Of a stretch of DNA of 27,194 nucleotides, positions 1 through 27,194 are shown piece after piece. The stretch comes from a virus (Duplodnaviria; Caudoviricetes). The stretch's first letter is position 1. Each line of letters opens with the position of its first letter. The translations under genes were made by a program, and so were the position numbers. The notes beneath the pieces are model-generated. The model saw nothing but the letters and a program-made list of their open reading frames with translations. It was not told the DNA's origin and ran no database searches. The stretch spans positions 1 through 27,194 of IMG/VR virus record IMGVR_UViG_3300020045_006965. The stretch is one strand, 5' to 3'.

Positions 1-1
1 A

Positions 2-1174
2 TCGTTAGGATTGTCTGCTGACTATATGAGAAAATTGCGTACATGGGGTATTCGCAATAGTTCGCTATTATCTGAGCAACCAAATGGAAATAGTTCTATT
101 CTAGCTAATATTGTTTCTGGTGGTATCGAACCAGTGTTTATGCCAGAATATACAAGAACAGTTATTGTTTCTGTTGTTCCTGAGAATATTAAAGAAGTCA
201 CTCCCAAGTATTGGGAAGGTGAATTCAAAGAGACAGAATTGTTTAAGTTTACCAAAGAAGGTGATGAAGATATTCTAAAGGGAATCTCGAAGGATGGTAT
301 TGTATATAAAATTGATAAAAACCGTGGATTGACCAAAGAAGTTCTTTGTGAAGATTATGGAGTTCGTTTTCTCAAACAAAAAGGTGAATGGGACAAGAAT
401 GCGTCATGGGCAGCTACTACTACAGAATTAAGTGTTCAGGACCATGTGAATGATTTGAAGGGATTTGCACGTTGGGTTGATAGTGCTTGTAGCAAGACTG
501 CCAATATCCCAAATAGTTATCCATTTGACGATTTTAAAACTCTTTATACTGATGTTTATAAAACTGGATATATTAAAGGGTTTACGACTTACCGTTCAGG
601 TACAATGACTAGTGTACTGAGTGCCAAGGATGAAATTCTTTCAGAACCAGAAGAAATTATTCTTGAAAATGTAAAACTTCCAGATAGTTTACCGGCAACA
701 TTAAAAACTCTTCGTGCAGAAGGTCGCAAATGGTACTTAACCGTTATCGAAAATACTGAACGCACTCGTCCTGTGGCTTTATTTGTCCAGACGAATGCAC
801 ATGAGAAAAGTATTACCGCAAATACTGCTGTAGAAAATCTATTGACTCTAGCTAGAGAAAAGGGAATTCCAGAAGAACATATCGTTTCAGTCGAAGAAAA
901 AATTTCTGGTGATAGCAATCCAAGTAAAATTTGTCGATGCATTAGTCTTTGCTTGCGTCATGGTGTTGGTATCAAGAGTATTGTTGCAAAATTAGATAAA
1001 ACAGATTGTCTAGTTGGTACATTTGTTTTCCATATTAGAAAATATCTCGCCAGCTTGATTAAAGATGGCGACAAAGTTCCCGATGAAAAATGTTTAGAAT
1101 GTGGTAGTGAAAATGTAGTGTACCAAGAAGGTTGTAAGGTTTGTGTTAACTGCGGTAGTTCCAAGTGCGGTTGA
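2..1174 (+). CDS. nrdJ: Class II (B12-dependent) ribonucleotide reductase, C-terminal part (5' truncated by window edge)
   Basis: RNSSLLSEQPNGNSS..SGGIEP RNR motif, SKTAN and KGFTTYR motifs, C-terminal CxxC...EGC..C..CGSSKCG tail typical of NrdJ; frame open from base 2. Confidence 0.85.
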   Translation, partial: SLGLSADYMRKLRTWGIRNSSLLSEQPNGNSSILANIVSGGIEPVFMPEYTRTVIVSVVPENIKEVTPKYWEGEFKETELFKFTKEGDEDILKGISKDGIVYKIDKNRGLTKEVLCEDYGVRFLKQKGEWDKNASWAATTTELSVQDHVNDLKGFARWVDSACSKTANIPNSYPFDDFKTLYTDVYKTGYIKGFTTYRSGTMTSVLSAKDEILSEPEEIILENVKLPDSLPATLKTLRAEGRKWYLTVIENTERTRPVALFVQTNAHEKSITANTAVENLLTLAREKGIPEEHIVSVEEKISGDSNPSKICRCISLCLRHGVGIKSIVAKLDKTDCLVGTFVFHIRKYLASLIKDGDKVPDEKCLECGSENVVYQEGCKVCVNCGSSKCG

Positions 1175-1182
1175 TGTGAAAT

Positions 1183-1212
1183 TAAATATAGTATATTAAT
1201 AATATACTATAT
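1183..1212 (+). promoter_or_regulatory. T4-type late promoter (TAAATA) overlapping a 12-bp hairpin over the initiation region of the 1215 gene
   Basis: TAAATA 1183-1188; ATATAGTATATT (1186-1197) / AATATACTATAT (1201-1212) perfect inverted repeat ending 2 nt before the ATG. Confidence 0.6.
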
Positions 1213-1214
1213 CT

Positions 1215-1673
1215 ATGACCCAATGGCTTTATAATAATGAGTCGATAAATGAAATTGATCCTTCGTTTATTGGCTTTATTTACATCATTACTCAACTATC
1301 TACCGGTAAAAAATACATCGGAAAGAAAAAGTGTTTCTTTCGCAAAACTTCTCTGAAAACTGTCACACTAAAGTCTGGAGAAAAGCGTAAGAAAAAAATT
1401 AGATCACTAATTCCTTCAGACTGGCCTGATTATTTTGGTAGCTCTAATAACCTTCTAGCCGAAATTGAAAAGTGTGGTGAGGAAGATTTTAAACGAGAAA
1501 TTATCAGATTCTGTAAAACTGAGAGTGAATTGACATACCACGAATCTAGAGAAATATTCGTCACGGACTGTTTATTAAAGCCAGATGAGTATTTTAACGA
1601 ATGGGTGATGTGTAGAGTAAGGCGAGACCATCTGATTAAACGAGATAACCCATGCGTTACGGAATTAGAGTAA
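1215..1673 (+). CDS. GIY-YIG family endonuclease (Seg-like)
   Basis: GFIYIIT...KKYIGKK motif, SDW..YFGS, conserved Glu and terminal YFN. Confidence 0.8.
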   Translation: MTQWLYNNESINEIDPSFIGFIYIITQLSTGKKYIGKKKCFFRKTSLKTVTLKSGEKRKKKIRSLIPSDWPDYFGSSNNLLAEIEKCGEEDFKREIIRFCKTESELTYHESREIFVTDCLLKPDEYFNEWVMCRVRRDHLIKRDNPCVTELE

Positions 1674-1717
1674 AGATCATTCGTGTATTTCACCCGCTTT
1701 TTTGGTATGCAGATCAT

Positions 1718-2404
1718 TTATATCACGTACTCCCATGTATATCCATATGCAGATTTTTTAATACCTTTACAACATTTGTCGATTAACCCGGCGACCGACT
1801 TTAAATTTGATGTTGGTTTTAATGTTCCCTGATGATTAAGCCATTCCGCTACATAATATGGGCCATTAAAAACTTCTCCGGTTTCTATACATCGGATTGG
1901 TATTTTCTTTCTTTTTGCTTCGCTACCCTTCATTATGTGTTCTTCTGACTGCTTCGTGCCAGTCTTGGCAATACTCTTTTTCTTCCTTGTCTCATCAGAC
2001 TGTTTCTTTCCATAACCGGGATGATTTTCTCCTGAGTTGGCTTTCCGTTGTTCTTCTGTCCAGTTACGACCAGAAGACCCTTCTCCACCATCAGTAAGAT
2101 TAAGTAGAATTCCGGTATCGATGTCTTTTCTACCATACCATTTGATATATCTTCTTTCGATCCCGAATGCTCCAACTTCAGATAAATCGTATGATATAAT
2201 GACAATATTAGATAAATCTTTAGGCACAGGAATTTTACCATGTGGTTTCCATGCTCTTTCGAGTTGACCCTTACCACAATAGTATACAGTTCCTTTCTTG
2301 CCTAAGTGTGAATCTTTACATCTAATGTAAAAGTAGACGTAAAACCGAAATGTATCAGTTTTAGATTGTGTTTTTAAATACTGGATAAATAGTTGTCTGG
2401 ACAT
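1718..2404 (-). CDS. Free-standing homing endonuclease, GIY-YIG-like domain with NUMOD3/NUMOD1 DNA-binding repeats
   Basis: FYVYFY...[43 protein letters not shown] repeats, C-terminal [14 protein letters not shown]. Confidence 0.85.
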
Positions 2405-2499
2405 GAAAGCCTTTAAGAGTGGTTGTCTAGAGTCCTTGGTAGTGTTCAGCTACGCGAAGGACATTTTTATTGACGTAACATGTGTTACAGTCTTATTTA
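2386..2499. promoter_or_regulatory. Structured leader between convergent TAAATA late-promoter motifs
   Basis: + TAAATA 2386-2391, - TAAATA 2494-2499; stems GTCCTT/AAGGAC (2432-2462) enclosing GTAG-TGTTCAG-CTAC, and GAC-GTAACA/TGTTAC-A-GTC (2472-2492). Confidence 0.55.
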
Positions 2500-2734
2500 A
2501 TCAAAAAGGAATTTCAAAAGAATAACACTATGGATATCATTCGATCAAATATCACTAGTAGCTAAACTAAAATGTGTTTTGATACAGGAATATGTGAAAG
2601 AATTTTTCGTACCAAACATTAAATACATTGATATACACGATACTGAAACGATTCGGTGTGTTAGATTTAAAGAATATTTTAGTCATGAAATCATTTTTGA
2701 TTAAATACGTGATACATTACCCATTGGAGAATAA

Positions 2735-4534
2735 ATGAGAAGTTTTAAAGAGTACTTGACAGAAGCAAGAAACCAACATGAAGCACATGTGCAAGCCAAA
2801 CATTTCGATACAAATGAATATCCTGTAATTACAGATAATGGTGGACATATCTCAGAATCTGTGGCTCCTGATCCTGAAAATTCTAAACGAATCATCATTA
2901 CTCACGATGGTGCCAATAAACCAAAGGGTGTATCTGGATTGTCTGTACCTAAACATATGTGGAAAGGTACTGCACCATCTGAAGGTGGTGGTATTAGTAA
3001 AAAAACGGGCGAAATTACTAAACCTACCAAGGGAACTATGGGTATGGAAGATAGGAATAAAGCTCGTGCTGAAGTATACGGGTCTGAGCAACGTGAACCT
3101 CTGTCTGTACCGGAAATGGAAACTTCACATAAAACAACGTTAGAGCAACATTTTGCAAAACCAAAGGCACTACAACTTCATGATGAAAAAGAAGCTATTT
3201 CTCGTTTAAAATCAGCAAAACATCTAGATAGCGGTAGTACCACAGATGAATCTGAAAAAACAGATACTATCCTTCATGAAAAGGATAAAAGCGGTAAGGG
3301 ATATACTGCTGCGGCATGTAAGGGTGTCGCTGGGCATACTGTATATACATCTGGTGCAGGTAAAAATGCAGAGCATCGAATTGTAAATACATGTCCGGGC
3401 CAAACGCGTGGATGTGGTGGCGGTGTTGATGCACATGGTGTTGCCAATACAACTAAAGGTACTTGCTTCGCACCAAATGCTGAAGCACAATATCCTGCAG
3501 CATCTGTGCGCCGAGCATATCTGGATCAATCTAAACATGATCCAAAAATGACATCAGATTATATCTTAGCACATACGCATTCGATCCGTAAAGGTGCAGA
3601 TTCTGCTGATAAACAAGGAAAACATTTCGTTATCAGACCAAATACATTGAATGAAAATGATAGATCAACTAAACATGTTGTTGCTGGGTTGAATAAACAA
3701 CGAGCAGGTGAAGGAAAAGGGAGTATCATCAGCTATCAGTATTCTAAAGATAATGAGTTACATGACCCAGAAAATGGTGTACACGTCACACATTCCAATA
3801 TTGGACCAAAGGTTATCAATGATAAAACAGTAAAAGAGAATGTGAATCGGGATACTCGCCGCGTCAACAATACTGTTACTGCAACAACAACTTCTGGTGA
3901 AGATCTACGTAATGCACAGGGAAATAAAACACCGGCAAAACATTCATATTTGGTAACCAATCTTCCTCGTGGTGGCAATTTGGATATGGAATATCAGAAA
4001 CACGCAAAGCATATCAAGTATTGGGATAAAGGCACGAAACTATCTGATGAAGATATTAAAAGTACACCAAAAGAAGGTCACTTCGATGCTAAAGGTAAAC
4101 CAACAACACCAGAAGCTGCCCACAATGGATTTAAAGTTCTTGGTGATCGCAAATATGAATATCAGAAACAGCATATTCTACACCCACGAATGACTATGGT
4201 AAATGGTCATTCTATTCCTAGTGATTCTCGTTTTCAAGATGATGCTCATATGCCTAGCGACGCAAATAAGTTTAAATCTAAGAATGGAAAATCTGCAGGC
4301 GGCATCGTTGTGACTTCAGCAACAACTTCAACAAGTGGTGAGCGCAGTAATTCTTCATTTACTCACCGTATCGATCAACCAAAACTTGACCAGATCAAAA
4401 AAACTGGTGAACATGAAATCGATGCCCCAGAAGAACAAGAAGCTGCAAGAGGTCATGAGTACAATGGCGAAGAGCATTCCGTTAAAGTTTCTGATATTGG
4501 TGGGCTTAAAAAGAATAAAAAAACTTCTGTATAA
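2735..4534 (+). CDS. Large His/Lys-rich protein with T4 internal-protein-like N-terminus and a Gp88-like Cys motif
   Basis: MRSFKEYLTEA resembles the T4 capsid-targeting sequence; TCPG..GC...TCFA motif; TAAATA at 2702 and GGAG SD upstream. Confidence 0.6.
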   Translation: MRSFKEYLTEARNQHEAHVQAKHFDTNEYPVITDNGGHISESVAPDPENSKRIIITHDGANKPKGVSGLSVPKHMWKGTAPSEGGGISKKTGEITKPTKGTMGMEDRNKARAEVYGSEQREPLSVPEMETSHKTTLEQHFAKPKALQLHDEKEAISRLKSAKHLDSGSTTDESEKTDTILHEKDKSGKGYTAAACKGVAGHTVYTSGAGKNAEHRIVNTCPGQTRGCGGGVDAHGVANTTKGTCFAPNAEAQYPAASVRRAYLDQSKHDPKMTSDYILAHTHSIRKGADSADKQGKHFVIRPNTLNENDRSTKHVVAGLNKQRAGEGKGSIISYQYSKDNELHDPENGVHVTHSNIGPKVINDKTVKENVNRDTRRVNNTVTATTTSGEDLRNAQGNKTPAKHSYLVTNLPRGGNLDMEYQKHAKHIKYWDKGTKLSDEDIKSTPKEGHFDAKGKPTTPEAAHNGFKVLGDRKYEYQKQHILHPRMTMVNGHSIPSDSRFQDDAHMPSDANKFKSKNGKSAGGIVVTSATTSTSGERSNSSFTHRIDQPKLDQIKKTGEHEIDAPEEQEAARGHEYNGEEHSVKVSDIGGLKKNKKTSV

Positions 4535-4555
4535 ATTATTTTTCATATAATTAAA

Positions 4556-4581
4556 AAAAAGGACTCTTTCGAGTCCTTTTT
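4556..4581. terminator. Bidirectional intrinsic terminator
   Basis: AAAAAGGACTC-TTTC-GAGTCCTTTTT. Confidence 0.85.
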
Positions 4582-4637
4582 GCGTTATAATAGAGACATC
4601 TTAAAACGAAATCAAAAATTTTTAACTGGAGTTTATT

Positions 4638-5141
4638 ATGAACGTATCAACTGTGTTTTCCAAGGTGTCTGGTTCTTCTTTTGTTGGTTTGTCTACCAAA
4701 ACAACACCAATCCTCACTGGCGGCAAAAAGAATCCAATGCAAGGACGAATTACAAAAATTATGACTGGTGCTTCTGTGATGGTCTTCCAGAATAAGAATT
4801 CTAATGGTTATGAAAATATGGTTCAGCGTCGTCTTGCTGCAGAAGGTAAAGATCCAGAATCGTTTGTTCTCGGTAACCGTGTATGGGGTGAGCGGGTCGC
4901 TAATAGCCCTATTGTGATGCACAAAGATAAAAAATACGTTGAAGTGATCTTCCTGCGCTCTGGTGTGGTTTCTTATGAACTTGATGGTCAAGCAATCGAT
5001 AAGAAAGATATTATCGGTATGGTTGATAAAGATGATGGTGTTCAGGGTGGGCTCGATAACAAGGTCATCATCCGCACCTTTGCTGAAGAGTCGATCACCC
5101 AAGTAAATATTGATGGTGAAAAATATGCGATGTGCGCATAA
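4638..5141 (+). CDS. Hypothetical phage protein
   Basis: 167-aa ORF, GGAG SD, TATAAT promoter motif at ~4586. Confidence 0.8.
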   Translation: MNVSTVFSKVSGSSFVGLSTKTTPILTGGKKNPMQGRITKIMTGASVMVFQNKNSNGYENMVQRRLAAEGKDPESFVLGNRVWGERVANSPIVMHKDKKYVEVIFLRSGVVSYELDGQAIDKKDIIGMVDKDDGVQGGLDNKVIIRTFAEESITQVNIDGEKYAMCA

Positions 5142-5161
5142 ATAATAAAGATAATAAAGAT

Positions 5162-5193
5162 AATGTGGTCCTTATTGATATAAGGACCACATT
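5162..5193. repeat. 14-bp perfect hairpin (terminator or processing site), no U-tract
   Basis: AATGTGGTCCTTAT-TGAT-ATAAGGACCACATT. Confidence 0.7.
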
Positions 5194-5226
5194 CATGTAT
5201 GGAATACCATTAATAAATATTAATAT

Positions 5227-5871
5227 ATGAAACTATTAAATCTATCCCATTTTCGACCGCAGTTTTTTTCTAAAATAACTAAATTTCTAAAAACATTTAT
5301 CCTAGGTGTTATTATTGGTGCTACCTTAGCTGGTGGTGTGATTCTAAATATCAGACATGAACAGAAAATCCAAGCTGAACAACTCCATCAACAACAAGTA
5401 GCTGCAGAAAAATTAGTCCAACTAAAAAATGAAGCAGCACTAGATACAACAGCAAATATTATCAAACGTGACGGTAAATTATCTCTAGCTACTGCAAAAA
5501 AATATGCCACTTGGATTTATGAAGCTGGATTAAAATATAATGTAGATCCTCTGCTCATTCTGTCTGTTATGTCAGTTGAATCAGGATTCAAACATAACGC
5601 TGTATCTCCTACTGGTCCAATCGGGTTGCTACAGATAGCGGCATCGTGGCATCGTGAAAAAACAACTAAAGCAGCGTTGTACAATCCACGGCATAATATC
5701 TATGTAGGTACTCAGATTCTTCGAGAATATGTTGATAGATCATCTTCTGAAAAGGAGGCATTATTGCGCTATAATGGTTCATTGGGTAAATCTTCGGTTT
5801 ATGCTGTAAAGGTTCTGTCGAAGAAAACTAGATACGAGTCAGAAATTCAAAATGCAGTGAGGGATATTTAA
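5227..5871 (+). CDS. SLT-family lytic transglycosylase with N-terminal membrane anchor
   Basis: VMSVESGF, GLLQI, NIYVGT..L, ALLRYNG motifs; hydrophobic FILGVIIGATLAGGVIL. Confidence 0.9.
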   Translation: MKLLNLSHFRPQFFSKITKFLKTFILGVIIGATLAGGVILNIRHEQKIQAEQLHQQQVAAEKLVQLKNEAALDTTANIIKRDGKLSLATAKKYATWIYEAGLKYNVDPLLILSVMSVESGFKHNAVSPTGPIGLLQIAASWHREKTTKAALYNPRHNIYVGTQILREYVDRSSSEKEALLRYNGSLGKSSVYAVKVLSKKTRYESEIQNAVRDI

Positions 5872-5872
5872 A

Positions 5873-6427
5873 ATGCAGACACTAGATTATTCATTGATCA
5901 GGTTATTTCCAGAAGATAGGGATAAAATTATCCAACATATATTTACTCTACCATCTGATGATAGGTATCTGAGATTTGGTTATTCTATATCCGATGTTCA
6001 ACTTTGGCATTATGTAGAGAAATCGTTATCTACTCAGAATACCAAGAATAAATCAGATTTCTGGTTTGGTATTATTGATCTAGAAAATGATCTAGTGGGA
6101 ACACTTCATGTTGCTATCTATGATGATGTGGCAGAATTTGCGTTTACTACTTCTGTCGATCATCGAGGTAAGAAACTTGGTCAGTTAATGTTTGCTAGAG
6201 GATTTCAACTTGCAACAGAATTTCAGGTAACACAAATCTACATGGCTTGCTTGAGCAAAAATGCACCTGTACGCCATATAGCCAAAAAGTTTGGATTATC
6301 TGTTATGACAATAGGTTCAGATTCTGAGGCATCTGTAAATATTCAGTACCCAGTTCCACTTAGTAAAGTAAACACAGTTAAGATGTCAATGATCGACAAA
6401 AATATTTTTCACATAGAAGGTAAATAA
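5873..6427 (+). CDS. GNAT-family acetyltransferase
   Basis: DRYLRFG, AEFAF, HRGKKLG (acetyl-CoA motif A), N..VRHIAKKFG. Confidence 0.8.
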   Translation: MQTLDYSLIRLFPEDRDKIIQHIFTLPSDDRYLRFGYSISDVQLWHYVEKSLSTQNTKNKSDFWFGIIDLENDLVGTLHVAIYDDVAEFAFTTSVDHRGKKLGQLMFARGFQLATEFQVTQIYMACLSKNAPVRHIAKKFGLSVMTIGSDSEASVNIQYPVPLSKVNTVKMSMIDKNIFHIEGK

Positions 6428-6462
6428 TGGTAACTAAAGTTTTAAAGCTCAGTGCATCTTGA
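6427..6462 (+). pseudogene. Remnant 5' end of the original thioredoxin gene
   Basis: TAATG-coupled ATG reading MVTKVLKLSAS then TG|A where the Trp of WCxxC is expected; parallels MKILKFSAGY at 7206. Confidence 0.7.
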
Positions 6463-6479
6463 ATTACACCAATACGCAT

Positions 6480-6502
6480 TAAATATCTTCTTTAAGGAGA
6501 TA
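6480..6502 (+). promoter_or_regulatory. Late promoter plus SD-sequestering hairpin
   Basis: TAAATA 6480-6485; TATCTTCT-TTA-AGGAGATA pairs over the AGGAG SD of ATG 6505. Confidence 0.7.
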
Positions 6503-6504
6503 AT

Positions 6505-7209
6505 ATGGCATTGGAAGAAGGTGAAGAATTTTTTATACCAGAATATTTTGATTATAAGCAATTTATAGAATCATGTTGAATTAAAGTGTATGATAAATCA
6601 TTGGTTTTACATAATCATCATATAATACCTGTAAATATGGGTGGCGGAAATGAAAAGACAAATTTTGTAAAACTTTCTGTTGAAGATCATATCAATGCTC
6701 ACATAATGTTAGCTAAATGTTGGCCAGATGATACGAAGGGAAATATCGATAATTATAGATCTTCTAGGATGTTAGGTAAATTTTCAATAACTGATACTGA
6801 AACTAATGATGCAATATCTTCATCATATCGTGGAAAAAATAATCCATTTTATGGTAAAAAACATTCCACAGAATCTAGAGTATTAATGTCAAAAAATTGT
6901 AGTGGTCGTCGATCAAAAAATAAATCATATGAGGCGATATATGGTGATACTTCAGAATTGGAACGTCTTAAACGTAGTGATGGTGTTAAATCATCGTGGG
7001 AAAATATGACTGAAGAAGAATTAGCTGAACGGTCACATAATATATCATTAGGTTTGCGCGCACATATAAATTCGCCTGATTATAAAAATGGATTTTCTAT
7101 TTCTATTATAGTTGAAGGTATAGAATATAACAGTTATGCTGCTGCTGCACGGTTTTATGGGATTAGTGGTTATAAATTGAAAAAACTTTATGAGATAATT
7201 GAAAAATGA
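6505..7209 (+). CDS. HNH homing endonuclease with NUMOD3; in-frame TGA at 6577 (likely inactivated; open part 6586-7209)
   Basis: HNHHIIP..MGG.N...N...L...DH..AH HNH motif; GKNNPFYGKKHS NUMOD3; SD-led ATG 6505 in frame with GTG 6586. Confidence 0.8.
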
Positions 7210-7457
7210 AAATATTAAAATTCTCCGCAGGATATTGTAACCCATGCAAGCAGATGGATACACAGTTATATGGTATGAAACATCAACTAGATGGTGTCGA
7301 GATCATTCATGTGGACACAGACGCGTCACCCGAGCTAGCTAAGAAGTATAACATTCGTTCGATTCCTACATTGATTAAACTAGACGATCTAGGTAACGAG
7401 ATTGTACGATCTACGGGATCACTATCTAGTGCAAAACTGTTGGAGTTCCTGTTATGA
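7206..7457 (+). CDS. Thioredoxin
   Basis: FSAGYCNPCK redox motif, YNIRSIPTLI cis-Pro motif. Confidence 0.9.
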   Translation: MKILKFSAGYCNPCKQMDTQLYGMKHQLDGVEIIHVDTDASPELAKKYNIRSIPTLIKLDDLGNEIVRSTGSLSSAKLLEFLL

Positions 7458-7621
7458 GTTCGACTTCTACAAATGACGTTACAGGAGACAAGATTCAGAC
7501 GAAAAATGTTTCAGAAACATATCGTAACAATTTTGATCTAATTTTTCGCAAACCTGTGTTAAAATACAATCATAATCAACCAACCGAGAAAAATGATGAA
7601 ACTCAAAAACCTAGTAATTAG
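7454..7621 (+). CDS. Small hypothetical protein (55 aa), not in ORF track
   Basis: ATGA overlap with thioredoxin; MSSTSTNDVTGDKIQTKNVSETYRNNFDLIF resembles a recurrent small phage protein. Confidence 0.6.
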   Translation: MSSTSTNDVTGDKIQTKNVSETYRNNFDLIFRKPVLKYNHNQPTEKNDETQKPSN

Positions 7622-7946
7622 TGTTGCACTGACAATTTCAGTATCTAGCGCAGTAGCAGATCCTGGTTCATTTATTGTTGGGGCAATTGTTGGGGCAATT
7701 ATTACACAACCGCATCAGCACCCAGTGTATGTACAGCAACCACAACCAGTATATATCCAACATCAACAACCTGTATATATTCAGCAACCACAGCCAGTAT
7801 ATATCCAACAACAACCTGTATATATTAATGAGCAGGATATGCGAGGTTATTGCCCATATCAAGGTGAGTTGTATTATCAATGCCTAGGAAATATGCAACG
7901 CAAGAAAAATGAAGAAGCATATGCCCGTGGTTATCGAGGGTATTGA
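7593..7946 (+). CDS. Predicted exported protein with PVY(V/I)Q repeats
   Basis: Signal-peptide-like N-terminus ending AVA, IVGA x2, five PVY(V/I) units. Confidence 0.75.
   Translation: MMKLKNLVISVALTISVSSAVADPGSFIVGAIVGAIITQPHQHPVYVQQPQPVYIQHQQPVYIQQPQPVYIQQQPVYINEQDMRGYCPYQGELYYQCLGNMQRKKNEEAYARGYRGY
7722..7826 (+). repeat. Coding tandem repeat, ~24-nt unit
   Basis: CC(A/T)GT(A/G)TAT(A/G)T units at 24,24,24,21-nt spacing. Confidence 0.85.
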
Positions 7947-8131
7947 TAGTGATAAATAGATTTCTTCATTGGTTGACACATATTACTGGATCTAACGAAG
8001 GTAGAGTAGCAACGTGGCAAGAAGGTGATAAAATAATGGTTGGTTTTGAGTGTACCGGGTGTGGAAAAATTGATCCAAAGTCTGTACACAGTATTTTTAT
8101 TAAAAAAGAAAGTGAAATAATTTATGAGTAA
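7943..8131 (+). CDS. Small hypothetical protein with CxxC
   Basis: Overlaps neighbours; FECTGCG. Confidence 0.6.
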   Translation: MIVINRFLHWLTHITGSNEGRVATWQEGDKIMVGFECTGCGKIDPKSVHSIFIKKESEIIYE

Positions 8132-8441
8132 CGAAAACAGTTCAGATATCCTAGTCCTAGTCCTATCAAATGGCGATCAACTTCTAGCCGAAGTAACAGA
8201 AACTGGTGGTGCTTATCTTGCAACCAATGTACTACAGATTCTTACTCAACCAGATGAGAATACAGGTCAGATGCGTATGGGTATTGTAGAATATCTACCA
8301 TATTGTGATACATCGGCTGGAATTGCGATTCCAACTGGTCAGACAATTGTCGCAATTCCTGGTGAAGAAATTCTGAATCATTATAATGCGCGATTTGGTA
8401 AGATCATTACACCACCTACTCCTAAGATTATCCTAGGTTAA
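8124..8441 (+). CDS. Conserved T4-like-phage hypothetical protein
   Basis: L.NGDQLLAEV N-terminus and Y..RFG.IITP C-terminus. Confidence 0.7.
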   Translation: MSNENSSDILVLVLSNGDQLLAEVTETGGAYLATNVLQILTQPDENTGQMRMGIVEYLPYCDTSAGIAIPTGQTIVAIPGEEILNHYNARFGKIITPPTPKIILG

Positions 8442-8442
8442 T

Positions 8443-8709
8443 ATGCCTATCTATGGATATCATTGTTCTAATTGTGAACATGATTTTGATCTGTCTAAAA
8501 AAATTGCAGATAGAGATGAAACTTCTTTAGATATTTGTCCATCTTGTTCTGAGGTTGGTCAGATTACTAGACAAGTAGGATCACCGCTTGTAGCATATTC
8601 TATCGCCACTGCTGGGTATGGGCGAGGTGCTGGTGATGGGTGGAAAGAGGTGCTGAATAAAATCCACTCTGCTCCAGGTGCTAAATCAGGATATAGTTCA
8701 TTCACGTAA
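8443..8709 (+). CDS. FmdB-family zinc-ribbon protein
   Basis: MPIYGYHCSNCEHDF...CPSC; DGWKEVLNKI. Confidence 0.85.
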   Translation: MPIYGYHCSNCEHDFDLSKKIADRDETSLDICPSCSEVGQITRQVGSPLVAYSIATAGYGRGAGDGWKEVLNKIHSAPGAKSGYSSFT

Positions 8710-8711
8710 AA

Positions 8712-8744
8712 TAAATAAGGATGTAGGGTAAAATCTACATCCTT
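8712..8744 (+). promoter_or_regulatory. TAAATA motif overlapping a 10-bp hairpin (terminator-like) before phoH
   Basis: AAGGATGTAG-GGTAAAAT-CTACATCCTT followed by TATTACTTTT. Confidence 0.55.
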
Positions 8745-8767
8745 TATTACTTTTGATCGGATTACTA

Positions 8768-9598
8768 ATGGCTCGTACACCACGCAAATCGATATTAACC
8801 TCATCTGCTAACACACAAGTAGAACGTCAAGCGCGTAGAATTAATCGTCAACAGAAACAACTGGATCGTCAGATGTTGACCGACATGGGACAGAATTATC
8901 CTGCTACGCTTACAAATTCTAAGGGTAGAACAATTACGTCTAAAAATCTTAAACCTATCTCGGCACTCACGGATACACAACAAGATTTTTTTGATGCATA
9001 CGCCGACGGTGAAGAAGCTATGGTTCTATTTGGCTCGGCGGGGACTGGTAAAACTTTCCTTGCGTTAGGTAGAGCCCTAGAAGACGTACTTGTCCCAGAA
9101 TCAATATATAAAAAAGTAATTATCGTTAGATCTGTTGTTCAAGGTAGAGACATGGGTGCACTTCCTGGAGATACCACAGAAAAGGGTGCAATTTTTGAGT
9201 TACCATATCATGCAGTATGTGCAGATCTATTTGGTCGCGCAGATGCCTACGAGAAACTCAAAGATATGGGTAAAATCGAATTCATTACTACATCATTTCT
9301 ACGCGGCATGACATTTTCGGATTGTATTATTGTAGCAGACGAGATTCAAAATGAAACCTTTGCTACCATTGGAACACTTATCACACGTACAGGTAAGAAT
9401 ACAAAATTGATCATTATGGGTGATGGAGTTCAATCAGACCTAGTTCATTCTAAGCATGATGTTTCAGGGTTTAGAGAATTTATTTCCGTATCTAAAAATA
9501 TGGAAGAATTCCGACATTTCAGATTCACATCAGATGATATCGTGCGCTCAGGAATCTGCAAATCGTGGATTATCCAATGCGAGAAGCTAGGTTTATAA
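8768..9598 (+). CDS. phoH: PhoH-family ATPase
   Basis: GSAGTGKT Walker A, GALPG, FLRGMTF, DEIQN, TRTG, GD..QSD, DIVRSG; ATG 8768 preferred to TTG 8753. Confidence 0.92.
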   Translation: MARTPRKSILTSSANTQVERQARRINRQQKQLDRQMLTDMGQNYPATLTNSKGRTITSKNLKPISALTDTQQDFFDAYADGEEAMVLFGSAGTGKTFLALGRALEDVLVPESIYKKVIIVRSVVQGRDMGALPGDTTEKGAIFELPYHAVCADLFGRADAYEKLKDMGKIEFITTSFLRGMTFSDCIIVADEIQNETFATIGTLITRTGKNTKLIIMGDGVQSDLVHSKHDVSGFREFISVSKNMEEFRHFRFTSDDIVRSGICKSWIIQCEKLGL

Positions 9599-9608
9599 TT
9601 AAAGGATT

Positions 9609-9995
9609 TTGATGAGTAAAATTACATATAATGAATACATGAAGCAACTTAATAGCGAAGCTCTATATCGGATGTTATCTGATATGACCGAGGTTGATTC
9701 ATTAGAAATTGCTAGACAAGTCTCTGAAGGTTTATTATCTGACATTGCTGTAAATAGTGGTTTGTCTAAGGCTAAAATTCGAAAGGCAAAATTTGCTGTG
9801 GCGCATGTTAAATTCAACGACAACAATTATTTATCATTTCTATATGATATTAATGGTGCTCAAGTAATGTTACGTGCTACCAACGTAGACACTAAAAAGT
9901 TTTATATTCCAAATGAAGTATGGATGGTACTCACAGATAGAGAAACTGGAGAAACAAAACTACACTTAACTATGTCATTAGGTGGCAGAGAATAA
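9609..9995 (+). CDS. Hypothetical protein
   Basis: 128-aa ORF with AGGA SD. Confidence 0.7.
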   Translation: MMSKITYNEYMKQLNSEALYRMLSDMTEVDSLEIARQVSEGLLSDIAVNSGLSKAKIRKAKFAVAHVKFNDNNYLSFLYDINGAQVMLRATNVDTKKFYIPNEVWMVLTDRETGETKLHLTMSLGGRE

Positions 9996-10024
9996 ATACG
10001 ATTATACTAACGAAACAATTAATT

Positions 10025-11533
10025 ATGCAATGTAAACACTGTGACTCTGTCGATATCTCTACTAAAGCCATCCGTAAAACATTATCGGGGTTTACCCAGA
10101 GATATCGATGCAACTCCTGCTCAAAATGGTTTTCAGAACATACATCTGAAATAGTTGAACCAGTTTCTAAAAATAAAAGATTCGTTATTACATCATGCCA
10201 AAATAATGCGTCTGTCAATATCAATTTTTTAAAATCTCTTCAATCGTATTGTAAAGATAAATCTGCAGAGTTATTGATTGTACCCATCATATATAGACCG
10301 ACTGATCATGAGAGTGTCACGTTCAATATTCCATCTGATTTAGAACATACCATTGTTCGCCACAAGATGAAAATTCATGATGAAGTTTATGTCATGGGAT
10401 CGTTCAATTTTATTCCTACTGCTGTGAATCCATTATCTGGACTAGAATCTTTGTCTAAAGGTGATACCCTGATCGTACCATCACCGCAGTTACGCATGAA
10501 ATCACTTGCAGTATCTATTAAACGACACCCAGCAATTCTACACACAACCGGGGCAATATCCAATCCTGAATATACTAATACTAAGGTAGGTGAAAAGGCT
10601 CTGTTTAACCATTCATATTCTGCAGTTTTGGTAGAGATTGACTCTGATAATGATTTTCATATTAGAACTTTAAATGCAGATGATACTGGAATGTTCTATG
10701 ATTTAGGTTATAAGTATTACCCAACAGGAAAAATAGAATTTGAGTATATTGAAGCTTTAGTTACTGGTGATGAACATGGTATTATGTCTGATCCAGTTGT
10801 CGAACATGTTACATATCAACACAAAGATTCAATTGTCCGTACTTTAAAACCAGAATTCGTTATTCGACATGATGTACTTGATTGTGCGTCTATTAGTCAT
10901 CATACACGAAAAGACAATATCAAGAATGTTGGTAAATCTATTTTTGGTACTAATAAAATTGAGAATGAACTTGCGGGTACAGTAGATTATTTACTTAGAA
11001 CGAGTCAGCTTTCAGATACAACATTTGAGAGTATAATTGTGTCGTCGAATCATAATGATCACTTAACACGATGGTTCGCCGACATAGATATCAAGACTGA
11101 ACCACAGAATGCACTTTTTTATCATAAGTATATGTATAAGATATTGGATTCAATGGTTCAGACACCAACAGGATTCACACATATCAATCCATTCGAGCAA
11201 TTTTGTAAAGATATTGGTGTTCCTAGAATTAAATTTTTAGGTCGTGACGAATCATTTATGATTGCTGATGTAGAATTAGGTGTTCATTCTGATAAAGGCA
11301 CTAATGGTTCTAGAGGTTCTATAGAACAATTCGCCAATCTTCCACAAAAGTACGTTATCGGCCATTCTCACACTCCTGGAATTGTGTTTGGTGCGTATCA
11401 AGTGGGAACTTCTTCTTACAAGAAACTTGACTATACGTCAGGTCTGTCGAGTTGGATGCAATCTCATTGTATTATCTACAAAAATGGAAAAAGGCAACTC
11501 ATCAATATTATCAATGGAAAGTGGCATGCATAG
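10025..11533 (+). CDS. T5 A1-like metallophosphoesterase/nuclease with N-terminal zinc ribbon
   Basis: CKHC...QRYRCNSC; RFVITSCQNN, GDEH, HDVLD, SNHNDH, HSDKGTNGSRGS, GHSHTP metallophosphoesterase-type motifs. Confidence 0.7.
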   Translation: MQCKHCDSVDISTKAIRKTLSGFTQRYRCNSCSKWFSEHTSEIVEPVSKNKRFVITSCQNNASVNINFLKSLQSYCKDKSAELLIVPIIYRPTDHESVTFNIPSDLEHTIVRHKMKIHDEVYVMGSFNFIPTAVNPLSGLESLSKGDTLIVPSPQLRMKSLAVSIKRHPAILHTTGAISNPEYTNTKVGEKALFNHSYSAVLVEIDSDNDFHIRTLNADDTGMFYDLGYKYYPTGKIEFEYIEALVTGDEHGIMSDPVVEHVTYQHKDSIVRTLKPEFVIRHDVLDCASISHHTRKDNIKNVGKSIFGTNKIENELAGTVDYLLRTSQLSDTTFESIIVSSNHNDHLTRWFADIDIKTEPQNALFYHKYMYKILDSMVQTPTGFTHINPFEQFCKDIGVPRIKFLGRDESFMIADVELGVHSDKGTNGSRGSIEQFANLPQKYVIGHSHTPGIVFGAYQVGTSSYKKLDYTSGLSSWMQSHCIIYKNGKRQLINIINGKWHA

Positions 11534-11539
11534 ATTAGT

Positions 11540-11581
11540 TGTGTTATAATTAATCATACCGAAATTCAAAAGGAAATCAAA
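11540..11581 (+). promoter_or_regulatory. Repeated promoter-leader-SD cassette, copy 1
   Basis: TGTGTTATAATTAATCATAC.GAAATTCAAA(A)GGAA. Confidence 0.75.
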
Positions 11582-11845
11582 ATGATTAAATTTTCACATC
11601 TTGCTGTTTGGCAAGCAGTTTATAAAATTTGCCCACATTTCAAAGTTATGTGCGATAATAAGATTACTGTTAACTTGCCATCTGCTATGAAAGATTGTGC
11701 GTTGCAGTTGTTTTTAAAGCATCATAATAAAGATGCATTGTCGTATGAAATGATGTGTGCTGAATATATAATTGGTTGTGCTTTACAAGAACTTTCTGAA
11801 ATTGGGTTTATAACATTTGGTGATCGCGATACTTTGTGGTTATAA
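11582..11845 (+). CDS. Hypothetical protein
   Basis: ORF directly behind cassette. Confidence 0.75.
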   Translation: MIKFSHLAVWQAVYKICPHFKVMCDNKITVNLPSAMKDCALQLFLKHHNKDALSYEMMCAEYIIGCALQELSEIGFITFGDRDTLWL

Positions 11846-11876
11846 TTAATCATACAGAAATTCAAAGGAATTAAAA
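11837..11876 (+). promoter_or_regulatory. Promoter-leader-SD cassette, copy 2
   Basis: TGGTTATAATTAATCATACAGAAATTCAAAGGAA. Confidence 0.75.
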
Positions 11877-12074
11877 ATGCAAACTACAGTATCACTTAAA
11901 GAAGTTCTGAATAATCTCAAACTTGCTAATAATGGTTATACATTTGCATCATCTCTGTCACCAGAATTTATACGTCGTACCGAACAACTCGTTATTCGTG
12001 GCGCTGTATCAAAAGATGTTGTTAATAATATTTTTGGTAGAATGGAGACGATATACATAGTTTCTGTGTTATAA
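11877..12074 (+). CDS. Hypothetical protein
   Basis: ORF directly behind cassette. Confidence 0.7.
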   Translation: MQTTVSLKEVLNNLKLANNGYTFASSLSPEFIRRTEQLVIRGAVSKDVVNNIFGRMETIYIVSVL

Positions 12075-12105
12075 TTAATTCATCAAAATTCAAACGGTAA
12101 TTAAA
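12065..12105 (+). promoter_or_regulatory. Promoter-leader cassette, copy 3
   Basis: TGTGTTATAATTAATTCATCAAAATTCAAA. Confidence 0.7.
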
Positions 12106-12591
12106 ATGAACACTTATTCTAAACAGATCATTGAAATCCTTGAACAAAATCTCGTTGACTTTGATCTTCGAGTTGAAGAATCATCGGTAAACCGTGCTAA
12201 ACAAGTTGCAGAAGATATCAAGCAAGCAAAACTTGAGTTTTCTTCTCTGAAACATAATGCGTTTGCTTATTACGACAAAATGTTCTCCGCTGCAGGAGGT
12301 AAAGGAAATTACCATTTAATGTGTAATGGATTCTCTCAATATGTTGAAGAAACAATACGTAAATCTGAACAAAGTAAAGTCGCAAAACGTAATATCAAAA
12401 TTTCTAAGAAACTTGTTGATTGTGGAATCACTGAAATTTTATCAGCAAATGTAGTGCTGAGTGATTACGGGTTCAATGGTTATTTTGATGTCACTTGTTC
12501 CACAGGAACCAAAAGAGTTTGTATTGATACTATTCTTGCAGGCGGTGATGTTCAATGTCTTCACCATCGTGTATTGGTAAAGATCAAATAA
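12106..12591 (+). CDS. Hypothetical phage protein
   Basis: C-terminal TILAGG.VQCLH.RVL resembles a recurrent phage family. Confidence 0.75.
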   Translation: MNTYSKQIIEILEQNLVDFDLRVEESSVNRAKQVAEDIKQAKLEFSSLKHNAFAYYDKMFSAAGGKGNYHLMCNGFSQYVEETIRKSEQSKVAKRNIKISKKLVDCGITEILSANVVLSDYGFNGYFDVTCSTGTKRVCIDTILAGGDVQCLHHRVLVKIK

Positions 12592-12632
12592 ATATGTTAT
12601 AATTATTCTAACAATAAACTAATAAGAACATA

Positions 12633-13100
12633 ATGAATTATCTACAATCAATTGCAAATGCTTTAATGGAAGTGCATATCTTTGAGATGGCGTTTCAACG
12701 TAAACATGTAATTAATAAGACTCGCGATTTATCGTTACACATTGCTCAGCATATTGCTAAAATTGCCCTATATCCAGAACATTCTGCTCGTAAACATTGG
12801 GAGAAAGAAGTGCATGTTGCATGTAACTCTATCGATGATTTGAAATATGATGGTAATAAGAAATTGAAAGAATCAGATTATCACAATCTTCTCCATAAAG
12901 AACCATATGAGCATACCGGATTACTAGACAATACTGCTAGGAAATCCATCGGCAATGGTATGGTAGATCATAAATGGTCTCAAGAACATAAAGATGGACT
13001 AAATGATAAAATCAAATCTGCTTATCATGTGCTTAGCCATCAACTAGCAAATAATAAATATGTACACATCGATTCTATCCTAAAGGATTCAGGAATTTGA
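12633..13100 (+). CDS. DUF29-like protein
   Basis: HIAK...HWEKEV pattern. Confidence 0.55.
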   Translation: MNYLQSIANALMEVHIFEMAFQRKHVINKTRDLSLHIAQHIAKIALYPEHSARKHWEKEVHVACNSIDDLKYDGNKKLKESDYHNLLHKEPYEHTGLLDNTARKSIGNGMVDHKWSQEHKDGLNDKIKSAYHVLSHQLANNKYVHIDSILKDSGI

Positions 13101-13110
13101 TGGTGTAATA

Positions 13111-13213
13111 CTCGGATTCGTATAGTGGAAAATACAGAGGTCTTCTTTTATTCTTTCGAAATAGAGAATAAAAGAAGCCCCTAACGTCAGTTCGATTCTG
13201 GCATCCGAGACCA
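13111..13213 (+). tRNA. tRNA-Arg (UCG or UCU) with 28-nt hairpin insert in the anticodon
   Basis: Acceptor CTCGGAT/ATCCGAG, D stem GTAT/ATAC, T arm GTCAG-TTCGATT-CTGGC, A-CCA; 103 nt, or 75 nt without insert. Confidence 0.8.
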
Positions 13214-13214
13214 A

Positions 13215-13260
13215 ATTAATATTAAAATACTTTAACGATATAAAGTATTTTAATATTAAT
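13215..13260. repeat. 20-bp perfect inverted repeat ('empty' member of the ATATTRAA stem family)
   Basis: ATTAATATTAAAATACTTTA-ACGATA-TAAAGTATTTTAATATTAAT. Confidence 0.9.
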
Positions 13261-13552
13261 GAAAGATAATATTATGACAGAACAAAGTGAAACTACAATT
13301 GAACCTATCCCGGATTCACCAGAAGAAGTCCGTGTTACACCGAACGAAGAAGTGATAGATCTTATTGAATCACATCCTCAACAACAATCTCGCGCTTTCT
13401 GGTACAAGATTAAAACACTCACAGAAGAATTCCATCTCACGGTTATTGCCATTACTTCTACTGGTGCGCGAGAAGGTGTTGCTCAACAATTTCCTGGTGC
13501 AGCTGTTGCTTATCTAGGTGTAAGTGATAAAATTATGCAAGTTAACGGATAA
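13259..13552 (+). CDS. Hypothetical protein (start may be 13274)
   Basis: 97-aa ORF. Confidence 0.7.
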   Translation: MKDNIMTEQSETTIEPIPDSPEEVRVTPNEEVIDLIESHPQQQSRAFWYKIKTLTEEFHLTVIAITSTGAREGVAQQFPGAAVAYLGVSDKIMQVNG

Positions 13553-13573
13553 CTATGTTATAATTAATTCGAA

Positions 13574-13648
13574 TCCGCTGTAATTCAAAGGTTAGAATAA
13601 TCTCTTTATAAGGGATCTATCTGTGTTCGAGTCACAGCAGCGGTACCA
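13574..13648 (+). tRNA. tRNA-Ile (UAU)
   Basis: (T)CCGCTG/CAGCGG(T), ATTC/GAAT, ATCTC-TT TAT AA-GGGAT, CTGTG-TTCGAGT-CACAG, A-CCA; TGTTATAAT promoter ends at 13564. Confidence 0.85.
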
Positions 13649-13711
13649 AACACTGGTTAATATAGTGAACCACATTTTAAAAACTATCAATTCAATCTAA
13701 GGAAATTTATT

Positions 13712-13906
13712 ATGCACATCAAAATCCATCAAAAATTTACATCTCGCCGCACTGGTGATGTTATTAAAGTCACTAAAATTGAACGTTCTACTGTGAACTC
13801 TAAATGGGATCGTTACCTAATTTCCGATACAGATTCTTACGGTAAAGTTATTAAAGGAACTCAACGTTCTGTATTTTCAAATTCTATCCAACGTCGATAT
13901 CTATAA
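13712..13906 (+). CDS. Hypothetical basic protein
   Basis: AAGGA SD, 64 aa. Confidence 0.7.
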   Translation: MHIKIHQKFTSRRTGDVIKVTKIERSTVNSKWDRYLISDTDSYGKVIKGTQRSVFSNSIQRRYL

Positions 13907-13914
13907 TACTTTAA

Positions 13915-14271
13915 ATGAGATATGGGGTTATAGGCTCTCGCAGTTTTTTAGATTTCAATCTATTGAAAACTGTTCTGGATAAACATTTCATATCTCAAAT
14001 AATATCTGGTGGTGCTAGAGGTGCAGATTCTTTAGCTGCCAGATATGCAAAAGATAATAATATTTCATTGATAGAATATTTACCAGATTACACTAAATAT
14101 AAAAAGAAGGCACCGTTCATCAGAAATAAATTAATTGTTTCAAATTCTGATGTGATGATAGCTTTCTGGGATGGGATATCTACTGGAACTAAGCATTCTC
14201 TTGATTATGCTAAAAGTAAGAAGATCAAATCCATAATAATTAATTTTTCTGGAATCATTTCTATATATTAA
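13915..14271 (+). CDS. SLOG-family (DUF2493/YspA-like) protein
   Basis: VIGSR.F, ISGGARGAD, IRN..IV, AFWDG.S.GT motifs. Confidence 0.85.
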   Translation: MRYGVIGSRSFLDFNLLKTVLDKHFISQIISGGARGADSLAARYAKDNNISLIEYLPDYTKYKKKAPFIRNKLIVSNSDVMIAFWDGISTGTKHSLDYAKSKKIKSIIINFSGIISIY

Positions 14272-14279
14272 GGAATAAG

Positions 14280-14921
14280 ATGGCATCTATCAATATCGAA
14301 GATTTATTTGAAATAGAAACTCGCGAACCGAGTTCATCATTCATCAAGACAGCTAAATCAGAACTTTTTTCTCACCAAGTATTTTTTGACGAAGATATCG
14401 GGTCACCTGCTAAGTACAGGGATTTAATCAATCTTCTATATACATGTACAGACGATCATGAGTTTAATTTCTTTATGAATACTTCTGGTGGGGCAATGTC
14501 ATCTGCTATTGCTATTATCGAAGCAATTAAGGCAACAGATGGTAAAGTACGCGCGATTATTGTTGGGGAGTGTCATTCTGCCGGATCTATTATCGCTCTC
14601 AATTGTCATGAAATTGTTGTGTCTGATTCTGCTATGATGCTCTGTCATACAGCAAGTTATGGCACAGGTGGGAATACACATAATGTCAAGATTCATTCAG
14701 ATTTCTCATCGAAATATGTTAATAAACTTCTTGATGATACCTATACAGGGTTTGTATCTTCCTCAGAAATGATTGACCTAAAGAAGGGTATTGAAGTCTG
14801 GTTTGATTCTGAAGAAATTGGAAAACGATTAGAATCGCGTTTAAAGCATCAAACTGAAAAGGCTAGTGCTACCATTCAACCTAAAAAGAAACGCGGTAAA
14901 ACAGTTCCTGTGGCTTCCTAG
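14280..14921 (+). CDS. clpP: ClpP-like protease
   Basis: NTSGG, CHSAGS (catalytic Ser), MLCH (catalytic His). Confidence 0.8.
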   Translation: MASINIEDLFEIETREPSSSFIKTAKSELFSHQVFFDEDIGSPAKYRDLINLLYTCTDDHEFNFFMNTSGGAMSSAIAIIEAIKATDGKVRAIIVGECHSAGSIIALNCHEIVVSDSAMMLCHTASYGTGGNTHNVKIHSDFSSKYVNKLLDDTYTGFVSSSEMIDLKKGIEVWFDSEEIGKRLESRLKHQTEKASATIQPKKKRGKTVPVAS

Positions 14922-14931
14922 ACCTATTTAC

Positions 14932-14955
14932 AAGGTGTCTAATTGTAGATACCTT
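14932..14955 (+). terminator. 10-bp hairpin, possible terminator
   Basis: AAGGTGTCTA-ATTG-TAGATACCTT. Confidence 0.5.
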
Positions 14956-14968
14956 AATTGACTATATT

Positions 14969-16648
14969 ATGATTGATAAAATTGACCTTGAAAAACAAAT
15001 CCTAGTTGCATATGAAGAACTAGGATTTTCCCCTAGGGGAAACCAAACATCGATCTGTTACTCAGTTCTCGATGCCTTCCTAAATAAAGATAAAAAGAAT
15101 GTTTGTCTAGTTGCTGGCACGGGTATCGGAAAGTCGATTTTGGGTGCAGTTATCTCTAGAGTGATCGATCACTATACACCAGATGATTCGGCACTTGCAT
15201 CCATTATTACTATGGGTACAAATTCTTTGGCTCAACAGTATGCAGAATCATTCGATAAACTCGGTAAATATGAATTTTTCCAAGTAAAAGGTGCATCTAA
15301 TTATGCTTGTCCATTTATGGAATCTCAATTATCCGCAACAGTAAAAACTGCTGATGCTTGTGTCAAGAAAAATCTCATTCCACAAGAATCTGACAAGTAT
15401 TGTTCTAAGTGCGAATATGATGCATCAAAAAAAGTAATCAATTCTACAGCTAATCTGATTACTAATTACACATACTTTATGATTTCTGCTTTAGCATCGA
15501 ATCATTTAAAAGAGCGAAAATTAAACGTTTTTGATGAGGCCCATACTTTATCTGATTGGTTCTGCTCTTATGCTGAAATTCTAGTATCAGTTGAACTTAT
15601 TGACCGGTATATTAAAGAACTTGGTGATACAAACGGCAAATGTGATGATCAAATTGCGGGTCTTATCATGCTCAAACAAAAAGTATCATCAAATGAAGTA
15701 GGTGATGGTAATTATCTCCAATATCTACAAGTATTGCTACAACTATATAGATCTATCGCTTTTACACTAGCTAGTCAATCATCCGCTCTAAAATCTGTTG
15801 ATGTGGTGAAATCTGGTAAGTTCGATAAAATGGCATCTAAATATGATTCTCTTGCATCAAAGATATCTGATTTCTTTGAAAATGATTATGATCATGTATT
15901 TGATAATGCTATCCCAAATACTTTTACTATCAAAACCATTTTCATTGGTAAGATGATGGAAAAGTTACTTACAACATATAATTTATTCATGTCTGCCACT
16001 ATTACAGAGCAATATGCATTTGATGTTCTTGAATTAGATAGGGGCGCAACCGAATATATTTTACTTGACCCAGTATTTCCCCCAGAAAATAAACCATTAT
16101 TATTTTTAGGTACATCAGCTCTGAATTATAATTCTCTAAAAGATCCGGATATTATTGATAATATGAAAGACACTATCAAGAAGATTGTTGGATTCCATAA
16201 AGACCAAAAAGGTTTGATTATCTCACCATCATTTTATCTAGGATCACAGATGGTATATGGGTTGCGCGGAACTAAGGTGTTTGAACATAAATCTGGAGTT
16301 AATCTATCAGATCTAATCCTATCATTTAAATCATATAAAGGTTCTGCTGTCCTAGTATCACCTTCCATCTGGGAAGGATTGGATTTTTCTGGTGATGATT
16401 CTCGTTTTCAAGTGATCTTAAAATCACCTTATCCGGCTCTAGGAGATAAACGGCTTAAACATATTGCAGATAATTATCCTAGTATATACCAGGAGATGAC
16501 ATTACTCAAAATATTGCAAGGTATTGGGCGATCCATCAGAACTCCGGAAGATAGTGCTACGACGTACTTCCTCGACCCATCATCTAAAAAGTTGTATAAT
16601 AGTAAGTTAAATGTATGGAAAAATCATTACGACGTTAAAACACCATGA
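14969..16648 (+). CDS. DinG/XPD-like SF2 helicase
   Basis: AGTGIGKS, DEAH, MSAT, EGLDF, QGIGRSIR; Cys cluster after KG.SNY.C. Confidence 0.88.
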   Translation: MIDKIDLEKQILVAYEELGFSPRGNQTSICYSVLDAFLNKDKKNVCLVAGTGIGKSILGAVISRVIDHYTPDDSALASIITMGTNSLAQQYAESFDKLGKYEFFQVKGASNYACPFMESQLSATVKTADACVKKNLIPQESDKYCSKCEYDASKKVINSTANLITNYTYFMISALASNHLKERKLNVFDEAHTLSDWFCSYAEILVSVELIDRYIKELGDTNGKCDDQIAGLIMLKQKVSSNEVGDGNYLQYLQVLLQLYRSIAFTLASQSSALKSVDVVKSGKFDKMASKYDSLASKISDFFENDYDHVFDNAIPNTFTIKTIFIGKMMEKLLTTYNLFMSATITEQYAFDVLELDRGATEYILLDPVFPPENKPLLFLGTSALNYNSLKDPDIIDNMKDTIKKIVGFHKDQKGLIISPSFYLGSQMVYGLRGTKVFEHKSGVNLSDLILSFKSYKGSAVLVSPSIWEGLDFSGDDSRFQVILKSPYPALGDKRLKHIADNYPSIYQEMTLLKILQGIGRSIRTPEDSATTYFLDPSSKKLYNSKLNVWKNHYDVKTP

Positions 16649-16658
16649 AAGGAAATCT

Positions 16659-17030
16659 ATGAGTCAAGAACCATCACCATATCCATGCCCAACCGGGGTA
16701 GTACCGCGCCCTACAGTAGGTAGTATCCAGTTTGGTCCCATCACACCAAAAATTGATAATGCATATATCATAGATGGGATTGTCGCATCTATCAAAACTA
16801 AAGATAAAAAACATTCTCATTATTTCAAAGATGTGTCTCATCTAGACACAATTGATGTGTATCGTGTGCTTGATTTATTTCAAGTAACAGATCCAGCAAT
16901 CGCTCATGCTGCTAAGAAATTGCTAGTTGCTGGCGGTAGAGGTGCAGGTAAAGATATTAATAAAGATATAGCAGAAGCTATCGATACACTAATCCGGTGG
17001 CAAGCAATGAGGGCAGAGGATAATGTCTGA
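16659..17030 (+). CDS. Conserved phage protein
   Basis: IDVYRVL..F.VTDP...HA.KKLL.AG.RG..KD motif; AGGA SD before ATG 16659. Confidence 0.7.
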   Translation: MSQEPSPYPCPTGVVPRPTVGSIQFGPITPKIDNAYIIDGIVASIKTKDKKHSHYFKDVSHLDTIDVYRVLDLFQVTDPAIAHAAKKLLVAGGRGAGKDINKDIAEAIDTLIRWQAMRAEDNV

Positions 17031-17562
17031 TATTATCCTCGATCACCGGATGACCGATATTGAGGTTTTATCTGAAGAGACTAATGCTGTGATAGTGTCG
17101 ATAGCATGTGTGAAATTTTCTATGAAAACGTCATATACAGAATCATTCTGTGTTAATATTAACCCTGCTTCATCCAAAGCACTGGGTCTACATATTAGCA
17201 AAGATACTCTGAATTGGTGGAAGAAACAGAAACCAGAGGCATTAAAATCTTGGATGCATTCTAGAATTAATTTACCTGATGCATTGGATCAGTTTATAGA
17301 ATTCTGTGGTACATATAAGAATACTATCCATTGGGCGCAGGGTATTGCTTTTGATTTCCCTATTCTAGATTCATCATTAAAGGTGTGTGGAAAGACTCCA
17401 CCTTGGAAATATTGGAATGTCTATGATGCACGTACAGCTAATTATTTGGGTGCGGTAAATCCATTTGATGAGCCGCGAGTTGGTCAGTACCACTCCGCAT
17501 TAGATGATTGTTACACACAGATCCAGAATCTAAAGAAAGCAATAGGAATTACACATGAGTAA
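17023..17562 (+). CDS. DEDDh 3'-5' exonuclease (DexA-like)
   Basis: DIE, G..FDFPIL, D.RT, HSALDD. Confidence 0.85.
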   Translation: MSDIILDHRMTDIEVLSEETNAVIVSIACVKFSMKTSYTESFCVNINPASSKALGLHISKDTLNWWKKQKPEALKSWMHSRINLPDALDQFIEFCGTYKNTIHWAQGIAFDFPILDSSLKVCGKTPPWKYWNVYDARTANYLGAVNPFDEPRVGQYHSALDDCYTQIQNLKKAIGITHE

Positions 17563-17920
17563 TGGATTTTATGATAACTATGAGTACATCTTCAATATGA
17601 TTACTAAGAATGCTGCACAGTGTCTAGTATGTAACGATATCATCGAATCCAAACACCAGCACGACTATGTAACATGTTCATGTGGCGCAATATCTGTCGA
17701 TGGTGGTTTGGCTTATAAACGACGTTGTGCAAAAGACTTTGTTAATCTTAAAGAGTTATCTGAAAGTATAAAGTACACCGAAGATGAGTTGACATCATAT
17801 ATTCACAATGGTATCCGACAATCTATTACAGATAAGATCTATTCAAATAGTTTCCACGAAAATACAGTCGCGGCAGCAAAATATTTTCGGCAATTATGGT
17901 ATCCACATTATGAACCATAA
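17555..17920 (+). CDS. Zinc-binding conserved phage protein
   Basis: N.AQC..C.DIIES...HD...CSCG...VDGG. Confidence 0.75.
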   Translation: MSNGFYDNYEYIFNMITKNAAQCLVCNDIIESKHQHDYVTCSCGAISVDGGLAYKRRCAKDFVNLKELSESIKYTEDELTSYIHNGIRQSITDKIYSNSFHENTVAAAKYFRQLWYPHYEP

Positions 17921-17966
17921 TAAATAAGTGTTATAATCTAATTTTAACTATGAAAGAAGTGAACCT

Positions 17967-18632
17967 ATGAAAATCAGCAAAAGCACCATCGACATTCTAA
18001 AGAATTTTTCCAGTATTAATCAGAATATTCTGATCAAAGAGGGTTCTGTTGTGACTTCACGTACTGTTGCCAAGAATCTTTTTGTATCCGCAACAGTTGA
18101 CACTGTATTTGACCAAGAATTTGGTATCTACAATCTTAACCAATTTTTAGGTGTTCTATCATTATTTTCAGATCCTGATCTAGAATTCACTGATAAAGCA
18201 GTTACTATTTCTCAAGGTAAGAATAAAGTTCAATATTTGTTTGCTTCACCAGAAGTTCTTGATTATCCTGAAAAGGCAATTAATATGCCACCGGTAGATG
18301 CAGAGTTTGAACTTACAGAGGAAAATCTTAAGAGTTTATTGAAAGCAGGTGCTGTTTTATCATCGACTGATCTTCGTATCTCTGGCGATGGTGAAACAAT
18401 TGTTTGCACAACTATGGACCCAAAAAATCCAGCATCAAATACTTTCTCAGTAGAGGTAGGTGTAACTGATCGTACTTTCGATGCATACATTAAATTGGAA
18501 ACTCTCAAGTTGATCTCTGGATCATATAAGGTTTCTCTGTCTGCAAAGAAGATCACTAAGTTTGAGAACACTACTATCGATTACAATTTATATATCGCAA
18601 ATACATCCGACAGTTCATGGACAAGCGTCTAA
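17967..18632 (+). CDS. 45: DNA polymerase sliding clamp (T4 gp45-like)
   Basis: MKISK.T..ILKNFSSIN..I, FGIYNLNQFL, Y.VSLS. Confidence 0.93.
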   Translation: MKISKSTIDILKNFSSINQNILIKEGSVVTSRTVAKNLFVSATVDTVFDQEFGIYNLNQFLGVLSLFSDPDLEFTDKAVTISQGKNKVQYLFASPEVLDYPEKAINMPPVDAEFELTEENLKSLLKAGAVLSSTDLRISGDGETIVCTTMDPKNPASNTFSVEVGVTDRTFDAYIKLETLKLISGSYKVSLSAKKITKFENTTIDYNLYIANTSDSSWTSV

Positions 18633-18634
18633 AC

Positions 18635-18675
18635 TGTGTTATAATTAATCATCTTAATAATTAAAGGAACATATT
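18635..18675 (+). promoter_or_regulatory. Promoter-leader-SD cassette, copy 4
   Basis: TGTGTTATAATTAATCATC...AAAGGAA. Confidence 0.7.
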
Positions 18676-18825
18676 ATGAAACCAACAGCCAACTTCCGGA
18701 TGAATTCTACCACCAAGTACTTGCTATCTACGATCACAGATCCAGAAGCGCGTAATGCGTTCAAATCGAACATGATCCAAGCGCAACTTGCAAGTGAGAT
18801 TAAGCCGGTTAAAGAGAAGAAATAA
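18676..18825 (+). CDS. Small basic protein (49 aa), not in ORF track
   Basis: MKPTANFRMNSTTKYLLSTITDPEARNAFKSNMIQAQLASEIKPVKEKK with AGGA SD and own promoter. Confidence 0.75.
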   Translation: MKPTANFRMNSTTKYLLSTITDPEARNAFKSNMIQAQLASEIKPVKEKK

Positions 18826-18829
18826 TCAG

Positions 18830-18940
18830 TAATATCCGAATCCTCTGCCTGTTGAAAGATACAACGCATGATATCTAGAATTTACTAGTGAAACCTATGG
18901 ACGCATAGGTCTACGGAAATCTCGTCTGTGATAAGCAGAC
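18830..18940 (+). ncRNA. Run of three hairpins, candidate structured RNA
   Basis: ATATC..TGC..GTTG/CAAC-GCA-GATAT; ACCTATG-GACG-CATAGGT; GTCTG-TGATAAG-CAGAC. Confidence 0.45.
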
Positions 18941-18942
18941 AT

Positions 18943-19052
18943 CATATTAAAACATACTGTTTAACTGTTAGGTGACACGAATCAGCGAACTATATTAAAT
19001 TGTAGCAGGTTGATGTCATAGGTTCGAGTCCTGTACAGTATGTTTTAATATG
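18943..19052 (+). ncRNA. tRNA-like RNA enclosed in an 18-bp perfect stem
   Basis: CATATTAAAACATACTGT/ACAGTATGTTTTAATATG; T arm ATAGG-TTCGAGT-CCTGT abuts the 3' arm. Confidence 0.7.
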
Positions 19053-19091
19053 GTAAGTTAAAAGGAATGTGGGCAGTACCATAGCAATGAC

Positions 19092-19224
19092 CATATTGAA
19101 GCACTTTTGTGGGGTAAACAATGAGGGCAGAGTAGTTCCTTGCTCATGTTATCAACGGCATGAATAGGATAAGACGCTGAGCGACCTGATTTTATTCTGT
19201 ATGTAAAGAAAGTGCTTCAATATG
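19092..19224 (+). ncRNA. Structured RNA enclosed in a 16-bp perfect stem
   Basis: CATATTGAAGCACTTT/AAAGTGCTTCAATATG; inner stems GCAGAGTAG/TTATTCTGT and TCATGTT/GGCATGA with G-U pairs. Confidence 0.65.
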
Positions 19225-19533
19225 ACTAATGTAAATATTATGACAAACGAAACTACTCCACGTAAAATTCTATCTCTCAAGAAAAAACCTGTTGAGGTTA
19301 TTGATCCTCAGATCGTAAAATCACAACCTAATATTGTCAAGATTAATGGTCCTCTTAAACAGCGATTAGAGGTTCATGCCAAGGCAACTTCTGATCTGAA
19401 GAAGACAAAACATCCAATTCGAATCGCTTGTCTTGTAAAGATGTTGATTCGATTGAATGTCGCAATTGCTAAAATCAATAGTCTCACGGTCAGTTACGAT
19501 GAATCTGGTAAACAAATATTGACACCTGTATGA
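19222..19533 (+). CDS. Hypothetical basic protein (start may be 19240)
   Basis: 103-aa ORF, ATGA-coupled to next gene. Confidence 0.7.
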   Translation: MTNVNIMTNETTPRKILSLKKKPVEVIDPQIVKSQPNIVKINGPLKQRLEVHAKATSDLKKTKHPIRIACLVKMLIRLNVAIAKINSLTVSYDESGKQILTPV

Positions 19534-19787
19534 TTACTGATATAAATCCAGAATTCAGTGAACTAGCAATGACGCTGGGTAAATTTCTCCATATCTCTGA
19601 GAAATTATCCATATTGTGGGGTTCTAAAGAATGTAGAGCATATCTACATTCACTTACGTTAACTGATAGACCAAATAGAATAGGTTTCCCATTTGATGCT
19701 ATAGTAGCGATCTCTTCACTGACCGATTTGCATGATAAGTCGTTTCCAGAATTTAAGCCAAAGCATTCTGTCTGGGACGTGTTGTAA
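19530..19787 (+). CDS. Hypothetical protein
   Basis: LWGS.EC..YL..L...DR..R.GFP motif. Confidence 0.75.
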   Translation: MITDINPEFSELAMTLGKFLHISEKLSILWGSKECRAYLHSLTLTDRPNRIGFPFDAIVAISSLTDLHDKSFPEFKPKHSVWDVL

Positions 19788-19812
19788 ACTAGATATGTGA
19801 TATAATGTAAAC

Positions 19813-19982
19813 ATGACACCAACATTTAGACAAGAAGAAACTAAGATGGGATATGCCGTTATTACGGCAGATCACTTGGCGCATGGACAATCTTTAAGGA
19901 AGGTAAAGATATCGAATATATTCCATCAGAGATATTCGATACTACACCTGAAGAAGTATTGATAAAGACTTATTTGAACTAA
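19813..19982 (+). pseudogene. Small gene with probable 1-nt frameshift near 19843
   Basis: MTPTFRQEETK in one frame; DGICRYYGRSLGAW...KTYLN* in the -1 frame, ending in a TAATG overlap with the next gene. Confidence 0.4.
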
Positions 19983-20563
19983 TGACTATACTATTAAAAC
20001 TAATCAAACCTATCGAACGTCTAGATAAATTTTTGACAAAAACTAAAACTAGAATTTTGTCATCTGTATTTCTATTGACGGGTGGTTATAGATGCACTCT
20101 TTGCGGTTCTAATCATTTACATTTCAAGTATCCACAGTATACAGGGTGGGTAAACAACGTAAATGGTACCACTACTAGGATGTTACTGTCATGGTCAATG
20201 TTAGATAATATTGTATGCCCATTATGTGCAATAGACGAAATCAAGACATATTTCCTAAATTACAATCCATATGACAAAGATGTTCCCCATTATGGGACAT
20301 GTGATTATACTGGTAAGACTGGTGTTCTAGTTTGTCCTATCATTTGGGGTAGACGCGGTGGATTCAGTCTCCGACATGGTAGAGAATGGTGGAACGGATT
20401 TGTTGCATCTGAAGAAGCTTTGATAGAAGCTATTCGTTCTTCTGTAATTTCATCATCCGTCAGCGAATACAATGATGGTAAAATATTATACGCATCTGGT
20501 AAATACAAGGTACCATTGCAGACATTTAGTGAATGGATGAATAAACAATCATGGTACAATTGA
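19982..20563 (+). CDS. Hypothetical Cys-rich protein
   Basis: CTLC, CPLC. Confidence 0.7.
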   Translation: MTILLKLIKPIERLDKFLTKTKTRILSSVFLLTGGYRCTLCGSNHLHFKYPQYTGWVNNVNGTTTRMLLSWSMLDNIVCPLCAIDEIKTYFLNYNPYDKDVPHYGTCDYTGKTGVLVCPIIWGRRGGFSLRHGREWWNGFVASEEALIEAIRSSVISSSVSEYNDGKILYASGKYKVPLQTFSEWMNKQSWYN

Positions 20564-20697
20564 TTTTAATTATTACTTGGATAGCTGGGGTAGTTATTGC
20601 TAAAGGATTCTGGTCTACATTTATTGCATTCTGTTTTCCTTTCTGGGCATGGTATCTAGTAGTAGAATTAATTTTACATAGATTCTCTATTGTATAA
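20551..20697 (+). CDS. Small membrane protein (48 aa), not in ORF track
   Basis: MVQLILIITWIAGVVIAKGFWSTFIAFCFPFWAWYLVVELIL. Confidence 0.7.
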   Translation: MVQLILIITWIAGVVIAKGFWSTFIAFCFPFWAWYLVVELILHRFSIV

Positions 20698-20724
20698 ACC
20701 GTGATGTGATTCAATTATTAATTT

Positions 20725-21126
20725 ATGACGCGAATAAACTCTAATTTAAATCCTAAATCTCTAAAACGAATGCATCTTATTGCTGAACTTAGAGAAATTA
20801 CAATGGTTCCAGCTGCACTTCGGAGATCCCTTCGTTCAAAAAGTAAAGAAGAAGTCCTTTTATCCATACCCAAGAAATTTACTTTAAATTCTGGTCATGT
20901 AAAATTTTTCTACGATAAATTTGAATTTCTTCAATATCGTTTTATTGCACTTGCAGAAGAAATGAAACATCGTGGATATATTCCAGATGAGAGTAGAATT
21001 GAAGCATTCTCGGGATTTGATAACGTATTTTATAATGACTGGTCTTCTACTAAAGAAGATGATGCAATTATTATTGAGCGCATACAACTCCGTATTTCTG
21101 AAAAACCACACCTTTATAAAGATTAA
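20725..21126 (+). CDS. denV: Endonuclease V, pyrimidine dimer glycosylase
   Basis: MTRIN N-terminus, HLIAELREI, F.L..GHV.FFYDK, RI.EKP..Y. Confidence 0.93.
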   Translation: MTRINSNLNPKSLKRMHLIAELREITMVPAALRRSLRSKSKEEVLLSIPKKFTLNSGHVKFFYDKFEFLQYRFIALAEEMKHRGYIPDESRIEAFSGFDNVFYNDWSSTKEDDAIIIERIQLRISEKPHLYKD

Positions 21127-21128
21127 TC

Positions 21129-22067
21129 ATGAGCCAATTTGAAAATTTAGTTTGGGAACAACGGTATCGCCCGCATTTAGTTGCAGATACAATTCTTCCA
21201 GATACAACAAAAAAGATGATCCATGATATTATCAAGTCCGGTAATACTCCCAATTTTCTGTTTGAAGGTGGTCCAGGAACTGGAAAGACTACTCTTGCCA
21301 GAGCAATTGCCGAAGAACTTGGTGCAGACTTGTTGTTTATCAACGCATCGATTGATGGTTCTATTGATACACTTAGAACAACAATTACACAATTTGTCAC
21401 AACTGTATCATTTACTGATTCAAAGAAAATTGTTCTATTGGATGAAGCTGATTACCTTTCGATTGTTACCCAACCGGCACTACGTGGGTATATGGATGAA
21501 TTTTCTAAGAATGCAATTTTTATTCTAACATGTAATTATAAGCATAGGATTATTGCGCCATTATTATCTCGGCTCCAAGTAATTGAGTTTAAATTCTCTA
21601 AAGAAGAGAAACAACCAGCTGCTATGCAGATGCTAAAGCGCTGCTGCCAGATTCTCGATACAGAACAAGTTAAATATGACAAGAAAGCCGTTGCTGCTGT
21701 AGTATCTAAGAACTTTCCAGATTTTCGTAAAACTCTAGTAGAACTTCAGCGATATTCTACATCTGGAGAGATTGATTCCGGTATCGTTGCAGCATCTGAT
21801 ACATCTGATATGAGTGATCTATTCAAAGCAGTTAAGGGTAAAGATTTTACCGCATGTCGTAAATGGGTCGCAAATAATTCTCTTGATTCTGCAACGTTTT
21901 ATCGTGGTTTATATGATCGATTGCTTCCTGAATTGGTTCCTCAGACTATCCCACAAGTTATTCTACATATTAATGACTTTCAGTATCAAGCAACAAGTTC
22001 AGTTGATCTAGAAATTAATCAGATGGCGTTTTTAGTTAATCTGATGGGTTCTGCGAGTTTTAAATAA
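21129..22067 (+). CDS. 44: Clamp loader large subunit (T4 gp44-like)
   Basis: WEQRYRP, GPGTGKTT, LDEAD, FILTCN, LLSR, FPDFRK. Confidence 0.95.
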   Translation: MSQFENLVWEQRYRPHLVADTILPDTTKKMIHDIIKSGNTPNFLFEGGPGTGKTTLARAIAEELGADLLFINASIDGSIDTLRTTITQFVTTVSFTDSKKIVLLDEADYLSIVTQPALRGYMDEFSKNAIFILTCNYKHRIIAPLLSRLQVIEFKFSKEEKQPAAMQMLKRCCQILDTEQVKYDKKAVAAVVSKNFPDFRKTLVELQRYSTSGEIDSGIVAASDTSDMSDLFKAVKGKDFTACRKWVANNSLDSATFYRGLYDRLLPELVPQTIPQVILHINDFQYQATSSVDLEINQMAFLVNLMGSASFK

Positions 22068-22453
22068 TGGTTTCTCCATTCGACATCACAAAGAGTCTGA
22101 CACAGACAAAGGATGATTTATATACTACTGAAGAAGTATTCAACAAAGAATACAATTCGTTTATGATCAACCGTATCTTATCAAACTCTCAATCAACTGT
22201 TCTTTTTGCCAATATGATGAACTCTGGACTTCTGGATAAAAAACTCCAATACGATTTCTATCGATTTGGAATTCCTAAGTCGAGGGGTTATACCAAATAT
22301 ATAAAGAAAGATGATTCTACGTTCAATCAAGATCATTTAGAATATATCTCGGAATCAATGAATGTATCACTTAAACGTGCAATTGAAATTTATGGGTTGA
22401 TTGGATCTGATGTGGTACAGGCTGAATTAGATAAACGAGGTGGAAAGAAATGA
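22067..22453 (+). CDS. 62: Clamp loader small subunit (T4 gp62-like)
   Basis: Y.SFMINR.LS, AN.MN, LQYDF; follows gene 44. Confidence 0.88.
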   Translation: MVSPFDITKSLTQTKDDLYTTEEVFNKEYNSFMINRILSNSQSTVLFANMMNSGLLDKKLQYDFYRFGIPKSRGYTKYIKKDDSTFNQDHLEYISESMNVSLKRAIEIYGLIGSDVVQAELDKRGGKK

Positions 22454-22773
22454 CGATTAAACTTTATATCGCTGTTCTCGATGAGTTTCCAGATTACATG
22501 GCCCCTACATTAGTTGCCCACTCTGTTCTAGGCGCACATTTACAGTTTTGTGATGACTGTGTCTATAATGAGTGGTTAATGAACTCATTTAAGAAATGTG
22601 TCATTCGTGTTAATAAGAAAGAATTTGATAAGATTTCAGTTATTCCTGACGTTTATCTAGGACATGAAAATAATACCTTAAATGGTAGAAAATCTTGTGC
22701 GATTCCTGTTCCTGTATATAAAGATTTACCAAATGTTCTAAAATTTGCAAAATTATGGTCACCTAATCCATAG
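22450..22773 (+). CDS. Peptidyl-tRNA hydrolase 2 (Pth2)-like protein
   Basis: LYIAV..., VAH, W...SFKK.V..V pattern. Confidence 0.55.
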   Translation: MTIKLYIAVLDEFPDYMAPTLVAHSVLGAHLQFCDDCVYNEWLMNSFKKCVIRVNKKEFDKISVIPDVYLGHENNTLNGRKSCAIPVPVYKDLPNVLKFAKLWSPNP

Positions 22774-22809
22774 TTAAATAGTTCCATATAAACTTTATAA
22801 TGTGTTATA

Positions 22810-23211
22810 ATGGAACTAGAACAAAAATTTGCATATGGTGTTGAGGTATTATTACCTACTCCGGATTCTTTCAATATTCTTCGTGAATCATTGACTCGTA
22901 TTGGGGTTGCTTCTAAAAAGAGCAAGACTCTATACCAAAGCTCCCATGTTTTGCATAAACGAGGTAGGTATTTTATTTTGCATTTCCTTGAACTATTCCG
23001 ACTGGACGGACGGACTGCTGATATTTCTGAAGATGATTATAGACGTAGAAATACCATTGCAAAGTTAGTTTCTCAGTGGGGAATCTGCAAGTTGGTATAT
23101 AATGAAGATATCGAATTTACTGTTCCAGTATCAGAGATCAAGATCATTCCATACAAGGAAAAGAAAGATTGGGTATTGGTTAGTAAGTACACTGTAGGTG
23201 GTAGAAAATAA
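22810..23211 (+). CDS. regA: Translational repressor RegA
   Basis: F..LRESLTRIGVAS, LYQS.H.LHKRG.Y.I.HF.ELF.LDG, RRNTIA.L. Confidence 0.95.
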   Translation: MELEQKFAYGVEVLLPTPDSFNILRESLTRIGVASKKSKTLYQSSHVLHKRGRYFILHFLELFRLDGRTADISEDDYRRRNTIAKLVSQWGICKLVYNEDIEFTVPVSEIKIIPYKEKKDWVLVSKYTVGGRK

Positions 23212-23226
23212 TTATGAAAGAATATT

Positions 23227-23448
23227 ATGAATGAAAAGATTACTCCTTTGTTGAACTCTATGGAGACGCGAATGGTGGGTTCACGTTTTCGTGTCAAGTT
23301 GTCCATTATGGATAATGGTGTTCATCCAAAGTCAATTATGTGCGCAACTCAAGATTTGGTAAGCAAAGGATTTTCATTGAAGTTTTTTAAGACAGAAGAA
23401 GATGCAACTGATTTTATTAAAGTTTTGGCTACATTGGTAAAAAGCTAA
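23227..23448 (+). CDS. Hypothetical protein
   Basis: 73-aa ORF following regA. Confidence 0.7.
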   Translation: MNEKITPLLNSMETRMVGSRFRVKLSIMDNGVHPKSIMCATQDLVSKGFSLKFFKTEEDATDFIKVLATLVKS

Positions 23449-23452
23449 TATC

Positions 23453-23492
23453 TGTGTTATAATTAATCAACTAAATTCAAATGGAGATTAAA
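23453..23492 (+). promoter_or_regulatory. Promoter-leader-SD cassette, copy 5
   Basis: TGTGTTATAATTAATCAACTAAATTCAAATGGAG. Confidence 0.72.
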
Positions 23493-23786
23493 ATGACTAA
23501 GCGATTAATTAAAAAAGAAATTGATACTATGTATTTTGGTGGTGGTACTGCCGAAGATACGATCAAGGAATTGCAAGCACTCATTGATGAACATGGTGCT
23601 GGTAATATTACACTTGATACAAGTTCGAGTTATGGTAGTGACGACAGTTACGTTGCGGTTTTGCTGAGTCGTCTTGAAACTGATGAAGAAGAGTACGTCA
23701 GAGAATATGCTGCTGCACGCCAAAAAATTCGTAATGATGAATACGAGCGTGTTCAATATGAATCATTGAAGAAAAAATTCGGATAA
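23493..23786 (+). CDS. Hypothetical protein
   Basis: GGAG SD before ATG 23493; R.ETDEE and YE.LK.KFG tail. Confidence 0.75.
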   Translation: MTKRLIKKEIDTMYFGGGTAEDTIKELQALIDEHGAGNITLDTSSSYGSDDSYVAVLLSRLETDEEEYVREYAAARQKIRNDEYERVQYESLKKKFG

Positions 23787-23807
23787 ATAGGATATAAGGA
23801 AAATAAT

Positions 23808-23963
23808 ATGAATGCTTTTAGTGTAGATGTTCAAAAAGTGCCGGGTGGTTTTATCATCAGTTGTCCTGATGGTATCCGCGTAGAAACTGATTTGGTTACA
23901 GTTTTACAGATTGTTCAAAAAGAACTATCACGTGAGTTGGTCAGCGTAATCAGTACTGTATAA
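23808..23963 (+). CDS. Small hypothetical protein (51 aa), not in ORF track
   Basis: AAGGA SD; MNAFSVDVQKVPGGFII. Confidence 0.65.
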   Translation: MNAFSVDVQKVPGGFIISCPDGIRVETDLVTVLQIVQKELSRELVSVISTV

Positions 23964-23964
23964 T

Positions 23965-24069
23965 ATGAATAAATTAGAAGAAGGTTGGGGTTTAGGTAAA
24001 ATGGAAGGTGATGGATACGCCATCGAAGGTTCTGGTTATGCAAGTGACTTGAATCCAATTTCCATTTGA
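23965..24069 (+). CDS. Possible 34-aa peptide
   Basis: ATG 1 nt after upstream stop; MNKLEEGWGLGKMEGDGYAIEGSGY. Confidence 0.35.
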   Translation: MNKLEEGWGLGKMEGDGYAIEGSGYASDLNPISI

Positions 24070-24085
24070 AGAATAAATAAGATAC

Positions 24086-24203
24086 GGACGATTGGGTGAG
24101 TGGTTGAAACCGAGGGACTGATACGGAACATCTGTTAAAACGGGTGTTCAAATAAATCCCTTCCTTAAAAAGCACGCAGGTTCAAATCCTGCTCCGTCCA
24201 CCA
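24086..24203 (+). tRNA. tRNA-Tyr (GUA) with 32-nt hairpin insert in the anticodon
   Basis: GGACG/CGTCC acceptor (2 inner mismatches), GGT/ACC D stem, AGGGA/TCCCT, long variable region, GCAGG-TTCAAAT-CCTGC, A-CCA. Confidence 0.75.
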
Positions 24204-24249
24204 AGAATTAGTCGGAGTAATTAACCGAGATAGTAAATGTAGATCATCT

Positions 24250-24337
24250 TGCTGATATGGTGATCCTTGTTGTGTATACAACGTCTGAATAAAATCAGAA
24301 GAAAATACGGGGTAAAAATCCTCACGAAATATCAGCA
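24250..24337 (+). ncRNA. Cloverleaf-like structured element
   Basis: TGCTGATAT/ATATCAGCA closing GTTGT/ACAAC, TCTGA/TCAGA and GGGG-TAAAAAT-CCTC. Confidence 0.5.
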
Positions 24338-25014
24338 CTCATTATTGCGGGTAGTGTAGCCAACAATCCAGTGCATGCAATTTTATTCTTCAATTCTATA
24401 AATGCAGATTCTGGTGAATAATATCTATCTTCATATATTTCTACTATCCATCCCATTTTTTGAAATTCTTTAATTTTAATAGAATCTCTATTTTGGACTT
24501 GTTTTAAAGAATGATTTTTGAACCCCATTTCTCTATAATGCCACGGTCCATTCCATAATATTGCAATTTTATAATCGTGCAGAAGAATATCGGCATCCCA
24601 ACCATTAGCTATAGATGTATCATTACTAGTAACATTAATGAAATGATCAACACATAAATCAAAAAGTTTAATTTCATCTTTAGATCTTTTATTTTGTATT
24701 GCTGCTGATGATTTACCGCCTTTTCGACTACCTTCGGTCATCAATTTTCTTCTACAGTCGGGAGTGCAGGATTTTCTTTTGGTATATGAAAGAAAATAAT
24801 TATTACAGCAAGTACATGTAAATTCTTTCAATAATTTCTCTTTAAATAATTTCTCTTTCTTTGGTTTATTCTTTAATGTATTACTTCTTTTTAAATTAGT
24901 CTCAATTGAATGAGTTCTAGAATTGGCACAATTTCTAGAACAATAAATACCTTCTTTGAAATGTAAATTAAAACATTTTAAACAAAATTTTTCTTGTGGG
25001 ATTTTAATTTTCAT
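24322..25014 (-). CDS. Vsr/DUF559-like putative homing endonuclease with Cys-rich zinc repeats
   Basis: YCSRNCAN, CTCC...SCTPDC, RS..E..L, DADI...KIAI.WNG.WHY, RD..K...GW. Confidence 0.75.
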   Translation of the reverse strand: MKIKIPQEKFCLKCFNLHFKEGIYCSRNCANSRTHSIETNLKRSNTLKNKPKKEKLFKEKLLKEFTCTCCNNYFLSYTKRKSCTPDCRRKLMTEGSRKGGKSSAAIQNKRSKDEIKLFDLCVDHFINVTSNDTSIANGWDADILLHDYKIAILWNGPWHYREMGFKNHSLKQVQNRDSIKIKEFQKMGWIVEIYEDRYYSPESAFIELKNKIACTGLLATLPAIMSADIS

Positions 25015-25029
25015 GATAATTGTCTCCGA

Positions 25030-25107
25030 TAAATAACAATGAAGGACAGCACAGGTATCCGTACTGTGTTTCCAAGAACTTCAATTTCTTGGATTACTTC
25101 TTATTTA
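25030..25107. promoter_or_regulatory. Two-hairpin leader between convergent TAAATA motifs
   Basis: + TAAATA 25030-25035, - TAAATA 25102-25107; GCACAG/CTGTGT and TCCAAGAA/TTCTTGGA. Confidence 0.55.
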
Positions 25108-25163
25108 ATATAAATGAAATTTCATTAATAAATATGTTATAATTGAACTTTAGTGTATAAAGT

Positions 25164-25236
25164 TCTGGATTAGTTCAGTTGGCAGAATGCATCATTTGTA
25201 ACGATGAGGTCGCTGGTTCGATTCCAGCATCCAGAA
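25164..25236 (+). tRNA. tRNA-Thr (UGU)-like, no encoded CCA, acceptor stem extended to 20 bp (25151-25248)
   Basis: TCTGGAT/ATCCAGA, GTTC/GAAT, CATCA-TT TGT AA-CGATG, GCTGG-TTCGATT-CCAGC. Confidence 0.8.
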
Positions 25237-25250
25237 CTTTATATATTATC

Positions 25251-25327
25251 GCGGGTGTAGCTCAGTTTGGTAGAGCTTCTGATTTCCAATCAGGATGTCA
25301 CAGGTTCGAGTCCTGTCACCCGCTCCA
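25251..25327 (+). tRNA. tRNA-Gly (UCC)
   Basis: Canonical cloverleaf GCGGGTG/CACCCGC, TT TCC AA loop, U73, CCA. Confidence 0.95.
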
Positions 25328-25354
25328 TTTTGTTATTAACTAGAAAGTGAATCT

Positions 25355-25609
25355 ATGATCTATTCCCCACTAAACGATTACATTATCGTAAAAAAACAAG
25401 CTGCCGCAAATGCAACTTCATCAGGTATTATCCTTACATCTACATCAGGTTCTGATACGGCAAAAGTAGTTGCCATGTCTGCTGACATTCCTGCTACAAC
25501 TGCATTAGAGATTGATGATCTAATTATGATTCGATGGTCAAATGCATTGAAAATCGATGGTGATGTTTATGCAGTTTCAATCAAAGAAGTAGTTACGAAA
25601 CTGGAATAG
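25355..25609 (+). CDS. groES: GroES-like co-chaperonin
   Basis: PLNDYIIV...TSSGIIL mobile-loop motif. Confidence 0.85.
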   Translation: MIYSPLNDYIIVKKQAAANATSSGIILTSTSGSDTAKVVAMSADIPATTALEIDDLIMIRWSNALKIDGDVYAVSIKEVVTKLE

Positions 25610-25621
25610 CGTGTATAATGA

Positions 25622-25862
25622 AATGTGAAGTTGTGATTCACTACGAGTATCGGCAAATAATCCGATTCGATCCTGCGGACTCTATACTGTGTGAAATAGC
25701 GGGTTGGTTTAAATGTACCGGCAATAGGCTCTCACTGCAAACGTCAGGGCAGTAAACAGGGATCACATCCTGTACAATATGGTTTGTTGTAGTAACTACC
25801 GGAATGTTCCGCCCGGCAACAAAAATTCTTCTGGATGGTAAGATTAATCCAACAACTACATT
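25622..25862 (+). ncRNA. Unrecognised ~240-nt structured RNA
   Basis: TATAAT 25614-25619; ends pair (AATGT..AGTTGT / ACAACT-ACATT); at least five internal stems; visibly GC-richer than flanks. Confidence 0.6.
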
Positions 25863-25883
25863 ATTAAAGAAAGTGAACACACC

Positions 25884-26171
25884 ATGTCAATTATCGATAC
25901 AGAACAATTTGCAATTCCAAATGACCCTGCAACTATCAAAAAGATCAAAGATGCCTGCTTTGAAATCTCTGCAAGTATGACTCGAATTGAAGGCGAGAAA
26001 GACTTCATCAAAGAAGCAGTTGAAGAGTTATCAAAAGATACAGAAATTCCAAAAAAGCATCTTAACAAAATTGCGCGGTACTTCCACAAGAGTAACAAAG
26101 ATCAAGTTGAGGCAGAACAAGCATCTACTAACGAATTATATGATCGCATTTTCGCTACTGAACAAGAATAA
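25884..26171 (+). CDS. dsbA: T4 DsbA-like dsDNA-binding protein
   Basis: EIS.SMTRIE.EKD.IKE, IPKK.L.K.A...HK. Confidence 0.75.
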   Translation: MSIIDTEQFAIPNDPATIKKIKDACFEISASMTRIEGEKDFIKEAVEELSKDTEIPKKHLNKIARYFHKSNKDQVEAEQASTNELYDRIFATEQE

Positions 26172-26190
26172 GTAGATAAAGTTATTTGAG

Positions 26191-26226
26191 ACCTTCTTGT
26201 GATATAATAGTCGCAAGAAGGTTTTA
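26191..26226 (+). promoter_or_regulatory. 12-bp hairpin with TATAAT in the loop, upstream of the polymerase SD
   Basis: ACCTTCTTGTGA-TATAATAG-TCGCAAGAAGGT-TTTA. Confidence 0.6.
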
Positions 26227-26242
26227 TTATTTGGAGAAGAGT

Positions 26243-27194
26243 TTGAGTAAAAAAGAATATTATACTAATGTTTCTAGTCGTTTTGGAAAAATTTTGTACC
26301 GAGGATATTCTATAGATGATAATGGTTTGAAGCGCAGAATTCATGCTAAAGTTCCGTTTAAACCGACTCTATACGTTGAATCTCCTACCGCAGACTCAGA
26401 ATTTAAATCTCTATATGAGAAACCTCTTCAAGAAAAGCAATTCGGTTCAATGTCAGAAGCTAGAGAATATATCAAATCATATAAAGATGTGATGAATATA
26501 TATGGATATTCGGCTAACCGCACAGAATATGAATTTATTGCTAGAGCATTTCCAGATAGAATGGAGATTCTTTTGGAAGATTTAAAAGTTATTGGTTTTG
26601 ATATCGAGACAAAGGTTGGTGTAAATGGTCCACCCGGTGTTCCTGATCCGTATCTAGCTCTGGAAGAAATCACACACATTGCATTTCAAGATCATAAGAC
26701 TGAAAAGGTTGTATCTTATACAACTGCAAATATTTCTATTGCAGACGATGAGAACACTACATATAAAGTTTTTAAAACCGAAGAGCAATTATTAGAAGCG
26801 ATCATTAGATATGTCGAGATGGAAGATCCTGATATTATGTATGGATTCTATTCCGATTTTTTTGATGTGCCTTATATCATAAATCGTATTCGTAATGTAT
26901 TGGGTGAATCCGCAGCAAATAGATTATCCCCATTCGGTATTATCGATGAGCGTGATTATGAAGTAAATAATCAGTCATATAAAGAATATACCATTGTTGG
27001 ACGCACATTACTCGATACACAGGCAATGTATAAAAAATTCGTTCTAACTAAACGCGAAGCATACTCTCTCGATAATTTAGCTAAAATTGAATTAGGTGTA
27101 GGTAAATTAGAAAATCCTTGTTCAACGTTTAAGGAATTTTCAGAATCGCCTGATCACATCAATAAATTTGCCTTGTATAATGTTATCGATACAA
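26243..27194 (+). CDS. 43: Family B DNA polymerase (T4 gp43-like), N-terminal/exonuclease part, runs off window
   Basis: TTG start after GGAG; YTNV...ILYRGY, FKPTLY, FDIET (ExoI), FDVPYIINR (ExoII), LSPFG, YSLD..A..ELG..K. Confidence 0.93.
   Translation, partial: MSKKEYYTNVSSRFGKILYRGYSIDDNGLKRRIHAKVPFKPTLYVESPTADSEFKSLYEKPLQEKQFGSMSEAREYIKSYKDVMNIYGYSANRTEYEFIARAFPDRMEILLEDLKVIGFDIETKVGVNGPPGVPDPYLALEEITHIAFQDHKTEKVVSYTTANISIADDENTTYKVFKTEEQLLEAIIRYVEMEDPDIMYGFYSDFFDVPYIINRIRNVLGESAANRLSPFGIIDERDYEVNNQSYKEYTIVGRTLLDTQAMYKKFVLTKREAYSLDNLAKIELGVGKLENPCSTFKEFSESPDHINKFALYNVIDT

Follow-up and report, generated by a model that had tools for sequence, protein, structure and literature searches.

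Stem-enclosed and hairpin-split tRNA genes of tailed phages as candidate substrates of host RNase III

Several tRNA genes of unusual architecture in a fragment of a caudoviral genome look like precursors, and are likely to be precursors rather than decoys, because they carry an apparent RNase III recognition mark whose spacing from the tRNA ends, or from an inserted hairpin, is constant. We put at about 0.65 the probability that host RNase III cuts these phage tRNA precursors at exact positions, and that they are then completed by a CCA-adding enzyme or by an RNA ligase of the phage. The DNA analysed, referred to here as the window, comprises 27,194 nt (IMGVR_UViG_3300020045_006965, positions 1-27,194; Caudoviricetes); it represents a fragment of about 15% of its own genome, the record of which (G000) consists of the window alone.

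Results

An earlier note had listed seven non-coding elements between positions 13,111 and 25,862, united by two design rules: an anticodon arm lengthened by a hairpin, and closure by a long terminal stem instead of a CCA end. Five of the seven are real and well supported; the evidence is weak for 24250 and for the closing stem of 25622. The set is also more mixed than the two rules imply: two elements are split tRNAs, one is an enclosed tRNA, two are stem-closed RNAs and two are the weak cases. Perfect inverted repeats of at least 15 bp within 300 nt occur four times in the window, where 50 shuffles average 0.02; one of the four is the bare hairpin at 13215-13260 described below. An Rfam search of the window and of loci L054, L126 and L143 returned nothing above the cut-off except tRNA, and a promoter scan of the window gave matches at chance level (73 versus 72). 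All window features described below lie on the + strand.

The tRNA-Thr(UGU) gene at 25164-25236 has no encoded CCA, and its leader and trailer pair into a 13-bp acceptor extension (25151-25248) with G-2 opposite C74. Its closure by a long terminal stem, as originally described, is confirmed: the stem is perfect over 15 bp (25156-25243) and reaches 20 bp when G·U pairs are counted. RNase III canonically recognises UA/UG as its distal box, and a single set of boxes is enough (PMC1540722); such a box is predicted here in A25152-U25247 and G25153·U25246, at positions -12/-11 and thus at the mapped distance. The 13-bp extension supplies the helix, about 11 bp long, that the enzyme needs to at least one side of its cut; the predicted overhang A73-C74 fits the 2-nt 3' stagger of the enzyme, and the best register of the E. 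coli in vivo RNase III matrix (PMC6212723, Table S4) corresponds to a cut at +1. Under the full matrix the Thr stem scores no better than pair-shuffled stems (p 0.59).

Extensions of 10-16 bp, with a peak at 13-14 bp, are found on 46 of the 384 canonical tRNAs of the viral loci studied. The search pattern left positions -11 and -12 free; A-12 and G-11 are each present in 40 of the 46 enclosed tRNAs and occur together in 36, against 15 of 329 non-extended tRNAs. Encoded CCA ends follow the opposite distribution (0/46 versus 154/329). A G·U pair occupies -11 in 30 of the 46 and any other position in at most five. The AG pair is missing from 10 enclosed tRNAs, and is kept in 16 of 24 clusters when sequences are grouped at 70% identity. 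The outer half of the matrix scores highest at +1 in 39/46 enclosed tRNAs, a count inflated by the choice of 38 of them through a UUUGU/ACAAA pattern; among the eight bystanders outside this pattern, seven score highest at +1, all eight have G-2:C74 and A or U at position 75, and five carry AG. The enclosed split tRNA-Met of a related genome (G003) goes against the +1 rule, its best register falling 3 nt earlier. Judged by sequence, the A-12/G-11 pair of enclosed viral tRNAs is the distal box known from E. coli RNase III, and would place the cuts at +1 and after C74.

The tRNA-Arg(UCU) gene at 13111-13213 encodes its CCA and is split between positions 36 and 37 by a 28-nt hairpin insert (13147-13174), a predicted RNase III-excised intron. 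The lengthened anticodon arm attributed to it is borne out: the gene folds as a full cloverleaf, with A20 and CCA, plus a 15-bp hairpin (z -5.2). After excision its best match is Arg(UCU), and it aligns with the intact Arg(UCU) genes of G001 and phage phiAS5. The same insert is present in the cultured Aeromonas phages Aeh1, PX29 and Ah1 and in AsFcp_2 and phiWae14, whereas phiAS5 lacks exactly the insert; the 25 annotated tRNAs of PX29 include no second tRNA-Arg. All six members of the insert family keep the pairs i7 C-G, i9 U·G and i10 U-A unchanged, while i1-i6 and i8 vary. The i9 and i10 pairs (U13155·G13164 and U13156-A13163 in the window) form a distal box at the mapped distance in 6/6. 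All five junction pairs fit a 2-nt 3' overhang, as the RNase III stagger requires, and the helix inside the insert measures 10 bp, which we counted as matching the expected 11 bp or so. The full matrix rates the Arg helix no better than pair-shuffled stems (p 0.67), with the best register tied with another. Random decay in relatives without covariation, named earlier as evidence against a functional system, is not what this insert displays: its pairs covary around the invariant box, and even divergent copies that carry it keep their exon stems paired. The split Arg genes of Aeromonas phages are also enclosed, with AG at -12/-11. The proposal of masked pro-tRNAs matured by cutting and ligation finds support at 13111 and 25151, where the distal-box pair lies at the exact distance from the ends.

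We compared 22 phage-type split tRNAs, with single-hairpin inserts of 26-35 nt, with wrong frames and with 39 controls. Pairing consistent with a 2-nt stagger is seen in 12/22, against 8/84 wrong frames and 5/39 controls, and eight of the 22 have AG at -12/-11 counted from their 3' splice site (background 0.083, p 2.5e-4), against 2/39 controls; ten of the 22, the gene at 24086 among them, fail the stagger geometry, and AG is missing in 14. In the Lys and Glu members the insert ends in A, which pairs with the gene's own position 35. Pairing of intron base 1 with the first base of exon 2, compared by eye, fits 24086 and the Met gene of G003, and was dropped as not general.

The second split gene of the window, tRNA-Tyr(GUA) at 24086-24203, has an encoded CCA, two acceptor-stem mismatches and a 32-nt hairpin insert (24121-24152) between positions 34 and 35. 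Here too the reported hairpin in the anticodon arm is real (Rfam tRNA score 39.2 bits, z -2.65), and a homolog of the insert interrupts a tRNA-Asn (L216) at the same site. The excised form is 70% identical to the tRNA-Tyr of phage 7t3, versus 51% to its tRNA-Ser, and the syntenic tRNA in G003 is Tyr(GUA). Two of the five junction pairs fit the 2-nt stagger, so that the geometry fails, and of the distal box the U·G alone is present. The insert probably represents a mobile mini-intron from a different family, with another cutter. A pattern scan for inserts of this type gave nine matches, none of them a split tRNA. The 117-nt "tRNA-Tyr" of 7t3 is an intact tRNA with an over-long annotation.

The RNA at 18941-19054 has a perfect 18-bp closing stem (18943-19052) of the CAU family, with a C-G/U-A box at stem positions 15/16. 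The lengthened anticodon arm also ascribed to it is a loose description, since of the tRNA parts a T-arm is present while neither a D-arm nor an anticodon loop can be recognised. A similar layout occurs in Curvibacter phage P26059A (L143, 3468-3583). The structured RNA at 19092-19224 is closed by a perfect 16-bp stem, in agreement with the earlier note, and has no Rfam match; in its 88% homolog in G003, four of 17 closing-stem pairs are changed on both sides and none is broken. Its stem outscores most pair-shuffled stems under the full matrix (p 0.027). Directly after the Arg gene, a bare 20-bp hairpin absent from the original list (13215-13260, z -8.75) shares the stem motif of 18943 and 19092. 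Among such cassette stems 6/20 have no box, and the others are divided between registers 13 and 15. Searches for these elements returned little: BLASTN of 18930-19240 and of the G001 cassettes against cultured phages gave chance matches only, a pattern scan for the 19092 core matched G003 alone, a scan for a T-arm with the stem motif yielded five matches, none enclosed, and a metagenome scan produced one short distant contig in which no element was seen.

The multi-hairpin element at 24250-24337 is weak as a stem-closed RNA, with a 9-bp closing stem, z of -3.0 (2/200 shuffles as good) and no homolog found. At 25622-25862 the supposed closing stem is weak too, the region folding no better than shuffles (z +0.91), but a core at about 25643-25752 is conserved in P26059A (E 1e-5) with changed hairpins; a pattern scan for this core returned one record, matching P26059A. 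A Y RNA (YrlA), which would have a permuted tRNA-like domain and be partnered by a Ro60 gene, was rejected: the window match scores 27.6 bits against a cut-off of 69 and spans two adjacent tRNAs, and no TROVE gene was found in G000-G003.

The elements do lie beside intact tRNAs with encoded CCA, tRNA-Ile(UAU) at 13574-13648 (U·U at 1-72) and tRNA-Gly(UCC) at 25251-25327. The neighbouring Pth2-like gene (22450-22773) is probable: an ESM Atlas feature search places it with PTH2 clusters at 0.95 (38-70% of members), but it has no Pfam (PF01981) or PDB match. The statement that no processing enzyme is recognisable is not quite right, since a DEDDh-type 3'-5' exonuclease (Rv2179c-like; PF16473, E 4.8e-34) is encoded at 17023-17562 and may have a trimming role. 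No ligase was found in the window. Among phage records RNase III is encoded in 0/23 and RtcB in 1/23, while Rnl1 is frequent: it occurs in six of seven near-complete records with split tRNAs, although it is common in large phages anyway (10/13 near-complete records).

Discussion

The distal-box pair at an exact distance from the ends, together with the lack of RNase III genes in all 23 phage records, makes host RNase III the most likely cutter, in place of a phage enzyme. In tRNA-Thr, the A-U/G·U box at -12/-11 would be bound by RNase III, with one cut just ahead of +1 and the other following C74. The 5'-phosphate end would then be mature with no need for RNase P, and the N73-C74 overhang would require only C and A to be added. 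In tRNA-Arg, folding shows the anticodon loop drawn by the insert into a single continuous helix. The predicted RNase III cuts there follow U36 and precede A37; they would leave 3'-OH and 5'-P ends, which an Rnl1/Rnl2-type ligase could seal directly. The related closing stem of 18943, 19092 and 13215 probably marks RNase III release from a long transcript, a weaker case in that the register is not unique. The rules applied are those of E. coli RNase III and may not match the host's enzyme. For 26 stems, the full-matrix comparison with pair-shuffled stems gives a combined p of 4e-7 but a median p of 0.13, and the stems are not independent of one another.

Cleavage as predicted could also leave the Arg halves unjoined, in the manner of rRNA intervening sequences; the products would be nicked tRNAs, or tRNA halves serving regulation or acting as decoys. 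Hairpin excision by RNase III without ligation is known for 23S rRNA (PMC8708148), the ligation step of 13111 is a prediction, and 7/15 records with split tRNAs gave no Rnl1 match, six of these being less than 90% complete. We consider this outcome improbable, since the cuts would leave exactly a 7-nt loop with an anticodon matching the tRNA body and PX29 has no further annotated tRNA-Arg; nor does it apply to enclosed tRNAs. Alternatively, the same cuts might be the work of a phage nuclease that escaped recognition, or of some host enzyme other than classical RNase III that reads a similar helix. Many window proteins belong to no family, and several insert families, 24086/L216 included, have other geometries that need another cutter. 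This appears distinctly improbable, as the conserved pairs coincide with the E. coli distal box in identity and also in their spacing from +1 and from the splice site, which are independent anchors, and the stems recur in unrelated phages such as the 84-kb P26059A.

The decoy idea of the earlier note, extended to double-stranded RNase III sponges left unprocessed, draws on the capacity of long helices with an optimal binding box to bind the enzyme, and on 18943, 19092 and 25622, which cannot become tRNAs. It found no positive evidence and is very improbable: a sponge could do without a fixed distance to +1, an invariant G-2:C74 or an intact tRNA body, the anticodon loop read by anticodon nucleases is buried by the insert, and the inserts excise to canonical tRNAs, one relative lacking the insert exactly. 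Least credible is that the inserts are gene-killing DNA insertions and the terminal stems incidental, with RNase P and exonucleases maturing enclosed tRNAs as usual. Gene breakage does happen here, as tRNA stubs adjoin homing-endonuclease-like genes, and 24086 has its two acceptor-stem mismatches. Dead genes, however, would not be expected to keep exon stems paired in divergent copies or insert pairs covarying around an invariant box; the -12/-11 conservation would be left unexplained, and a paired leader hinders RNase P (PMC7897497). We lean, by a little more than even odds, towards its generalization: large phages may run a separate tRNA-making pathway on host RNase III, with RNase P-free 5' ends and ligase-spliced hairpin tRNA introns of a new class, in which some tRNAs appear only once the ligase is made.

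The T4 tRNA cluster offers a close precedent. There RNase III cuts coarsely and RNase P follows, whereas the cuts predicted here coincide with mature tRNA ends. The T4 species 1 and 2 RNAs (rnaC, rnaD) resemble the stem-closed elements as stable non-tRNA RNAs among tRNAs; stems of at least 13 bp were not found in the T4 cluster. T4 Pnk and Rnl1 repair PrrC-cut tRNA-Lys, so that a phage ligase seals an anticodon loop; that is damage repair with end-healing, while programmed excision leaving ligation-ready ends is proposed here. Archaeal, eukaryal and group I tRNA introns also interrupt the anticodon loop. The Arg insert family shares with group I introns a U before the 5' site and a terminal G, but a group I catalytic core takes at least 200 nt, for which inserts of 28 and 32 nt without Rfam match have no room. 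Archaeal and eukaryal endonuclease introns have a bulge-helix-bulge or a 37/38 site, cut by EndA or TSEN; the sites here are 36/37 and 34/35, and the Arg precursor is a continuous helix. The likeness to T4 extends to the action of host RNase III on phage tRNA transcripts, which the T4 review describes as no more than involvement in tRNA maturation (PMC4810235). In rRNA, long leader-trailer helices likewise enclose a stable RNA and RNase III excises hairpin inserts (PMC8708148), but the 16S RNA comes out of its cuts with long extra ends, and removal of intervening sequences leaves the rRNA in fragments, unlike the mature tRNA ends and religated halves predicted here. Lak megaphage tRNAs carry anticodon-loop inserts, present or absent between relatives (PMC6784885); most listed are about 80-150 nt, at least one perhaps with a nested tRNA. 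By-eye comparison with Table S6 did not place our short single hairpins with that type of long insert with a 5' hairpin.

A literature search for work in which RNase III forms the mature ends of tRNAs or splices them found no paper, subscription journals and the T4 papers of the 1970s and 1980s lying mostly outside it. If correct, the proposed maturation would constitute tRNA splicing with neither ribozyme nor archaeal/eukaryal endonuclease, and a natural RNase P-independent formation of tRNA 5' ends in bacteria. Some of the phage tRNA introns that lack an explanation would gain a mechanism open to testing, and Rnl ligases of phages a possible routine function; since cultured phages carry both the enclosed and the split design, testing is cheap. 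The comparison also corrects existing annotation: the split Arg gene is labelled tRNA-Glu in Aeh1, whose published tRNA table is without any Arg(UCU) (PMC1524935), and tRNA-Lys in PX29.

Phage setting and status of the elements

At 27 kb, the window is a partial genome (15% complete) of a T4-like phage, with genes for a clamp, a clamp loader, a polymerase, RegA and DsbA. Its nearest records are G003, syntenic with 83-85% protein identity, and G001, a complete 192-kb genome with 67% clamp identity. The earlier note had listed seven non-coding elements with lengthened anticodon arms or long terminal stems; folding, Rfam and inverted-repeat checks leave five solid and two weak (24250 and the closing stem of 25622). 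It had also set covariation against random decay in relatives: in other phages the pairs of the tRNA-Arg insert covary around an invariant box. The same designs recur on other tRNAs of G003, where an intact tRNA-Arg(UCU) lies inside a 13-bp extension, tRNA-Met is both split at 34/35 and enclosed, and further stem-closed RNAs include an 88% homolog of 19092. RNA clusters with related closing stems are present in G001 and in Curvibacter phage P26059A, an unrelated phage.

We predict, with a probability of about 0.65 for the model as a whole, that these tRNAs are matured and spliced through host RNase III, which would cut at mature tRNA ends and insert ends, leaving a phage Rnl-type ligase and CCA enzyme to finish. 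The sequences directly show the structures, which tRNAs are encoded, where the Arg insert is exactly present or absent, the covariation and the box at its fixed distance; we infer the cleavage, ligation and CCA addition, and any gain for the phage. The closest known systems include RNase III in T4 tRNA maturation (PMC4810235), rRNA stems and intervening sequences cut by RNase III (PMC8708148) and Lak phage tRNA introns (PMC6784885, including Table S6). No description of an RNase III tRNA-end or splicing pathway was found in the literature searched: the consulted portions of PMC10690425, PMC1524935 and PMC3491384 describe no RNase III tRNA pathway, and the main text of PMC7162821 does not mention introns.

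Enclosed tRNAs

In enclosed tRNAs, leader and trailer pair into an acceptor extension. The first three examples had G-2:C74 and lacked CCA, suggesting a 2-nt 3' overhang. A locus pattern fixing only positions -5 to -1 (before tRNA +1) and 73-77 returned 120 loci. A purpose-built tRNA finder, run over all collected loci, identified 472 distinct tRNA-like genes, of which 384 have a 7-nt loop; among these 384 the extension measures 0-2 bp in 332, 3-8 bp in 6 (excluded) and 10-16 bp in 46. The 329 of 332 short-extension tRNAs with enough flank served as controls. A-12 and G-11 are each found in 40 of the 46 enclosed tRNAs, and the two together (AG) in 36/46 against 15/329 controls, while CCA is encoded in 0/46 against 154/329. 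At -11, 30 of the 46 have a G·U pair and 10 a G-C pair, and no other position shows G·U more than five times.

The E. coli RNase III distal box is a U-A plus a U·G pair, and a single box set suffices to fix a cut (PMC1540722); the in vivo matrix (PMC6212723, section 27 and Table S4) places the G 11 nt ahead of the cut. With the G·U at this fixed distance, at -11, RNase III would thus cut just ahead of +1 and just behind C74. In this E. coli matrix, the outer half selects +1 in 39/46 enclosed tRNAs, and in 7/8 bystander tRNAs that the pattern had not selected. The set is redundant, with CAU anticodons in 25/46; AG is kept in 23/31, 16/24 and 10/15 clusters at 80%, 70% and 65% clustering. The tRNA-Thr(UGU) of the window (25151; tRNA body 25164-25236) has a canonical distal box and +1 as its best full-matrix register, though this score does not exceed that of shuffled stems (p 0.59). 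RNase P is impeded when the leader is paired (PMC7897497). The enclosed tRNAs are quite probably RNase III-cut precursors, to which a CCA enzyme would add CA. Such an enzyme is encoded in 7 of the 13 large records searched, including Aeromonas phage PX29; the same search found none in G001.

Split tRNAs

Removal of 13147-13174, inserted at 36/37 of element 13111, restores the loop of tRNA-Arg(UCU), also the best match among intact tRNAs. In the precursor, C35 and U36 are base-paired to the final two bases of the insert, whose first base is paired to its third-last, matching the RNase III stagger. A generic pattern scan (120 loci, from 12/64 parts of the collection) found the insert in PX29, and it was then found in AsFcp_2, Ah1, Aeh1 and phiWae14; it is exactly absent from phiAS5 tRNA-Arg. 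All six copies scored (window, PX29, Ah1, Aeh1, phiWae14, L206) keep insert pairs i7 C-G, i9 U·G and i10 U-A, with i3 A-U or U-A, and the remaining pairs vary. The Aeromonas split Arg genes are enclosed too, with AG at -12/-11; in PX29 only 3 of 25 annotated tRNAs have this AG, every one enclosed, and the 25 include no other tRNA-Arg. Splicing of the split tRNA-Arg is predicted as somewhat likely. A second long tRNA-like gene of PX29 (L399 1778-1894), annotated "joined tRNA-Leu", has a different insert.

Once its insert at 34/35 is removed, element 24086 has a Tyr loop that does not differ from the 7t3 tRNA-Tyr loop; G003 carries a tRNA-Tyr at the syntenic position. A closely homologous insert occupies 34/35 of a tRNA-Asn (L216), with a stem pair changed from G-C to A-U, so the insert probably moves between tRNAs. 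Element 24086 has the U·G at -11, lacks the stagger and carries two mismatches in its acceptor stem; the chances that it is spliced appear about even.

From 83 insert-bearing candidates, 21 phage-type genes chosen by hand plus 24086 made 22; 10 were excluded, and 52 served as controls (39 once crudely de-duplicated; many of them look like giant-virus 37/38 introns). Four tied insertion frames were assigned manually to 35/36. The 2-nt stagger occurs in 12/22, against 8/84 wrong frames and 5/39 controls, and AG lies at -12/-11 from the 3' splice site in 8/22 (p 2.5e-4) against 2/39 controls. About half of the split tRNAs therefore fit, the rest representing further insert families. One such family at 35/36 (L209, L217, L222, L224, L254) has one G, a helix and a 5-nt 3' tail, and lacks the stagger. 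A tRNA-shaped gene with a ~114-nt insert directly follows the 19092 homolog in G003 (L054 11664-11853).

The window also encodes a tRNA-Ile with a UAU anticodon (13574-13648), uncommon in bacteria and found in G003 too. A homing-endonuclease-like ORF (24322-25014, minus strand; phrog_3339, E 1e-4) overlies, at 24347-24369 (plus strand), a 5' tRNA stub resembling a G001 CAU tRNA; in G003, two such ORFs adjoin tRNA stubs. An identical 27-nt stretch plus hairpin begins both reverse-strand endonuclease genes (window 25023-25070; L054 4138-4185).

Phage enzymes

RNase III products end in 5'-P and 3'-OH, fit for Rnl and not for RtcB. Among 23 phage records (15 carrying split tRNAs, 7 carrying enclosed ones, plus G001), 13 matched Rnl1, 12 the Rnl2 family, 1 RtcB and none RNase III. 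Rnl1 is widespread in large phages, so its presence agrees with the model and is not diagnostic. The G001 Rnl2 gene lies ~3.5 kb ahead of a cluster of cassettes and tRNAs, in which the tRNA finder detected no split or enclosed tRNA.

Stem-closed cassettes

Release of the stem-closed cassettes by RNase III is plausible, in an uncertain register. Among 20 related closing stems (the CAU family), a box-like pair lies at position 15 in 8 (including 18943), 13 in 4 (19092, 13215) and 14 or 16 in 2, and at no position in 6. Across the 26 stems scored, full-matrix scores lie above pair-shuffles overall, with a combined p of 4e-7 (median 0.13), the copies not being independent. The cassette cargo had no Rfam match above cut-off in the window, L054, L126 or L143. 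Two G001 regions (L126 10349-10463 and 5405-5517) match YrlA (Y RNA-like) at full length with 31 and 29 bits, below the cut-off of 69; TROVE had no match in G001. One low-depth DNA contig leaves out 19230-19544, where most of the ORF following 19092 lies, and the ORF is missing from G003 too. A possible H-type pseudoknot (25823-25851) stands directly upstream of the DsbA gene, and G003 carries two copies of the candidate (L054 18905 and 19140), with the second stem altered on both sides.

Follow-up and report, generated by a model that had tools for sequence, protein, structure and literature searches.

The closest geometric parallel to the insert analysed here (positions 13147-13174 of the window, by which we mean the whole stretch of viral DNA under analysis, 27,194 nt) is found among the substrates of RNase III. 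The E. coli RNase III substrate uR1.1 and its product RNA6 (PMC1540722, PMC9291653) share with the insert a 28-nt hairpin with 11 pair positions, a tetraloop and a 2-nt 3' overhang, as well as A-U type pairs in the proximal box, a C-G pair at +7, and a U·G plus a U-A pair in the distal box. However, uR1.1 is presented in those sources as a T7-mRNA-derived model substrate that is not rejoined, whereas the insert is embedded in the anticodon arm of a tRNA and has an irregular helix on the exon side.

The intervening sequences of 23S rRNA, as described in PMC8708148, are likewise hairpin inserts in a stable RNA with a patchy distribution among relatives, and they are excised by RNase III, which for the insert of the window is only predicted. 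They measure 100-200 nt, reside in rRNA and are left unjoined, whereas a tRNA anticodon loop needs rejoining in order to decode; with a tRNA as host gene and 28 nt, the insert falls outside this class. A literature search for religation of rRNA intervening sequences found no paper. The 'enigmatic' introns of Lak megaphages (PMC6784885) also sit in the anticodon loop of phage tRNAs, are present or absent in relatives and have, according to that source, no known mechanism, but they are 79-114 nt long, one of them contains a nested tRNA match, and the four distinct ones examined all differ from a simple hairpin of 28 nt. Because of its 28 nt and the partly tRNA-like character of the Lak introns, the insert was not assigned to them. 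Joining by a T4-type ligase of an anticodon-loop break with 5'-P and 3'-OH ends, as in our proposal, is described for T4 Rnl1 and Pnkp after PrrC cleavage (PMC3400036), although in that case a host tRNA is cut by a defence nuclease, end healing is needed and no intron is removed.

The archaeal and eukaryal introns processed by EndA/TSEN are short, spliced by proteins and located in the anticodon loop, as is proposed here, but they lie at 37/38 and carry a bulge-helix-bulge, whereas the insert lies at 36/37 and has no bulges. Its central helix has 2 of 4 pairs, against 3 or 4 of 4 in all 87 archaeal controls, and the anticodon is followed by U, whereas all 92 archaeal inserts have A at this place (both among the matches listed); the bulge-helix-bulge, which a first-pass annotation of this DNA had noted as absent, is indeed missing. 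In tRNA-Arg(CCU), the group I intron site is at 36/37. The U/…G junction of the insert at 36/37 resembles the splice sites of group I introns, which occur in bacterial tRNA genes (PMC3984707), but the insert is a single 28-nt hairpin without the ribozyme core P3-P9, and 13111-13213 has no Rfam match at E<=1, so that a group I intron, already discounted in the first-pass annotation, was rejected. As other members of the class described below end in C or A, the terminal G of the window insert follows from its pairing with C35.

No description of tRNA introns excised by RNase III was found in a full-text literature search judged mostly by titles and abstract openings. In the features tested, the insert differs from group I, bulge-helix-bulge and Lak-type introns and from rRNA intervening sequences. 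Splicing of a tRNA via RNase III, if true, would mean that bacteria and phages have a further, protein-catalysed way to splice tRNA, that a ligase is needed for the supply of a rare-codon tRNA, and that the Rnl5 family has a physiological substrate. It would also correct annotations, the insert having sat misannotated in the classic phage Aeh1. The proposal is cheap to test, with exact cut sites, named enzymes and the cultured phages Aeh1, PX29 and Ah1 together with their intact sister phiAS5.

The tRNA-Arg gene and its splice site

The gene at 13111-13213 (+) has the body of an ordinary tRNA, as had been noticed at first reading: the acceptor stem (13111-13117/13203-13209) pairs at 7/7 positions, the D stem at 4/4 and the T stem at 5/5 with one G·U, and both the discriminator A73 and an encoded CCA are present. 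The 5' exon (13111-13146, tRNA positions 1-36), delimited by ARAGORN, ends with the anticodon and has a D arm identical to that of intact Arg tRNAs. It is followed by the insert (13147-13174), a predicted intron of 28 nt at 36/37 with 10 bp, a C·U apposition, a GAAA loop and the 2-nt 3' overhang AG, and by the 3' exon (13175-13213, positions 37-76 including A73 and CCA), supported by ARAGORN and a stem check. ARAGORN misses the gene with introns off; run with introns on, as the first-pass annotation had suggested, it reports tRNA-Arg(tct) with a 28-nt intron at 36/37.

The predicted fold of the 103-mer is a cloverleaf in which the anticodon hairpin is long (z=-4.45, equalled by 0/200 shuffles). 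A perfect 13-bp Watson-Crick stem, which had been reported before, is present at 13142-13154/13165-13177 and continues with U13155·G13164 and U13156-A13163. Contrary to its earlier description as palindromic, the insert alone is not a palindrome, as the stem borrows 5 nt from the 5' exon and 3 nt from the 3' exon. In the anticodon stem, A28 and C42 are mismatched and U31·G39 is a wobble pair.

A CU-NNN-AA loop is kept by four 28-nt deletions, which would leave AAG, UAG, UCG or UCU as the anticodon. Two of them, those of 13146-13173 and 13147-13174, had been put forward in the first-pass annotation, and both give 75 nt with the loops claimed, the former with TCG and the latter with TCT; the assignment to Arg was upheld, but TCG was not. 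Scanning metagenomes for this D arm rendered 97 matches, 38 of them distinct and all without an insert, and the anticodons of these 38 intact tRNAs are 24 TCT, 9 ACG, 1 CCT, 3 TTC, 1 CTC and 0 TCG. The nearest intact tRNA is a TCT with 60/75 identity that also has C1-G72. The TCG option was rejected on this basis (0/38), and its cut would be blunt; TAG and AAG were rejected by the intact same-D-arm tRNAs together with the comparison of registers. Treponema genes with identical exons exist in both insert-bearing and insert-free form. The same-D-arm anticodons, the intact phiAS5 orthologue of the Aeromonas insert-bearing genes and the identical exons of Treponema thus place the site at 36/37 and the identity at Arg(UCU). 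As judged from its sequence, 13111-13213 is a tRNA-Arg(UCU) gene with a 28-nt insert at 36/37, for which a mature, charged form is predicted. AGA accounts for 52 of the 206 Arg codons across 20 ORFs of the window.

Comparison of orthologues, also proposed in the first-pass annotation, was informative for Aeromonas phages, in which the same locus occurs with and without insert, but the orthologue of the window gene itself was not recovered: the 97 D-arm matches include neither an insert-bearing nor an intact one, all being intact genes of other lineages. In PX29, Aeh1 and Ah1, an insert of 26-28 nt follows CUUCU at a locus behind gp57B, at which phiAS5 has an intact Arg(TCT). A search of four complete insert-bearing genomes (Aeh1, PX29, Ah1 and G007) for an intact Arg(UCU) found none, while that of phiAS5, used as a control, was recovered. 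Table 4 of the Aeh1 genome paper (PMC1524935) has no Arg(UCU) in its list of tRNAs and contains three pseudo-tRNAs. In current annotation, the insert gene appears as tRNA-Glu in Aeh1 and as a joined tRNA-Lys in PX29, and is unannotated in Ah1.

Hairpin inserts in other phages, bacteria and archaea

Three viral scans and one genome scan with D-arm and T-arm patterns, in which pairing was not required, rendered at least 447 loci, with overlap. A stem-pairing filter gave 208 distinct candidates, from which we removed 16 class II or tandem artefacts and 29 inserts shorter than 24 nt. Among the matches listed, 165 inserts were analysed, namely 53 other viral, 19 from giant-virus MAGs, 87 archaeal, 4 bacterial and 2 from the window, with L309, L346 and L388, which are the sequences of PX29, Ah1 and Aeh1, each counted once. 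Two genome scans that required the paired register gave 2 chance matches and 0, respectively, and were kept out of the counts.

A long hairpin, for which 10 or more of 12 pairs had to form in any one register, is present in 24 of these 165 inserts of at least 24 nt, and 16 of the 24 are in the 33:38 register. By origin, this register is used by 12/17 viral, 3/3 bacterial, 1/1 window and 0/3 archaeal long hairpins among those listed, so that none of the 87 archaeal inserts listed has a long hairpin in it. The other eight listed, including L015, L017, L055, L064 and L470, use other registers, and both the Chitinophagaceae insert (L631) and the second interrupted tRNA of the window, at 24086, fall below the long-helix cut-off. 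Pairing of positions 35-36 with the last two bases of the insert was found, among the listed inserts, in 23/53 viral, 4/4 bacterial, 1/19 giant-virus and 2/87 archaeal cases. The last two bases track the anticodon (UCU-AG, UGU-AC, UUU-AA, GCC-GG). The 16 listed class members are ten Arg, three Thr, two Gly and one Lys, those of Treponema being Arg. The first-pass annotation had allowed for a simple pseudogene if the insert were unique; instead, its design is shared by cultured phages and by a small number of bacteria. Inserts L478 and L357 gave no cultured match.

Certain pairs recur at fixed distances from the junction. U·G is found at +9 in 14/16 listed class members against 8/160 other positions, the exceptions being L319 and L380; U-A at +10 in 13/16 against 36/160; and A-U or U-A at +3 in 15/16 against 72/160, while G-C or C-G occurs at +1 in only 1/16. 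The mean identity at the remaining arm positions of the 16 members is 38%. At 70% arm identity they form 13 clusters, 11 of them with U·G at +9, and at 60% with single linkage 5 clusters, 3 of them with U·G at +9. The members are therefore not independent, shared ancestry contributes to these counts, and Fisher values overstate their independence.

The bacterial inserts come from four MAGs, three of Treponema and one of Chitinophagaceae. The insert gene of L544 sits among V-ATPase and RelA-like genes. An intact Arg(UCU) was found in none of three of the four genomes (G010, G011 and G012, all incomplete MAGs), and the bacterial MAG G009 contains two different inserts and one intact copy.

RNase III geometry, proposed rejoining and alternative explanations

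The precursor helix of the window gene comprises 15 bp (13142-13156/13163-13177), in the register 32:39, 33:38, 34:37, with the pairs C32-G39, U33-A38 and U34-A37. Since C35 and U36 pair with the last two bases of the insert, the predicted cuts at 13146|13147 and 13174|13175 would be staggered and leave 2-nt 3' overhangs. Ends of this type, with 3'-OH and 5'-P, are ascribed to RNase III in PMC3867540, and the crystallised product RNA6 is a 28-nt hairpin with a 4-nt loop and a 2-nt 3' overhang (PMC9291653). The piece excised from the window precursor would have 11 pair positions (10 bp plus the C·U apposition), a GAAA tetraloop and a 2-nt overhang. Of 10 staggered registers tried along the stem, only the 28-nt one yields a 7-nt loop, and only this one places U·G at +9 together with U-A at +10.

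For the E. coli enzyme, PMC1540722 gives a minimum of 11 bp between cut and tetraloop, a distal box of UA/UG in which the U·G is stringent, and an inhibitory or disfavoured G-C at proximal positions 2 and 4, and states that a single box set suffices to specify a site. In sequence terms, the insert has the 2-nt staggered duplex cut, about 11 bp from cut to loop, and a distal box of U·G/U-A, the distal-box-like pairs U13155·G13164 (+9) and U13156-A13163 (+10) lying next to the loop (13155-13164; PMC1540722, PMC8708148). Between 13147 and 13172 it contains the proximal-box-like pairs U13147-A13172 (+1) and U13149-A13170 (+3), which put A-U type pairs at proximal positions 2 and 4, and the middle-box-like pair C13153-G13166 (+7). 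The placement of the distal box at +9/+10 was derived from the text, without the figures, of PMC1540722, PMC3867540 and PMC8708148: the span from distal-box end to distal-box end is 22 bp, and deletion of the second pair from the top removes the last pair of the box (PMC8708148). Which pair of the box is the U·G was deduced from the direction of numbering, and the source wording 'directly adjacent to the tetraloop', taken literally, moves the box by one. U·G is enriched in the distal box of B. subtilis and E. coli sites (PMC11780869) and the Aquifex enzyme shows no distal-box dependence (PMC3074117); the box rule is thus enzyme-specific, and its validity here would depend on the enzyme of the host. 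On the exon side, the helix is short and irregular, with 3 bp, a bulge, 2 bp, a mismatch and 2 bp, and has G-C at the equivalent of proximal position 2, so that RNase III might nick one strand only.

We consider it probable that the 28-nt hairpin is a protein-spliced mini-intron, cut by the host RNase III and joined by an ATP-dependent ligase, likely the phage Rnl1. Transcription would proceed from the TGTTATAAT motif at 12595 through the ORF at 12633-13100, the precursor would fold so as to hide the anticodon within the hairpin, host RNase III would cleave the two strands at sites offset by 2 nt, the exons would be rejoined by an ATP-dependent RNA ligase, likely Rnl1, and the product would be a normal 75-nt tRNA reading AGA. 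As RNase III leaves 3'-OH and 5'-P ends, ATP-dependent ligases could use them directly, without kinase or phosphatase; T4 Rnl1 is described as joining tRNA halves through 5'-P/3'-OH ligation (PMC3400036). The second cut would be the weakest step, owing to the irregular exon-side helix. The insert behaves like a mobile passenger, which may be tolerated because host and phage enzymes would remove it; conceivably, it might also time the supply of the tRNA or protect the gene from attack on the DNA. We give a somewhat better than even chance to the broader view of a distinct RNA splicing route, in which mobile mini-introns would be a bare RNase III site, the 2-nt stagger would regenerate the anticodon loop, and Rnl1 in phages, or an Rnl5-type ligase in some bacteria, would rejoin the exons.

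Rnl1 (PF09511) was found in all four complete insert-bearing phage genomes tested (G003, G007, Aeh1 and PX29), and no match was found on the 27-kb window, which is an estimated 15% complete, or on four of four other insert-bearing fragments. It is also present in the insert-free phiAS5, and is hence a clade trait and not linked to the insert. In bacteria, a PF09414 ligase is present in 4/4 insert-bearing genomes against 28/121 and 18/61 relatives; the best family for these ligases is TIGR02306, above its cut-off in G012 and below it in G011, and RtcB is found in 2/4 of the insert-bearing genomes. The co-occurrence of ligase and insert and the missing intact copy in bacteria are suggestive, with the reservation that the MAGs are incomplete and the three Treponema related. 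Rnl5-type ligases have been described as sealers of nicked duplexes, not of loop breaks. In Treponema, a DRB0094/Rnl5-like ligase gene was observed near rnc in 7/20 stretches and near a CCA-adding-like gene in 5/20 (L685 463-2685; L691-L709); proximity to rnc is seen in 1/3 insert-bearing Treponema genomes, and it likely reflects clade synteny.

The same RNase III geometry would equally be expected if the precursor were cut and the pieces stayed unjoined, as tRNA halves, a decoy or an intermediate of degradation, in the manner of the 23S rRNA intervening sequences. Excision without rejoining is the known case in the text of PMC8708148, and both the irregular exon-side helix and the lack of a ligase gene on the window contig fit it. 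However, in four isotypes the register hits 36/37 exactly and restores a canonical loop of 7 nt, for which halves or a decoy would have no use, and an intact Arg(UCU) is wanting in 4/4 complete phage and 3/4 bacterial carriers, for which reasons we regard this explanation as unlikely, although the least so of those considered here.

Phage tRNAs are generally dispensable. A palindromic element acting at the DNA level and never removed from RNA, either as a pseudogene or as a shield against integrases or homing endonucleases, would account for a patchy presence between close relatives and for the decayed appearance of the second and third tRNA-like genes of the window; tRNA genes are indeed attacked by homing endonucleases (PMC2330249), although the part recognised by SegB is the T arm. 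Such an element would not be expected to hold U·G, which matters only in RNA, at a constant spacing from the junction or to follow the anticodon, and the exons of the window gene pair almost perfectly, which makes this explanation marginally less plausible than unjoined cleavage.

Splicing might also depend on a phage-encoded or other double-strand-specific RNA nuclease, with RNase III possibly making just one of the cuts. The weakness of the exon-side half-site would be compatible with this, and the other phage insert designs (mini-tRNA inserts, those of Lak phages and that of the window at 24086) must use something else. The match to the RNase III boxes at +1, +3, +9 and +10 and the identical design in bacterial chromosomes speak for RNase III, and an RNase III-family gene was found in none of five phage records, including four complete carriers, with a control detected in 8/14 bacteria and archaea; we therefore rate a different nuclease as doubtful, a little below the preceding explanation. 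Finally, a fold-back chimera from assembly or library preparation is very improbable, because U·G and C·U keep the arms from being exact reverse complements and cultured, independently sequenced phages have the same design, even though no listed piece from eight public runs spans the gene and the window copy has no independent read support.

Genomic context and other unusual tRNA genes

The 27-kb window covers an entire virus record, and its gene content is T4-like, with DNA polymerase, sliding clamp, clamp loader, RegA and DsbA. The top cultured match of the clamp loader is just 54% identical and thus points to no particular host. Freshwater metagenome runs contain pieces near-identical to the window; in the contigs of 8/14 runs these start at 13317 or beyond, and none among those listed spans the tRNA-Arg gene, an outcome that speaks neither for nor against the insert. 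None of the runs listed as containing such pieces is an RNA run. Several searches for relatives gave little: the ClpP-like neighbour used as bait recovered none, the exact 3'-exon pattern had 0 matches in viral contigs, and a RegA alignment scan covering 3/64 parts rendered no close relatives. When cultured phages were searched with the gene by BLAST, the matches were T-arm or D-arm fragments and one chance-level hairpin lying between two Acinetobacter genes. A clade-specific RegA pattern led to one relative, L205, with no Arg tRNA in the stretch examined.

Upstream of the tRNA-Arg gene, a promoter-like motif, TGTTATAAT, is located at 12595-12603 (+), one of 9 exact copies that the window carries, each of them on the + strand; judging from the motif, it likely drives the ORF at 12633-13100 plus the tRNA-Arg gene. 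Immediately 3' of the CCA there is an AT-rich perfect inverted repeat of 20 bp (13215-13260, +; z=-9.0), possibly a terminator or a processing stem, which may or may not belong to the insert system. Contigs of 76 nt bearing a shorter hairpin that resembles this repeat were found in two public runs. Other features of the record include a 599-aa His/Lys-rich ORF (2735-4534, +), with a weak GP88 match and no match in PHROG, and free-standing homing-endonuclease-like genes at 24322-25014 (-), 1215-1673 (+), 1718-2404 (-) and 6586-7209 (+); one such gene separates the interrupted tRNA from the Thr and Gly tRNAs.

The second interrupted tRNA gene of the window (24086-24203, +) has a class II body, likely Tyr-GUA, and a 32-nt insert that fits the rule in part. 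It has A73, a 10-bp hairpin with a UAAA loop, and two mismatches in the acceptor stem. L205 carries an intact Tyr(GTA) at the syntenic place, which makes 34/35 the likely position of the insert. On manual inspection, excision of 28 nt (24125-24152) would place U·G at +9 and A-U at +3 of the hairpin; the 3' end of this piece coincides with the Tyr junction, but 4 extra nt would remain on the 5' exon, and the cut region is unpaired.

Ile-TAT tRNAs are unusual in viruses that infect bacteria. The window contains at 13574-13648 (+) a tRNA with a UAU anticodon whose first pair is U·U. A degenerate third tRNA-like element at 18954-19043 (+) has a good acceptor stem and T arm, no proper D arm, and a small hairpin in the anticodon region (z=-3.2), with two more hairpins upstream (18893-18940). 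Among the other insert-bearing loci, the Leu(UAA) genes of L055 (6269-6402), L056 (5369-5492) and L060 (2101-2234) have inserts of 47-49 nt that end in ACCA and resemble nested mini-tRNAs. Another class of inserts, in phage Arg and Thr tRNAs, combines a small hairpin with a T-arm-like hairpin and often splits the anticodon (L325, L333, L339, L344, L360, L366, L042, L103 and L055). Inserts of 71-96 nt that resemble whole tRNAs were also observed in anticodon loops, at L004 2341-2510, L050 266-436, L051 5220-5368, L055 120-269 and L079 7589-7745.

What the first reader, a model, noticed from the sequence alone, without database searches (positions are those of the whole stretch)
13215..19224. 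One inverted-repeat family in empty and cargo-loaded states, with compensatory changes
The left arms ATATTAAAATACTTT (13219), ATATTGAAGCACTTT (19093) and ATATTAAAACATACT (18944) are related; the first two match at 12/15. Every difference is mirrored in the right arm, so pairing stays perfect (20, 16 and 18 bp). The enclosed segment is 6 nt in the first, ~100 nt of structured sequence in the second and a 74-nt tRNA-like core in the third. Inference: a reusable carrier stem, either an RNase III-type processing stem that releases cargo RNAs or a DNA-level cassette end.
Basis: partly seen in the sequence, partly recalled or inferred. Interest (0 to 1): 0.8.

Follow-up and report, generated by a model that had tools for sequence, protein, structure and literature searches.

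The report
RNase III frames carrying phage RNAs
In this phage, small folded RNAs sit inside a shared double-stranded frame that recurs in hundreds of uncultured phage tRNA clusters and likely marks cuts by the host enzyme RNase III; the same predicted cut signal brackets an insert in a neighbouring tRNA, which would be an undescribed way to splice tRNAs.

Summary
The three stems are real (20, 18, 16 bp; interiors 6, 74, 101 nt) in a T4-like phage contig. The stems at 18943 and 19092 belong to a family of 16-17-bp RNA frames seen in about 610 + 300 IMG/VR stretches and almost no cellular genomes. Copies usually start on a tRNA's CCA and enclose unrelated structured cargos (273 cargos, 149 clusters); five CCA-docked empty copies exist elsewhere. 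An orthologue of 19092 shows four compensatory pair changes. The frame fits E. coli RNase III rules in one register: 11-bp helix, U·G/U-A distal box, 2-nt overhang. The 13215 hairpin is a probable, unproven member. A DNA-cassette role is disfavoured. No RNA data were found, so cleavage is inferred and cargo function is unknown. This scan noted the frame family before on other genomes; I found no paper on it. New here: the adjacent tRNA-Arg(UCU) has a 28-nt anticodon-loop insert whose exact removal needs an RNase III-type staggered cut; 7 of 9 such inserts carry the distal box. This suggests RNase III-plus-ligase tRNA splicing (about 35%).

The parts
13111..13213 (+). tRNA-Arg(UCU) gene with CCA and a 28-nt hairpin insert at 36/37 (13147-13174). 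Predicted RNase III cuts after 13146 and after 13174 would remove the insert exactly.
   Evidence: ARAGORN in intron mode; called tRNA-Arg(tct) after removal of the insert; pair table with U·G at 9 and U-A at 10; missed by default ARAGORN and Rfam
13215..13260 (+). 'Empty' frame: 20-bp perfect hairpin with a 6-nt loop, 2 nt after the tRNA-Arg CCA and before the next ORF. It has 11 bp above the predicted cut (after 13223 and 13253). Probable family member.
   Evidence: 13/16 match to the family consensus, p=0.011 vs shuffled arm; best RNase III register 7 but pair-shuffle p=0.095-0.124
18618..18645 (+). sigma-70-like promoter (11 of 12, extended TG) that likely drives the small ORF and the RNA cluster
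   Evidence: best-scoring site, where total promoter-like hits are at chance level; function inferred
18676..18825 (+). 49-aa ORF of unknown function heading the cluster; relatives often lie in tRNA arrays that carry the frames
   Evidence: no Pfam hit; its closest metagenome relatives L180-L182 show no frame stems
18943..19052 (+). Loaded frame C: 18-bp stem around a tRNA-elbow-like cargo (tRNA-like unit 18954-19041; G18G19 at 18971-18972; T-arm 19018-19034; no CCA). Predicted product 18949-19048 (100 nt).
   Evidence: 16/16 match to the family consensus; fold z=-5.7; register 7 best, p=0.015-0.028; coordinates
19092..19224 (+). Loaded frame D: 16-bp (+1 U·G) stem around a 101-nt conserved cargo of unknown kind. 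Predicted product 19098-19220 (123 nt).
   Evidence: orthologue L001 10168-10299, 91% mean column identity, 4 compensatory stem pairs; register 7 best, p=0.002-0.003
25151..25248 (+). CCA-less tRNA-Thr(UGU) whose flanks extend the acceptor stem by 13 bp. A staggered cut at tRNA position 1 would leave A73-C74.
   Evidence: 6 of 43 CCA-less vs 0 of 710 CCA-bearing tRNAs have such an extension

Best explanation
The stems are members of a widespread phage RNA frame family that is likely cut by host RNase III, which would release interchangeable structured cargo RNAs and separate tRNAs and mRNAs in long phage transcripts. Shown: the stems, their family, docking on tRNA ends, covariation, cargo diversity, and the match to published RNase III determinants. 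Inferred: a cut after frame position 6 and a 2-nt staggered cut on the right arm free an RNA with an 11-12-bp terminal stem (100 nt for C, 123 nt for D). The empty form at 13215 would act as a bare cut site between tRNA-Arg and the downstream mRNA. Cargo C most likely works as a tRNA-elbow mimic or decoy; the role of cargo D is not established. Cargos are probably exchanged by recombination between conserved frames and flanking tRNAs.
For: Family breadth: 124 loci seen in 13 of 64 parts of IMG/VR (about 610 estimated) and 128 in 26 of 64 for longer interiors (about 300), against 4 in GTDB with a pattern one base stricter. Context: 116 of 124 loci have a tRNA within 300 nt; 89 of 118 oriented elements start on the last CA of a CCA and 36 of 118 end on the next tRNA's first base; 68 and 23 of 113 in the long set. 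RNA strand: position 15 is U·G in 81 of 118 and C·A in 0; position 16, not in the pattern, is U-A in 112 of 118; position 17 is paired in 99 of 118 and 18 in 64 of 118. Pertzev and Nicholson give distal box UA/UG, a 4-bp proximal box and an 11-bp minimal helix, which places positions 7-17 on the half-site. With the in vivo pair matrix, register 7 is best for all three window stems at -20.9, -21.4 and -22.6, above the paper's -25.5 cut-off. 115 of 118 family members beat pair-shuffled controls at p<0.05 in register 7, against 0-8 in registers 5, 6, 8, 10. D orthologue: 4 compensatory pairs. None of 5 large family-bearing phage records (2 complete) encodes RNase III, which points to the host enzyme.
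Against: No cleavage or expression was observed. The host is unknown and the rules are those of E. coli. On the full 24-position score register 9 rivals register 7 (best in 34-46 vs 40-50 of 118) and passes the shuffle test in 40 of 118; the antisense strand passes in 36 (register 7) and 60 (register 9) of 118. Position 7 is G-C, a catalytic antideterminant, in element D and in 20 of 118 and 54 of 113 members. Proximal-box position 1 is mostly A-U, not G-C, and the two pairs between the cuts are A-U/U-A, whereas G-C is preferred in vivo. The A·C at position 7 (69 of 118) would be a G·U on the other strand. The frame is more invariant than RNase III's degenerate rules need, but the scan patterns fixed most positions and members share ancestry, so counts are not independent. 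The 13215 hairpin is not significant (p=0.095-0.124), and 45 of 51 short-loop hits have no tRNA nearby and are mostly AT-rich junk. C and D in this window are not docked on a tRNA.
Confidence: 0.68

Rival explanations
1. The frame is a sequence-specific handle for a phage or host protein, or binds RNase III without being cut. tRNA-end processing by RNase P and exonucleases releases the whole stem-loop, and the protein carries the cargo as a ribonucleoprotein.
For: Near-invariant sequence across unrelated phages; G-C at proximal-box position 4 uncouples binding from cleavage and is present in D and many members; elements often fill the whole gap between a CCA and the next tRNA (36 of 118).
Against: No conserved partner gene was found: the 49-aa ORF's closest relatives lack frames, and 16 nearby ORFs gave no RNA-binding Pfam family. 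Helix length and U·G/U-A placement match a cleavage half-site.
Confidence: 0.15
2. The stem mainly hides the tRNA's CCA tail in a duplex, protecting precursors from tRNA-attacking host defences; the cargos are passengers.
For: The CCA pairs with the right arm in most members. Docking is concentrated on tRNA-Lys(UUU) 76, Glu(UUC) 23 and Gln(UUG) 18 of 164; tRNA-Lys is a known defence target (PMC3014915 passages), and a CCA-tail-cutting defence exists (PMC12851939, search listing only).
Against: C and D in the window and four frames in L001 have no tRNA beside them; cargo D is conserved; protection would not need a distal box.
Confidence: 0.07
3. The arms are DNA-level cassette or miniature-transposon ends that move cargos into tRNA 3' ends.
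For: Related cargos occur behind different tRNAs (23 of 29 clusters); cassette content differs between the window and L001; tRNA ends are common integration sites (general knowledge).
Against: G·U pairs lie on the tRNA strand at positions 10, 11, 13 and 15 with almost no A·C counterpart; arms covary as pairs while cargo D stays conserved; no recombinase or transposase among 42 window ORFs, though the contig is a 27-kb fragment.
Confidence: 0.06
4. Applies to 13215 only: it is an unrelated AT-rich hairpin (pause, terminator or stabiliser) whose likeness to the family is chance.
For: 19 of 20 arm bases are A/T; likeness to 18943 is p=0.053 and the RNase III fit p about 0.1; it starts 6 nt off the usual CCA register; L001 has a different stem at this place.
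Against: 12/15 with 19092, p=0.0003; 13/16 with the consensus, p=0.011; exactly 11 bp above the predicted cut; lies next to a tRNA end; not scored as a terminator; empty copies exist elsewhere. The confidence given is for this one element.
Confidence: 0.3

Closest known systems
Phage T7 RNase III processing signals (R1.1 and the minimal substrate microR1.1; PMC1540722, PMC3867540, PMC8708148)
   Same: Repeated RNase III hairpins that divide a polycistronic phage transcript; same box layout (UA/UG distal box, 11-bp helix).
   Different: T7 sites are short hairpins between mRNA cistrons, cut on one strand. These frames are fully paired, dock on tRNA ends and enclose 30-105-nt structured cargos that differ between phages.
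RNase III stalks around 16S and 23S rRNA (PMC8708148)
   Same: Flanking complementary arms enclose an RNA that a double cut releases.
   Different: One cargo per stalk and no shared frame sequence; here a 16-17-bp frame recurs around at least 149 cargo clusters.
23S rRNA intervening sequences (PMC8708148)
   Same: A hairpin insert in a stable RNA excised by RNase III; the closest analogue of the tRNA-Arg insert.
   Different: IVS are 100-200 nt and leave the rRNA in pieces. The tRNA inserts are 26-30 nt in the anticodon loop, and decoding would need religation.
Archaeal/eukaryotic BHB tRNA introns and bacterial group I tRNA introns (PMC4090602)
   Same: Insert in the anticodon loop whose removal restores a normal tRNA.
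   Different: Continuous helix at 36/37 with no bulge-helix-bulge; far too short for group I. [quoted passage not shown]
T4 stable RNAs species 1 and 2, and RNase III cutting of the T4 tRNA-cluster transcript (recalled; search and PMC3014915 did not confirm)
   Same: Non-tRNA stable RNAs and an RNase III cut in a T4-type tRNA transcript.
   Different: No repeated frame is recalled for T4; the window cluster has no match among 50,697 cultured phage records.
Bacterial Y RNAs (YrlA, RF02553)
   Same: Long terminal stem plus a tRNA-like domain, as in cargo C.
   Different: No Rfam YrlA hit over C; the T-arm is last, in tRNA order; no Ro60 among the window ORFs.

Membership tests
RNase III substrate (E. 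coli rules) | at least 11-bp helix above the cut | tested here: met
   positions 7-17 paired in all three window stems; position 17 paired in 99 of 118, position 18 in 64 of 118
RNase III substrate (E. coli rules) | distal box U-A and U·G | tested here: inconclusive
   family: U·G 81 of 118, U-A 112 of 118; window stems have the U-A but C-G (C) or U-A (D, 13215) in place of U·G
RNase III substrate (E. coli rules) | proximal box: A-U/U-A at positions 2 and 3, no G-C/C-G at position 4 | tested here: inconclusive
   positions 2 and 3 met in all three; position 4 met in C and 13215, G-C in D and in 20 of 118 and 54 of 113 members
RNase III substrate (E. coli rules) | in vivo pair-matrix score above -25.5 in a unique register | tested here: met
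   -20.9, -21.4, -22.6, register 7 best; shuffle control significant for C and D, not for 13215
RNase III substrate (E. coli rules) | observed double cut with 2-nt 3' overhang | not testable with these tools
   no RNA holder listed
tRNA (cargo C) | cloverleaf with D-stem, 7-nt anticodon loop and CCA-acceptable end | tested here: not met
   T-arm and G18G19 present; no D-stem or 7-nt loop; not called by ARAGORN or Rfam
Y RNA (YrlA) | RF02553 match and linked Ro60 | tested here: not met
   no hit over C or D at E<=1; no Ro60 in 42 ORFs; contig is a fragment
TIGR array | tandem repeats with fixed short spacers beside a Nop-domain Tas gene (recalled; paper seen as listing only) | tested here: not met
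   interiors of 2-105 nt, dispersed; no Nop domain in 16 ORFs scanned with Pfam
Integron attC site or MITE | core recombination motif or target duplication, strand-neutral repeats, cognate recombinase | tested here: inconclusive
   strand-biased wobble argues against; no recombinase in window; target duplications were not searched systematically
BHB tRNA intron (tRNA-Arg insert) | bulge-helix-bulge at the junctions | tested here: not met
   continuous helix; 20 archaeal-labelled inserts found by the same scan have a different geometry, at most 6 of 10 pairs
Group I tRNA intron (tRNA-Arg insert) | catalytic core of some 200 nt or more, RF00028 | tested here: not met
   28 nt; no Rfam hit
Spliced intron (tRNA-Arg insert) | ligated mature tRNA observed | not testable with these tools
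   no RNA data; Rnl1- and Rnl2-type ligases are present in the one complete carrier genome G009 but also in G006, where no insert was found

The most novel reading that the evidence does not exclude
These phages use one RNase III grammar four ways: empty separators, carrier frames for a large uncatalogued repertoire of small RNAs, acceptor extensions that mature CCA-less tRNAs, and anticodon-loop introns. In the last, host RNase III excises a 26-30-nt hairpin at 36/37, leaving 3'-OH and 5'-phosphate ends that a phage ATP-dependent RNA ligase joins. This would be protein-assisted tRNA splicing in bacteria with neither a BHB endonuclease nor a ribozyme.
Probability: 0.35. Interest if true: 0.9.

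Novelty: new variant of a known kind. Interest (0 to 1): 0.68.

Why it matters
The frame marks both ends of well over a hundred kinds of phage small RNA that Rfam lacks, so it gives a direct way to catalogue and test them, including tRNA mimics that may act against host defences. It also explains how CCA-less and tightly packed phage tRNAs could be matured. If the anticodon inserts are spliced by RNase III and a ligase, that would be a third route of tRNA intron removal, and default annotation misses these tRNA genes.

Tried and rejected
Expression: no RNA holder listed; this is no evidence either way. The DNA contigs laid did not cover the tRNA-Arg gene. Cultured phages: only 27-nt chance hits for the cluster, no match for the 49-aa ORF, one 19-nt chance hit for a family element. 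Rfam: nothing over the three stems; in 40 representative loci (of about 370 fetched by frame patterns) no family reached its cut-off inside a frame, and one sub-threshold antisense T-arm hit overlapped L332. Phage-encoded RNase III: 0 of 5 records. The 17-position 'core' register score (116 of 118 at register 7) is biased by my choice of window, so I rely on the pair-shuffle control. The 49-aa ORF as obligate partner was rejected: L180-L182 lack frames. RNase III geometry was rejected for the tRNA-Tyr insert (24121-24152) and the L001 1889 insert, whose hairpins sit about 4 nt out of register (read by eye). Short-loop scan: most hits are TATA-rich hairpins, so it is weak support for 13215. Whole-matrix register for the tRNA inserts is mixed: the boundary is best in 5 of 9 at pseudocount 0.5 and 2 of 9 at 0.01; in the window it is best at 0.01 and second at 0.5. 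Literature searches without a description of the family or the inserts: (listings only; older subscription papers and bioRxiv supplements are not covered). PMC7162821 has no occurrence of 'intron' or 'RNase III' in its main text; its supplements were not read.
Full report
Setting. The window is the whole held record, a 27,194-base linear virus contig. Its genes (ribonucleotide reductase, PhoH, sliding clamp, clamp loader, RegA, DNA polymerase) are those of a T4-like phage. The closest cultured clamp loader is 54% identical and the host is unknown. One close relative, L001, has an 85% identical clamp and the same gene order.

Observation. The three perfect stems are at the stated places, with arms of 20, 18 and 16 bp and interiors of 6, 74 and 101 nt. 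Four perfect repeats of 15 bp or more lie in the window, against none in 98 and one in 2 of 100 Markov resamples. Arm likeness against shuffled arms is p=0.0003 (13215 vs 19092), 0.019 (18943 vs 19092) and 0.053 (13215 vs 18943). Mirrored differences are automatic in perfect repeats. True covariation appears in L001, where element D has four of 16 pairs changed on both sides in an alignment of 91% mean column identity. At the same locus L001 carries three more frames with other cargos and no copy of cargo C. One low-depth contig holds part of cargo C behind a different left arm, and another holds D joined to a later gene (depth under 5, weak).

The family. Loci fetched with the neighbouring 49-aa ORF showed the same frame in the tRNA arrays of other phages. 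A strict pattern found 124 loci in 13 of 64 parts of IMG/VR (about 610 estimated), a looser one for longer interiors 128 loci in 26 of 64 (about 300), and a one-base stricter pattern only 4 in GTDB, all in metagenome-assembled contigs. Of the 124 loci, 116 have a tRNA within 300 nt. Of 118 unique oriented elements, 89 begin on the last two bases of a tRNA's CCA and 36 end on the first base of the next tRNA; the long set gives 68 and 23 of 113. The 273 unique cargos fall into 149 BLAST clusters, and 24 carry a T-loop near the 3' end against 0.74 expected, so cargo C belongs to a recurring tRNA-like class. In 23 of 29 clusters with two or more docked members, the cargo lies behind more than one tRNA type. 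Empty copies exist: five with 4-9-nt loops start on a CCA. However, 45 of 51 short-loop hits have no tRNA nearby and are mostly AT-rich hairpins. C matches the consensus 16/16, D 14/16 and the 13215 hairpin 13/16 (p=0.011). C and D are members; 13215 is a probable member.

RNA or DNA. On the tRNA strand, position 15 is U·G in 81 of 118 and C·A in none, although the pattern allowed both. Positions 10, 11 and 13 behave alike. Only position 7 is A·C (69 of 118), and it lies next to the predicted cut, where the cleaved T7 R1.1 substrate also has a non-standard pair. With exact docking on tRNA ends and no recombinase among 42 ORFs, this favours an RNA role.

Mechanism. Pertzev and Nicholson (PMC1540722, passages) define an 11-bp minimal helix, a distal box of U-A and U·G, and a 4-bp proximal box. 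Setting frame position 7 next to the scissile bond puts U·G at 15 and U-A at 16 on the distal box; position 16 was not in the pattern and is U-A in 112 of 118. Pairing falls from 99 of 118 at position 17 to 64 at 18. With the in vivo matrix of Altuvia et al. (PMC6212723, section 27, passages and Supplementary Table S4), register 7 is best for all three window stems and above the paper's -25.5 cut-off. Against shuffled pair order, 115 of 118 family members pass p<0.05 in register 7, as do C (0.015-0.028), D (0.002-0.003) and four L001 frames (0.001-0.02); 13215 does not (0.095-0.124). Against this: register 9 competes on the full score, the antisense strand passes in 36-60 of 118, G-C at position 7 (a catalytic antideterminant) occurs in D and many members, the pairs between the cuts are not the G-C preferred in vivo, members share ancestry, and the rules come from E. 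coli. None of five large carrier records encodes RNase III. I therefore infer, but have not shown, that host RNase III frees a 100-nt RNA from C and a 123-nt RNA from D and cuts 13215 to part tRNA-Arg from the downstream mRNA (coordinates). C keeps the T-loop and G18G19 but lacks a D-stem, anticodon loop and CCA; an elbow mimic or decoy is my best guess. D's function is open.

Two more uses of the geometry. First, tRNA-Thr (25164) lacks CCA and its flanks extend the acceptor by 13 bp. Such extensions occur in 6 of 43 CCA-less and 0 of 710 CCA-bearing tRNAs in the fetched loci, all six with C at 74; the matrix puts the best cut at tRNA base 1 in 3 of 6. Second, directly before the 13215 hairpin lies a tRNA-Arg(UCU) with a 28-nt insert at 36/37. 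The insert pairs on with the anticodon loop, so restoring the 7-nt loop needs a staggered cut with a 2-nt 3' overhang, and the helix above has U·G at 9 and U-A at 10. Scans that did not ask for the distal box, plus one neighbour in a locus, gave nine distinct inserts of this geometry, counting the window. Seven of nine have U·G/U-A at 9/10; the most in 100,000 pair shuffles was five. Rows left out: L693 (near-duplicate of L482), L627 and the L644 Lys gene (selected on the box), L675, L710, L718 (not confirmed as tRNA) and L702 (archaeal). Twenty archaeal-labelled inserts from the same scan do not show the geometry. In G008 and G009 the same tRNA also has a 20-21-bp extended acceptor. G009, the only complete carrier, encodes Rnl1- and Rnl2-type ligases, but so does G006, where no insert was found. 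Whole-matrix support for the insert boundary is mixed, the inserts may share ancestry, and the genes could be inactive or merely nicked. [quoted passage not shown]

Comparison with what is known. The frames work like T7 RNase III signals and rRNA processing stalks, and the insert like a 23S rRNA intervening sequence (PMC3867540 section 7 and passages; PMC8708148 passages). They differ in being one conserved frame around many cargos, docked on tRNA ends. Rfam has no family for the window elements or for frames in 40 representative loci. Eight literature searches (listings only) and passages of PMC7162821, PMC7824862 and PMC3014915 showed no description; older T4 work is recalled only, and unread supplements may bear on this. 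After I had formed and scored my reading, the scan's notes showed the same frame family reported from other genomes; these are unchecked AI notes, not independent support.

Verdict. Observation confirmed. Carrier-stem reading largely supported, with RNase III release at 0.68. The 13215 hairpin is the weakest member. Novelty: new variant of a known kind. The tRNA-splicing reading has probability about 0.35 and would be categorically new. Interest 0.68.

Noticed in passing
window 24086-24203 (+): tRNA-Tyr(GUA)-like gene with a 32-nt hairpin insert at 34/35 (24121-24152); called tRNA-Tyr after removal, and L001 has an uninterrupted tRNA-Tyr at the same place. It fits neither RNase III nor BHB geometry.
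   Followed up: partly
L001 1877-2006: CCA-less tRNA with a 19-bp extended acceptor and a 34-nt anticodon insert (Met/Ile ambiguous); the hairpin is offset like the window's tRNA-Tyr insert, which may mark a second insert class.
   Followed up: partly
L644: Two neighbouring tRNAs, Arg(UCU) and Lys(UUU), both carry 36/37 hairpin inserts with U·G/U-A at 9/10.
   Followed up: partly
family loci L052-L451: Frames dock mostly on tRNA-Lys(UUU) 76, Glu(UUC) 23 and Gln(UUG) 18 of 164, while no tRNA type exceeds 22 of 273 in protein-fetched arrays.
   Followed up: partly
window 18828-18942 and 19056-19090: Non-coding stretch with several small hairpins before C (z=-1.7); 18868-18917 recurs in another context in a contig of depth 38. 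A small hairpin lies between C and D.
   Followed up: no
window 18676-18825: 49-aa ORF conserved in phage tRNA arrays, no Pfam family; by eye it resembles a ribbon-helix-helix protein (untested).
   Followed up: partly
L001 9821-10076: Two frames are linked by a third 15-bp stem made from the right arm of one and the left arm of the next, so alternative pairings are possible.
   Followed up: no
L001 2922-3016: At the place of the 13215 hairpin, L001 has a 16-bp stem of different sequence around a degenerate T-loop cargo.
   Followed up: partly
window 11543, 11839, 12068, 18638 (also 12574, 23434, 25114): Repeated extended -10 promoter plus ribosome-binding block before small ORFs and tRNAs.
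   Followed up: no
window 2735-4534: 599-aa ORF with only a weak GP88 Pfam match below cut-off.
   Followed up: no
L036 10423-10887; L041 1097-1513: A GOLLD RNA and a permuted betaproteobacterial-type tmRNA lie in frame-bearing arrays.
   Followed up: no

Follow-up and report, generated by a model that had tools for sequence, protein, structure and literature searches.

A 32-nt hairpin after G34 of a phage tRNA-Tyr gene has the layout of an RNase III site and may be a minimal intron

The window analyzed here, which is the entire 27,194-base virus record IMGVR_UViG_3300020045_006965 (Caudoviricetes), contains a tRNA-Tyr gene whose anticodon is split after the first base by a 32-nt hairpin. The locus raises the question of whether the hairpin is removed from the transcript and, if so, by which enzymes. 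To our knowledge, no protein-based tRNA splicing is recognized in bacteria. The window is a fragment of a T4-like phage, with genes for ribonucleotide reductase, PhoH, a sliding clamp, clamp loaders, RegA, GroES, and several homing-endonuclease-like ORFs. Its clamp loader was at most 54% identical to those of GenBank phages, and its closest relative was L509 (RegA 91% identical).

The interrupted gene and its relatives

The earlier note described a tRNA-Tyr gene with a 32-nt hairpin insert after G34, and the sequence was found to be as it described. The body showed all of the bacterial-type tRNA-Tyr features it named (class II, G1-C72, A73, and GUA after removal of the insert). Deletion of 24121-24152 gave an 86-nt tRNA-Tyr(GTA) with an ARAGORN score of 115.5, compared with 116.9 for the tRNA-Thr of the window, and the other excision registers gave ATA, GAA, or GAT on a body that scored as Tyr. 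The gene was missed by default ARAGORN, and Rfam RF00005 spanned 24086-24200 with a score of 39.2 bits, leaving 33 nt in the anticodon loop unmodelled. The insert (24121-24152) consisted of ATACG, a 10-bp stem with a TAAA loop, and AAA. Its fold of -12.2 kcal/mol (z -5.5) was equalled by none of 200 shuffles, whereas its reverse complement folded at only -3.5, because the stem contained two U.G pairs, as the note had reported. A terminator reading of the insert was rejected, since there was no U-run on the plus strand and the minus strand folded weakly. Rfam held no family for the insert or for the free-standing hairpin discussed below. The insert gave no BLAST match in GenBank phages, and the whole gene matched GenBank phages in the exons only and plasmids once, in the T-arm only.

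Table 1. Positions of the interrupted tRNA genes, their parts, and the adjoining ORF in the window
Feature	Position	Strand	Basis or remark
tRNA-Tyr 5' exon, G1 to G34	24086..24120	+	Rfam, isotype profile, ARAGORN
4-nt leader ATAC, not part of the RNase III-type unit; 5' junction predicted to be single-stranded, with an RNase E-like UG↓AU at 5 nt from the stem	24121..24124	+	putative function
28-nt RNase III-type unit, T7 R1.1 register	24125..24152	+	fold, alignment, comparison with the T7 site
Parts of the unit: one mismatched pair, 10-bp stem 24126-24149, tetraloop, 3-nt trailer	within 24125..24152	+	
U.G at stem position 8, A-U at position 2; predicted cut	between 24152 and 24153	+	
tRNA-Tyr 3' exon, U35 to CCA, long variable arm; starts with TAAA, also the flank of the free-standing hairpin	24153..24203	+	
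Interrupted tRNA-Arg(TCT), 28-nt hairpin at 36/37 (13147-13174)	13111..13216	+	second interrupted tRNA in the window
Free-standing homing-endonuclease-like ORF, 230 aa, adjoining tRNA-Tyr	24322..25014	-	weak PHROG 3339 match, E 1e-4

Three further tRNA-Tyr genes with a 31-33-nt hairpin after G34 (L280, L250, and L249) were taken from the ranked rows, among the matches listed, of a full IMG/VR pattern scan (15 stretches) and a scan of 28 of 64 metagenome parts (best 120 of about 280 stretches). The four sequences represent about three lineages, so counts of four out of four are not independent. The contigs of L250 and L249 had 60% and 37% G+C and gave one and five weak protein matches to the window, respectively. 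The predicted spliced forms scored 101-115 with ARAGORN across the family. Loop-masked isotype profiles ranked Tyr best for all four members at both training sizes, the profiles having been trained on tRNAs from the loci gathered here, in which Tyr was over-represented. Compared with the tRNA-Tyr of Limnohabitans phage DC31, which is uninterrupted, the exons of L280 were identical at 31/34 and 41/52 positions, and the alignment gap fell exactly between G34 and T35; the window row was misaligned and was left out. On this alignment, the uninterrupted DC31 orthologue fixes the insertion at 34/35, and the site given by the earlier note is thus supported by an intact orthologue and by same-site inserts in three other contigs. 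In L509, the syntenic place was occupied by an intact tRNA-Tyr(GTA) whose sequence differed from that of the window gene.

Other scans contributed little to the family. In prokaryote genomes (best 120 of about 170 stretches, 116 distinct), 85 stretches ended in an intact loop, and the 31 others included 7 with tRNA-like pairing, among which there was no family member. Loose pattern scans returned mostly chance matches or intact tRNAs among the best 119 of about 160 stretches (L118 and L078 were real and L103 was a eukaryote-type intron) and among the best 119 of about 190 (with L143 and L216), and none with a T arm among the best 119 of about 220. A further scan of 44 stretches (39 distinct) found only two already known members. 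Other inserts in tRNA-Tyr loops were a 36-nt acceptor-plus-T-arm minihelix in L246/L303 (5001-5089, minus strand) and a 22-nt short hairpin in L291 (3513). L288, L262, L336, and L369 carried tRNA-Tyr 3' halves with GC-rich double hairpins of 31-35 nt between G34 and TAAA, those of L288 being in tandem. Permuted tRNA-like halves, 3' before 5' with a short loop closing the acceptor end, were seen at about 34230-34345 of G002 (in L502).

The window and L280 inserts were identical at 27 of 32 positions, with two compensatory pair changes, while their exons shared only 21/36 and 34/53 positions; near-identical inserts in divergent exons indicate that the insert moves between alleles. The exons of L249 and L250 (31/36 and 46/50 identical) were instead better conserved than their inserts (19/33). 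Both sides had changed in 4 of the 11 pairs drawn for the four members, in an alignment where L249 was not in structural register. As read from these comparisons, compensatory changes together with strand-specific U.G pairs need selection at the RNA level, which supports the suggestion made in the earlier note.

The movement of the insert could also be that of a passenger which inactivates the gene and spreads by destroying the target of a neighboring homing endonuclease while the host gene decays. Endonuclease-like ORFs did lie downstream of the interrupted gene at about 120 nt in the window and about 60 nt in G002. The two acceptor-stem mismatches that had raised the prospect of decay are real (6:67 and 7:66). 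They leave 5/7 pairs, as few as in 6 of 125 intact Tyr tRNAs from the gathered loci, and because of them the window copy may be an unspliced decoy or a decaying passenger. However, L249 and L250 kept 7/7 acceptor, 5/5 anticodon, and 5/5 T-stem pairs, and their conserved exons and the RNA-level selection on the stem are not those expected of a passenger. In addition, the neighboring ORFs of the window and G002 were unrelated to each other, and G001 had no such ORF beside its interrupted tRNA-Tyr. We regard loss of the gene to such a passenger as unlikely. The sole GenBank relative of the 230-aa ORF of the window was found in the Lak-C1 tRNA cluster, and the IMG/VR scan gave no relative; this ORF is a possible vehicle of insert spread.

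Several structured elements were observed around these genes. A perfect 20-bp AT-rich inverted repeat (13217-13260) directly followed the tRNA-Arg gene, and the stretches 24250-24340 and 25045-25095 held a long-range inverted repeat 3' of tRNA-Tyr and two hairpins at the far end of the endonuclease-like ORF. A tRNA-like element (about 18940-19055, plus strand), which had a T arm and whose closing stem was extended to 18 bp, was followed by a second long-stem element (19080-19222, plus strand), which was 88% conserved in L509; neither matched Rfam at gathering score.

RNase III-type layout and a predicted route of removal

RNase III substrates are described in passages of PMC1540722 as an 11-bp helix giving a 28-nt product with 5'-phosphate and 3'-OH ends, U.G being a stringent determinant in the distal box and G-C being excluded from proximal-box position 2. 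According to excerpts of the respective papers, the T7 R1.1 site contains an internal loop of 4/5 and receives a single cut in vivo (PMC6121014), its cleavage yields 47 and 13 nt (PMC4858673), and loops can restrict RNase III cutting to one strand (PMC3867540). In the T7 genome sequence, R1.1 consisted of a 10-bp stem, a tetraloop, and a 3-nt trailer, and its cut position was set from the 28-nt and 13-nt product sizes. When the cut was set at the 3' exon junction, all four Tyr inserts had a 3-nt trailer, with U.G at stem position 8 and A-U at stem position 2. These are the two most stringent RNase III determinants, and the tRNA-Arg insert also had U.G at the former position and A-U or U-A at the latter; both pairs occurred in 24 of 309 background hairpins from 1.16 Mb of phage DNA. 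The R1.1-type spacing, about 11 positions from cut to loop with the cut 3 nt past a 10-bp stem, was also found, L249 having 11 bp and a 30-nt unit. As judged by this register, all four Tyr inserts copy the T7 R1.1 layout, with a predicted cut at the 3' exon junction.

The features shared with T7 R1.1 and uR1.1 were the 10-bp stem, tetraloop, 3-nt trailer, and 28-nt unit, the distal-box U.G, the A-U at proximal-box 2, and an internal loop under the stem. R1.1 lies between mRNAs, whereas the Tyr insert lies in a tRNA loop; the internal loop of the latter is 8/7 instead of 4/5, and only 8-16 of 28 letters were identical. The distal-box U.G and the lack of G-C or C-G at proximal-box 2 held in 4/4 members. 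The remaining preferred pairs (db1 U-A, pb1 G-C, pb3 A-U, pb4 A-U/U-A) were found 0/4 times in the window, 1/4 in L280, 2/4 in L249, and 3/4 in L250, so that five of six box positions agreed in L250 while the window copy missed the preferred pairs at positions 1, 3, and 9. The tRNA-Arg insert provides a comparison within the window. It was the same 28-nt unit when aligned on the 3' junction, with U-A/U.G at the distal-box positions, and it sat at 36/37 with the exact geometry of a double-cut product, including a 2-nt 3' overhang, in contrast to the Tyr inserts with their leader at 34/35. Neither default ARAGORN nor Rfam at its gathering score detected the tRNA-Arg gene. It scored 114.3 with ARAGORN after removal of the insert, and its isotype profile was equivocal between Arg and Gly.

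The 2-nt 3'-overhang geometry was not found at both junctions of the Tyr inserts, all four of which had 3-4 extra 5' bases. Double cutting by RNase III would leave ATAC, ATAC, ACA, or ACT on the 5' exon, and a second activity is therefore needed to reach an intact loop. The 10-11-nt loops that RNase III alone would leave after religation open another reading, in which the RNA is never spliced to a 7-nt loop and the tRNA scaffold with its RNase III site, either nicked or with an enlarged loop, acts as a decoy that draws RNase III or nucleases directed at tRNA-Tyr. tRNA-Tyr is a defense target (PMC11555353). A second Tyr-like gene stood beside the interrupted one in L280 and L249. Uninterrupted Tyr(GTA)-like genes with unusual loop flanks adjoined it in L280 (934-1013) and G001 (37613-37700), so the interrupted gene may be dispensable there. 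A decoy would nevertheless have no need of a predicted cut exactly at the exon junction, as seen in 4/4 members, and the anticodon halves G and TA were also kept in 4/4. Moreover, changes in the anticodon or stem abolished rescue by phage tRNA-Tyr in the excerpted results of Azam 2024 (PMC11555353). A decoy is in our judgment improbable.

Excision in another register would place a recoded tRNA on a Tyr body. Only excision at 34/35 (GTA) or 35/36 (GAA) gave one anticodon in all four members. In the window and L280, excision at 36/37 had a formal 2-nt-overhang geometry, and the second U.G, at position 6, was in register. However, the 36/37 anticodons differed among members (GAT and GAC, read as GAU or GAC), the geometry was absent in L249 and L250, and the proximal box would fall in unpaired bases. 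Since the bodies score as Tyr and DC31 fixes the insertion at 34/35, a recoded tRNA is very improbable.

The reading that we prefer, at a little below an even chance, is that the tRNA-Tyr insert is a minimal intron whose 3' end would be cut by RNase III and whose 5' end would be cut by RNase E or trimmed, with a phage RNA ligase sealing the exons. Splicing by any route appears slightly more probable than retention of the insert. In the first step, the internal loop would limit host RNase III to one cut, as in T7 R1.1, located 3 nt past the 10-bp stem and leaving a 5'-phosphate on U35. The freed strand would then be cut between G34 and A by host RNase E to give a 3'-OH, at a distance of 5 nt from the stem-loop that follows, or of 4 nt in two relatives; a second RNase III cut with trimming of 3-4 nt could serve as a fallback. 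Finally, an ATP-dependent phage RNA ligase (Rnl1 or Rnl2) would join the ends without healing. RNase E leaves a 5'-phosphate and a 3'-OH, and Rnl1 and Rnl2 join 5'-phosphate and 3'-OH ends.

The RNase E cut at the 5' junction is the weakest step of this proposal. According to passages of 10.1101/341578, the RNase E cut in MicL (AAAUG↓AUUU) lies 5 nt ahead of a stem-loop, whatever sequence is inserted, and the cut in RNAI lies 4 nt ahead of one; the consensus excerpted from PMC5222698 is RN↓WUU. The window junction was UG↓AU, 5 nt before the stem, and L250 and L249 had 4 nt and a C at +2. Scored against the motif, the distance of 4-5 nt was found in 4/4 members, U at +2 in 2/4, and a purine at -2 in 0/4. 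The UG↓AU core and the 4-5 nt to a 3' stem-loop are shared with MicL and RNAI. By contrast, these RNAs need two tandem stem-loops (two adjacent stem-loops were required for MicL cleavage in the same passages of 10.1101/341578) and MicL also needs Hfq, whereas the candidate Tyr site lies in an internal loop of a tRNA.

RNA ligases are common in T4-like phages. In the five records searched, Rnl1 was found in two and Rnl2 in three; both were present in the two complete relatives, and Rnl2 was present in the insert-bearing G001. RtcB and phage RNase III were found in none of the five. No ligase was seen within the 27-kb window, where a 502-aa ORF was considered as RtcB and rejected.

Comparison with known introns and origin of the insert

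Group I introns occur at 34/35 of bacterial tRNA-Leu(UAA), likewise after the wobble base. They have a catalytic core, an exon-end U, and a terminal G, whereas the Tyr inserts have none of these, their exons ending in G and the inserts in A or C (4/4). A group I intron was ruled out, as 32 nt compares with a core of about 200 nt or more, the junction bases are wrong, and no Rfam intron matched. An archaeal or eukaryal endonuclease intron was also ruled out, as there was no bulge-helix-bulge and the central helix had 2, 2, 3, and 2 of 4 pairs.

The earlier note had mentioned short tRNA introns in megaphages. Such introns exist, but the "enigmatic" introns of Lak megaphages are given in the consulted sections of Devoto 2019 (PMC6784885) as 79-141 nt with a tRNA-like domain, not as short hairpins, and part of a 2026 survey (PMC13037316) repeats this description. 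Both kinds are conserved inserts that do not belong to group I, lie in the anticodon loop of tRNA genes from large phages, and have no known splicing route, and the W-T-A-C start of the window insert is similar to that of the Lak introns. The Lak introns lie at 36/37 or 35/36, whereas the Tyr insert is a single 32-nt RNase III-type hairpin at 34/35, and the Tyr inserts have no internal tRNA-like domain. Six Lak-type introns began with W-T (ATAC three times, ATAG, TTAC, and TTAA), and WTAC had a frequency of 1% in the window. By a definition of the W-T-A-C-like leader that is ours and not that of Devoto, the window and L280 had it and L250 (ACAC) and L249 (ACTA) did not.

Two of the three Lak-type ATAC leaders depend on reading "Tyr" genes as Asn at 35/36. 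The intron-bearing "Tyr" genes of L711 (Lak-A1) and L508 (G004) had class I bodies with short variable loops and G73, which we take to be the Asn discriminator; excision at 35/36 gave GTT, and Lak-A1 had a separate intact class II Tyr. These features make tRNA-Asn the likely identity of both genes, although their isotype profiles did not place Asn first, with Gly or Lys at the top.

A leader shared with Lak-type introns could instead be the site of a dedicated phage endonuclease that makes both cuts, the RNase III likeness then reflecting only the origin of the insert. The carriers are fragments (10-52% complete), so the gene for such an enzyme could go unseen. However, no candidate splicing protein was common to the window, G001, and G002, the RNase III boxes were kept in register, and the five records searched held neither a phage RNase III nor RtcB. 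We give a dedicated endonuclease only a small chance, and the minimal intron processed by RNase III remains the preferred reading.

A possible source of this intron was found outside tRNA genes. A pattern of the insert core, three bases, and TAAA, which fixed the core letters and TAAA and left the outer stem, the lower stem pairing with TAAA, and the intergenic place free, matched 33 stretches in IMG/VR. Full hairpins directly after a terminator-like site accounted for 27 of them, 26 in one phage group and L718 in another; the other six were L250 itself, two before an HNH ORF, two inside an ORF, and a weak one. In the loci examined from the two groups, the free-standing hairpins followed major-capsid genes, which belonged to different families. 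L718 and L714 had the lower stem in which TAAA is paired, and the L718 hairpin was nearly the L250 insert, leader and trailer included. Among nine aligned sequences, 7/10 pairs changed on both sides and 95% of cells were paired, compared with 38-48% in slid controls, figures that give no probability because the set includes R1.1 and related sequences. Across L712-L744, which come from two phage groups, a conserved RNase III-type hairpin separated the terminator of the major-capsid gene from the gene that follows.

From these likenesses, we infer that the tRNA-Tyr loop acquired an RNase III-type signal of intergenic origin by recombination. A processing hairpin with a TAAA 3' flank would have entered the only tRNA loop that offers TAAA at such a place. 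The TAAA of tRNA-Tyr would replace the natural flank, which would explain both the site and the cut at 34/35.

Possible function and meaning

Cleavage of tRNA-Tyr by colicin E5 takes place between Q34 and U35 and depends on YGU (passages of PMC1635277), and retron-Eco7 depletes tRNA-Tyr, which a phage tRNA-Tyr rescues only if functional (excerpts of PMC11555353 and PMC10264068). The insert breaks the YGU in the precursor, where it is absent until splicing, and protection of the precursor from anticodon nucleases is therefore possible; such protection would last only until splicing. It is equally likely that the insert is mobile and tolerated.

Phage tRNA introns are already known and so far unexplained; for those of Lak, described in 2019, the literature found offers no mechanism as yet. 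Nothing was found there on RNase III-dependent or short-hairpin phage tRNA introns, and the parts seen of PMC12619734 and 10.1101/2021.08.26.457843 held nothing relevant to such introns; later jumbo-phage supplements (e.g. PMC13037316 Fig. S2C) may list such inserts. New at this locus are an insert at 34/35 that carries a leader, a putative source element standing free of tRNA genes, and the resemblance of the leader to that of Lak-type introns. Such genes are overlooked or wrongly labelled by standard tRNA finders.

The free-standing hairpins hint at the way in which introns of this kind originate and at the reason that the present one lies at 34/35 of tRNA-Tyr. More broadly, and tentatively, captured mRNA-processing signals may become spliceable tRNA introns, with host RNase III, host RNase E, and a phage ligase forming a protein-based pathway in bacterial cells whose 5' signal would also serve the Lak introns. 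With a 118-nt gene, named enzymes, and predicted cut sites, the question of splicing is addressable in E. coli. If the proposal is true, maturation of the Tyr tRNA would be gated by a phage ligase and the precursor would be hidden from anticodon nucleases.
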